Below, one piece after another: positions 1-64,000 of a stretch of 64,000 nt of DNA. Source of the stretch: Vezdaea acicularis (Eukaryota); NCBI GenBank assembly GCA_026025075.1, contig JAPEUI010000020.1:62001-126000 (forward strand), read 5' to 3'. Position 1 is the first letter of the stretch, and the number at the start of each line of letters is the position of its first letter. Both the position numbers and the translations under genes were made by a program. Under the pieces are notes generated by a model. That model did no database searches and was not told the DNA's origin. It worked only from the letters and a program-made list of their open reading frames with translations.

Positions 1-3
1 TAG

Positions 4-907
4 ACATGCAAACGCTTTTTGACCTACAAAAGGTCAACATAGCCGTGAAAGAGCCCGAGCACCCCAAGCCGCTAGATCTAAAAGGCGGAAACATTAGATT
101 TGAAAATGTTACTTTTGGCTACCATCCAGACAGGCCAATTCTGCGAAATCTGAATCTTACCGTACCAGCTGGTAAGAAGGTCGCTATAGTTGGGCCAAGC
201 GGCTGCGGAAAGTCAACGATTCTAAGGCTTCTCTTTCGCTTCTATGATATACAGGAAGGTCGAATCTCAATTGATGGTCAAGATATCCGAGACGTGAGCC
301 TTGAATCCCTTCGCAAAGCGATTGGAATAGTTCCTCAGGATACACCTCTCTTTAATAATACGATTGAGCATAACATTCATTATGGCAACCTGAGTGCATC
401 TCCTGAGATGGTCGTCGCGGCCGCCAAGCGAGCAAAGATTCACGACACAGTCGCAAGCCTCCCCGACGGCTATGATACTATGGTCGGCGAACGTGGTATG
501 ATGATCTCAGGAGGAGAAAAGCAGAGACTAGCCGTCTCGCGCCTGATTCTAAAAGATCCGCCCTTGCTCTTCTTCGACGAAGCTACGTCTGCGCTGGACA
601 CGCATACGGAGCAATCGCTGCTGCAAAACATAAACAGCATATTGAAAGAGAAGGCGCGGACAAGTGTTTTCGTTGCACATCGACTACGGACGATTTACGA
701 TAGCGATAAGATTATAGTCTTATCAAACGGTCAAGTGGCTGAGAGCGGAACTCATAGTGAGCTGATTGACACGGGAGGGCTATATTCTGAGCTCTGGAGT
801 AGTAAGTATACACTCTGTGAGTCAAATCGGTCATCGCTAATTCATGTAAAGCGCAAGAGACGCTCTCTGCAGACGACGATGAGAAGCCAAATACAGACAA
901 ATTATGA
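4..907 (+). CDS. ATM1: Mitochondrial Fe-S cluster ABC exporter (ABCB7/Atm1), 3' part; gene begins before the window
   Basis: ABC ATPase domain with Walker A GPSGCGKST, signature variant ISGGEKQR, Walker B FFDEATSALD and H-loop AHRL. An intron at 802-851 (GTAAGT...GCTAA...AAG) gives the C-terminus ELWSTQETLSADDDEKPNTDKL*. TAG at 1-3 is probably the upstream acceptor. Confidence 0.9.
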
Positions 908-2326
908 CGAAAGAAAGGGCCATTTCGCATCTTAAATCAAGAAGTCAATTTCATGCACTACTGGCACGGTGGCATCCGGTTGGCTCGTACCAGGTGTAAG
1001 ATAAAGTCTTAGTCTGCTTGTTCCTTAATATCTGTGAGACAAAGTCAACACCAAATGGCGCCTAGAGTAGCTGTGGCTTCTAGGAACCCACCACCGCTTG
1101 GCGCGTGAATCTGTCACTTCGTTAAAGTAGCTCCTATTGAATGGGAGATATGAGACAAGGTAGATACTACGAAGAGCCTAATATTTAAGGAGATTTGAGT
1201 TCTATAGGCAGCATACGAAAGTTACTTAAAAAGTAATGGAGGCGCAAGGAAAACTACCAAGCCTCCCGAAGCGCTCCCTTCCTACTAGGTCGTATAAGCC
1301 TCGATAACGCAGTCCACAAGCGGGATAACCAACACAAGTGAGATCACCACCTCCAAAAGCATATAATCTGGACCCCCAATCATCACCCATAGCACGATGC
1401 AATTCTGACATCTACTACTACAAGATGATATTCTCAGTAGTCGAGGGACCAGGATGTTATTAACAATGCTATCACTGAGAGATAGATGCCTCAGAAAGTG
1501 GAAAATGAGAAGGCCCACTCGATATCAGTAAGGGATAAGGAGAAGTGCTGGAATACATATTGGAATGCTGGGGATAATGCTCACATATGCATCAGACATC
1601 AAGGGAATAACCTCCGGTTGAAATCACCATTGCGCTGGTGTTGTTATGATCGATGGTCAGGGGTCAAGGTTGTGTAGTGCATTTTGAAGGTGGTAATCTC
1701 GTTTGCGGATCGTATTTAAATGGATTAAAATATCCTCCAAATTATTCGACGAGAAAACTCGAAGTTCACGTGAGCGCACGTGATTCACACAATTGTGCGT
1801 TGCATTTTCGTGCGGGACGCCAATGTGCTCCCTTAATTCCAGCTCCTTAGGCTGCCGCGAAACCCTGCTAGGTTGCTGCGCCATGCATGTCAAGAGGATA
1901 GTGTCCGACTCATGTCCTCGAGCTAGAAAACCCAAATTCCACGTACCATCGTGTGACCTTGTCGACTCCGTATTTCTAGGTTCACGGGAAGTCCAGAGCT
2001 TTTAGTGAAAGGATCAATATGCATGATTTTAGGGGTGACTTTCAACGGAAGGAGGTAGACAGGGATGGTGCTGATGAATGAAAGTCCTCGAGGACCTTGG
2101 ATGATGGAACTTGATGAGAATCCTGGTTGGTTTCAAAAGACTTGGTATGCTCGGCCTGGCCTATCTAGTCAACGCCACTGGATAAAGTACAGGCTACACA
2201 CTGTGCTCGAACAGAGATGCTGCTTGTGTTCACAAGACCTAATCATTACACTTCGTTATAGTACATCCAGCGTATATAATGTGATCCGTAGGAATCAAGT
2301 TTTAGAGTATGCCGATTCTATTATCT

Positions 2327-5300
2327 TCAAAGGCTAGGGTCAATATTCTCTGGGTTGCTCACGGCGCCCTTCCCGATTGGAGGCCACGGAGCCGGACCCT
2401 GAGCCCTCTCAGTCAACGCATCCCCATTTCTATTAGCCTCTTTCCCTTGAATGAGCCTCAACTTCTCCGCCTCGATTAGTTCGCCCTCCTTCCATCTGTC
2501 GCCGTACATTCCCCTGATGATTTGCCCTGTACCAGCATCCATGCGTCTTGCCATCTCCAGTAAAGCCGCCTCCTGCAGCTCTTGCGCCGTCACTTGAACA
2601 TGCACATCTTCCTCAATCTTAATTCTTTTCGCTGCCTGCTCCTCGACCGCTTTATCCGTATCCTTTGCTTTTCTTTTCTCCATTATCTCCCTCATTCGCC
2701 TTGCCTTTTCGGCTAGATAACGTACTGAGTGTCCTAGTGCCTTTGATTCACCAACATCGAGTGGCGGCGCCGTAAAGAACAGTATTCGCCCCTGTGCATC
2801 TCTGTGATAACGCTCGCGCACGTCCGGAGGAATGCTGAAGTTCGCACTATCATTCAGTATGTATACCTCGGATGGCTTTGGTGGTACGTATGGAGAACCC
2901 CCTACTGCGGTCGTGCCGAGGTGAGCTCTAGCAGCATCGTATTGGCCACTCGCTGTGCGTTGAACGTTTTGAGAATGGTAAAGTTGAGAGGACTGCGGAG
3001 TTGAGTATTGGTTTGCGTGGGCCAGGTGTGGTGGAAGAGAAGTGAATGCAGAGGGGTTGAAAGCAGGAGCCGGGGAAGCGGAATTGCCATGATATTGAGA
3101 AGCGTTAGGTGGGTGTGCAGCAAAGTGATGGTGAGCAGGTGTAGCTTGAGCTGGGACAGGGGTAGTGCCAGTCATGTTGATGTCACCTGGTGTATCAGGG
3201 ACATGAGCAGAGTGAGAAGAGATTTGACGTGCTGGCTGTGGTGGAGGCTGAGGGGGTGGTGTGGGCGTGGGCTCAGGCGGCGGAGATTCCTGAACAAAAT
3301 GTTAGTATGAATATGTTGCAAAGCGTCATCTGATACATATGAACTTTTACTTACGTTAGCTTCACGAGGTCTCAAGTGTACAGCACCAACAATAGGAGGC
3401 GCATTCTCAACACCCCAGGTCGGCTTCGGCAGGTCGTCCTCTTCCTTTGCATTTTCGGGCAGCAGGTGCTTGATTGGACTTGGCACTTTCTTCATCTTCT
3501 TTGTCGCGTCGAAAAGGTCCATTTCATAATCCTTCTCGCGAACTTCGTCTGGAAGACAGCTAGCCCATGTCTTGATTTTGTTGAGCTTGTGCTTCTCTTC
3601 ATTATAGCGGGATTCGCAGACATATACGTCCTTCTCCGGGGGAAAGCCTCGGGGTCGGCCCTTATTAAAGCGAGTAAAGAACATAACAAAGCACCTATCG
3701 ACAACCTCGTCAATGTGATGATCACGATACTGGCCAGTTTTGACAACTTCGTGCTCAAAGAAATGACGTTCCGCTCGGTGTACAGTCTGCTCTGGCCTGT
3801 AGTACCAGCAGGCGTTTACCCATTTCTGCCCTTCAGCATCTTGCCATGTTCTGTATATCTGGGCCACGATTGGCTTGGTTAGGTCATTGGGGTTCTGTAT
3901 GTGCACCCAGTCGCCAACTTTCCACAGTTCACCGTTGTGTAAGATACCATTTGGGAGAGGCAGCCGACCGTCCTCCATCACATATTCGCTATCTGGCTTC
4001 TTTTTCTCCTGTTCCGCCAGGAGGCGACTTTCCTTTTGGAGCTCAACGGCATCTTTGTAGATTTGACTGTCGTCGAGATTGTACGATTGAGCGTTATCAA
4101 ACATGATCTCGACGTCCTTCATGAAGTGATCGACGGACTGGTATTTCTTGCGCTTAGCTTTTCTCTGTGGGCTGGTCAGCAATCTTTGTGTCTGCCGACT
4201 CTGATTACCTTTCAGAAAGGGTCGTACCTTGATAACGTCCAGCGCCATTGGTACTTTGATTTCAGCGAAATATTCTGGCATATGGCTCTTATCTGGAAGC
4301 CTTTCGAAATGATTGACTTTTAGGTCACCATTCGGGTGCTTGAACTTTCGCATCCCCTTTAATACAGCCTTGATGCGAGCCTCCATGGGAGTATCGACCC
4401 TCGGAGGGCGACCTCTTCTCTTCCTCGCATCCGCTTCTGCACCCTTCTGCCCATTATCCTCAGCTTTACCACCTCCCTCACGCTTCGTTATAGCGGCCGT
4501 TGATCGGGGTCCTCTGCGTCGACGTTTGCGCGTGCCCTCATCGTCAGATTCATCAACTTCGTCATCCTCCTCATCTTCATCTTCATCCTCCTCATCTTCA
4601 CCCTCCTCATCTGGAGCACGTGGCGATGGTGGAGGAATCTCACCAAGATCCGGAAGAGCTGCAGCTTCGGCAGTGACTATCTTTTCGTCTACGATTTTCT
4701 TGAGCTCGTCCTCAAGAACGGCCTGAATGGTGGTTAGCTGACTTGTTGAACAATCTCGAATGCTGCTAGAGATTCCCATACCTTGAGTTGGACGGCATTC
4801 TGGTAAACGCCAGCCTCTGGCCGATTATATACTTGCGCATTGTGGGAGACCTAGTCGTAGGTATTAAATCTCACTACCTGTAGATCTCAATACGCCATAG
4901 AGCCGCTAAGCTTACCAGAGCAAAGTCGCGGACGAACTCGGAGAAAGCCTTGTAATCTCTCTTCGCTATTTTTTGCTGCGTAGATATCTAATTCAGCACT
5001 TTGATCGTTCCAAATTGTTCCCTCTATTGAGACAGGGTAACCCCGCACCTTGATTGAGCTCAATGCTACTGGCTCTTTTATTACATTGTAGTAATCCGGA
5101 ACTGCTCGTTTATTGACCATTCGCAGAAATGGATACGCAGGGGATTGGCCCCTATGCCGTATTAGCAGCCGATCTAGACGACCAATAACGGATGTCTTCC
5201 TTCAAGGCAAAGAAAGCGAGCGGTTGACTGATCCCACACAGGAGGCGATGCGTCACTTACTCGGCATCTTTGTAGTCATAAATAGTATCTAGGATGGTTT

Positions 5301-5421
5301 GCATTGCGTCAAACTCCTCCTCTGTGACCGCTGATCCGCCATCTGTTTGAACGTTCTCGTCTTTTGCGTTCTCAATGGAGGGCATAGGAGTTTCACTTGG
5401 GCTATTTGCTTTTGCTGCCAT
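2327..5421 (-). CDS. RSC chromatin-remodelling subunit Rsc1/Rsc2-like (two bromodomains plus BAH domain), multi-exon
   Basis: Bromodomain motifs (PDYYNVIKEPVALSSIK; PEYFAEIKVPMALD...MFDNAQSYN), an AT-hook-like RRGRPPR and a BAH domain (WKVGDWVHIQN...CWYYRPEQT). Six GT-AG introns join the ORF-track fragments in frame. Confidence 0.88.
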
Positions 5422-5808
5422 CTTGATAGCAGTTGAATGTTCAACGAAGCCGTGAGACACATAAGGTCAGTCCGAAGCGCTGCCGGAAAGAAGTGCGTCG
5501 AAAAGTTTGAGCAAATGGAAGTCCTTTAATGTAGCGATAGAGCACAGCAAAATCGCGTATGGGTCAGGACTGTAGGACGCGACCGGAAAACTGCGCGCGG
5601 AACTTTCCGCGCTCTCGTTATGCTTCCTAGAATCATCCCCGAGCACGTATGGAAAAGCAATCAGCTTGGGAATGCAAAAATGAATCATCTGTCTCACATT
5701 AGAGCCTATTGATACTGTTTACTACTAGGTACTTCTCTCTTATTCTGCCAACAAGACGATAAGTTCCGAATTGCTATTCAGATCCGAACACTGCATAAGT
5801 CGTAAAGC

Positions 5809-6882
5809 ATGCGAATACGACTTCGGGGTCCAGAAGGGGCCTTTGCCGTAACTGTTAATAGCTCAGATACTGTCGGACACTTAGTTGAACTGATAGCCAC
5901 AAAGACAAATATTCAGAGCTTCGATTTGAAGTATGGATATCCACCAAAACCTCTCGTCTTACATCGTTACGAGCAATCGACTAAGCTATCTGCTATCGAC
6001 ATAGATCTTGACGGTGAACAGCTCACCGTAAGCCCAAATCAATCCACTAAACCAGAGACTCAATCTTCACAACCCGAGATAATTTCCCAATCGTCAGTAT
6101 CAGCCCCTTCCCCTCAAACTTCTGGCGTAACACATCCTTCGGAACGGTCCGCTGAATTCTCTGGTACGATAAGATCGTCGAAGAATCCTCAGAGACTAAA
6201 ATTATCTCGACCCCGGAAATTAGATTCCGATCCACCAGAAATTCCGGTCGAAGAACATGGCTCTACCATGGTTCTTCGAATTATGCCGGATGATAACTCC
6301 TGCATGTTCCGCGCCTTTGGTAGCGCATACTTTGGAAATCTTGATAGTATGACGGAACTACGATCCCTTGTAGCTCAAGCTATCCAGGCGCAGCCTGAAG
6401 TCTATTCTGCCGCAGTGCTTGACCAGACACCAGACGAATATTGCGCTTGGATACAAACTGAGGACGCTTGGGGTGGTGGTATAGAGCTTGGAATTCTCAG
6501 CCAACATTTCGACATCGAGATAAGTTCCATCGACGTGCAAACACTTCGAGTTGATAAGTTTAATGAAGGGCAATCACAAAGATGTATCCTGGTATATTCT
6601 GGAATTCATTACGACGCAATAGCCCTATCGCCGTCGGACCCACCACATAAAATCGCTTTAGCTCCTCCGGACTTTGATACGAAGATTTTTGACACCAGTG
6701 ACGAGATGATACTGCAGAAAGCTGTCGAACTTTGTAGGATACTGAGGGATAAGCACTACTTCACAGACACAGCCAAATTTTCCTTAAGGTGCAACATTTG
6801 TGGCACTGAACTGGAAGGGGAAAAGGGTGCCATAGAACACGCATCCAAGACCGGTCATACAGACTTTGGAGAGGACAGGTAG
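5809..6882 (+). CDS. OTU1: OTU-family deubiquitinase Otu1/YOD1
   Basis: N-terminal UBX-like domain (MRIRLRGPEG...YGYPPK), OTU catalytic motifs PDDNSCMFRA, WGGGIEL and YSGIHYD, and a C-terminal C2H2 finger (CNIC...HASKTGH). Intronless. Confidence 0.93.
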   Translation: MRIRLRGPEGAFAVTVNSSDTVGHLVELIATKTNIQSFDLKYGYPPKPLVLHRYEQSTKLSAIDIDLDGEQLTVSPNQSTKPETQSSQPEIISQSSVSAPSPQTSGVTHPSERSAEFSGTIRSSKNPQRLKLSRPRKLDSDPPEIPVEEHGSTMVLRIMPDDNSCMFRAFGSAYFGNLDSMTELRSLVAQAIQAQPEVYSAAVLDQTPDEYCAWIQTEDAWGGGIELGILSQHFDIEISSIDVQTLRVDKFNEGQSQRCILVYSGIHYDAIALSPSDPPHKIALAPPDFDTKIFDTSDEMILQKAVELCRILRDKHYFTDTAKFSLRCNICGTELEGEKGAIEHASKTGHTDFGEDR

Positions 6883-7560
6883 ATAGTGTCTAGTCTGTGT
6901 GTACTACTGTATATTAATCTGATGAAGATGATACCTACGACAATATCTCACGTCTAACAATCGGCCCAGGAATGATATTCCGAAGAGCAAAGACAGTCAT
7001 TCACTGTACTAGTGTCTATGCGACGTTGTGGAGTGGATCACATGCGAGGCTTGCCACCCTCCCGGTGACACTTGGCTGCTGATTTCGTTTGTCTACTAAA
7101 CCAAAACTCGGTTGCCACAGATGCGGAGTCCGTACAAGAGTGGTTCCGCTACCAGATTATTTGGAAGTCATGAATGCTCCTTCACTTCGATAGGCAAACT
7201 TCAGGCAACGCCTGCTCGCCCTGAATGGCTGCTTCGCCAGGCATCGACACGGGCCAGCCGCTAAAATAATTAAAGTTTCGCCTGTGCGCCAACCGAAGCC
7301 AAAATAATTCGGACCTTGCGACATATAAACCTAGATCAACACTTCCACGTCGTCGCCCTACAGCAAGTATGGGTTTCTTTCTTCAAAAAGTCATAAACTT
7401 TACATCGTGATTGTAGGTTTAAGTTGGACTGCATACTATTCCGAATCAAACGAGTAGACGGCTTATCACGAAGTGAATCCTGAGCTCCTACCATTACGAT
7501 TGCATCCATAGGATCCGCTTATGATAACGTCCGTCACTCTTTTGAGCTCGACCTTCAACG

Positions 7561-10500
7561 ATGGGGTCCGAAGATGACTCGCAGAGAAGGGTAGCCCACA
7601 AGCTGCAGAAGAAGAGGCCTGGATCTCGGCCGAGGCTTAACATCCCGGACAGGTTCAAAGATGGAGAGGACGCCCAGGAGGATGTCACAGCTCCTAGGCA
7701 TACTCAACACATGAACCAGAGCGTCTTCTCTATGGTTGCAGCTGCGGGTTCCAAGGTTGATTTTCATTCTCGATTCGACGATGAAAGTAGCGAGAGCGAG
7801 GACGAAACATCGCCAACGGCGCCACCAACGGGCCATGGTAATGGAGGGCTCCCAGCGGGAAAGACTAGTTCAGCCCAGCAGAGGCCTCCAGTGCTAGGGC
7901 GACCACGAAAGGTCACTGAACATGGATTACCGGCGTTGGATGTGCGTACTATGAAAGAAAGGAAATACATGTCACAGAGCTTTCGCAAGAACTCTCCAGA
8001 AGAGCTGTCTCCGAAGGGAGGGAAAACTCCAAGAGAATCGCCAGTGATGAGCCAAATGCTCCAAGCTCGAGCTGCAATGAACTCGTCAAATGTCATCGCG
8101 GCAGGGATACAGGAGCATGAGCAAAGTGATGCTCATGTAGAAGCAACAGACCTTTCTGCACTCTCTAAGCAATTGATGGAAATCTTCGATTTCGAAAAGC
8201 CTGAGGACGTAATATCTGGTAATTGGCGCGCCCATACTTCTCGTAGTAGATTCCTGATCAATAGTGATAGAATATCCTTGCTGGCTCCTGCAAAGCGTTC
8301 TCCTTCAGGGGTATATGTACATAACAACGAAGCACATATGCTTCTACGCATATCTTCCTAAAAAATCGGTAATGTTCTCTTCTGGGAGGTGAATTTTGTG
8401 AATACTAAGGAAGATAATCTGACGAGACACAGAATATCGTTGCAAAGTCCGGGCATCTAACGAAACGAGGGCGACAGAATCCGACCTACCATAGGTATTG
8501 GTTCACACTAAAAGGTGATGTTCTATCGTATTATCAAAGCGCGTCAGATCTCTATTTTCCTAGCGGAAATATTGATCTACGCTATGGTATTCAGGCCTCT
8601 CAGAAGGGAAAAGACAGTAAGGACTTTTCGGTCACAACTAACCAACGTATATATTGGTTTAAGGCCGACAGCGTAGCTAGTGCAAAAGAATGGGTCAAGA
8701 CACTGCAGAAAGTTATTTTTAGGTCGCATAACGAGGGGGACAGTGTGAAGATTTCCTTACCGATAGAAAATATCATCGATATTGAAGATAGTCCCGTCCT
8801 CGACTTTGCGGAGACATTCAAGATACGGGTTTTTGATAGTGATGAAACGTTCGCAATAGATGAGGTCAGCCTCTATTATTCCTATGGCCCTCCCCATTCT
8901 GACGAACAAGCATAGTATTATTTTTCGTTCTTCAGCTTTGGCACAGACGCGTTGAATGTTCTTCGGAGCATGATTGACGATACGCCGGCTCAAAGGCTTT
9001 CGATAGATCTTCTGAGGCCAACGAATCAAAGCCCCCGAAGCCAAGGGAGCCGAGATAATGGCCAATATTTTGATGCTTATAAGGAAAGCTCGCGTGGCAC
9101 TACGACGCCTGTATTGCATGATAATGTTCGAGCTACCTTGTCTCCCATCCCTTCAGGGCCCAATAGTGGTAGAGCTAGTCCTCGTTTGAGTTGCGACTTA
9201 GGTGGAAGGGCTAGCCAAGAGTTAAGTCGACGCAGTTTTGACCTCTCGACCTTGGAGCCCGGTAGAAGGAGTATGAGCCGAAGCAGAAAGAGTTCGAGCA
9301 AGGGAAGACGCGATCATAGGTCTCCCTTTCTAAAACCTCGAGGCTCGATAGATTCCTTTGATCACTCTCTTGATCGTGAACACGACTCAAGTGCTGGAGT
9401 GTTGTCCAGTAACGATACAATTGCTTCCGCTAGCCAGATACTAGACCGGAGTGATGTGTTCAAATCTCCAACCATCCAAGAAACACAGCCTTCCTCTTCA
9501 AGAAGGCCGGCGGTAAGGGAGGGGCACCCAATTCTCGACACACCTGAGGACAATCAACACTTCGGCGCCACTGGCACTGACTTTAAAATTCTCCCACCCT
9601 CCCGTTCTCAGACAAGGAAACTTTCGACTAAGCATCACGGTCATACCAACCTTGATGGTAACAGCGAGTCGGGTTCAAATAGAGGAGAGCTACAACATTC
9701 TAACTCCTCGCCATCTCTCCAAAACCTTGTCAGAGTAGGCGCCTATCCTCTGCAACGTGCCGCAGGCTGGGCAGGACTGCTAACGAAACGCTCCAAACGT
9801 ATGAGTAGTCTTCTCGCGACAGAATCAATGGGTTATATTGAGAAAGTATCTGGCATGTGGCAGGGCGGCCGCAAGCACTACGAAGATGCCGCCGAACTCC
9901 ACGCTGACGATCGTCTTGATGACGCTGAAGATGATGAAGATGTACTTGAGCACGGAGCACGCTTTCGAAATCATTTTGCTTTGCCTGAATCTGAGCGTCT
10001 ACAAGCAACTTATTTTGGGCACCTGCATAGAGTCCTCCCTCTCTATGGTAAAATATACATCAGCAATAAATCCTTCTGCTTTCGAAGTCTTCTTCCTGGA
10101 ACCAAGACTAAGGTAAATCTGACCTACTGGTCTTTGCTTGGAATAAGCTAAATATTGGTGCCTAGATGATTCTACCCCTCAAAGATATCGAGAACGTTGA
10201 TAAGGAAAAAGGTTTCCGTTGGGGATACTCTGGCCTGGTCATTGTCATCAAGGGCCATGAAGAATTATTTTTCGAATATAGCGCGCCTGACACCCGTGAC
10301 GACTGCGCAATCACTTTACTCCAGAATATTGAGAGGGTCAAATACATGAAAGAGTCGGGCATGCTTAGTAGGGAGGAGAAAGAAAGCGTTGAAGCCGCCA
10401 AGTCCGAACACAAGGCACTCCAAGAAGCTAGGCGTAAAGGCCATGACGAGCATGAATTATGTCTACCAAAAGCCTCAGAGACTGCCGGTAAGCTGCATGT

Positions 10501-12189
10501 TGCATTTCTGTTGAAGATTATTAATTTAACCCTACTCAGGTGATACCCAAGGTCCACCAATCATGTTTGACGACCCTCGTGCTTCAATTATCAACTTCAA
10601 GCCGACGGAAAGCCTCAGAATTACGTGCCTAACGATTGGTTCTCGCGGTGATGTACAGCCGTACATTGCTCTGTGTAAAGGGCTTCTTGCGGAGGGTCAT
10701 AAACCGAAGATCGCAACGCATGCTGAATTTGAACCATGGGTTCGCAAACATGGAATCCAGTTTGAGCCTGTTTTCGGAGATCCCGCTGAATTGATGAGAA
10801 TCTGCGTTGAGAACGGCATGTTCACGTATTCTTTCTTAAGGGAAGCATCAACCAAGGTAAGAGCTTGAGCCTCAAAATTGTCCTGATTCCTCTGCTTATG
10901 CGTCTAAAGTTTCGAGGTTGGATGGATGGCCTTCTTACATCTGCGTGGAAAGCTTGTCAAGATACCGACATTCTCATTGAGAGCCCTAGTGCCATGGCTG
11001 GCATTCACATCGCTGAGGCACTGGAGATTCCTTTTTTCCGCGCGTTCACTATGCCCTGGACTCGGACGAGAGCCTATCCGCACGCTTTCGCTGTGCCCAC
11101 ATCTAAGAAGGGTGGAGCTTACAACTACTTGTCTTACGTGATGTTCGATAACGTCTTCTGGAAGGCCCAAGCTGGCCAAGTCAATCGCTGGCGAAAGAAG
11201 GAGCTCAATCTTCCTAGTACTAGCCTTGACAAGCTTCAGCCAAACAAGGTCCCCTTCATGTACAATTTCAGCCCGTCGGTGGTTGTGCCGCCTATCGACT
11301 ACAGCGACTGGATCAGAGTTACTGGCTATTGGTTCTTAGATGAAGCTACTAACTGGGAACCCCCAAAAAATATGGTAGATTTCATCAAGCAAGCCAGGAC
11401 TGACAAGAAGAAGATCGTCTACATCGGATTTGGCTCTATCACAGTCTCAGATCCTGCGGCCCTGACAAAGACTATCGTCGACTCCGTGCTCAAAGCTGAT
11501 GTGCGATGCATTCTCTCTAAGGGATGGTCTGACCGTTTCGAGGATAAAGATGCTATGAAGACAGAGATCCCACTGCCTAAGGAGATTCATCAGATCAAAT
11601 CAGCACCGCATGATTGGCTTTTCAAACAAGTAGATGCTGCTGCGCATCATGGTGGGGCGGGAACGACAGGCGCTAGTCTCCGAGCTGGACTTCCAACCAT
11701 CATCAAACCATTCTTCGGCGATCAGTTTTTCTATGGCTCTAGGGTAGAAGATCTTGGGGTCGGTATTTGCATCAAGAAGCTCAACGTTAGTGTGTTTTCA
11801 AGGGCATTATGGGAAGCTGTTAACGACGAGAGAATAATCGTCAAGGCAAAGGTGCTTGGGGAAAATATCAGAAGTGTAAGCGGCTTGTTAGTATCGTTTC
11901 CAGAATCCAACTAACTAAGCAACAGGAAGATGGTGTTGGGAACGCGATTCAGTCAATCTACCGCGACCTTGAATATGCTAAGTCTTTGATCAAGAAACGA
12001 GGCGCTACAGCAGATGATGGAGTCGAGGACTCTGAAGAGAGCTGGACATTTATTGGCGATGAAGGCGATGCAGAGCTCGTACAGCGAATTGCTGACTGGT
12101 CTCCAATGGCGCAGGTGGGAGAAGATGGAATCAGAGTGCTTGGAAAGAAGAAGTCCATCCGTCGTACTAACCCGGAAATGCATGTTTGA
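7561..12189 (+). CDS. ATG26: Sterol 3-beta-glucosyltransferase (GRAM-PH-GRAM-glycosyltransferase), multi-exon
   Basis: After splicing: [17 protein letters not shown], a PH domain, GRAM ([10 protein letters not shown]), and catalytic motifs [11 protein letters not shown] and [15 protein letters not shown]...PFFGDQ. Canonical introns link the ORF-track pieces. Confidence 0.93.
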
Positions 12190-13406
12190 ATGAAGACTTG
12201 GAATTAGAACTGCTTCCTGTTGCTCCCGTTCCTTTATCAGCGATTAGCGATGGGCCTGAGACGAGCGAGCGAGTGCTGACGAGGTTGCAACTGGGTCTAT
12301 CATTTGGAGAATGGAAAGTTTGGGAATAGAGATTGTTTCTTAATGATAGGACAGATAATAATCTTAATGGTGATCATAACCGAATGCCACTAAAGTGAGG
12401 ACACGTTGAGTGCGTTGTAGTCAATGCAGAAGTAGTAGATCTCGGTTTTACCACATTCTTTCTCTTTTCCAGAGACAAGTAAGGACGATCAGATCAGACA
12501 TATGTATCTACATATGTCGTTCCCTGTAATAGACCGTTTCTCCAACTCGCCTCCACCTCTAAGAGGCCAATGGTACTTGCATTAAGAGCATACTTCAGTT
12601 CACGAAGACCGCGAAGAAAACCCGTTGAGTTGTGTAGCGACAGAAGTCGGCCCCGTACAGTAGAAGGCGGAAGTATTATCATGCAACAGGGCACACGCCG
12701 TTATGGCTCAGGTTGGTGAATGGTGATAATATACCGACTGATTGCCGATTGCCTACTCCAGGCACGCGAAGACCTCGGCGGCCGGCTGCGGAGATTTCCG
12801 GGCAACGGCAGTCAAAGGAGGGCATAAAGGGCCAAAGGAGAAGCGAATAGGTAAGCGCAGAGGATAAATAGCCTGCCACTTCCCCCACCATCATCGCTCG
12901 CTTGACAGGTAGACGAGCCCGACTGCAAACTCGCCAAGACTACTGTTTGACGTCCATCCACCGCCTTCGGGCCTGCAGCAATCCCTGGTTTCGCTGGTTT
13001 CGCTTCGTCCCATGGGTCGGCCATTGTTCCTCATCCAGTAATACCGCGTTTGCTTCCATCGTGAGGTCGAGAGTTGACACTGAGTCACGATTGGTACCTT
13101 CAGAAGCCTGAGAATTAGCCGCACACCCCTCACATCCATTGATTGTCAATAGCATCTTGCGGTGAACCCAAGCAGTCTCAAGGAAGCTCATATTTCTTAG
13201 TGCGCGGTCATCAGTTTGCACCTGTCCCTATGCGATTCAATGAAGCTACATCCGCAGCTTTCCCTAATTTACGACCTGACGCATTAACTCCAGTGGCGCA
13301 ATCAGAGCTTTTAGTCGCCCAAACCCCACCGATACCGTTTCTGAAAACGCCTCTAGGCGCGTCAACGTGCTAGAGCGGCCCTGGCGCGTGGAGGTCCCTC
13401 TTTACG

Positions 13407-16242
13407 ATGCTCCTCGAGCTCCCCGCATCCCTCCACTACCCCATCACCATTATAGAACTATTGAAGCAGCCGAATGATGATGTGGCCAAGCGGGAGGAGC
13501 TTTTCAAATACTCTTTCAAGACCAAGGTACTGGAGGGCGATAGCTTTGGAGAAGAAAAAGAGGTTGAGAAGACCTTCTACGCGAAGTTCCCAAGCTCTGC
13601 GGAAGGGACCTTGACAAAATGGAAGATAAGGGAAGGAGCCGTAATATCGTCAAACCGGTAAGTGGCGAAGAATACCAGAGCAATACAGAGGGTACAGACA
13701 TCACCGCTAACAAGTTCAAGCACGATAATTGCGGAGATTGTCGAAGTATGTCCACACGATGTACAGTTTGGTGGGATGTGTGTGAATTGTGGCAAAGATA
13801 TGACTGAGTATGTTTGGGTTACTTTTGCGCAATATTCAGAACTGGTTGCTAACAAAGTTGTAGGGTAAGCTACAACACCGACCGACCAGACAATTCTCGG
13901 GCGCAAATCAACATGATTCATGACAACAATTCGCTCAGAATCAGTCAAGATGTATGTACTACCCCGAGATATTATGATTGGAGGTGCTGACACTCAAGCT
14001 AGGAAGCGACGCGAGTCGAGGAGGAAGCCAAGCGCCGTTTATTGAAATCTAAAAAGCTCTCATTAGTCGTCGATCTTGATCAAACAATAATACACGCCAC
14101 TGTTGATCCCACGGTTGCTGAGTGGCAGCAAGATCCAGAGAATCCAAACTATGAATCCGTCAAGGACGTCCGAAAGTTCCAGCTAATTGACGATGGGCCC
14201 GGAGGACGTGGATGTTGGTACTATATCAAGCTTCGACCAGGGCTGAAGTCGTTTCTGGAAAATATCTCCAAGTTGTACGAGCTCCACATATATACAATGG
14301 GCACAAGAGCCTACGCGCAACACATCTCCAAGATTGTTGACCCAGAACGGAAAATATTTGGCGACAGGATCCTCAGCCGTGACGAAAGCGGGAGCTTGAC
14401 TGCCAAGAATCTGCAGCGATTGTTTCCTGTTGATACGAAGATGGTGGTGATAATCGACGATCGAGGGGACGTATGGAAGTGGAGCGATAATCTTATCAAA
14501 GTCACACCATACGACTTCTTCGTTGGCATTGGCGATATTAATTCTAGCTTTCTCCCAAAGAAGCCAGATATGGCGGCACCCGATGTTAAGCCGGAAATCG
14601 AGGTAGTGACTGAAGTAGCCAATGGTGACTCAGCAGAAGCCGTGAAAGTAGAGACGAGCGATTCTCCGAAAAGCGAAGATAGTGCTGACTTTACATCACA
14701 AAGCTCCGTGAAGTCTTCAGAAACGGCGGACACGGACCAGTCTGCCCTCGAAGTACTGGTCTCGATGGGAGGAGGAGACGACCCGACTGTCCTCGACCAG
14801 CAGTCCTCAAAGCAAGAGGAAACAATAGCTGCACAGCAACAAGAACGACCTCTAGCACAAATGCAGAAACAAAAAGATGCCGAAGCCGATGCTGCTGAAG
14901 CCGCTGAAGCGGCAGAGGCCGACGGCGACGTCGCCGTTAATGGCACCCCTGATAGCGGAGCGTTGACGAAAACCGAGAGTAATGAACATAGCAAACAACG
15001 GCACCAGCTTCTAATTGATAATGACAATGAATTGTACTATCTCGAACGAAGTCTGACCAAAGTACACAGCAACTTCTTTGATGACTACGAACGTAAGCTC
15101 TCAAAAGCACAAGGAGGCCGTATAGCGGCTCTCCGCGGGTCGAAGGGTGTGAACAAGGTGTCGCTCAGAGACGGGGCTGACCTTGAAATGGTGCCCGACA
15201 TCAAGACAATCATGCCACAGATGAAATTGCGCGTGCTGGAGGGGGTAACTCTAGTTATGACTGGCGTCTTACCCACCAATCCATTTTTCGCCGAGACGTA
15301 AGTTCGTCCCTTCCTCTTTTCCCTGAGATCATCCTATCTGACTGGAACGTGCATGATAGCTCTGATATCTGGAAACTCGCCCAATCGTTTGGCGCTCGCG
15401 TTGAAAAAGAAATCCGTAAGCATACCACGCACGTAATTGCCGGTCGACCCCGCACGAACAAGGTACGCCAAGCTGCTCGTCGCCCGCACATCAAGATTGT
15501 CACCCGCGCCTGGCTCGACACGTCAATCATGCAGTGGCAGCGTGTAGAAGAAGAACCTTACCTCATCCCCATCCACCCCGACGACCGCAATCCCGCGCCC
15601 GGCGATGACGACGACGTCGCGACCGTGACCAGCAACGAAGAAATGCATGGGACCTTGTCTGAAGATGGGGAGATCTATGAGGATACTGACGATGAGCTCA
15701 AAGCCTTCATGCCGGATCCGCTGGAGCTGGACGAAGGGGGCGTCAGTCCGGTCGAGACTCTAGTGAATGTGGACTGGGGCGACGTGGACGCTGAGCTGGC
15801 CGAATTCATGGACGGCGAGCCTGCGGATAGCGATAACGAGAGTGTGAACAGTATGGGGAGTGAGAGCTTGAATAGTAGAGCGAGCGAGAGTGGTGGAGAG
15901 CTGACCTCACCACGGAAGAGGAAATATAACAGGAGTGGGACAAGTACGCCTACGGAGGAGGGGAATGAGAATGTTGAAGGGAGTGGAAGCAGTTTGTCGA
16001 AGAGGGTTAAGATTGCAAGAGCAAGGAGCACCAATCTCAATCTAGTAGAGAGAGCGAGTACGCCAAGTGTGGGAGGGACCGAGGGAAGTGCAGAGGTGAA
16101 CGGGGAAGGCGATGAAGAACTCCTGGGCGACGATGATGACGACGACTTCGACTTTGACAAAGAACTCGAGGCTGAGATGGAGAAGGAGGAACAAAGACAA
16201 AGAGAGAATTCAAGGGATTCAAGTAACAGTGGACTGTTATGA
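13407..16242 (+). CDS. FCP1: RNA polymerase II CTD phosphatase Fcp1 (4 introns)
   Basis: FCPH catalytic motif LVVDLDQTIIHA, YIKLRPG, a BRCT domain (TTHVIAGRPRTNKV...WL) and an acidic C-terminus. N-terminal exons include CPHDVQFGGMCVNCG. Confidence 0.94.
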
Positions 16243-17306
16243 TTCGCCTCAGAATGAGGCCACTTCTTTGCACATAACTACTACTCTGAGTTTTTTGATC
16301 GATACTCTGCTCTTTAGCGCTTGGCGGGCATCTTCTCCTCCTGTTTCTGGCGGCATCTCGCTTGGCGGGAATGTATATCTAGGCTTGGTGGGGCGTTGGG
16401 GCCGCATATGAGGAGTCCCCCTCGTCATAGCGATCATAGCGATCTTGATGGGTTGCGTGTATGGGGAATTCTGGGCATAGACATAGCGGGTTCAAGGGAT
16501 AGTCAAACGCAGCTATACGAAACCTTCAGTCATCTCAAGGGGGATAACTAAGTCTAGCATAGCTACGGCTATGTACCTGCATCCATTAAGAAATACTATT
16601 AGCGCTTAAGCAAAGGACTTAAGTCGTTATGTACCACATATGTTAGATTGATCTGGCCCCACTATCGGAAGAAAGTCTTTGTCCTAAATCCCCATCCAGT
16701 GGAAAACATAGCTAATGAGCCAATCAACCTCTCCAGCCGCCAATTTGCCATGTGTCCCTAAACAGATGGCATACAGTCCCCACTTGACATCGCTCGTGAA
16801 CACTGTCTCCGTTCCCTACATGGTTTCCTAAAGGCATCGGATAGTTTATGAGGAAGCGATGCAGCTTGATCTCCAGCAAAGACAATATTTTGACTATCAC
16901 CATCTGTAGCCTTGGGATAAAAGAGGATCTGAATATCATCAGGCACACTCAGCGGGCAAAGGGTGGAAGCCTATTGACCGTTCTTGCATAGTCATCTGAA
17001 AATGTCCCTCTTGGCCGTGGTAGTCGTGATGGAACGATAATACGACCCGCAATTGGTGAGCCTTAATTCGCCTGGTAGGCCTTGATTCGCCTAGTGGCCC
17101 ACTACGCCCCACCCCGCCTTGCATGGGCACATGCTGGGGCCTGCAAGCGGCACCCCTGTCACTTCCGCCTTTAAGCTTGATCAGGAACCGATGGTCCTCT
17201 TTAGATGCTTTCCGCCGCCTCGTTTTGTTGAACTTGCAACTTTTCCTTCGCACCGCAATTCTTTTGAAGCTGTATCATAGCCTACGCTTTGTGTAAAGTG
17301 AACAAG

Positions 17307-18183
17307 ATGCCGAAGCCCAAGAAATCTTCGAAGCGTACGCCTGCGGGGGAGTTGGCTCGTAAGGCCGCTAAGAAACCGGTGACTCGTAAAGCCGCTACTA
17401 CGAAGACAGTACCAACAGGCAACTCCCGACGAAAGACGAAGGGGGCAGAGGTAATCGATACAGTTGCGGTAGAAGGTCCATCCTCACCATCATCGACCTC
17501 AACCTCTAAAAACGTCTGGGAGTCGGAGGCGGATATGTATGACACCATTGTAGCAGGAGATTCACCTTTGCCATCATCAACACCGATTTCAGGCACAACC
17601 TCAGTATCGGACTTTTCTGCATCTCCATTGACTCTTTCATCGTTCGGTAACACTCCAGTTACGGCAGATTCGTCGATTTTTGCTCCTTCGGCATTCATCC
17701 TACCCGCTACCACTCCTAGCCTAGCATCTTCTGATAACCGCAGGCGGTCATACTTAAGTGAGCTTTTCTCCTACTCTCAGAGACTAAATGCTTTTCAAAA
17801 GTGATGTCGTGTATAGAGGACTAATGAAATGCAAGGCCCATCAATTGCAAAATCCGAGTACACGGTCATAGATATTGGATCACGGGACGGCACACCTCGT
17901 TTAGTAAGATTCCATTTACCTCTTCGCTGGCCTCCGGTCAAACCGATACTGACAAAATCACAGATTACATCTGTCAGATCATCTCAAGGCTTCATGTGGA
18001 ACCCAGGTATGCTCATCACACCCATTCCAAGCATTAAAGCTAATTAACGGGTTCTTCTCAGAGTTGTTTTTCGGTGATTACCTTGACCTGGGCTATGACA
18101 TCCCGGATATCGAACACATGCGGGAGCCAACCATAGATATTCATGTCTCGGATGAAGAAGCAAGAAACATGTTCCCTCAATAG
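17307..18183 (+). CDS. Hypothetical protein: basic N-terminus, S/T/P-rich middle, C-terminal GFMWNPELF segment (2 introns)
   Basis: Introns 17758-17835 and about 18007-18062 join three ORF pieces in frame, ending DEEARNMFPQ*. No family recognised. Confidence 0.6.
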
Positions 18184-19018
18184 TCGCAAAACCCATTATC
18201 TAACACTCCTTTGTTTTCAGCATTGCACTAGCGCAAGATTTCGGCATTTACGGGTGGGTTTCAGGGCGACAAGAGGACACCATAAATCGGCTTCACGGAT
18301 ACCAAACTGATATTGCACATCTTGGTCTAGATATCTGCAGAATGGAATGGGATCTCAGATTTAGAGTCTGGATAGGAGTCTTGGCTGCATTGGGGCATGC
18401 TTTCTGATGGGCGACTGGAGGCATGGACATTTTTGGCAAAGGATGCGATCAAGGACCTTAAACTTTCACAAGGCGCTTCCCGGCGTAGACACCTACCAAC
18501 GTGGATTGCCAGTTTTCTCTTTCCAAGGCCTTTACAAGGTTCACCTCCCAGCGATCCCTTGTAGATAACTCAACAATTCAACATCGGCAAGAAATTAAAC
18601 TAAATAGCATCGTGCATGTGTATGTCATGACTTGAGAATAACAAAGGACCCCGCTGTTTCGCCAAAACGGTATTCCCCACGCTCCCTACAGTATCGGGCG
18701 GTAGATTCGACCGATGGCGCAAAAGTGATTAGGAGAGATTTCAACACCATTGGCATATACTCCTCAAGATCATCGGTAATTTCATAATCACTCTTTTGGT
18801 ATGAGCTTGGGAGGATGCGTTATTGCTATCTTTAGAGTTTCATGCTCGAGGGCACCGGACTCCTTTCGGCTTCAAGCTCATGGCCTCGCTAACGTCCTAG
18901 CGTCAGAATTAGCCGAGCCTTCATCAAGATTCCTTAACAAGCGCTCTCCAAAATTCTTGCCCTCTGTAAACGTCACTCTTTAGACTTTTTTTGTTCCTTT
19001 CTTTCTTTGTATCCGCAT

Positions 19019-20038
19019 ATGAAACGGTCTTCTCCCCATGCAATGACAACAACTCTCCTCATCGGCCTCCGCGCCGTGCGCTCTAATCCGCCTCTATTCC
19101 GCTCCTTTCAATCGTCGCCACATCAATTGGACCTTCTCCCCTTCTTGGCTCCAAAGCTCTTCTCCACCCCACTCACCCGCAAATACTCCGGGGCATTCAC
19201 CCGCAAATACTCCACCCCCTCCGCCGTGCGCATTATCCACAACACGCGCGTCAACGCACCCGCCAGCACCCTCCCTGCCCCCCTCGTCGTGCCAGACAGC
19301 GACCCATCCAAGAACCTCCTCAGCAACGCCTTCGCCAAGGGCAAAGCCTATCTCGCCTTCTACAAGACCGGGCTCAAGAACGTCTGGTTCAACTACCGCG
19401 CCGCCGAGGGCCTCCCGGAGGAAGCCTCGGCGCTGTCAAGGGGGGAGTTCCAGCTTAAGGTTCGGAGCCGTCACGATCTTTTCAAGCTCATTCCGTTTGG
19501 CATGATCCTCTTTGTTTGTGGGGAATTCACGCCGTTCGTAGTTGTCTTTGTGCCGAATCTCGTGCCGTGGACATGTCGTATTCCAAGGCAGGTGGATGGG
19601 AGTCGCCGCGCGATCGAGGCTCGGAGGAGCGTCAGTTTCAGGAATCTGACGGAGGAGCTACCACGGGAGGGCGTAGGGCTCGATGAGCTAAGTCGGCGGC
19701 AGATGTTGCATATCAGTGCGAGTCTGGGCTTGCACGGCAGACTGTGGCCCGAGGAAGCGGGCTTGCCGCCGGATGGGCTGCTGTGGAAGCGAATCGGGAA
19801 GAGACTGCAGTATTTGAAGGTCGACGATATGTTGATCCAGCGGGATGGGGGCGTGGAGGACATGGAGATGGAGGAGGTGAAGATGGCACTTGTGGAGAGG
19901 GGAGTGGATGTTTTGGGGAGGCCGGATACGGAGTTGAGGAGGTTGTTGGAGAGTTGGTTAAAGTTTGCGGATGAGGAGGGGAGAGTAACGTTGTGTTTGA
20001 AGCGGCCGAATGTTTGGGGGAAAGGGGCTGGGGTTTGA
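19019..20038 (+). CDS. LETM1-like mitochondrial inner-membrane protein
   Basis: Presequence-like N-terminus, GKAYLAFYKTGLK, DLFKLIPFGMILFVCGEFTP membrane segment and YLKVDDMLI...ALVERG. The start could be ATG 19019 or 19043. Confidence 0.75.
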   Translation: MKRSSPHAMTTTLLIGLRAVRSNPPLFRSFQSSPHQLDLLPFLAPKLFSTPLTRKYSGAFTRKYSTPSAVRIIHNTRVNAPASTLPAPLVVPDSDPSKNLLSNAFAKGKAYLAFYKTGLKNVWFNYRAAEGLPEEASALSRGEFQLKVRSRHDLFKLIPFGMILFVCGEFTPFVVVFVPNLVPWTCRIPRQVDGSRRAIEARRSVSFRNLTEELPREGVGLDELSRRQMLHISASLGLHGRLWPEEAGLPPDGLLWKRIGKRLQYLKVDDMLIQRDGGVEDMEMEEVKMALVERGVDVLGRPDTELRRLLESWLKFADEEGRVTLCLKRPNVWGKGAGV

Positions 20039-20469
20039 GGGCTTGACACATCAAGAGCAAAGACGGAGGCATGCATAAAGCATTTGGCAAATTAGTGTGG
20101 GATCTTTGTATTATCTAAGTGTAAGGTATGGGGGACAGCATAGCATTGCCGCTGGCGTTCTCTTTAGAAACTCTCAACCCTCGACCCGTACCCGCGCTCG
20201 ACGCTTGTACCGGAAATGTAGAGATCATTAAACGACCGACGTTCTGTGTATGCACATCAGGTAAACCAAACCATGCTACTGGTGTTTCCGGGGAATCTGG
20301 CAAAGCTCCAAGTAATGCGACGCTGAATAGCTACAATTGCCACCTTTGCCACCAACGCCGAATAGTACCTCCCACAATTGAATAGAAGGCCTTTGTAAAC
20401 ATCATTCACTTGCTCTTCAGGACGTCGCTCTACTGCCTCGTGAAGACGTAATCATAGCAGCGACGAAGT

Positions 20470-23382
20470 TCATCCAGTTTGGCGCCACTTGGCAAGCTGT
20501 TCCATAATATTGGCTACTTGGCCAGAGGGCTGCTGTTGCTGAACCGGATTCTGGTGCTGAGGAGGAGCATGGCCAGTGTTAGCAAGCAGAGAAGCCAGAG
20601 CTGGATTTCCCCCTAGTTGACCGTAAGCATGTGGCTGCGCATGAGGCTGTTGCTGTTGCTGCTGTTGATAATGATTCAGCTGCTGGGTCAATTGTTGTTG
20701 CTGAGGATGTGAGCCCGCAAGGAGTCTGTTTAGGTCTGGCTGTGCGCCTTGGCCCTGTTGGTATGGCTGGGCTTGAGTTTGCGACGCTGGTGGCTGCAAG
20801 GCGCCCAAGAGTTTTTGGAGACCTTGTCCATCAAGAGAAGCAATAAGACTACTCAAGTCTGGATTAGCCCCGACGTGAGTACCAATTTGAGGCGCAGCTT
20901 GTGGTGGGCCCTGTGGTGGACCTTGAGGTGAGAATGGTTGTGCGTACTGCGGTCCGTAGTTCACTTGGGGAGGTGGGCCATATGACGGCGGTGCAGCATG
21001 GGTCTGCTTGGCGCGAAACACGATTTCGGCAGCTATATTCACGTCAAGGTTCTCATAATCTGCAAAGAATGATTAGTACATATAAATCCTTCAGCTCTTC
21101 ACCAACGGCTTACCGTCGTATCGGACGTTATTCACACCACCACGACGGTCAAACACCCTCAAGGGAACTTTGCCAGTGAGTTCTGCCTGACGATCAAGAC
21201 GCACCACCGCCTGGACACCTTCGACCACTTGACGTTCAATGACCGCAGCTATTGGTAAGCGTGGGTTAAGGTATAGCGGATCCGTCGAAATGGCCCTATC
21301 TTTGAATCCTTTCGCAACATACGCAACAAAATTTCTGATCGTGGGTTAGCAAGAACCGTCCATGAAAACACGAAGGAGACCTACGGGTTGACTTCATCAA
21401 CAATGATGAATTGCACTTCTGGAACATCTCTTGGGTGACGACGTGGGAGAGGAAGATCAGCATCAGCATCGAGGCCTCTGCCAGGTGGGGTTCGGCTTCG
21501 GTCTCTGTACCTACTTCCCCTGCCATATGGCGATCGAGAGCGGCTTCTTCTCTGTAGATCGTATCGATCGCGGCCGCGGTCCATGTCACGACCACCACGG
21601 TAGGAGTCTCGCATACCGAAGCCGCGGGGAGAAGGCGACCTCTGAGGGCGATAATTGTCTTGCATACGAACGCCAGATCTGTTGTCAACAAGTCTATCGT
21701 CCCTGCCACTGTTTCTACCTCTTCCACCTCTCCCTCGTGCGTCTGGTGATCTGGATCGTTTGCGACCTCCGTCGCCTGCACCTCGACCAGCCTTCTGCGG
21801 CTTAGAGATTTCAAGATCTAGCAAGCCAAGAATTATTCATAATTTCCATATGCTGAAGAAAAGGGATACTCACGCATTTTTCTGCCTCGGACTTCTTGGC
21901 CCTGTTCTAGCTCTAGTGCACGTCTACAAGCCGAATCTTCGAAAAATTGCACAAAACCATAAGCTTGTTTGATAGATATCTGAGCCAGCTTTCCATAGCT
22001 ATGGTAAATATCGAAGAGGTCTCGTTTAGTCACCTTCTCGGAGGGCAAGTTTCCTAATATGGCGTTAGCACAACAGGCCTCACTACAAGGACATTCCAAG
22101 TCCAATTATACGTGCCGATAAATAACCGAGAATTAGGTGGAAACTTGTCCCATTGGGCCTCCGCAACATATGCTCGTTCATCTTCTAGAAATTGGTCGTA
22201 CAGTTTTTGAATCTCTGGGCCCCAAGGCTTTGAATCTTCGTCTATCTGGGGGGAGTTAGCTACATTTGAGTTTGGTCTTTCAAATGTTTCTTGTTTGTGA
22301 ACATTTAGCATAGGTGGGCTTTGGATGGCTTGTCCTGTGGGGGTTTGTTGTTGTGCGGGTTGCTGAAAAGTGGCCAGAGGTGGGGGAGGAAGACCTGAGG
22401 CAGCTGATGCAGTGCCAGGCGCACCAGCAGCAACGATAGGGGCGGCAAAGCTTTGAGATGGGCGATACGATTGCTGTGGAAAGTTGGTACCATTACTAGC
22501 AGGGTTTGGAGTATGAAGGTGATATGAACGAATATCATCCTGTCTGGGATACCCTGTCTGGGCGCCTTGCTTTTCTTGTGGGGGTGGGCGTGGAGGAAGA
22601 TTGGCTGGGAGTGGCAGCGCTGATGTCGGTGACTTCAGAGACTCGGACGTGGGCTCATTGACACTGACTTCTTCAGAAGAAGTGGTGGCGGCAACTAACC
22701 CATCTGCTGGGGGAGCAGTAGCAGTGGGATGGGACAGGTTATCGAGCAGAGCCTGGAAATTGACCCCGTTGGATTCGACATGTACACCGTTCGCCGCTGT
22801 AGTCTCCACTATAGTTCCACTGGCATCGGCAGCTTCGTTCAATGCAGAATTTGTTGCTGTTGCAATCTCTAAATTCTGAATAGATGTAGGGGTCGTGGGC
22901 TTCTCGAGATCGATAGTGTCTAGCACGAGGCCGTTACTAGCTGGAGGGAGCGATGAGGCTGGAGGAGTAACACTCGTTTTCATGGAGGTCTGCACGGATT
23001 GAGATGCTGGATTTGGTTTGTCTGGTACATCCCCTTCCGACTCATCTAGTGACATGTCCAACTCGTCGTTGATCCCTTGGCTAATCAAGTCGCTAGCCTG
23101 CCCCGTGATTTCTCCGCTTTGTAACGTGTCCGATTGCTCAATGGTAGCTAAAGTAGGCAATGTGTCTGGCTCTGATGAGGATTCCATCTTTGAGTTGTTC
23201 TCGGATATTGACGTATCTTCGTGGGCTTTGATATGATGGGAAGTGGAGTTGAAGACCGGGTCGATCTGGTTTTGGAGGACTGGAATATTGGATGGTTCAG
23301 CGATATGGACTGGGCGAGGTGACACCGGCGTCAGTGTCTTGCCACGGAATTCAGGCACATAGGGCGACGAGCTTGAAGTCAT
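20470..23382 (-). CDS. Nab3-like RRM RNA-binding protein with RS/RG-rich region and Q/P-rich tail (4 introns)
   Basis: Spliced RRM reads SRLFIGNLPSEKVTKRDLFDIYHSYGKLAQISIKQAYGFVQF, followed by RSRSP repeats and a poly-Q C-terminus. The first intron is GC-AG. Confidence 0.78.
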
Positions 23383-23828
23383 TTATTGAGTCGCTGATCT
23401 CTAAATGTCAACCCGAGTGAAAATTGGGAGACACGAAGAGGCAGAGCAGATAAAGCTCAAATCATCTACAAGCCGGATTGATAGCCTTGAAGGGAAGGCA
23501 GGGCAGTGGGAGATAGTAGAAGAGGGGGACCGGATAAAAGAAAAAATTCGTATGGAGCGAGAGCCTCGGGTGAAGAGCGCGGAGTGCGATCTTGAGACGA
23601 TCTTGGATTGGCTCTAAAAAATCAGCCTCATGTGTTGAGTTATCGCTCACCGTCAAAGGATAGAGGAGGGCAGTAGAGAAGAAGTTGAGAGGTGTGTTGA
23701 GGATGGGAGATAGATGTAGCATGGTGATGTTGATGAAGTTGTAATGGAGAATTTTAGCGTTCGGTCACGTGCACTCGAATCGTGCACGAAATAGCTAACT
23801 CACAGAAACGGCCCCCAGTGCGGAGGTA

Positions 23829-24542
23829 ATGGAAACATTGCAAACTACACTCGCACTACGCAGGACAATATTCCAGCAGATTCTGAGGACATATTCAAGT
23901 CAAAGCAAGATTCAAATACCGGGGAAAATCGCTGGTGCAGCAGCTAGGGAAGAAGATGTAGCTGCTGCAAGATCGTGGGTAGCACAGTTCGAGCCAAATT
24001 CTATTCCACGGAGCATTTGCAGTGTTTCGTTTAGTAGGTCATCTGGCCCAGGAGGCCAAAACGTGAATAAGTAAGATCTAATCCCAGGCATTCTAAAATC
24101 TTATATATCTATCACCCCTGGTACTAATGATCAGATGATGATATTAGAGTCAATTCCAAAGCTACATTACGAGTAGCTCTGGATTCCTTACTTCCTTTAA
24201 TACCTACATTGATACATGACAATGTACGAGCATCCTCTGAATATGCTGCAAAATCCAACTCTCTTGTTATACAAACAGGCGACAGTAGGAAGCAGGCAGA
24301 CAATGTTGAGGGATGCTTTCGGAAACTATACGGATTGATTATGAATGCAGCAGACTGCGTGATTCCAGGAGAGACTTCCATAGAGCAGCAGAAAAAGATA
24401 AAGCGCTCGTGCGTTCTACGTCTCTCCTATGACAAATTAGATAGTTGCTAACACCTTCAACAGACAAAAGGCTGGAAAAGAGGCTCGTCTCACGGGCAAG
24501 AAACTGCACAGCGACAAGAAAGCATCAAGAAAGGAGTTTTGA
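23829..24542 (+). CDS. Mitochondrial codon-independent peptidyl-tRNA hydrolase (ICT1/Pth4/ArfB-like; 2 introns)
   Basis: FSRSSGPGGQNVNK|VNSKATL GGQ motif across an intron, DSRKQADNVEGCF, and a basic tail ARLTGKKLHSDKKASRKEF*. Confidence 0.85.
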
Positions 24543-25064
24543 AGAGATAATCTGAGGTTTTGAGCTACTCGCGCTATTGGAGATAGAAAAGCCGCTATTT
24601 CCAGAACGCGAGCTATGTGCTTTCAGGTCACTGGCAGAAACCCTTCCTCTCCTCGAAAAGGAGCTGCTAGTTGCTGCCAGCTTCGCATTATCTCCTGAAT
24701 TTTTCCTACGGAGACAGTTGTCTCTTTTGGAGAAAACAAGACGTTAAAGGCGCTTCAGCTAGGAGGACTAGACACTCCCACGCATGTTTTCTGAGCGGGT
24801 TCAATCTCGAGTGAATTATCTAGCAATAGTTCTCGCCCGTCCAATATTTGTCGAACGCTATCACAGTTCAGTGAGGATGGCGTTCTACTTTCTGGAGTCT
24901 GTCTTTGCGCAGGCCACAAGTATTGTGTCAAACCAAACCGATCCATAACATTCTCCATACCTCACAGGAAACTAATTTGTGGTTATCTGCCGTATTGCAT
25001 AGGTTGCAATTAACGCCCCTTACACTCAGGACCTGCCAATAAAGTCAGACCAAACCATTCCGTA

Positions 25065-26239
25065 TCATAGAGAGTGTAGAGATAGCCATCCAGATATCTT
25101 CTCTTTAAGTTCCGCAGAATTACGCGTTTTGGACATTGCTTCTTTTACTCTTTGCAAACAAATCGAAACGCCCTTGTAGTAATCAGAGGACTCTGGCGGG
25201 ATGCCAACAAGCGGTTCTTTGACGTAGCACACCAGGGTCAACGGTGAGAGCGGCGAGCTTGCCTCCATCCTCTCTATTATATGCCGAATTATTTTATTGA
25301 CATAGGGAACCTCATCGAAAGTTGCGCACAACTCAAAAAACATTTCGGCGAGATCATCGCTCTCTTTGAATTGGACCATGGCTGCATCGAAAATAGCGAT
25401 GGGGATGGCACCTGACATGGCTGGATTCGAGTTCAGATCTTCCGCAGCAAGTAGCTGATCTAGGCCATCAGAAGGACCATCGGGGCTGAAATCGGCAGCG
25501 TAAAGTTTGGGAAGCAATATTAAGTCTTCATTCGACTCATGAGGATTGGGAAGCTCGGTTCCATAAATTTGGGTATCATTCAGACCAAGAATTCGCCTTC
25601 TTGCGGCGGCTTTCGCCATGAACATCATTTCCAGCTTCGCATACTCTAGCCACATTTCTTTTGACTGCTTGCAGAACCTCAAACCCCTTTGGAAGTATCC
25701 CCTAGCGGCCGTCATGTCTCCTTGACCATCTAGCGCGTACTTTGCTGCATATATCCACAGCTCAGGCTTGGCCGGGTGCATTCGCAGGACATTTGTGAAT
25801 ATTTCGGATAATTTGTTGTTAGCATTTTGCTTGCGTGCATATTCAATGTATTGTATCCATAAGCTAAGGTCACCCTGAAACTTTCTTACGCCTCTTTCTA
25901 GTATGAAAAATACCTTTCGCTCGCCAGAGTGTGCGCTAGCCTTGATTCCGAGTCGCAAGCTTCGTTTCCGCCGTAAAGCATCCAGGTTTATTTCGTATTC
26001 TGCATATCTTGCATAGTCGTGGGGGCTTGAGCCCCGAGCATTGAGCTTGTGCTCGAAGTCAGAGCGTTTCCTTGCTATAGAAGTGATCTCTTCCTAAGTT
26101 CACGTTTCAGTTTCCACAAATCTACAAACTCTAAGTTTGAGTAAAGTACCTTCGTAAAGATCTTTTTCCGCTTGAGCTCTTGCAACTCAGGTACGGATCT
26201 CTCAAGATAGAATCTAGCTTTATCACTAGCATCTGCCAT
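25065..26239 (-). CDS. UTP6: U3 snoRNA-associated protein Utp6 (HAT repeats)
   Basis: MADASDKARFYLERSVPEL...|EEITSIARKRSDFEHKL and HAT repeats (LWIQYIEY, ELWIYAAKY, MWLEYAKLE). The 3' end is uncertain. Confidence 0.85.
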
Positions 26240-26531
26240 CGCCGTTCGCCGTTCGGAATCACAAGAAATCCGCGCCAAGAAATTATTTTAAAGTTTAGCC
26301 CAGCGATCTTAAGGGAGATGGGCTCGCTTAATTCGGCGCGGGAAGAACGCGCTCCGACTTGCCAGCAGCAAAAATCGCCAACTTAACGAGGTTCAGGGGC
26401 CGAAACTCCCTTGCGCCGCAGTCAAACGATTCAATTTTGTTTACATGCTTGTTCTCCTTCCCCTCTCAGGCGTCTTACAAATTGTTCGTATGGATCCTTG
26501 AGAAGTCTTTCCCAGGTGCCTCTCGGTAAAC

Positions 26532-29500
26532 ATGGCGCCAAAGTATAAAGATGGAGGTGTTCTCGTTTCGGTAAGTCCACAGTGCATCATTAATAGGCCT
26601 GAAACGGTATATGCTAATGCGTTGGATGTAGTTCTCGGGCAAATGGATATCATGGATGCATACGGTCGCTGCATATGGTACAGTTTGGAGCGAAACTTGG
26701 GTTCTCCTCGTGCTGATGAAAAGTAGCTGCTTTCCTTGGTGCCCTAGTGGTTGGAATGTTGGTGTCTCCCTCCATTCTCACCTTGCCCGTGGACCGCTCT
26801 AATAGCTGGCGCAGGCAGTTGCATTATCGAAAGATAGTTGAGAATGAATACTACGTATGCGCAATGCTCTCGACGGCGCCTACTACGTGGTTAGAGTCCT
26901 TCATCTGACAGCTGGCCTAGGGCTACCCTCAAGAATGGTTTCCATCCGTCTCGGCAACAATTGGGGACCGTTACCCTGAGAGATCCGTATTTCAGCTTTT
27001 CATCGCTATCACATCCGGTACAAACAGCTTGAACTTCTTCGCTTGGTTTAGACAGCAAATGCTGATCAAAATGCAGGACCACGATTTGCTTTAGTCCTCC
27101 TTTGGTACCTCCTGACGGCAAGGCCAGGTGCAACATTACCGAAGTTCATTGCGGGAGTAGGTATCTTCCGTACAATTACGTGCGGAGGATGGACGTATGT
27201 CACTTCGACGGATGACCATGGGTGGCACGACATATTCATGATATCTTATCTTGTAGCCACCATTCCGTGGACCCTAGGTTGTCTCGCCTTGAGTCCGCCA
27301 AATCCAAAAGCTGTCTACTCCCGAAAAGTCATGGCTGGACTGTTCTTCGGAACTCTTGTACCATTAGTATATTTTTTCATCCAGCATAAAGTCCACAGGG
27401 TCCCAGGAGGTAGGAGCGACCTCGTCACCCAGTTGATGCTTCACAGTGACTAAATCCATGCAGCTTACACGATATATGCTTTCTTCGAATGGGCGTTGGT
27501 CTTGTTTGACGTCGGCTTTGATGCAGTGACAGCGATGGACTTTGAAGGGTTTGAGCTTGTGGTAAAAGACGTCAAGGGACATAGTAAAGGGTACGTGCAA
27601 TGGCTTCCCAAGTAAATAGGCGTATACATGAAGCAATGGAACATTATTCATCATGAGTCACTATCTTACTACGTTTGTGCGACAGAAACAATCAAGTCGA
27701 GGACGCCATGCTTGAAAAAGAGTTTGTCATGGCCACTTCCACTCATATTGCGGATCAACTAATCTACTCTTAGAAAAGACAAGCCCCTTGGTAAAGTTTT
27801 CGGCTCGGACTTTTTATGGAGCGAGAGCATAGATGCAGCAGCGGACGTATACAATGGAGTGAGTCTTTCCTCCCGCAGTGTCTAGTACCCACTCCTAACT
27901 TCAAACTCTAGTTTGTGTTCTGGTCAATCCTCACATCACTTGGACTCTGTGTGTGGTGTAAGTCATTAGGGATGTGCCTGAAGCAAGGAAGAGGGCTAAA
28001 GATAATCTTAGACTTTCCATTGTGGCACATGGGCATATCTGGATATGAAGCAATGGTCATGTCAAGCATATCGCCTTTCCTGCTCTCGATATCACCACTT
28101 CGCTCGCTCGTTCTTAAGAATCTTCGGGTTGTTCATCTCCTTTCGCTTTCTGGTTTAGTTGCATACCTCATTAAGGACCCTGCCTATCGTTTGTTCACGG
28201 TCGGATTTGGGGTGTGGATGGGCTGCCTTACTTGGTCTGCAGTATGGTACTCGCATCGAAATCAGCCTGCCAGGCTAGAAACAAAGATTCTAGCGTGGAC
28301 TTTAGGCCTGGTTGCGTCCACTGTCGCTAAGTTTGCATTCTGGACAAGTAACCCAATCTGGCCAATCGTACATGCCGAGAACGGAGGTTGGAACAAACTC
28401 GGCCTTGCACTTGCGGTATTAGCAGTTCTTCGTTCTACTAGGAGGTCTTCAGGGAACTGGGGCGAGGCGCAGCCTCGGAATGATCCCAAGGGATCATCTA
28501 TACTTACAGCCTTAGGCGTAGCTGGGCTGACATTCGGGATGCACTCTATGCTTTCCGATTCCAGCACTATGATCTCATGGGTCTGGGATGGGTACCCTGT
28601 TCGGGGCCCACTTGCAGTCCCCCATGGATCATATACTATCTTTGCAATGGGTGCTGGGCTAATGTTTGGGATCTTCTATGAAGAAGCGGCCAGGACTTGG
28701 ACCCTTTATGGAATAGGTTCAATTAGCGCAGCGATCCTAACTCTATACAGCAATTGGTTTGGCTACTACGGGGCGCTTGTATTAGCATTTTATCTTATGG
28801 CAATAGCTCCTACGATCCTTCACTCTGCCGCCCGACACTCTCCAGCTATCACTTTTGGTTTCGGATTTCTCTTATATAACTTCATGGTCCTGGCTAACGT
28901 ATGGGTCGTCGCATACGCCTTTGTCCCAGGTGGCCCCCTTATGCGAGAGCATACGGACTGGGTCATGACGGCCATGATGCTTCAAATCGGCGCCGGCATA
29001 TTCTCAGCTACTCCAGCAGGGAAGACTAGGTCGAAGTCGAAAAGCAAGCATTCTTTTGCACCTCAAAGGCTACGATCTAATTACGTGTATATCCTCGGTG
29101 TCTTACAACTACTATCCGTGTCTATTGCATACCTTCGGTTCCCGACATATGACTACAAACCGTATCACCCAGATCAGAGGCTTGTGACGGCCGGCATTTG
29201 GACCATTCATTTCTCTCTCGATAATGACATGTGGTCATCTGAGCGACGGATGCGCGATGTTATTAAGGAGCTAGAAATTGACGTTATTGGCTTGTTGGAA
29301 TCTGATCTTCAGCGAGTCATTATGGGCAACCGCGACACAACTCAATTCTTAGCAGAAGATCTCGGGATGTATGTGGATTATGGTCCGGGACCGGATAAAC
29401 ACACCTGGGGTTCGGCACTTCTCTCAAAATTTCCTATCCTCAACTCTACTCACCATCTCCTTCCCTCACCCGTTGGAGAACTTGCACCAGCCATTCACGC

Positions 29501-30029
29501 CACTCTCGACATGTATGGGGAGCATGTGGACGTCGTAGTCTTCCATTCCGGACAAGAAGAAGATCCAGAGGACCGGCGACTTCAGACCGAATACCTTTCC
29601 AAGCTCATGGGCGACTCGCCGCGGCCACTAATATTACTCAGCTACCTTGTTACCAGGCCCAAAGAGGGTAATTACAATACTTATGTAAGCGAAAAAAGTC
29701 AGATGAAAGATATCGATGAAACGGACTGGGATAGATGGTGCGAGTATATTCTGTACAAAGGGTTAAGAAGAACGGGATACGCTCGTGTGAGTAGGTCTAC
29801 AATCACGGATACAGAGATCCAAGTTGGCAAATTTGTGGTCGGTGACCCCGAGGGTTCGGGTGAGCGGCTTGACGAGCAGAGTATGCCAGAAGGCTTGAGA
29901 TTCCCTGCCCTGTTTAGGGGCGAGGGCGTACGGGGGCATCGATATCACGTATTCGATGAACCAAGGTATTTTCGCTCCTCTGGGATGATTATTATATGGA
30001 AAGCTAACGCATATAGGTATTATAATTGA
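26532..30029 (+). CDS. CWH43: Cwh43 / PGAP2-interacting GPI lipid-remodelling protein (about 11 introns)
   Basis: Frag1/DRAM-type N-terminus ([24 protein letters not shown]) assembled from short exons, many membrane segments, and a C-terminal domain with GLLESD...HTWG...[15 protein letters not shown]. Confidence 0.92.
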
Positions 30030-30376
30030 TAGACTCAACGATAGCACGACTATTGGCACGTTCTAGTGATATGTATAGTAGAAGACATGAATACGACTGC
30101 ATTGTCAATATCGTACTCCGCCTTAGGGCGTTGATGTAGTCAATCGACACGTAACGTGAACCTTAATACTTCCATCAAGTGCGGGGGAAACCCCGTGCGC
30201 TTCTTCGTTAGGGGTTTCTGAATATAGATTAGTCGAATGATGCCTGTGCAGATCAGCACGCTAACGAATCGCGCGACCTGAAATTGTGCGCGTCCTTCGC
30301 GTCTTCCCTGAACTAGAGCGTTTGAACCCTAGGACTTCACTGGTACACAACCAAAAGAAGGTCACTATCCCGAATC

Positions 30377-33300
30377 ATGGGGTCTCGTCCAGACTTAAAG
30401 GTCAGTGTCCTGGTTTTTTGCTATTTTGCTTCCCTCTAACCCTCCTCTATGTTTTGTAGATCGACAACGAAGTTGGATTCATCCGTAACTTCCACAATTT
30501 GCCAGAGAAGGAAGAAGACACAATCCGGGTGTTTGACCGCGGTGATTGGTACACCGCTCATGGTGAAGATGCTGTCTTTGTTGCCCGGACGGTATCTCGT
30601 TACTTGTCCATCTTAAGAACGCCAAAGCTGACCAGCTTCAGGTGTACAAAACCACCTCAGTGCTCAAGCAACTCGGAAAAAGTGATGGCTCTGGCTTACA
30701 ATCCGTGACCATGACTATTACGGTGTATAAGAATTTTTTGAGAGAGATTCTTTTCCGTCTTGGAAAGAGAATAGAAATATGGGGCACGAGTAGCCCCTCG
30801 GATTGGAAGATCATTAAACAAGCGTCGCCCGGTAACCTTCAAGATGTCGAAGATGAGCTTGGAGGCCATATAGATGCGGCACCTGTCATTCTTGCAGTGA
30901 AAGTGTCAGCAAGAGCAACCGAAGCGCGAAACGTTGGAGTCTGCTTTGCAGATGCAAGTGTACGCGAACTTGGCGTGAGCGAATTCGTGGATAACGACGT
31001 CTACTCAAATTTTGAGTCGCTTCTCATTCAGCTGGGTGTGAAAGAATGCCTGATCGTAGCTGACCCAAATGGGAAAGATGTAGAACTCGGGAAGCTGCGG
31101 GCAATCATAGATAGTTGTGGAATAGCGTACTCTCAGAGGCCCGGTAAGGATTTTGGCACCAAGGATATCGAGCAAGATCTTGAGAGACTTCTAAGGGATG
31201 AGCGTGCTGCTGGTAGTCTACCACAATCAGATCTTAAGCTCGCAATGGGGTCTTCGGCCGCCTTGATCAAATATCTCAACGTCTTATCTGACCCCTCAAA
31301 TTTTGGTCAGTATCAACTTTACCAGCATGACCTATCACAATACATGAAGCTAGACGCTTCTGCGTTGAAGGCCCTTAACCTCATGCCAGGCCCACGAGAT
31401 GGAGCGAAGACAATGAACCTCTTCGGGCTCTTAAACCACTGTAAAACACCGGTTGGAAGCCGGCTCTTGGCTCAGTGGCTCAAGCAGCCCCTGATGAGCC
31501 TTGAAGAGATAGAGCGACGACAGCAACTGGTGGAGTCCTTTGTTGCCGATACAGACCTCAGGCAAACAATGCAAGAGGAACATCTTAGGTCGATACCAGA
31601 TCTCTACAGACTCGCAAAGCGGTTTCAACGAAAGATGGCAAACCTTGAGGACGTTGTACGTGCTTATCAAGTTGTCATCAGACTTCCTGGCTTTATAGGT
31701 ACCCTTGAAGGTATCATGGATGAAAAGTATAAGGACCCTTTGGATGCTGAATATACAAATAAGTTGAAGGCAAGTGCGTGTAAATTTTCAGTCTTCATTT
31801 GCGTCTCTAACGTCCAACGCAGGATCTGTCTGATAGTCTCGGGAAGCTTCAGGACATGGTTGAGACTACTGTCGATCTTGATGCGCTTGACCGTCATGAA
31901 TTCATTATTAAGCCAGAATTTGACGATGGGCTACGTACTATACAGAAACGGCTAGAAAAATTAAAGTATGAGATGGACGTCGAGCATCGACGAGTGGGTC
32001 AAGACCTTAAACAAGATATAGAGAAGAAACTCTTCCTCGAGAACCACCGTGTTCATGGCTGGTGCTTTAGACTGACCCGAAATGTAAATTCATCCCTCCC
32101 CCTTTTGTGCGCATATCTTGACCAAGACAGGAAGCTGGGTGCATAAGGAATAAGAAAGATTACCAAGAGTGCTCCACTCAGAAGAATGGCGTTTATTTTA
32201 CAACAAGGACAATGCAAACTACTCGTCGCGAATTTGACCAGCTCTCTGAGAGCTACAACCGCACGCAAAGCGGGCTCGTCAACGAGGTGGTGAGCGTGGC
32301 TGGTATGTGTAGCTCCACGATCATTATATAACCCATAACTAACTCGCAAAGCTTCTTACTGCCCTGTTCTCGAGCAGCTAGCTGGTATCCTGGCCCATCT
32401 TGATGTCATCGTTAGCTTTGCTCATGTTTCTGTCCATGCCCCTTCATCATACGTTCGACCCAAAATGCATCCAAGAGGCACTGGTGATACCATCCTCAAG
32501 GAAGCGCGGCACCCATGCATGGAGGTGCAAGACGATATTCAATTCATCACAAACGACGTCATATTAAGGAGAGGCACATCAGAATTCTTAATTATAACCG
32601 GCCCCAACATGGGCGGGAAGTCGACATATATCAGACAAATTGGCGTCATAGCTCTCATGGCCCAGATTGGATGCTTCGTGCCATGTACCGAAGCAGAGTT
32701 GACGCTCTTCGACTGTATCCTTGCTCGTGTTGGTGCAAGCGATTCACAGCTTAAAGGCGTTTCAACATTTATGGCGGAGATGCTGGAGACGTCCAATATT
32801 CTCAAGTCGGCTACCTCAGACTCTCTCATTATCATTGACGAGCTAGGTCGTGGTACTAGCACTTATGATGGTTTCGGACTGGCCTGGGCGATATCTGAGC
32901 ATATCATAAAAGAGATCGGATGCTTTGCGATGTTTGCAACGCATTTTCACGAGTTAACGGCTCTTTCAGATCAATACCCGTCAGTACAGAATCTACACGT
33001 AGTAGCACATATCAGCGGTGCCGAGAACGATCGGCGGGAGGTCACGCTCCTTTACAAAGTTGAAGAGGGTGTCTGCGATCAGTCGTTTGGAATCCACGTC
33101 GCAGAGCTAGTACGCTTTCCAACGAAAGTAGTAAATATGGCGAAGCGAAAAGCAGACGAGCTTGAAGACTTTACAAGCAAACACGACGAAGCGGCAATCC
33201 AGCATACAAAAGAAGATGTGGAGGAAGGATCTGCGCTGTTGAAAGAAATGCTGATTAAGTGGAAAGAAGCTTGTGAAGGCAAAGACCTCAGCCCTTCTGA

Positions 33301-33385
33301 GAGGATAAGCAAGATGAGAGAACTTGTTAAAGGTGACGAGAGACTGCTAGCCAATCCTTTCTTCCAGAGCGTCAAGGCACTTTGA
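30377..33385 (+). CDS. MSH2: DNA mismatch repair MutS homologue Msh2 (5 introns)
   Basis: [70 protein letters not shown] and [11 protein letters not shown]. Confidence 0.96.
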
Positions 33386-34503
33386 GCAATTTGGACTCCT
33401 TACTCCGCCTTTACTTTCAATCAAGGATTCAAAACTCAGCTCTTCATGGTTTGAGGGACTTGTATATGCCCCTTGCTGTTGTTCAGCGAGTGTGTGTTTG
33501 AATGCTCTCCAGGGCCTTCTCCAACCACAATCATATGTTTCGGATGGTCGTGGGGATGATTTTCAAGCAAAATATCTAACGAGGTCCTAAAGTATCACAT
33601 ATTGATTACTATAAAAACCTTGGCCCTTGTGAAAATCTTTCCAAAAGTACATATCTTTCCCAACCAGTCATTCTTGAGATTCATCTGATTCCCCATCCTG
33701 TTATCAGACGATGGTTACAACAGATCTCTTCAACTAGGTCCTTGTTCCACTGTGTTTGCAGAGTACGAAAGATATGAAGAGAGTTCGGATGAAATCCTCC
33801 CATAGTACTTCCTGTAGTGCTAGAATACTTTGCAAGACTCTTACCTTTAAAGAAAAACATGGCCAACAGAAACGCCCCAGATTGCCTTACGGAAGAGCAT
33901 TTAGCACTTTCAAATGCCCCGCTATCGCCCCCAGACGCCCCAAAGGGGCTGTCAACGCCCGCACGCAACGATTTGAGAGTATACCACTTGTAACTCATTG
34001 GTTCCTGGTACCCGTCCCAGTGCGCTCTCAAGGTTGGAATCCAAGTTCAAATCTTCTATCTCCGGTGGCTGTGGGGTGACATCACCGAGAAAGGTGGTTG
34101 CCCGGATGTGTATCTTGGTGAAGTTGAAACGCATGGCTCGTGCGAATCGGGGGCATTCGATATCATGACATACTAGTACGGACCTAATCTTCATATCCCC
34201 TAGTGCCTATCTAGTTGTGAAAGGGACAAACGCTGCTGCTGAGCTATTACACGACCCACCTAGCATTGAAGCGGCGGACTCCTTCCTGCACCACTTTTCT
34301 GAACGCTGTGAAAATGGTCCCTCTAAATTTCTAGCAAGAGATACTGCCAAAGGATGAGTATAGGTTCAGTAAAGCCATAAGAATGATTTCAAGTCCAGTT
34401 TTGCTATATGGATCTGAGTATTTTGATATAAAGCCTCCAATACCAAACTACGCCAATAGTGCTGAGCCCAATGCCCGAACGCCATTTGCCCACGTCATGG
34501 CTT

Positions 34504-36131
34504 CTAAAAGCCACCAAAGGGAAATCCTCCACCAGGAAAGCCTCCCTGAAATTTGAAGTGCGCTCCGCCTCCTGACCCGCCTTGCCTGTATACGAATTGC
34601 TGGCCCTGGCCAAATGGACTGCCCTGGAACGGCTGTCCCTGCTGCTCGTGACTATTCGGATCATCTCCCATATCAAACCTCCGCTTCAGCTCAGGATCGC
34701 TCAGTACCTCATATGCCTCATTGATAGCCGCCATTTTCTTCTCGGCGTCCTCCTTGCTGATCCCAGTTTTCATTGCCTTATCCGGATGGTGCGTCTTCGT
34801 CATACGGCGGTAGGCGAGCTTAATATCGCGCTCATCGGCATCTCGGGAAAGACCAAGGACCTTGTAGTAGTCTTTCTGCTTGGAGCGCTTGAGAAGTTGC
34901 TGCGCTTTCTGAAGGAGGGATTGAACTTTTTGATGGGAAGGATGGGCGTCATCGGCTGTGTTGAGAACAGAAATTGCGGCGTCAAAGTCCTCTTTATCGA
35001 GGAGTTCTTGTGCGCGGGCAAGGAGACCGTGGAGGGAGTGTGGATTTAGATTTAGGGCAGAGGTACAGTATGGCATAGACTTCTTAATGCTGTTCATCTG
35101 GTGGTAGAGTAAGCTACGTGATTGAAAAAACAGGGTCTAGCGTTCCTTACCTCGGTGTAGCCTTCGCAGGCCATCTCTAAGAGCTGTAGGACTAGATCGT
35201 CAGGGGCGTTTTTGTGTATGGTGCCCACATCCTTCAGCTCCTTGACTTCGTTTTTTACTTGCTCAATCAAGCCCTCGTCACTTCCAGTGTTTACCAACAA
35301 CTTGACTGCACTATTGAACTGTCTCTTCGCCCATAGCCCATTGACCTTCTCTAGCTCCTTGTTAATGGCCTTCTCACGTCTGAACATCTTCGAACAAGCT
35401 TTCGAGTCTGGATCTGAATGCAAGCACTTTCTTATCTGCGCCAATCCCCGATCTATATCTCCCAAAGAGTAGAAGAGCATTGCAGAAATCTGCAAATGTG
35501 GCTCTGTCTTCCCTGGTGCAATCTGCAGTATGTGCGCTAGGTCGTTCACAGCTTCTCGGATTTCTCCTTTCTCGAAACGACATTTCGCCCGTAGCTCCCG
35601 TAGCTCAAGCGCTGAGCTCGCAACCATGATGGCAACCCCAGCGTTTGTCACGCAGCCTTCCCAATCGTTACGCTTCGCTGCATCTGATGCGAGAATGGCA
35701 GCGCCTGCAGCTTCGTCTAGCTCTGCTATCTCTTGTCCCCCCTTTTTGCCAGCAGCTGCGTAGTCCTTCCTCGCCAAGTCCCAATCCGCATGCTTGCTGT
35801 GGATTTTTGCGCGCTGGAGAAGAGCACCTTCGAAGTCAGGGCGGATGTTGAGAACTTTGTTGAAATCTTCTGTAGCCTGGGGCGTCCTGCCTAAGGACAG
35901 ATATGTTGCGCCACGCTTGAAGATGGTGAGATAATTTAAAGGGTCTCTTGAAATAGCGACATCAAAATATAGAAGTGCATCGTTGAAATTCCCGGCAGCT
36001 AAAAGTGAATTCGCGGATGTGACGAGTGATGATATGGGGGTATCGGCAGGAATGTCCGAGGCAGATAGGGCAACAGACAGAGGAGCGGAAAGGAGGGCAA
36101 AGCCAGCAAGGAAAGGGTATCGCAAAATCAT
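34504..36131 (-). CDS. ER-lumen TPR plus J-domain co-chaperone (DNAJC3/P58IPK/Jem1-like; intron 35098-35150)
   Basis: Signal peptide MILRYPFLAGFALLSAPLSVA, TPR repeats, J domain DYYKVLG...HHPDK...AYEVLSDPE and a G/F-rich tail. Confidence 0.9.
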
Positions 36132-36565
36132 GATTGCGGGACTGCGTAAGCAGAGCCAGGAGAAGGTTGAAGTCAAGGGGAGGACTGGAGGTGAAATTGA
36201 AGATCTGGCACCTTTGGATTTCACGCGTCTCGCCTACCCCTGTCACCATGTACTAATGCACGCTGTTCGAACTTGCATAAGTCCAGACCACAGTTAAGTA
36301 CTCGCAATCTTTGGGTCAAAAGAGCATTACAGTTACGAAGACCAAGAACTGTCTGAGTGCTCTGCCCAGGTAGTGCTCGAAATTGCCTGCATGCCCCAAA
36401 CCCATGATCCGCTTCCACGTTCCGACAATGAGCATCTTCCTGCCCCACCGGGCTTCTTCAATTCATCATCCGTCAAGGCACAGAGTACGATCATTCAACA
36501 CCACCAATCTACCTCGTAACGCAACCCTGTGAACATTCTATCAGCGTCAATCCACTAACGACGGA

Positions 36566-37441
36566 ATGTCCACGCACCTTTCCCCTTCCGCCCTCTTCTC
36601 TCCTTCCACGGCCCGAATCCAGCTAGCGCAAGCCAAAGACTGGAACTACATTGACACATGGCTGACTCAAAGGTTTGGGGGAAAGCCAGCTCCGCCCTTC
36701 GAGCGTAATCCTGAAACGCTCAAGGCCCTACTTGCCCTCGCAGCATGGAATGAAGCCGCTGACGAAGAACGAGACGTCGTGGGAAAGCTGGAGCGGAAGG
36801 TGTGCAAAGAGCTGAAGGTGGAAATGGAGAATGACCCAAATGCAAGAGTGCTAGCTGGAGTGGAAGAAAGCTTGACACTAGCAGGAGCAAAGGCGTTAGA
36901 GACACTGGGCAGTCTGGCGACAGCACTCAGCGTTCCCACAGCACCAACGTCGTTTGCGCTCGCAATTGGATTGCAGAGCTTGACCAAGACGCAGCAATTA
37001 CTTGCCCAGCAAGTAGAGCGCGTGGTTACGTTACAAGCTTCTCTAGACAACTCCCTCACATCGCTGAAAAGGATGATAGAAGACCTACACGGGCCCACCT
37101 ACGCCGCACCACCAAATATCCAGAAGCACACGCAGGACTGGCAGCGAGGTAGCAAGCAGCTTAGTGCGAAGCTGGTGGAGTACAAAGAAAGGCTTGCGTC
37201 CATGCCAAAGTTCGAAGTTGGAGTCACGATTGAGGAAGTTGAGCAGCGGGAGAGAGAATTGACAGATATTAGGGGGAAGGTGAAGGAGGTTGAAGGGAGG
37301 GTGAACGCTTATGAGGGTTTGCCGCCAGAGAAGGAGGCAGCGATCAGGGAGGTAGAGAAGGTGCGAAAAGAGTTGAGAAGGGAGATACGGAGGAGGGATA
37401 GGCTTTTTGAGGGGTTGGTGGAGGATGGAGAGAGAGGGTAA
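36566..37441 (+). CDS. Coiled-coil protein, probable augmin subunit HAUS1-like
   Basis: Intronless 291-aa ORF. The N-terminal WL...PPFERNPETLKALLALA and C-terminal YEGLPPEKEAA...EL motifs recall HAUS1-family proteins (from memory, not searched). Confidence 0.6.
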   Translation: MSTHLSPSALFSPSTARIQLAQAKDWNYIDTWLTQRFGGKPAPPFERNPETLKALLALAAWNEAADEERDVVGKLERKVCKELKVEMENDPNARVLAGVEESLTLAGAKALETLGSLATALSVPTAPTSFALAIGLQSLTKTQQLLAQQVERVVTLQASLDNSLTSLKRMIEDLHGPTYAAPPNIQKHTQDWQRGSKQLSAKLVEYKERLASMPKFEVGVTIEEVEQRERELTDIRGKVKEVEGRVNAYEGLPPEKEAAIREVEKVRKELRREIRRRDRLFEGLVEDGERG

Positions 37442-37708
37442 GTTGCTAGTGACTGAAATGGTGCTATCAGTAGTCCGGTCCGACCCTTTGGTAACAATTA
37501 GCTAAAGCATATGCACAATCTGGGGCGCGGAAGAGGTTGGACAAATATGCCCGCGTATTGGGATCACGATAATGATTCTTGTCAAGTTGTAGTACAGAAA
37601 TGCTTCGAGACCGCGCTCTCATCCGTCCAGACAAACGCTCTGGGTTGAAATGCTTGTAACGTTACAATGTTTCCATCAACCAAACGCCATGTTATTCATG
37701 ATGACCCT

Positions 37709-40700
37709 TTAAACACCCGATCGACCCATCTCGTCAACTTTCGCATCTGGTCGTTTCAGAGGATGCGCCTCTGTATTCCTAAACCTGCTATCAGCACTTG
37801 CGTCAAGACATTGCGCCGAACAAGGGGACTTACAGTACATAATCATCTAAACTGACCACGTTCTCGTCAGCAAATAGCAAGTAGAAATACTTCAAGGTTT
37901 CTGCCAGCCAAAAACTTTCCATACTGTCCTGCACATGCGGCGCAGAAGTTGTTACATCATCAATTGCACTGGCCCCAAACTTGGCTCTAGTAACCGCATC
38001 GATTGCCTGGAACATTCCCCATCCCTTTTGACGCCAATAATTATCGCCCGTGATGCGGTACATGATGAAAACACTTTCAATCGCTTCCGGGCGAAGGATG
38101 TAGCGCTTGTCCTGGACGCGCGAAAAGCCTGGAGCAAGTCGTTCATTCTCGATCCGAGCGTCTACAAATTCTTCGTGCTCCAGAGGAAGGGGTGGCAGGT
38201 ACGCCTGGTACACCTCGTCAGGAGAGGGGTGGCCGGGGTCGGAGTGGGCCGAGTAGGTTAAAGTTGCAGATTTAGCTTTATCTGGTTTAGAGACGCCTTC
38301 GACTTGAGCCTCCATCTTTTGCTCTGGTCTATCGAGGTCAACGTGCTTCTTTCCCGGAATCAGAGTTAAGTCTTGCACGAGGGCGGCGGGCGAAGCTTCA
38401 GCTGGAGGTAACGGGACGTCCACATTTTCAGAGAGGCCGGCAGCGAGCCCACCATGTGTACCATGACGTTTCTCCTTTATAGCTGCAGCATCTGGGCCTT
38501 CCGTATTTTTGGTTCTTAGAGTGGAATCGGTGGGCCGGGCTTCCAAGCCATTGACTGTTTCGTTACCTTCGATACCACTCACAAGTTTCTTGGTACTCTC
38601 CCCTGCCAAGGCTCTCGTACCATCCGGTTGGCCGGTCCCATTCGTCAGAGTCTCAGGCTGTGCAGGTGCTCCTGTGGCAGCCTCAAGCGCAAGCCTGGCT
38701 TCCTCCTTTTCATACATATCTTGTATCATCTTCCGAGAGTGTTCTCGAGACAGCCGATTAGGGTCTAATGCTTCTCTCCATGCAGTCTGGTTCCAAGGGC
38801 AATCATTATTATCTTTACACGGTACAGCTAAGAAGCGTTCGGGCATGATCCCTGTAGCAGTAGACTCGTAGGCCCAAATGCAGCCGTCCGTGAGTTGCTT
38901 AGCCAATTCCAGGTCTTCGGAATGTCCAAATACTTGAGCACCGACACCAAGCATACCTCCTACAAAGCAGGTAAGATGTGTTCCTTCATACTCGAATTCT
39001 TCAACTTGCTCGATCGAAGTGCTTGTAATGGTAATCATGCCCGACAAAAGCACCTTTCGGTCCTTTTCTCTGATGAGTGGTCGGAAGAGAAGTTTCTCTT
39101 TGATGGCTTTTGCCGCCTTGCTATACATTTTCCTATATTGATCATTGTGTCCACCTAGAAGAACATGCTCCTACGTGATGTCAGTGACTAGCCATCAAAT
39201 ATGGGCGTTTCAGTGCGACTGTTGTTCCAGCAATGCAATGGGCGGGATACTCCAACTCTTACCTTTGGCATGTACTCATACACGGAGTCGGCTCGCGCTC
39301 CAACGGAGTACTCTTCTCTCATTGCCTTGAAAGGGGCCGCCAGCCCTTGTGGCTGACAATCATAGTCACCTGTTACTTCTGCCCCAGTGACGGCAGAAAC
39401 AACCTTCGATTTGACTTCGACAATCTCAGTCTTCGCCGTACTAGGCTCAAGGATGTCAGATCCGCCCAGCTGTCTTTTCTTCTTTCTAATCGTCTCTGCG
39501 TTCCAATCGTGGTCGAGTCCTGCGCCTGCAACCTCGTCTTTCTTCTCAGGGCGGGCTTGCTCAGGTTTAGGGCTCTGACCGAGTGATTTGACGGACGCTT
39601 GGTCTAACTCAGGAAGATGCTCTAAAATAGACGGTTTAGCGACGTTCCGCTATTATAGTAGTGATTTCAAACCTACTATAGTTGGGTGGCATTGTCATAT
39701 TTAGTGGTGCCTGAGTGCCATAAACGGGGTATGGGCTGAACTCGGCGGTCTTCTTGCACCCAGACGTATCTATTGACAGAGGCCATAAGCCCGGAAGTTT
39801 CGTATCAAGTTGATATGCTTCCAGCGCGTCTGTAATTCGAGCGATGGCGTCGTAGTACTTATTATCTTTGGTGAGCTGCGCTAGTCTTGTGAACTCTACA
39901 GAAAGTGACCCAAGCTCTGCCAAGACGACCCGCGTGCTAGCCCTGTGAGGCTGAGAAGCAAACGCCCTAGAGGAAGCCGTCAGATCAAGTAAATAAGAAG
40001 CCTCGGGTAGGAACTTACGGCTTCCACTGATAGTAAGTGATGGGCATCCTGTTGGGCGTGTCAAAAGCTCCCATCAATACCTCTGCAAGCTCGACTGCCT
40101 TCTGTAATAAGCTGTGATATTGACCTCCACTAATATCAAATGCCCCTAGGAGTCCCCCGAGGTACCGTATGGTTGTTTCGAACAGTGGGATATCCTGCCT
40201 CATACTAGTCGTGAAGTCAATTTTATTGACAGCCTCAACCGCCGCCTCGAACTCCTCCTTCATTCCCATAATCCACAGGGTGTCTATTGAGTCCACCAAA
40301 GTTGCAGCCCATCCACAAAAAGGGTCCTTGAACGATCCCGAGAGAGGCATTAGCTCATCATGGAGCCAAGCCTTTTCCTTGTAGCCATCCCAACTAAATA
40401 AGAAAGAAGTTCTGATAGCTTTGAGCTTGGCCTCGCGAGCCTCTTTCTCAACAGGCCTCTCCTCTGCAAATTTGATTGCTTGGATCCTGGGTATGGCTTT
40501 GGGTTTGCCTGTTGGTAGGAGGATAATAGATTCGGCGGAGACGGGGAAATGCTCTGGGCTCTTCGCCCAATGTAGCTTTGGCTTGCCATCTGCTTGCAGC
40601 TCCTCATTGACATCTTCGTAATCATAATGTGGGGCAATCGCGAGCGGTGCAAGCAAAGGTTTATTCGAAGAATTTGAATGAGGTGTAACAATCGGCGCTG

Positions 40701-41076
40701 GAGTGCTAAGAGCTGCGGGAGTGTGTGAGGATGCCGATTTCGAGGACGAAATCGCTTCCAAGGGGGTGGGAGATTTAGAAGTGCTGGCGGTGCTGAAAGT
40801 CGAAGAAGAGAGAGTCAAGGCCGAGGTTGTAGGGAGGTAATCATCGAGATTCGGAATCCCTTTGGGTGTGGGATCCTCCACCGGACTCTCTTTTGCTGGA
40901 AGGTTTCCTGCGGGAGTCTCAATCGCAGGTTGTTCTTGTGATCCATAATTCCTTAAATGTTCAACGCTAGAAGCGGATGGTTCTTGGGATTTTCCAAGTC
41001 GCCTCCAATGCAAGAATGCTAATACTGAGATGACTGCAAAGATGAGAACTCGATATCTCCGCAGTCGCATAAGCAT
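37709..41076 (-). CDS. Class I alpha-1,2-mannosidase (GH47), type II membrane protein (4 introns)
   Basis: N-terminal anchor, then [86 protein letters not shown] and a spliced terminal NTEAHP. Confidence 0.92.
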
Positions 41077-41705
41077 CCTGCCAATTGCGCGGCTACAAGG
41101 GATAGAGGGTGCGGCGAGGTGAAGCAAATACACGCCTTAGAGTGAAGAGTGTCCTCTAGGATATCGCAATCATCCTCGTAAATTAAAGCACTCGCAAGGC
41201 GATGGGACCAACTAACGGTCCTGTTATCGAGACTAGGGGCGCCTCGGGTGCCAAGGGCCGGATCGAGCAAGTGATCGCGCGTCGCGGAGACGAAAACTCG
41301 CTAGATTTTCTGCGCTAGATTAGCGTGTTAAGTTCTGGTCATTAAGCTTAATTTTACCAAGGAACTAGAGGACTTGTTCCCACTAAGGGGTACCTACACC
41401 TCTCCTCTATTGCTGCTGAAGAAACGTAGGTCTCGAAAGCTGCCGTACCGACGTCACGAATCAGCATTGAAGTGCGACAAGCGATTTAATGAGATGGAAT
41501 AGAATTGGTGGATCCTATCTACATCAAGGTTCAACAAAAGCAGTTATAAGGGTGCACAAGATTGCTATTACAAAACACGAGCTCTTTCGTACCGCCGTGT
41601 CATAGGAAGGAGCTTCTGTCAAAGGAATCCCCTCTTCAAAGGGACGGGTGCAAACCAAGAATCCATGCTAGCCCCTAAAACGCCGTTTTAATGTATGCGC
41701 TTGAA

Positions 41706-43223
41706 CTAACTCTTCGCGACAGCGGACGAGAGAACCTGTGTCCGGAAGAAAGCCCCTTTTGTCCTCTCAATGACTTGCTGATATACTGAAGAAGGCGGAT
41801 GGTTCATCACCACTGTTCCTTCCTTATAGTCGATCTTTGCGTCAACTCTTGTATCCCTAATAAGATTGACGATCCACTTTTCTCCCTCATCTTGACTCAG
41901 ACCCAAACGTGTGGAAAGGTCCCTTGGAGGAAATTAGAATGTAGCTCAATCATAGCAGCTCAATAGTTCAGGATGCACTCACTTTATGTCAATCCGTTGA
42001 TGGATCTTGCAGTATGATTCCGAAATGAGGTGACGAGCAGAGTCGACAAAGCTGTCTGCATTGCTAGAAAGGAAGAAATCAACAACCATGACCTCTTCAG
42101 CTTCTATAAGCTTCTTTTGAGCTTCCTCGAAATCGAAATCGATGTACAGAGCTTTTATAAAATCAGTGACTGGGTCATTATATTCGTAATTCTCCTGCTT
42201 GACTATTCTGATCAGATCCTTCAGCTGCTTTTGATATTGTCCAGTATTCCGACTCCTATTTCGATTCGTGATGACAGCAGCCGCCAGATATCTGAGTATC
42301 CATGGGCAGTTCGTCTGAATTGTGTTGATGTATGCGGGAGAGAAAAGTAGTTCGCAAATCGTGTCGCGGCCAATATCATAATTGAAGAATGGGAACAAAC
42401 ACCAATGAATCAACCAAGTTCGGTGGTGGAGTTGCGCGAGGGGGTTGTTGAACAGTCTTGAATCGATATTCTCTTTCACCATGTTGATCTCGGTCATAGC
42501 AACCTCCCAATTTGCAGTAAGAATCTCGGCGGCCAACTTTCCCCAAGTAGCTGCACCAACTTTGTCATTGTCCGTTGACTGAAAGCTAATTAGAGAGGCA
42601 CTTTGCTGGCGCAGGTAAACATACAAGGACTCGAAATTGATAGAGCAGATCTGAAGCATTTGCGTAGCTCCCACAATTATATTGAAATTTCCCATAATCG
42701 TAGAGAAGATTCACGTCTTCAATCGTAACCTGAAAATATCGTCAGCAGAGACGATAAAGTGGTTGGGGCTGTGCAATACATCATGCTTTTCCTTCAAGAA
42801 TTGCAGATTTGCAAGCTTGTCACTTCTTAGACTGCCAGTAACCTCCTCATCCTCTAGAAGCAGCCTCAATTTCTCAGTCTCATCAGCGAATATATTTAGC
42901 CTCTGCAGAACTTCTTCTCTTTTCTTTGTAAACTCTTCAGGGGCTTGGTCCTTGTCATTTATTTCCATCCAGAGGTTCGCAACGTAATCGAACATGTTGG
43001 TTTGCTTGAGGAGCTCATACTTTGCCTTGGTAATCTCATCCAGCGGCTCGGTCTCAGAGCCTGAGACGAATTCGAGAAGGGGAAATACTAGATGGCGATC
43101 AAGGTACGGTATTATTTTTGGCAGAAGGTCGTGTTCTTTGGCAATTTCTTCGGGAGTTTTCGGGGCTTGTGTGCTCGCTCCGTTGGTAATATCTTCGGGG
43201 GAAACTGGTTTACCGTCTGCCAT
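41706..43223 (-). CDS. INT6: Translation initiation factor eIF3 subunit e (Int6; 3 introns)
   Basis: [29 protein letters not shown], and a PCI domain (ISESYCKIH...[10 protein letters not shown]). Confidence 0.94.
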
Positions 43224-43470
43224 AATGATCGTGGAGCTTCCTGCAAGTCTCAGTTGAGAGAGACGTTCAAGTCGTGAGCTTCATGTAAAGCCGAAAAATG
43301 AAATTCATGTTGGTTCGGAAGCAGGCCGCTTGTGGGATGCCAAGAGTTCTTGCGCTAAGCGGGAAGAGAGTCGCAGATCTTTCATACTTGCTTTCCCCCA
43401 CGGCCTCTACATTTGCAACGAGAGAATTTATCCTTTGGTTGGATGTAGCTTGTGACTGTACGATTGTTAC

Positions 43471-43992
43471 ATGGCCTCATTGGTTGTGCGCTCGCAACGA
43501 GCAGTCTTACAACGTCTTGCGCCTAGCTCTTCCCGGCTTAATGGCTTTGCCCGAACAGAAAGCACCGCCCAGCTTCCCTTAGCAGGTATGGCCTGCATAC
43601 AGTCGAGCAAAGATAGACTTCCTAAGTAGTATGCAGAGGCAGCAGCTGTCAAAGTGCAGGTAGCCTCGAAGCCACCACCAACTGAGAAATACTTTGTATC
43701 GCGATCAAAGTCTGGCAACCTCCCAGTATACCTGCAGGCAAAGAGAGGAGGAAACCTCCGGCAAACCAAAATACAGAAGATAGAGGGCGATGTTTCGATA
43801 TTACAGAAGCAGCTAATCGAAGCATTAGCCTTAAGCAAAGATCAGGTTACTATCAACTACCTGACCAAACACATAATCATCAAAGTACGTTTACTATGCC
43901 AGTCCAAGTCTAATAGATTATGCTGATGATTGTTTCTTTAGGGTTGGAAGAGACAGGAGGTGATGGATTTCCTCGGGAGTCGGAACTTTTGA
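43471..43992 (+). CDS. IMG2: Mitochondrial ribosomal protein mL49 (2 introns)
   Basis: Presequence exon, then YFVSRSKSGNLPVY...TKIQKIEGD...HIIIK|GWKRQEVMDFLGSRNF*. Confidence 0.85.
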
Positions 43993-44389
43993 ACTCGTTT
44001 TTATCACTATCAAACAATCCTGACTTTCTTTCTCACGTAATCAAGTCGCGCCAATGCTGCATAGTACAGGAGTTAATGCCAGCTTCAAAATATTCATGAT
44101 GCCATAGCCCTGGGTTTATAGCCAATCCTCTTTGCAATTCATGGAAACGATGTTCACGTTTGGCTCCTCGCTACTCAGCATGGGGGATACAGTGCAACGC
44201 TAGTTAAAAGACGAAGCAAACTTAGAAAGTTCGAAGAGGATGAAGGCTTCTGAGACAAGTTTTCTAACAATACGTGGTTTGGTTCAGGAAGGTCCTTGGC
44301 CTGAATATGCAAGAACTACGCAAGACCTAGAAGTACTATCAAAGTAGTACATAAAAAAGCCCCTATCTACGCCATTTAATGCATGGTCT

Positions 44390-47300
44390 CTAACTTTCAA
44401 GCCCATCAAAAGCACAAAGTTGCCGCAATAGCTGAGTATCAATACTCGGCGTAAGTAAAGCACCAAGCAGAGACTCTTTCTTCGGGAGGACACCGACTGG
44501 AAGTTTTAACTCGTTATTTTCCGGGTCTTGAGCCTTTTCCGCAAGCTTCCGAAGCACTGCCATGCCTCTGTGGACGATTGGAATGAAGGATTGTGCGTCT
44601 GGGTCGTGAACACGGCCAGACGGATGTCGCGCTGGCGGTGCCCTATCCATGCTTAGTAGACATACTAGTCGGAGCAAGCTTGGTGCGAAGCCGTCCTCGG
44701 AGGAAAGCCAAGATCTTGCGAGTCCCGACTCGTACCCGGGAGCTAGGTTGGCGAGAATCTCAGCTGCGAGCATCCCTTGTAGTAGGTAGGGCTTGCGAGC
44801 TTCGACAATGGGTATCAAGTTGCCCTTCGTGTGCTCGGGAACTGGAGAGATGGCTAGCGCAAACGTACGTGTTAGGAGATCATATGGAATTAAAGATGCC
44901 CCGTCAGCTAGAAATAATGTCTTATAAAATGTCCTGTTTGGCTCATCTCGAGCTAAAAGCTGTGCAAGACTATCAACAGCGAGGAGCAGATAACGGTGGA
45001 TCGAGGGTTGATAAGGTGAGAACATGATCTTATCGTTGCCCTGCAAAGTGGGCGGTGGACACGGCGCAAAAGCTAGAAGGAAATGAAGCAAGGCTAGGGC
45101 TTCGTCTTTGCTCGGAAGCTGAATCCAATGGCCTAAATTCGATAGGTAGATGATAATGTCCTTCATGAAATCGAGAGTATTGGCGTTTGTTCGCAGAAGC
45201 ATGTTTCTAGTCCCTAGGTAACGGATAACTGTTGACAAAAATTTCACGACAATAGGGTCAGCCAGGACCTTGTGATTGTCATCAAAGAAAGAAAGATTTC
45301 GTAGTATCGTCGTTATACAGATAAGGCGTTCTACGGCTCGGTCCAGTTCATACTCGTTGGTGCCAAACGAAGGCACGTCTTGGAGAGTCTCGACCTCACT
45401 TCGACATCCTCTGATCACGTCCTCGTATGAACTTATAAGGATTTCGTCAGATACTTCGGATGCATCTTCTGCTAATGCATCAACTTGCAGTTCAGCGCAG
45501 TCTATCAAGGTCTGTACTAGATCTTCGCAATGCTGGAGTTGCAGCTGGAATTTTGTGCGAATAGCGTCTGACGATCCGGAGAGGGTCGCGAGAGTGTCCA
45601 ATGCCAGCCTGACTTCGGCATGTATACCAGACTGAAGGCTTCTTGTCAGTGCGTGAATGTCAATGACACCAAGCTCCAGAAAGTCAGGAATGTCTGGTTT
45701 ATAATGTGTGACCTCAGCCCCAATACCACTCAAGACCGAAACATTGATTCCGCCATGCGTATCAAGCATCCTAGCCTTAGGCTGGAAGTTTGGGTTAAGA
45801 GGAGGCGGCTTCTTGACGCTAGGAGCGATTTGTCCATCAAATTGGGTCTGAGGAGATTCGAGATTAGGTATGCTACTCTGTTTGCCTGCAGATGCTGGTG
45901 ATGGAGTTGGGAACCCGCTCTGTTGATTTTGTGGAGGAGTTGCGTTCATCGGCCGTGGAGCACTAGACTGGGTCTGATTGAAGGCACTATGCTGACGAGC
46001 GTGTAGTGCATTCTGTTGCGGTGTAGCGAAGCCGTTCATGTGCCCAGAGCGCTCATCGCCCTGACCAGGTGTTGATGGTTTTGCAGGAGTGAGTTGTGGT
46101 GCTTGCGGTGTTTGAACCTGTTGTGGGAACGCTAGAGGTCCTTGCGCTTGGAAGGGAGCGCTGCCCTGCTTTATTGGAGAAACCAGCTGAGGATTAATGC
46201 CGACAGCACCTGGCTGCAATCGCTGTTGTACCATGGTGTTGCCGGACTGGGCTCCCATCAACCTTTGTCTCTGGCTTTGACTTTGAATATAGGCTTCCTC
46301 ATAAGCAGCCAGATTCTTCCCATATATATTCTTGATGGTTTCTGAAGAGTTTCGGTACTGCCCGTCGGCAGGTATCTGAAGGTCCGCTGCTACTGCCATC
46401 CACGCGTTATTTTGCGACACTTTTTTGGAACCTCCTCTCTTCATCACACTAGTATAAAGTTGCATCAGATGAATCCGCCGGTCACCCACCATTGGCTGTG
46501 CATCAATTTGCTGGCCACGGGAGCTCATGAACTGAGCCAGGGCTTTGAGAAAGCCGTCAGGGTGACCGGGACGTGTGATCGGCTGCTGAGGTCTCATCGG
46601 GTTGACATTGAGGGGTGCATTCGGATTTTGTCCTGGTTGGTTCGCCATCATACTCAAACCCCCTACCTGCTGAAGACCCTGAGCTTTTATGCTGTTGGCT
46701 TGAATAATTGCCTGACGTTGCTGCTGCAGCTGCATCTGGTAATTCCTTGCCATGTCGTGTGGTTGCACTGGAGGTCCTGAGAGCGGCTGCTGAGACCCAG
46801 GCGTCATACCTGGAGGGGGCGTAAAATTTTGATTGAATCCTGGGCCATATTGGAGGCTTTGCATATAGATTGACGGATTGTTCTGAGGTGTATTGACTCT
46901 ACTCGCATGGTCAGAATGCGCTGGAGACATCTGTGATGTGAACCCCTGCATTGAAGGAAATGGACTGGGAGACGCCGTTTGGACCCTTTGAGGACCGGCA
47001 GAGCCACGATACTGCTGGTTCTGCATTATAGGTGACGGACTTGCATTTGTTGAACCACCATGTTGCAGGTGTTGGTAAGGGTTTGGCTGCGAAAATGGTT
47101 GCGGCGCATGCTGACCAGTTGGAAATCCCTGAAAGGGGACCTGCTGTGGAGTGTGCGATCGAGAGTTCGGAAGTGCGCCGGGTGTCTGGCGTGGAGAGGC
47201 TCCCAGACTGTCCTCTCGCGGACGTGGTCTCTTCGCTGGGACAGAAGGAGGAACCTGGTATGATGGATTTTGGAAAGCAGGCGACGTGTTTCGCATGCTT

Positions 47301-47476
47301 CCGTTGCTCATACGCTGCTGTAATTGTGTATTTGGAAAGCTTTGCAGGTCGAAAGAGTTCGAAGACGGCATGAAAGCCATCGAGGGATCGAGGACGTTAG
47401 GGTTGTTGTCGAGTGGGCTGTCGAAAGGCGCGCCATTGCTCTGCATGGCACTGGCATCCCCCATCCATGTTGGCAT
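44390..47476 (-). CDS. SWI1: ARID-domain SWI/SNF subunit (Swi1/Sol1-like)
   Basis: Q/P/N-rich N-terminus, ARID domain (IHLMQLYTSVMKRGGSKKV...W...Y.KNLAAYE) and BAF250_C-like region (SLQSGIHAEVRLALDTL; ILRNLSF). The start is taken at MPTWMGD and is uncertain. Confidence 0.82.
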   Translation of the reverse strand: MPTWMGDASAMQSNGAPFDSPLDNNPNVLDPSMAFMPSSNSFDLQSFPNTQLQQRMSNGSMRNTSPAFQNPSYQVPPSVPAKRPRPREDSLGASPRQTPGALPNSRSHTPQQVPFQGFPTGQHAPQPFSQPNPYQHLQHGGSTNASPSPIMQNQQYRGSAGPQRVQTASPSPFPSMQGFTSQMSPAHSDHASRVNTPQNNPSIYMQSLQYGPGFNQNFTPPPGMTPGSQQPLSGPPVQPHDMARNYQMQLQQQRQAIIQANSIKAQGLQQVGGLSMMANQPGQNPNAPLNVNPMRPQQPITRPGHPDGFLKALAQFMSSRGQQIDAQPMVGDRRIHLMQLYTSVMKRGGSKKVSQNNAWMAVAADLQIPADGQYRNSSETIKNIYGKNLAAYEEAYIQSQSQRQRLMGAQSGNTMVQQRLQPGAVGINPQLVSPIKQGSAPFQAQGPLAFPQQVQTPQAPQLTPAKPSTPGQGDERSGHMNGFATPQQNALHARQHSAFNQTQSSAPRPMNATPPQNQQSGFPTPSPASAGKQSSIPNLESPQTQFDGQIAPSVKKPPPLNPNFQPKARMLDTHGGINVSVLSGIGAEVTHYKPDIPDFLELGVIDIHALTRSLQSGIHAEVRLALDTLATLSGSSDAIRTKFQLQLQHCEDLVQTLIDCAELQVDALAEDASEVSDEILISSYEDVIRGCRSEVETLQDVPSFGTNEYELDRAVERLICITTILRNLSFFDDNHKVLADPIVVKFLSTVIRYLGTRNMLLRTNANTLDFMKDIIIYLSNLGHWIQLPSKDEALALLHFLLAFAPCPPPTLQGNDKIMFSPYQPSIHRYLLLAVDSLAQLLARDEPNRTFYKTLFLADGASLIPYDLLTRTFALAISPVPEHTKGNLIPIVEARKPYLLQGMLAAEILANLAPGYESGLARSWLSSEDGFAPSLLRLVCLLSMDRAPPARHPSGRVHDPDAQSFIPIVHRGMAVLRKLAEKAQDPENNELKLPVGVLPKKESLLGALLTPSIDTQLLRQLCAFDGLES

Positions 47477-47811
47477 GGCGCTATGAAGTTGGCTCATAGT
47501 CGTCCTTTGAGCAAAGGCCACTGAGCTGGCTCAAACATAGATGAGATGCGTGCGCGTAACCTTGAAGTGTTGATCGTGAAGAAAACGCCTATTGGAGTTT
47601 CGCATCGGTACGTCCGGTCACGTGCTGAATAGCCAGGGGTGCGGTAACACTCCTTCAGCCTAACCTAACTTGGATCTTGCCGCTTTACATTTCGTATTAC
47701 TGAGAGCTCTTGCTCTAAACATCCACTACGAGCCATCATATCCAGACCTTGAGTTCTCTCTGTGTTTAAAAAGCAAGAGGTGAAGTATTTGATACTCAGT
47801 AGGCACTCGAT

Positions 47812-49450
47812 ATGGGTGATCTTGCCGTGGAAACCCCTGCAGCTCAGCTACCACTCCATAAAAAACAACTCCCGTCGTCGATACCAAACATCGATTCACT
47901 TGAGGGCATTGGTACAGATGGAAGCGATGAATATTCTACTTTAAAGAAGCTCCAGCGGCATCTTGAGTATGCTCTTTGTATCTTTCCTTATGAAGATATT
48001 AGCTTTACTAATGCCCGACCTTTAGATATATCAACCTACAAGAGGAGTACATCAAAGATGAGCAGCGGTATGCTTGCAGCCTTCTTAAGATTATATTACT
48101 TGACGGTCATAACGACTAACGCCTTGTAGGAGTCTCAAAAGGGAGCTGATAAGGGCACAAGATGAGATCAAACGAATCCAGAGCGTTCCATTAGTGATAG
48201 GGCAATTCATGGAGGCCATTGACCAAAAGTGTGTAGAGTCCAAGGAAGCAGTGGATGATAACACGGTCTGCTGACTCTGATACAAGTACTGGAATCGTAC
48301 AGTCATCGACAGGCTCTAATTACGTGGTCCGAATACTATCAACTTTAGACCGTGAGAAGTTAAAGCCATCCTCCTCCGTTGCGCTACATCGCCATTCAAA
48401 TTCGCTTGTCGACATCTTACCACCAGAAGCCGACTCATCGATAGCAATGCTTGGGGATAATGAGAAGCCGGACGTGACGTACGCTGACGTTGGCGGTCTG
48501 GATATGCAAAAGCAGGAGATCAAGGAAGCCGTGGAGCTACCCCTAACGCACTTCGACTTGTATAAGCAAATTGGTACGTGATGAGGAGTGTCTGTTCAAT
48601 GATTATCGTGCAAGCTAAGTTCTCTCCGCTTCAGGTATTGATCCTCCCCGAGGAGTCTTACTTTACGGACCACCTGGTACAGGTAAGCCGTCTCTTTCTT
48701 GCCATTTTCGCCTCTTTCCCCCCCCTCTTTTTTCCCTTTTTCGCCTCTATTTACCACCTGGTACAGGTAAGACCATGCTGGTCAAAGCAGTCGCAAATAG
48801 TACCACTGCCAATTTCATAAGGGTCGTTGGTTCAGAGTTTGTACAGAAGTACCTGGGAGAAGGTCCACGAATGGTTCGCGACGTTTTTCGGATGGCACGT
48901 GAGAACTCTCCTGCGATCATCTTCATCGACGAGATCGATGCGATCGCGACGAAAAGATTCGACGCACAGACTGGCGCCGATCGCGAAGTCCAGCGTATCC
49001 TCTTGGAGCTACTGAATCAGATGGATGGTTTTGATCAAACTAGCAACGTTAAGGTCATCATGGCCACAAATCGAGCAGACACGCTCGACCCTGCCCTGCT
49101 TCGACCCGGCCGACTTGATAGAAAAATCGAGTTTCCTTCTCTAAAGGATCGAAGAGAACGACGTTTGATATTTACCACAATTTCTTCCAACATGTCACTG
49201 TCGCCAGAGGTCGACTTAGACTCTCTGATAATTAGGAACGACCCACTTTCTGGAGCAGTTATCGCTGCGATCATGCAGGAAGCAGGCCTTAGAGCTGTCC
49301 GGAAGAATCGATATAACATCATACAATCTGATCTAGAGGATGCATACTCCAGCCAGGTCAAAGGTGCTCAAGAAGCCGAAAAGTACGTGTCTCTTCAACC
49401 GGTGTGCGTAATTCACGGCTAATGACATTAGGTTTGACTTTTACCGATAA
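47812..49450 (+). CDS. RPT3: 26S proteasome AAA-ATPase Rpt3 (6 introns)
   Basis: [61 protein letters not shown], and a spliced HbYX-type tail FDFYR*. Confidence 0.96.
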
Positions 49451-50272
49451 GAAAATCTGTATGGGGCGTAGCTGCTCCTTAGGTTGGCTAAGCAGCGTCT
49501 GTAGCATAGCGATCAGTTTATAGAAAATAGAGCTTGTATGAATAGTGCTCAAATAAAGCATATAAGTGCACCTGGAAATCCTAGCGTCGTGATCAATGCA
49601 GGTTTTCGCAAATTGTGACCCGTTTGCATTACAAGCATATACCTTCATAAGCTAGCTATTCTACTTCAAGCTCGACTTCCAGTAGCGCTGGCGCCTGTGA
49701 CACTTTGACTCATAAGCATGACCTTCGCTCTCTGGTTTAATGACCAGACATGGGTAAATGGCCTCGAAGTTTGTAGTCTTTTAGAGATGATTGGAATCTA
49801 ACAAACACATGCTCTTTATTTACGTTACCGAGACTGCCGATAATCCTCTTGTCTTGAATTACCGCCAACTGCAACCGTAAATCCCCCCAAAATAAACAAT
49901 AAATATGTGAAAAAAAAAAAAAACGAAAAAAAATCACGATCCATACATGGTGTTCGGGCAAAGCTTAAAATTATTTGGATTGGTTATCTGTCCTTTGGGA
50001 CTCTCAACATACAGTCGTGCACATCATCCGAGCCTTTTTGCGAGACAAGGCTGCCGCGCTTCGCAAAACACCAGCCACTCGCTTACTGCACTGGGCCAAC
50101 AGCAAGCTTCGTCATTCCGCAGCATCCTTCTTCCTTGTCTATCTCTTCATCCAACCTCAGATACCTTTCTTTGGTTACTTCGACGCCGGGCCATCTTACA
50201 ACGGCTCTCAAACACACTTCTGTCGGTCTCTTGAAACCAATTACGATACGCTGACCTTTATCGGCCGCAATC

Positions 50273-51608
<1,336 letters not shown>

Positions 51609-52557
51609 GCTAGCTCTACATGTTCGTGCTTGTAGTTGGATGTTGGCTGACACCGGAAAGTGTCACTGGACGGATGTGTATGCATGGAACTGAGTAGCAA
51701 GACTGCGTCTCAAATTTGTCTGAGTAGATACCTCTGTACCTGAGCTGTTTATGGTCTTGCGTGGTCCTTCCTTCCAAGTGTTTCTCTACATAGTGATAAC
51801 CCAATGCACGAATTTCAGCTGCTTGAACCAGTCGCCTGTATTGAAACCTGATGAATCTAGCAAGCACAATTTTGAAAAGCTTAACTCTGCAGTGTATTAA
51901 AATTTCCCGGCCTTGCTTCTTCTCTAAGTCCACCGACATCCAAGCACCCTTGATGAAAAGACTAGCTAGAAGCTCAATGAGGTCGACCAATACTATATTA
52001 AGGTGATTTGCTACCTCTTCATAACCTTTAGTTGATAGGTATATATGACCATCTCAGCTAGCATAGTTCTTGTCGTCTGGTCAAGTCTTCGCGTGATCCA
52101 TAGAGACACTCTCGATGTACCTCCCTAGGGCCAAAATGACAATCACTAGGAATAATGAACGAGCTGTTAGAATGAATGATGGTTTTAGGACACCGAGAAG
52201 CGTGGCGTTTGAACTTCATGGGCAAAATCATAGGGAGTATCCGCGGACTTGCGGGATAGACATTAGAGCAAGCATACCAACTCAGCTCAGGCGGAACCGC
52301 GAGACAAGCATTAGTATAGAAGCAACAAGATTCAGAAATCAATACTCTATGGGACTAGATCGGGCAATACTCAATGGCGGATTTCATGGCCACTGCTTAC
52401 CACTATTGGAACATAAGCATCGCTTTCGATTTTGATAATGCTGTACATAAATACCCTAGCGCCTGCTTGTTTTACACCATGCTGCTTTGAAGCCAATGAG
52501 CTGTGAATAATGGCCAATGCCTGCCCGATAGGAAAGAAGAGGGTAGAAGCTTGATAT

Positions 52558-54201
52558 CTACTCTTTCTTATCCTTTTTCTTCTTCTTGGTTTGTTCGCCG
52601 CCATCTGCTTCACTATGCCTTCGCTTCTTCTCCTTTATGGACTCTTCCCCACCTTGTTCTGATTTCTTCTTCTTCTTATCTTTCTTGTCTCGTTTCTTCT
52701 TCTCCTGTTTTTGCACAGCGCGTGGTGTGATGTCCGCCATCTCTTCATCACTATCAGCTGTTGGATGATCCAGTTTGATATCTGCTAGGACCGAGTCCAT
52801 CGCCCCTTTCTAGAAAATGATTAGTTTCTGATCATGCCGCAGAAAAAGATGTCGCTCTCATACCATAGCATCTGCATTTTTCATTGGCGCAGTACCCGTA
52901 GCATAAAATTCTAATCGCTCTTCTACCTGCCTCTTGAGAGCCTCTCCAAACTTTCTTGTGGGTTGTTCTGAGAAATTGTCGATTCTCGAGGCTATACTGC
53001 ACTTGTTCGCAAGGAATCGGCTTATTCTGCCTTTGTTCTTTTGCCCAGCCTTACCAATGAAAGAGCTGTGGTATATGAGACCATACTTCGGCGTATTTCC
53101 CTTAGTTTTAAGTGCACGGAACAGTGCCTTCTCGGCGCCAAGAATCTGTACCGTACTTGCCGGATATTTGGAAAGGTTGGTGAGCGAACCGGCATGAGAT
53201 ATTAGACGTGCCCCAACGACCTCCCCAATGAGCGAAGCTAAATTAGGCGCAACAACGCTCATTTTAGAGACAAGGTAGCTAAAGAGCGTCTTCCTGTACT
53301 GCGCGAGACTGACTACTCTCCGAGCAAAGGAGGAGATGTTCTCCAAGTCGGCCTCTGAGATATCTTGTCCCATGCTAACCCTTGCAGCGTCAATAATGCT
53401 TTGCGCGATATCCGCATCATCGTTGACTACAGCTGCTAGATCATGGAGTTTGCCATCCGATAAATTTTTCTTCTCCCCTATGAATAGCGCAAGCTTCGCG
53501 TAGGTGTGATTGTCTGAAACAATCTTGATGAGCTCTGGGAAATGCCATGAGTACCACTCTCTTACTCTCATGGAAAAAGTATTGATTGCTTTATCGAGAT
53601 GATCCAGCGTAGCGATAGCTTGTATGATGTGATTGTCATTTTTCTGCACACTAAACTTTACTCGAGCGCGAGAATAAGCATGGCCGAGACCGAGTTGCGC
53701 CCGCTCGACGTCACCCTCTTGGAGCTGTTTGAGAAGCTTAGGAGCATGAAGACGTATGCCACGCAAGAGATCCTGGACAACGTCGCTTGTGTCGCCCGTC
53801 TCACACGAAACACCTGGGAAGGCCTCCTTGATGCTCCCTGCCAAGCCTTTGTCCGCTATGCCTAGGACTATTTTCCGTTTCTTGCTTGGTTTTGGCAGAT
53901 TTATTTCGAGGAGAGACCGAAGGTATTCTGATACCATGCCTTCCGAGATATCGTTCGCATTCTCTAACGCTTGCGCGGCTCCTCTATGACCGTGTTGAGC
54001 GAAAGCTATTACAGATAGAGGAAGGACTTACTGGAATGGCGCAAAGCTCACGAGCTTGACCATTTTACCAAACTTTGCAAGATCTTGTCCAGCATCTTGC
54101 ACTTCTTTCAATCGATTACCAATCGTGTCAGGCTGATGGACAACTTGGAAAATTGCATAGCCAACGGAGCTCTCGTGGAGCAAATAGTCGACTGCGGCCA
54201 T
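52558..54201 (-). CDS. NOP56: Box C/D snoRNP core protein Nop56 (2 introns)
   Basis: [34 protein letters not shown] domain [15 protein letters not shown]...[19 protein letters not shown], and a K/D/E-rich tail. Confidence 0.94.
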
Positions 54202-54565
54202 GATGATGCTTGATTGATGTTGCACAGCTCTTGGCTGTAGTAGCTTACAAGAAAGGGTGACAGCCGCCGGATGAGATTGATTGGATATTCGTGAAAAGTC
54301 CACCAAACCTCATGACTAAATGCGATTCTTGATGCGATGCTTCTGATCGCTGATTTAGCGGTAGACAAAAAGCTGTGGCCCGGACAATTCTCGGTTGTGG
54401 GAGCATCTCAGATGTCTTGGCGAAATTTATGCAAGTTATAGGCGCGTTATTCGCACGCGAATTCGTTAAATAGTTCATTCTATTGTAGAAACTTTTCTAG
54501 TTTCCACTGGTCTATCGAAAACTCCCACGCTAGAATACAAAGAGGAATTCTACCTGACCTTCATA

Positions 54566-56671
54566 ATGTCTGCTGCGCAGCTACTTAATCCGAAGGCCGA
54601 GTCTCGAGTAAGAGGTCCAGCACTGTCTAAGCATTTGCCAATATGCTAATACGCTTTAGAGGCGGGGTGAAGCTCTTAGAGTCAACATCAACGCAGGAGA
54701 GGGGCTACAAGATGTTTTGAAATCCAACCTTGGTCCTCTGGGGACGATCAAGATGTAAGCTTGCAATCCCCGTGACTTATATCTTTGTACCAGCGACTGA
54801 CTGCTTAGGCTGGTAGATGGTGCTGGCGGAGTAAGGATGTCCCAGCTTCTATCCATCCCTTGGGGAAAAGCTGTTGACTCTAATTTGGTGCAGATCAAGC
54901 TTACAAAAGATGGAAGCGTGCTCTTGAAAGAAATGGTCTGTCCGATGTGGAAACGCTGTGCTGCTCTGTTGCTAATCTGATGTAGCAAATACAAAATCCA
55001 ACTGCTGTATGTTGTGACCTATAAAGTTCGATCATCATAACGAATATTGACAGCTTCAAAGGTCATGATAGCTCGGGCAGCTACTGCGCAAGATGAGATC
55101 ACTGGAGACGGAACGACATCAGTGGTGTTATTAGTTGGAGAACTCCTTAGGCAGGCCGATCGGTATATACAAGAAGGACTGCACCCTCGGATTATCACAG
55201 ATGGTTATGAGATTGCAAAATCAGAAGCTCTGAAGGTAAGACTGGCTTTGTACGTGTCTGGGTTGCTCCTGACATAACACTACAGTTCTTGGATACCTTT
55301 AAGCTCAAGAAGGAAGTAGATCGAGAATTGCTCCTATCTGTTGCGAGGACGTCGCTGTCAACCAAAATAAATAGCACACTGGCCGAACAGCTTACCCCAT
55401 CAATTGTGAATGCGGTCCTGACTATCTATAACCCCCCAGCAAAGCCGGACCTACACATGATAGAAATCATGAAAATGCAGCATCGCACGGCAGCAGATAC
55501 CCAACTCATTCGAGGATTAGCTTTGGATCACGGCGCGAGACACCCGGATATGCCGAAGAGGGTAGAAAATGCGCATATCTTGATCTTAAATGTCAGCTTA
55601 GAGTACGAGAAGTCGGAGGTGAACTCGGGCTTTTTCTACTCGAGCGCTGACCAGAGAGAAAAGCTGGTTGAGAGCGAACGCAAATTTGTGGATGAGAAAC
55701 TAAGGAAGATTGTCGAGCTCAAGAAAGAAGTATGCGGCAACGACCCCAAGAAAGGCTTTGTGATTGTAAATCAAAAAGGAATCGATCCTTTAAGTCTAGA
55801 TGTCCTTGTGAAGAATGGCATATATGCGCTTAGAAGAGCGAAGAGACGAAATATGGAACGTCTTCAGCTTATCTGTGGAGGCACGGCGCAGAATAGCGTA
55901 GACGACCTTACAAAGGACGTGCTTGGATGGGCTGGGCTGGTATACGAGCATCAACTGGGGGAGGAAAAATATACGTTCATAGTAAGTCTGAGATTCACCT
56001 TGCAGCAACCCAGGGCCAACTCTTACAATTAATAGGAGGATGTCAAGGAGCCTAAGTCCGTCACTCTTCTAATCAAGGGACCAAACGCGCATACAATCGC
56101 ACAGATCACTGATGCCGTCCGAGATGGTCTCCGAAGCGTGTATAATATGATTGTTGATAAGAGCGTTGTCCCTGGCGCGGGTGCTTTTCAAGTTGCTTGT
56201 GCGGCGCACCTCACAAGTGAAGCTTTTAGAAAGCAAGTTAAAGGCAAGGCCAAGTGGGGTGTTCTGGCTTTCGCAGATGCCCTTCTTATCATTCCGAAGA
56301 CTTTGGCTGCGAACTCTGGGCACGATATTCAAGATTCATGTAAGCTCAAGTGTTGTGCGATTCAGCGTGTGATACTGATGTTTATTCTTAGTGGCTGCCT
56401 TGCAGGATGAGCAAGCAGAAGGTGGTATTGTCGGTCTCAACCTGACGACTGGCGAGCCTATGGACCCAATTCAAGAGGGCGTCTATGACTCCTTTCGAGT
56501 TTTGCGTAATTGCATCGCATCCAGTTCTGGCATAGCCTCTAATTTACTCTTATGTGACGAGCTCCTGAAGGCAAGACAAATGGTAAGTTCACTCTTTCCT
56601 GTGTCAATGACGCCCAAACTAACTCCAGTGTGCAGGGGAGGCAAGCGGGTCCAGGAGGAGAGGCGGAATGA
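54566..56671 (+). CDS. CCT6: Chaperonin CCT/TRiC subunit zeta (about 9 introns, including 21-22 nt micro-exons)
   Basis: [51 protein letters not shown] and [14 protein letters not shown]. Confidence 0.95.
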
Positions 56672-57735
56672 TAAAAGAGGATGTCATTTGCGTTTGAAAA
56701 GAAGTATTTCACTCGGAATAAGAAGTCATTCAAGAGAATTAGCATTGGAAGCGGTTTGCATTGTATTGTAGCGACTCTAGATGTAGAACGTATCACTACA
56801 CTGTGAATCAGATCGGCCGCAAGACCGTGACAACCATTTGGGCATTGAGATTATAGTAGCAACGAGGTTGCCGCCTCCATGACTGAGATGGCTTTAGTGG
56901 CTTTTTCCCACTTCACATGCTCAATATGGAGTCTTATACTAGAGCGAAAAACGACGAGCTTGAAAGAAGACCTCAGAGTTGGGACACTTTTGTTTCCTGG
57001 TCACGACATATTAGAAGAGCTTATCTAAGGGATTTGAGTACAGTCCAGGGGATTTCCATATCAGGCGATAAGCTAATCAAATGCTTAGGCGTTTTATTCA
57101 CACTTATAACCTTGAGGGACCCAAGACTCCATCGCGAACCAAGGACAGCCATGCGACAAGATCATCGAGTCTGGACTGAGCAATCCCAGCCCTTCCCTTC
57201 TAAAGATGTATCCCGAACAGCTAAGGAATGGAAATAATGGGGACCGTTACATTCAACATCCTAAAGGCTGACATCAGCGCCCTTCTGACAAACAGGAGTA
57301 TTTTACCCCCAAACTTGGCATTTTACTAGGTCCAAAGCATGAACGCTGTTACCTGGATTGCATCCTAGGAGTTTAGTAGCCCGAAGTAATGGAAATCTCT
57401 ATCTAGGAAACCGGATCTGCCAACCTGAGCGTTCAGATCACGTCGATGCTTTCGGCTTTCATGTCAGGCCATTGCGGAACGGCTTGCTGGTTTTGGGTTG
57501 GGCCAAACACTAGCTTTGCCGGGGGTTCGGGTGGGAATGTGAGCAAAGCCGAACCGTTGCTGTGACAACAAGGTCTACCCGGCGCACGAGCATCTCCGAA
57601 ACTCACTTTCAATGTTCAAAATTTGTATCTTCTATTCTTTGAGACATCACGGGTCTCAGGCCGTCCTGTTTTTTCAACTTCCATTCTGTTCTTGCGATTT
57701 CCTCAGCCTTTGAGACAGGACCTAGGAAATTCGAG

Positions 57736-59960
57736 ATGAGCAGCGTCCGCGTGGTGGCGCGCATTCGCCCTTTACTCAGGACCGAGCTCCGTAAGGACGT
57801 CATCATCGAAGCAGCTCAGAACAGCAGAGATTCCCTCGGGAACCCGACGATAGTCCGAATCCCGAATCCAAAGAATGCCGGAGAAGAATTCAGTTTCCAA
57901 TTCAACAGTGTCTATGATCAGGAGGCTACGCAGGATGCTATCTTTCAGGCAGAAAGTGAGAACACCGCTCTGAACCTGCAATTATAATTACTAATCAGTG
58001 ATATTCTATATAGTCACACCAACCATCAAGCACCTTTTCCAGGGTTTTGACGTCACTCTATTTGCGTACGGAGTGACAGGGACTGGTAAAACATGGACAA
58101 TGAAGGGGGGAAAGAGCCTGGCCGAAAGGGGAGTGATTCCGAGATTACTTAGTGGTGTATATAGGCGGGGAAGAAAATTAGAAAAAGATTCTCAGGGCGA
58201 AACGACTGTCGAGGTGTCTCTGAGCTATTATGAAATCTACAATGTCCGTTCTCCCGCTATCCTTGAACGAGGTTTGTCCTAACCCGCCACAGGATCGGGT
58301 CTTCGATCTGTTTGAAGCACCAGAGAAGCGGACTGCTACGGGACTCCCATTAAGAGAAGCAGGTGGAAAGACACATGTAGTGGGACTGGTTGAACGGGCT
58401 TGTACGACACTGAAAGAGTTCGAGCAGTTATATGACGAAGCGAATTTAAACCGATCCACATCCGCTACAAAACTCAACGCACATTCTTCTCGGTCGCATG
58501 CGATTCTTTGCGTCAAACTCTCTATTACAACAGGCGACGAAGTCAAGATAAGCACAGCCTCTGCAATTGATCTGGCAGGCTCGGAAGACAACAGACGTAC
58601 CGAGAATGGCAAAGAACGGCTTGTGGAGTCTGCGAGCATTAACAAGAGTCTCTTCGTGCTGTCACAATGCGTGGAAGCTATCAGCAAGAAACAGAATCGG
58701 ATACCATATCGCGAGTCCAAGATGACCCGAATCCTTGGCTTGGGCCAAAACCAAGGCATTACAGTCATGATCCTGAACTTGGCCCCTGTGAGATCCTACC
58801 ATCTGGATACCTTGAGCTCTTTAAATTTTGCGAACAGAACCAAAAAAATCGAAACAAAAGAGATTGAAAACGAACCAATCTTCAAGGGGCCAGCCAAAGC
58901 GATAGCATCCATCACAGGCTCATCGATCCAGCGACAGCCACTTCGACCACTGGCGAGCAACACTAGTCTGACACGGCGGAACTCACCCGCATCCAAGAAA
59001 GGCACAGAGCGGCCTACAAAAGAGTTTTCCGTCTTCTCAGATAGGCCCTATACTAGTAACCAATTCTCAATGGCCAGCCAAGCCAAACGCGACTCCAGCG
59101 CCGTAAAACGCCCCTTAGAAACCCTCACCACAACCCGCCCTGCTAAGCTCCTCCGGCCAAGCGGCCACCTCCGTCCGGTCCGAAACGATGCACCCTCCCT
59201 TACGAAAGCCACAGTAGAAGAACTCGTCGAACGAAAGGTGGAAGCTATCCTCGCAGCTCGCGCCCTCGACGGCCCCGCCAAAGCACCCGAACGCATCAGT
59301 GAAGAAGTACAGCGGCGCCTGGACCAGCTAGAGCAGCGAATCGAGGACAAAGAGGACGGCCGGTCCGAAGGGCTGAACTACTTGCTTATGGCGAAACAAC
59401 ATCTCGTCAGAGGTGAAGACGCGTCCGCGCTGCGCATGTACCAACTCGCCACGTCCTTCTTTCCAGATAACGAGAAACTGGCGCACAAGGTTGCGGCGCT
59501 ACAGGAGAAGCTTAGGGCAAGGAAACGAGAGGAAGAGCCGCCTATGCCGGTGTTGCACGAAAAGGTGATGAACGGGCAGCGCAGGAGTCGTGCGCGCGCT
59601 GATGACAGCAATTATGAGTCTCAAGAGCAGAGCGCCAGCAGCGAATACGAAGAGGAGGAGACTGTCCGTTCAAGACCCAAGCCACACAAAGTCGCAAAAC
59701 TCCAACGACCCTTCTCAGCAGACGCTCCCGCGGGCGAGCAAACGCCGCGCACACAGCACCTCCTCCAGATCATCAACTCGCGTGACATCTCACGCATCAA
59801 ACTCCTCCGCGGCATCGGGGCCAAGAAAGCAGAGACTATCATCGAGTCCCTCGGTCTGGTGGACGAGGACGACCTCATCGAGGATCTGGCGCAGCTCGGC
59901 AGGCTGAAGGGCGTTGGTGCTAAGACGGTGCAGAATATGCGGTCTAGCTTGGTGCATTGA
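57736..59960 (+). CDS. Kinesin with C-terminal helix-hairpin-helix DNA-binding motifs (kinesin-10/Kid-like; 2 introns)
   Basis: VRVVARIRP, P-loop GVTGTGKT, switch I NAHSSRSH, switch II DLAGSE, IPYRESK, and C-terminal LRGIGAKKA and LKGVGAKT HhH pair. Confidence 0.88.
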
Positions 59961-60008
59961 AGGGCAGGGATCTGTGTAGGCTTCGCATTGATGGCGCTTG
60001 GGGTGCGT

Positions 60009-60039
60009 GTGGGCATTTTGTGGGCATTTTGTGGGCATT
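60009..60039. repeat. Short tandem repeat, 11-nt unit GTGGGCATTTT, about 2.8 copies
   Basis: Read directly, just downstream of the kinesin stop codon. Confidence 0.9.
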
Positions 60040-60335
60040 GGGTGGCGTGGCATCAGGGCTTGCGGTTCGTGCTTTTGGGATCGTCTGCAGATGCGTATAT
60101 ATCAGTGAGATAGACTGATTTGTCTGGAACCGGCTGAATCCCTGGAGACCATGCACGAACGGTGGCATGTTTTCGTGAACAGCGTGTCCATTATTCACAC
60201 GGCGGAAAGGAGTTATGGAGCCATCGCGTTCTTGGGGACAACAGAGGAAAGGAGAAGCGGGGTGTCTGGATGTTCCACACCGTGGGTACAATGGACGTCG
60301 TCCTCGATATTCTGAACGACTGCGGACTATCATGC

Positions 60336-60691
60336 ATGAGGATCGTAACACTATGGCTTGTGTCCTACGTAGTCATTGAAGTAGTAGCCATTGAGCCTGC
60401 ACCATTCAACAATCGCACGCGTGCCCCCCAACCACCAAGTATCGACTACTACACGGCTTTGAATTCCAGTACGAAGTCTATTACATATACTCAAGAGGGG
60501 TTTCACATTTGCCGCACTTCCACCCGAACAACAGTCCTCCGCCCATTTCACTCATGAGTAGACCTGCCCGCATAAGGGTGAATCTCTATCAGCCTGGCCG
60601 GCAAGCTCGTCTAGTGGAAGCGGAGGAGGTGGGATGGGTATCCCACGGACTTGTCGGGCTGGGGTCGAGAACGCGGTTCTTGACTAACTGA
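60336..60691 (+). pseudogene. Probable decayed copy (A) of the tandem small secreted protein family
   Basis: Signal-like MRIVTLWLVSYVVIEVVA...PFNN, a degenerate donor GCACGC (60415) one base out of phase, and acceptor CAG|TAC GAA GTC (YEV, 60470). HFHP follows, then GKLV* in a shifted frame (compare GQLVY in copy D). The conserved cysteines are lost. Confidence 0.5.
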
Positions 60692-60859
60692 CGCTAAAAC
60701 GCCTCGATAAAACGGGATCTGGAGCCGTAGACTTGGGAAGGCGATGAGTGCGGCTTCGGGAGGTCGGGATGGCATAGGCCCCTTGATGGCCTGATGGTGT
60801 ACGCACTGTTCGCGCGAGCAACCTGGGGGTGATATCGCGGGATGGAAGGAGTAGTTCAG

Positions 60860-61143
60860 ATGCGGCTTATGGCTGCGCTAGTTCTGATTATATTTGTGCC
60901 TCAATCACTCGCCCGTATCTATGCATGATGAGGAGCTTTCTAGGGATGAGGGCTGTTTGAGTCGATGGGCGGCCTGTATATTGCCCGAGGTCATTTGCTG
61001 TATATTGGTTTACGATTGATATGTTCGTCAGAGGGCACACTTATTATTTGCGGAGGCCATATTATCACTAGGATACTCAATTGCTTTCGAATCCGGATTG
61101 TTTGCATCATCCTTGCATCGCAGGAGGCATCTGGAATCCATAA
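60860..61143 (+). pseudogene. Probable frameshifted copy (A2) of the tandem small secreted protein family
   Basis: Signal-like MRLMAALVLIIFVPQSLARIY, then LICSSEGTLII (Cys at 61022), and in a different frame C-IAGG-IWNP* (61114-61143), matching the family's C-x4-[LFI]W[ND]P. Confidence 0.55.
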
Positions 61144-61495
61144 CAAGGGAATTGAAATTCAAAGAGGAAGGATAACGATCCTCCGCCATGTTAGATGAAA
61201 ACGAGATATCAGATCGACCACCAATTGGCACCCCAAACGCGTGAGCAAAAGCGGCAATTAGCATTTTCGGTACCTGATAAACGTTCGCGCAGATGACGCG
61301 CCTTGTGGAAAATGATAGACGTAAGGGAAAAGCCGAGACAGGGCCGAAGGGGTAGATCATCAAACATATTCGCGCAAGGAGACTACCGAAACACCAACGC
61401 AGTCTGACGAGATGACGGGCATAGGAAGAGACATAAATGCACGAATCTTGTCTCTGCTTGTCACTTGGAGTCTTAGACTATGATCACTGCGCAGA

Positions 61496-61939
61496 ATGAA
61501 GCTACCGCTTTGGTGGGTTTGGACGTTCGTGGCGCTCGCCGTGGCTCCAGCCACTACTCGACTCAACATTGTGCGTGGATACCTCATGACTGGCCCAGGA
61601 TTCTGGGGCGTTGACTGATACAGATCATTGTAGTATGAAGTCGTGTGCGTATCCATCATTGAGCGAACACGGGGGCAAACCTTTTTTCCAGCCCGCACCT
61701 GGCTCTTAAGGTGTTCCCACCGCGGCACCCTCTTCCGAGAAGGATGGCCACAACTCCCTCTGGCTCAACCCTATGCTACACGTTATAGCGACGTGGCGTG
61801 TCGGTGTGTGGTCAGGGACCTGTGGAATCCACGTGACGGCGAAGATCTGCCGACGCATCGGCGGAGATCGAGGGATTGGATGGTCAATAACTTGGCGCCC
61901 TGGAACATTCGGATGAATCCCTTTGGCTCTGGGGATTGA
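61496..61939 (+). CDS. Small predicted-secreted cysteine-pattern protein, copy B (126 aa; exons 61496-61570 and 61634-61939)
   Basis: Exon 1 MKLPLWWVWTFVALAVAPATTRLNI; intron GTGCGT...ACTGAT...TAG; exon 2 YEVVC...CSHRG...CRCVVRDLWNP...RDWMV. Homologous to copies C and D. Confidence 0.85.
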
Positions 61940-62453
61940 CAGTCGTAAGCTGGCGTTGCACATGCTGAGTCATGGCTTAAGGGTTTTGAAGATAGGCTCA
62001 ACCTCGGGCTCAGAATCCGAGTCTAAGTGTTTAGATGTAGTTCGCCTACTGCCAAGGATTTGGGTTTGGGTGTCTTCAGATACGGATCAGCGATGGCATG
62101 TATTTCTAGCCTTGTATTGGATCCGCATCATTAAAGCTTCCTACCGTCGTAATGGACACGTCTTTCAATCGAGTGAGTTTTTTTCAAAGCGCCCGAAGCC
62201 TCGGATGTAAAGTACATCTGCAATCGATCATCTCACATGAAAATCGGTGTCGCCGGGTCAGGGGTAGTTAGTTTCACTTCTACTTCAGAATGACGCATGC
62301 TAGATCTAGGCCGGTTCTGGCCGACATTCGTGAGTCTGCATGTGTGACGCAGCGGGCAAACACTGTCCCAAGCATTTAATTGCGCAAATGATCATGTTAC
62401 TACATATACATACGTGTGAGGGTCCAGAAAGGAGGGGGATGGGGACGTGAGGG

Positions 62454-62459
62454 TATAAA
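62454..62459 (+). promoter_or_regulatory. TATA box of copy C
   Basis: TATAAA 69 nt before the ATG. Similar elements lie 62-64 nt before copies B and D. Confidence 0.55.
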
Positions 62460-62522
62460 TCGGGCGATGGGCCGACACCGACTATTCTTCACCTTCTCCA
62501 AGAAGGAGAAAGCTGTGCATGC

Positions 62523-62955
62523 ATGATGAAGCTATTCATCTGGCTCTATACTTTCGTCGTAGTTGGGGTAGCGGCACCAGGCAGGATGAATTTGGTATGT
62601 ACGGCATCCTGCGACAGGAAATTGCCGCAGAGTGGACTGATATCTGACGGCTTCCCAGTACGAGGTTGAGTGCGAAATTCTCTTGGAGGACCGCAGGGTT
62701 AGTCTATACCCAGAGTTCCTATTTGGCGAGTTGGACTGCTCGGAGCAAGGTCATATAGTATTCGATCGACACTCAACTTTCCACACTTCCTACGTAGCAC
62801 CAGCGCGTGGCAATACAATCACGTGCCGTTGCAAGGGCAAGGACTTCTGGAATCCAAGGCCTAGACACAGGGGTAAAGACGAAGATACCACGGCGTACCG
62901 TCGAAGGTTCAGAGAGTGGATGATCACCGAACTGATTCCCAAGGATGGCGGTTAG
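62523..62955 (+). CDS. Small predicted-secreted cysteine-pattern protein, copy C (122 aa; exons 62523-62594 and 62659-62955)
   Basis: Exon 1 MMKLFIWLYTFVVVGVAAPGRMNL; intron GTATGT...CTGAC...CAG; exon 2 YEVEC...CSEQG...CRCKGKDFWNP...REWMI. Confidence 0.87.
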
Positions 62956-63151
62956 GCGTAATTCTGGTCCATTCTCGAAAGAGCTGAAAGCTAGCATGGG
63001 GATGCATTGTGATCTTCCCCCAAATAATAGCGCAAAGAATCGTGAAGGAGCGGAAGGATGAGGTGACAAAACCCGGGTTCGCGGAGGGATATATATGTAC
63101 GATACCTACGACTCTGTTCATATTGCTTTTTCCAAGTGCTGCAAGTACGTC

Positions 63152-63568
63152 ATGAAGGCTCTTCCATGGCTGGCCATGATTGTCGCCACTGCCGCAGCTC
63201 TGCCTTTCAATCTTGTATGCCAAGCTCTCTTTAAGGTCGAGGTATCGACCTGATGCTCTATCGACTGACATGTGAGAATCACGCAGTACGAACCGCAATG
63301 TGAGCACCTCTCAGGACGACTCGGCGGCATCCGCTTTCATCCATCTGCCGTTGCGGAAATCGAATGCACGTATGAAGGGCAGCTCGTATACAGGAATCGC
63401 GAGCTGCGTCGCCAGTGTACAATAATTCACAGTCGAATGGGCCATTTGATATGCCGGTGTCTTGGGAGAGATATCTGGGACCCGCCAAATGAGCGAAGTC
63501 AAGACTGGATTGTTAGTAAATTGGCCATCACCCACGCTCGACACAGGTCCATGGGCGTTGGAGGATGA
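63152..63568 (+). CDS. Small predicted-secreted cysteine-pattern protein, copy D (114 aa; exons 63152-63214 and 63287-63568)
   Basis: Exon 1 MKALPWLAMIVATAAALPFNL; intron GTATGC...ACTGAC...CAG; exon 2 YEPQC...CTYEG...CRCLGRDIWDP...QDWIV. Confidence 0.87.
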
Positions 63569-64000
63569 AGAGATATGAGATCCAGAAAAGCTGGAACATT
63601 TGGGAGGGTGCTTCGCGGGGCCACCAATCCTCTGTAATAATAGCAGCTGATGTTTAGAGAAGCCTTGCAGGCTGAGGTCGAATGCAAATCAAGGTTACGT
63701 GAAGAGATTTAGTGGGCAACCGCAAAACCGCATAGAAAGCGAGCTTTCAGGAACCCTTAATCGATACAAGAAAAGTGCATGATCACGTGGAAGCTCGTGA
63801 TTTTTCCAGCTGAGCGCTCCCGTGCGTGCCGCAGCGGCCCCCCCTGGCGGCGGCGCAAAGGGAAGGTAGTCGCACTGTAAAAAGTCATAAGTCACGTGGT
63901 AGCAAGGAAAAAGCACGTGGGGTTGAGATTTTCGTGTTGCGGTAGTCACGGTCAAGATGAGGGCATTTTGATCTTGGATCGCAAGCCCCCTCGCCAGGGA

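What the first reader, a model, noticed from the sequence alone, without database searches (positions are those of the whole stretch)
61496..63568. Tandem array of an unrecognised family of small secreted cysteine-scaffold proteins (candidate effector or toxin cluster)
Seen in sequence: three same-strand two-exon genes that the ORF track shows only as headless fragments. Each has a 21-25 aa exon 1 resembling a signal peptide (MK, hydrophobic core, small residues, ending N-[IL]). Each has a 63-72 nt phase-0 intron at the same position and an exon 2 starting YE. Cysteine spacing is identical in all three by hand count: YExxC-x21-C[ST]xxG-x24-CRC-x3-D-[LFI]-W-[ND]-P, later followed by [RQ][DE]W[MI][VI]xxL. 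An Arg six residues before CRC is also invariant. Residues between these anchors are mostly different. Established: clustered, small, secreted, Cys-patterned and divergent paralogues are typical of fungal effector and antimicrobial families. The pattern is not the 8-Cys hydrophobin or CFEM pattern, nor LysM, nor the powdery-mildew Y/F/WxC motif. Inference: a lineage-specific family with a fixed, possibly two-disulfide scaffold and a diversifying surface, perhaps acting in host, symbiont or microbe interactions.
Basis: partly seen in the sequence, partly recalled or inferred. Interest (0 to 1): 0.88.

Follow-up and report, generated by a model that had tools for sequence, protein, structure and literature searches.

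The report
Orphan secreted fungal protein gene cluster
A fungus carries three neighbouring genes, plus two more elsewhere and one probable decayed copy, for small exported proteins of an undescribed sequence family; the genes look real, but such orphan families are common in fungi and their job here is unproven.

Summary
B (61496-61939, 126 aa), C (62523-62955, 122 aa) and D (63152-63568, 114 aa) each have a signal-peptide-like exon, a 63-72 nt phase-0 GT-AG intron with a branch site, and an exon 2 with Cys at 5, 27, 56 and 58. Third codon positions are at chance identity (0.23-0.30) while positions 1-2 are 0.39-0.55, so these are old paralogues under protein-level constraint. New here: two dispersed members (contigs C34, C2) with the same intron and C-x28-CRC spacing, and a probable decayed fourth unit A (60336-60691) without cysteines. 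Corrections: D has a fifth Cys; the 'invariant' Arg is Gly in the dispersed members; net charge ranges from +5 to -5. No outside relative was found in Pfam, 5.8 billion or 1.84 billion proteins, the ESM Atlas or metagenome contigs, but these searches have limited reach. AlphaFold models are weak (pLDDT 53, 60; strands then a helix) and match no known fold. Best reading: a lineage-restricted, disulfide-stapled, effector-like binding protein family evolving by birth and death. Splicing, secretion, host, target and toxicity are untested. The family is new, but its class is ordinary.

The parts
57736..59960 (+). Context: kinesin motor gene with C-terminal helix-hairpin-helix (start approximate); upstream border of the array
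   Evidence: Pfam Kinesin E 7.5e-44, HHH_5 4.5e-05; ORFs
60336..60413 (+). Unit A, exon-1-like: signal-peptide-like 26 codons (starts MR, hydrophobic, ends P-F-N-N). No GT donor at the position where B-D have one. Reads on without a stop to 60557 (73 aa)
   Evidence: the only architecture hit in the window besides B, C, D
60470..60691 (+). Unit A, exon-2-like: follows a CAG, starts YEV, has FHP at 17-19 like D, open for 73 codons, no cysteine; probable decayed fourth copy
   Evidence: no significant similarity to the family (best 15 of 500 shuffles reach the score; hhalign 0.4%)
61432..61437 (+). TATA-like hexamer 64 nt before B's ATG (no chance control run)
61496..61570 (+). Gene B exon 1: signal-peptide-like, 25 aa
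61571..61633 (+). Gene B intron, 63 nt, phase 0, GTGCGT..CTGAT..TAG
61634..61939 (+). Gene B exon 2: 101 aa, Cys 5/27/56/58, pI 9.6
62454..62459 (+). TATAAA 69 nt before C's first ATG (no chance control run)
62523..62594 (+). Gene C exon 1: signal-peptide-like, 24 aa (23 from the second ATG)
62595..62658 (+). Gene C intron, 64 nt, phase 0, GTATGT..CTGAC..CAG
62659..62955 (+). Gene C exon 2: 98 aa, Cys 5/27/56/58, pI 6.5
63090..63095 (+). TATATA 62 nt before D's ATG (no chance control run)
63152..63214 (+). Gene D exon 1: signal-peptide-like, 21 aa
63215..63286 (+). Gene D intron, 72 nt, phase 0, GTATGC..CTGAC..CAG
63287..63568 (+). Gene D exon 2: 93 aa, Cys 5/27/44/56/58, pI 8.8

Best explanation
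B, C and D are old tandem duplicates in a lineage-restricted family of small secreted non-enzymatic proteins, with at least five intact members in this ~19 Mb fungal assembly. SHOWN in sequence: shared two-exon layout, four conserved cysteines (C-x21/26-C-x28-CRC), a conserved W-containing segment near the C-terminus, protein-level constraint. INFERRED from general knowledge of fungal secreted proteins: exon 1 directs the protein into the ER and is cleaved after about residue 15-17; the two cysteines of the CRC strand each pair with one upstream cysteine, stapling a small beta-rich core that resists extracellular proteases; the hydrophobic C-terminal helix packs on that core. PROPOSED mechanism: the stable core displays variable loops and tails that bind an extracellular partner (a protein or wall glycan of a host, symbiont or competing microbe), as sequence-unrelated effector families do. 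Copies are gained by duplication and lost by decay; unit A is probably such a loss.
For: Gene models intact with canonical splice signals in 5 of 5 members. Codon-position identity 0.39-0.55 at positions 1-2 against 0.23-0.30 at position 3 among B, C, D. Cys2-to-CRC distance is 28 in 5 of 5. Both AlphaFold models give strands followed by one C-terminal helix, with Cys5 and CRC on strands. No enzyme or other Pfam domain in 5 of 5 exon-2 proteins at a meaningful score. Dispersed members E and F and unit A fit birth-and-death evolution. Precedent: IGYP family, with low identity, shared gene structure and a motif spanning the first intron (PMC4367982, passages); orphan effector families with a stable core and variable surface (10.1101/2023.01.06.522876, abstract and section 5).
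Against: No expression, secretion or binding evidence. No SignalP or EffectorP was available; the signal peptides rest on hydropathy and by-eye rules. The organism and its lifestyle are unknown (3 AA9 matches; GH7 search inconclusive). The models are low confidence (pLDDT 53 and 60) and disulfide pairing was not visible. The genes sit among housekeeping genes with no RIP signature and no large repeat inside the array, unlike many pathogen effector clusters (recalled). The family is small. Composition of the variable positions fits relaxed constraint.
Confidence: 0.55

Rival explanations
1. They are antimicrobial or killer-toxin-like proteins that act directly on competing microbes.
For: Small, disulfide-type, secreted. 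B is cationic (+5, pI 9.6) and D mildly so. KP4- and KP6-like fungal proteins inhibit fungal growth (PMC12382754, title and passages). Predicted antimicrobial protein families turn over fast between fungal lineages (10.64898/2026.09.03.749242, abstract).
Against: C, E and F are neutral to acidic (pI 6.5, 5.9, 5.7). No gamma-core or CxxxC pattern in 5 of 5 (definitions recalled). The C-terminal helix is not amphipathic in B, C, D (moment 0.04-0.06; 96-99% of shuffles score as high). The models have one helix, whereas KP4 and KP6 have two.
Confidence: 0.15
2. They serve the fungus itself: cell-surface, developmental, adhesion or self-recognition proteins with no foreign target.
For: Housekeeping neighbourhood, small family, old duplicates, no repeat-rich compartment. 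Orphan secreted proteins occur across lifestyles.
Against: No Ser/Thr-rich region, no N-glycosylation sequon in 5 of 5 exon-2 cores, no obvious GPI-type hydrophobic tail by eye, no hydrophobin pattern.
Confidence: 0.15
3. They are highly diverged members of a known effector fold, most plausibly MAX/ToxB-like (beta-sandwich with a Cys in strand 1, sometimes a C-terminal helix). This concerns ancestry and is compatible with the best explanation's function.
For: Cys in the first strand; about six short strands then a helix. ToxB 2mm0 appears at rank 38 of the 50 rows shown, Z 2.4, rmsd 3.0, 48 residues aligned. MAX members can carry a beta2-beta6 disulfide or a C-terminal helix (PMC11132498, passages).
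Against: Z 2.4 is below what unrelated folds typically reach (tool note: 7-8) and below 37 other rows, most of them FHA domains. No conserved Cys lies in a loop before the penultimate strand, where the hallmark MAX bond needs one. The model of C did not list ToxB among its 2 rows.
Confidence: 0.1
4. The four cysteines bind a metal (Zn or Cu) rather than form disulfides.
For: Four invariant Cys including a CxC. Zinc-finger and metal-binding secreted effectors exist (PMC12018790, passage; 10.64898/2026.06.11.731755, search listing only).
Against: No CxxC knuckle; the Cys are spread over three predicted strands; the secretory pathway is oxidising (general knowledge).
Confidence: 0.04
5. The units are non-functional relics or chance ORFs.
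For: No transcript evidence; ESM recognition values are low (1846, 1520), which the tool says does not show whether a gene is real; unit A looks decayed.
Against: Five intact frames, splice sites and cysteines kept despite saturated third positions.
Confidence: 0.03

Closest known systems
Orphan candidate effectors / small secreted cysteine-containing proteins of Pezizomycotina (10.1101/2023.01.06.522876; abstract and section 5 read)
   Same: Signal-like N-terminus, under 300 aa, no Pfam domain, conserved core with variable surface, no sequence relatives.
   Different: No fold family could be assigned here; lifestyle unknown; the signal was judged by hydropathy, not a predictor. The paper's supplementary family tables were not seen and may hold a matching fold.
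IGY proteins of Marssonina brunnea (PMC4367982; passages read)
   Same: Low-identity family recognised by shared gene structure, a short motif spanning the first intron right after the signal peptide, and conserved cysteines.
   Different: IGYPs have three exons, 187-268 aa, IGY and QMxIP motifs, two core Cys, 107 members and relatives in 25 fungi. This family has two exons, an N/T-x|[YF]E junction, four Cys and five members. An analogy, not kinship.
MAX effectors (ToxB, AVR-Pia type; PMC11132498 and PMC12018790, passages read)
   Same: Small, beta-rich, Cys in strand 1, optional C-terminal helix; ToxB is a weak row in the fold search (Z 2.4).
   Different: The hallmark partner Cys in the beta4-beta5 loop is not evident; this family has an invariant terminal-strand CRC instead. 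The structural score is at noise level.
RALPH / Y/F/WxC powdery-mildew effectors (PMC12018790, passage)
   Same: Aromatic residue near an N-terminal Cys directly after the signal exon.
   Different: Spacing is [YF]ExxC, not [YFW]xC (0 of 5); no Cys at the C-terminus; the model has no early helix under a sheet.
KP4-, KP6- and LARS-like effectors (PMC12018790, PMC12382754; passages)
   Same: Small secreted alpha/beta proteins with disulfides.
   Different: These have two helices tied to the sheet; LARS has six Cys and a WR(F/L/V)(R/K) motif (0 of 5). The models here have a single C-terminal helix with no Cys in it.

Membership tests
Orphan small secreted cysteine-containing protein (candidate effector class) | N-terminal secretion signal | tested here: inconclusive
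   Hydrophobic core (9-residue KD mean 2.3-3.6) and small residues before an xP start in 5 of 5; no SignalP available
Orphan small secreted cysteine-containing protein (candidate effector class) | Under 300 aa with conserved cysteines | tested here: met
   114-126 aa (B-D), 136 aa (E), 225 aa (F); four invariant Cys
Orphan small secreted cysteine-containing protein (candidate effector class) | No Pfam domain | tested here: met
   0 families for B, C, D, E exon 2; F has only a sub-threshold CLASP_N row, E 0.058
Effector (functional sense) | Expressed during, and acting on, a host or microbe interaction | not testable with these tools
   No RNA run was listed; organism and host unknown
MAX effectors | Six-stranded beta-sandwich, beta6-1-2 / beta3-4-5 | tested here: inconclusive
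   Model pLDDT 60; ToxB Z 2.4, rmsd 3.0, 48 aligned
MAX effectors | Disulfide from beta1 to the beta4-beta5 loop | tested here: inconclusive
   Cys5 is in strand 1, but the other conserved Cys fall on strands (27, 56, 58) in a weak model; pairing not visible
RALPH / Y/F/WxC | [YFW]xC motif near the mature N-terminus | tested here: not met
   0 of 5 in the first 30 residues of exon 2; exon 1 has no Cys after the signal core; motif definition recalled
RALPH / Y/F/WxC | RNase T1-like fold with N- to C-terminal disulfide | tested here: inconclusive
   Not among fold-search rows; models weak
Hydrophobin | Eight Cys with two CC pairs (recalled) | tested here: not met
   4-5 Cys in B-E, no CC in the core of 5 of 5; no Pfam hit
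CFEM / LysM | Pfam domain match; eight-Cys pattern for CFEM (recalled) | tested here: not met
CS-alpha-beta defensin / gamma-core antimicrobial peptides | CxxxC plus CxC, or GxC-x3-9-C gamma-core (recalled) | tested here: not met
   0 of 5 for CxxxC and for three gamma-core patterns
LARS effectors | Six conserved Cys and WR(F/L/V)(R/K) motif | tested here: not met
   Four conserved Cys; motif 0 of 5
KP4-like / KP6-like | Two helices disulfide-linked to a central sheet | tested here: inconclusive
   One helix, without Cys, in both weak models; definitions

The most novel reading that the evidence does not exclude
The family has a fold not yet described among fungal secreted proteins: a small beta-rich core stapled by a terminal-strand CRC to two upstream strands and capped by one hydrophobic helix. 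In addition, the array shows a new secreted peptide being born from a dying paralogue: unit A keeps its signal exon but has no donor at the family position, so it reads through as an uninterrupted 73-aa frame (60336-60557) unrelated to the family scaffold.
Probability: 0.12. Interest if true: 0.6.

Novelty: new member of a known kind. Interest (0 to 1): 0.3.

Why it matters
These genes are invisible to ORF-based annotation (the one database record found, P0001, is a headless piece of member F), so the family adds to the hidden secretome of a compact-genome fungus. It gives a small, clean birth-and-death series: three tandem copies, two dispersed copies, one probable decayed copy. If a solved structure showed a new fold, or a target were found, it would extend the short list of fungal effector scaffolds. 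As it stands it is one more orphan family of a kind found by the hundred per fungal genome, with no function, host or fold established.

Tried and rejected
Homologue searches without an outside relative: 5.8-billion-protein collection with the 3-sequence profile (29 candidates, 0 at E<=1), with the 5-sequence profile (376 candidates, 1 hit, P0001, identical over 183 of 183 residues to member F) and among longer proteins (7,999 scored, 0); 1.84 billion representatives with the 3-sequence profile (0 at E<=0.001). That last search also did not return P0001 or a representative of it, so its reach may not even cover true paralogues. ESM Atlas: one row at 0.76 for C and none for B. PDB sequences: 4 rows, phospholipase C-gamma at E 0.65-0.74, a chance CRC match. 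Metagenome contigs: 26 pattern stretches, 0 confirmed; 9 of 9 hits to a long DNA pattern were judged chance on translation. Fold searches: C model, 2 rows at Z 2.1; D model, best Z 3.8 (FHA domains), Foldseek PDB and viral 0 at E<=0.001; no match shows neither difference nor novelty. No RNA holder was listed. Own-genome patterns: 6, 30 and 19 matches gave only the five members; the rest were chance by profile and translation. A Cys-rich secreted protein on C283 is not a relative (hhalign 1%). A hit to unit A on C131 (E 0.029) is chance. An amphipathic C-terminal helix was rejected for B-D. RIP was rejected (TpA/ApT 0.55-0.85). Placing the organism with Nop56 against the PDB was uninformative. 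Four answered look-ups of earlier scan findings returned nothing. Six paper searches were for context and did not surface this family; they cannot show that it is absent from print. Cluster membership and naming of P0001 stay unknown.

Full report
SETTING. The window is G000:C113:62001-126000 of an 18.9 Mb, 315-contig assembly. Short introns, AA9 genes (3 matches) and the gene set point to a filamentous fungus, probably an ascomycete; that placement is my inference, and a Nop56 comparison did not settle it. Lifestyle is unknown. The array lies between a kinesin gene ending at 59960 and, about 2.9 kb past D, a gene that looks like a secreted glucanase (L004:4416-5567; family name recalled). GC is ordinary, there is no RIP signature, and no large repeat lies inside the array.

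OBSERVATION. B is 126 aa (intron 61571-61633), C 122 aa (62595-62658), D 114 aa (63215-63286). All introns are phase 0 and have a CTRAY branch site. Exon 2 has Cys at 5, 27, 56 and 58 in 3 of 3, and codons 1-66 align without gaps at 17-18 of 66 identities. Pairwise scores are z 14.7-21.0 against 500 shuffles each. TATA-like hexamers lie 62-69 nt before the ATG in 3 of 3, but not within 150 nt in E or F (no chance control). Two corrections: D has an extra Cys at 44, and the Arg at -6 from CRC is not family-wide.

THEY ARE OLD, CONSTRAINED PARALOGUES. Nucleotide identity among B, C and D is 0.39-0.55 at codon position 1, 0.47-0.53 at position 2 and 0.23-0.30 at position 3, and 10-11 of the 17-18 identical residues use different codons. 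At DNA level only a 35-nt stretch around CRC aligns between B and C. So selection has acted on the protein over a long time. Because synonymous sites are saturated, positive selection cannot be tested. The Arg-rich, Lys-poor composition (11.3%, 2.2%) equals random codons at this GC (11.0%, 3.1%) and differs from eight housekeeping ORFs (6.1%, 6.8%). The variable positions may simply be drifting.

THE FAMILY IS LARGER THAN THE ARRAY. Searching the genome with B found member E (C34:5439-5777, minus; E 0.006), and E found member F (C2:52317 onward; E 2e-14). Both have a 23-aa hydrophobic exon 1, a 68-nt phase-0 GTGAGT intron, and an exon 2 starting [FY]E[VI]EC. Their first Cys gap is 26 rather than 21; the gap from Cys2 to CRC is 28 in 5 of 5. 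Four Cys, the Glu at 2, a Gly four after Cys2, the Arg of CRC and the late Trp are invariant. F has an extension of about 100 residues with five more Cys. Five protein searches with members and three pattern searches (6, 30 and 19 matches, checked) found no sixth intact member; five is a lower bound.

UNIT A. A scan for 'M[KR] hydrophobic exon, then an acceptor followed by [YF]E' finds 4 sites in the 64 kb window: B, C, D and one at 60336, same strand, 1.16 kb before B. Shuffled windows give 5 hits in 300, and the scan also recovers E and F in the held stretches. I designed the scan after noticing A, so this rate flatters it. A keeps a family-like exon 1, a YEV start, FHP at 17-19 as in D, and late N-L-Y and W-V segments. 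It has no Cys, no GT donor at the family position and no CTRAY, and its similarity is not significant (best case 15 of 500 shuffles; hhalign 0.4%). I read it as a probable decayed copy (about 65%). Its read-through frame is open for 73 codons (chance about 0.13 for the 47 added codons) and its exon-2 frame for 73 codons (about 0.04), so a live, altered gene is not excluded.

NO OUTSIDE RELATIVES FOUND. Pfam gave nothing meaningful. The 5.8-billion collection returned only P0001, identical to F residues 20-202 of exon 2. The 1.84-billion search with the B-C-D profile returned 0; it did not return P0001 either, so it may not reach even true paralogues. The ESM Atlas, PDB sequences and metagenome contigs were blank. 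These collections under-represent intron-containing fungal genes (my inference), so 'lineage-restricted' means no detectable relative, not proven absence.

STRUCTURE. AlphaFold on C (3 sequences) gave pLDDT 53; on D (5 sequences) 60, with four of the first six 10-residue blocks at 70-74. Both show five longer strands (about 2-8, 24-27, 33-36, 44-48, 53-60) and one C-terminal helix carrying the Trp. Cys5, Cys27 and CRC lie on strands. A CxC on a strand points both side chains to one face, which suits two parallel disulfides to Cys5 and Cys27 (inference; pairing not visible). The helix is hydrophobic but not amphipathic in B-D, so core packing is likelier than membrane attack. Fold searches gave best Z 2.1 (C) and 3.8 (D, FHA sandwiches), ToxB at Z 2.4, and no Foldseek match. 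All are at noise level.

HOW IT MOST LIKELY WORKS. Secretion, cleavage of the exon-1 signal, two disulfides, a stable beta-rich core, and variable loops and tails that bind an extracellular partner, as effector-like proteins do (0.55). Rivals: direct antimicrobial (0.15; charge runs from +5 to -5, no gamma-core), a role on the fungus's own surface or in development (0.15), a diverged MAX-like scaffold (0.10, compatible in function), metal binding (0.04), relics (0.03). Only the gene anatomy and constraint are shown; all later steps are inferred.

COMPARISON WITH THE KNOWN. It works like the orphan candidate effectors of Pezizomycotina, of which one survey selected 4,987 from 20 genomes, most falling into 62 fold families (10.1101/2023.01.06.522876, abstract and section 5; its supplements were not seen and may hold a matching family). 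A family held together by gene structure and a junction-spanning motif has precedent in the IGYPs (PMC4367982, passages). Sequence-level tests fail for hydrophobin, CFEM, LysM, Y/F/WxC, LARS and defensin patterns. Fold-level tests for MAX, RALPH, KP4 and KP6 are inconclusive (definitions from passages of PMC12018790, PMC11132498, PMC12382754).

VERDICT. A real, previously unannotated sequence family of a familiar kind: new member of a known kind, interest 0.3. The boldest reading not excluded is a new fold plus a new secreted peptide arising from unit A (probability 0.12, interest 0.6).

Noticed in passing
window 63828-64000, continuing to about L004:2111 (G000:C113:~126110): A non-coding element of about 230-280 bp, 260 bp after gene D, with CACGTG-containing sub-repeats. 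Nine further matches on eight other contigs at 74-86% identity. No Rfam or tRNA match in 5 loci; not found in the held stretches around E or F. Perhaps a non-autonomous mobile element or a shared regulatory module.
   Followed up: partly
L052:1048-1725 minus strand (G000:C283, about 181982-182659): Single-frame 225-aa protein with a signal-like N-terminus and an eight-Cys pattern (C, CxxxCxC, C, CxxxCxC). No Pfam hit above threshold, single copy, unrelated to this family by profile.
   Followed up: partly
L014:1801-2106 (G000:C2, member F): F carries an extension of about 100 residues with five extra Cys, absent from the other members; the same sequence is in P0001, seen on 2 contigs in the protein collection.
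   Followed up: partly
window 60008-60045: Three copies of an 11-nt unit just after the kinesin stop.
   Followed up: no
L087:753-1263 (G000:C82, near the contig start): Tandemly repeated Arg/Lys-rich reading frames beside an AT-rich stretch (GC 0.22) and next to copies of the dispersed element; possibly a repeat or mobile-element remnant.
   Followed up: no
window 63416-63418 (gene D, exon-2 residue 44): An extra, unpaired Cys in D could allow a covalent dimer or a bond to a partner; untested.
   Followed up: no
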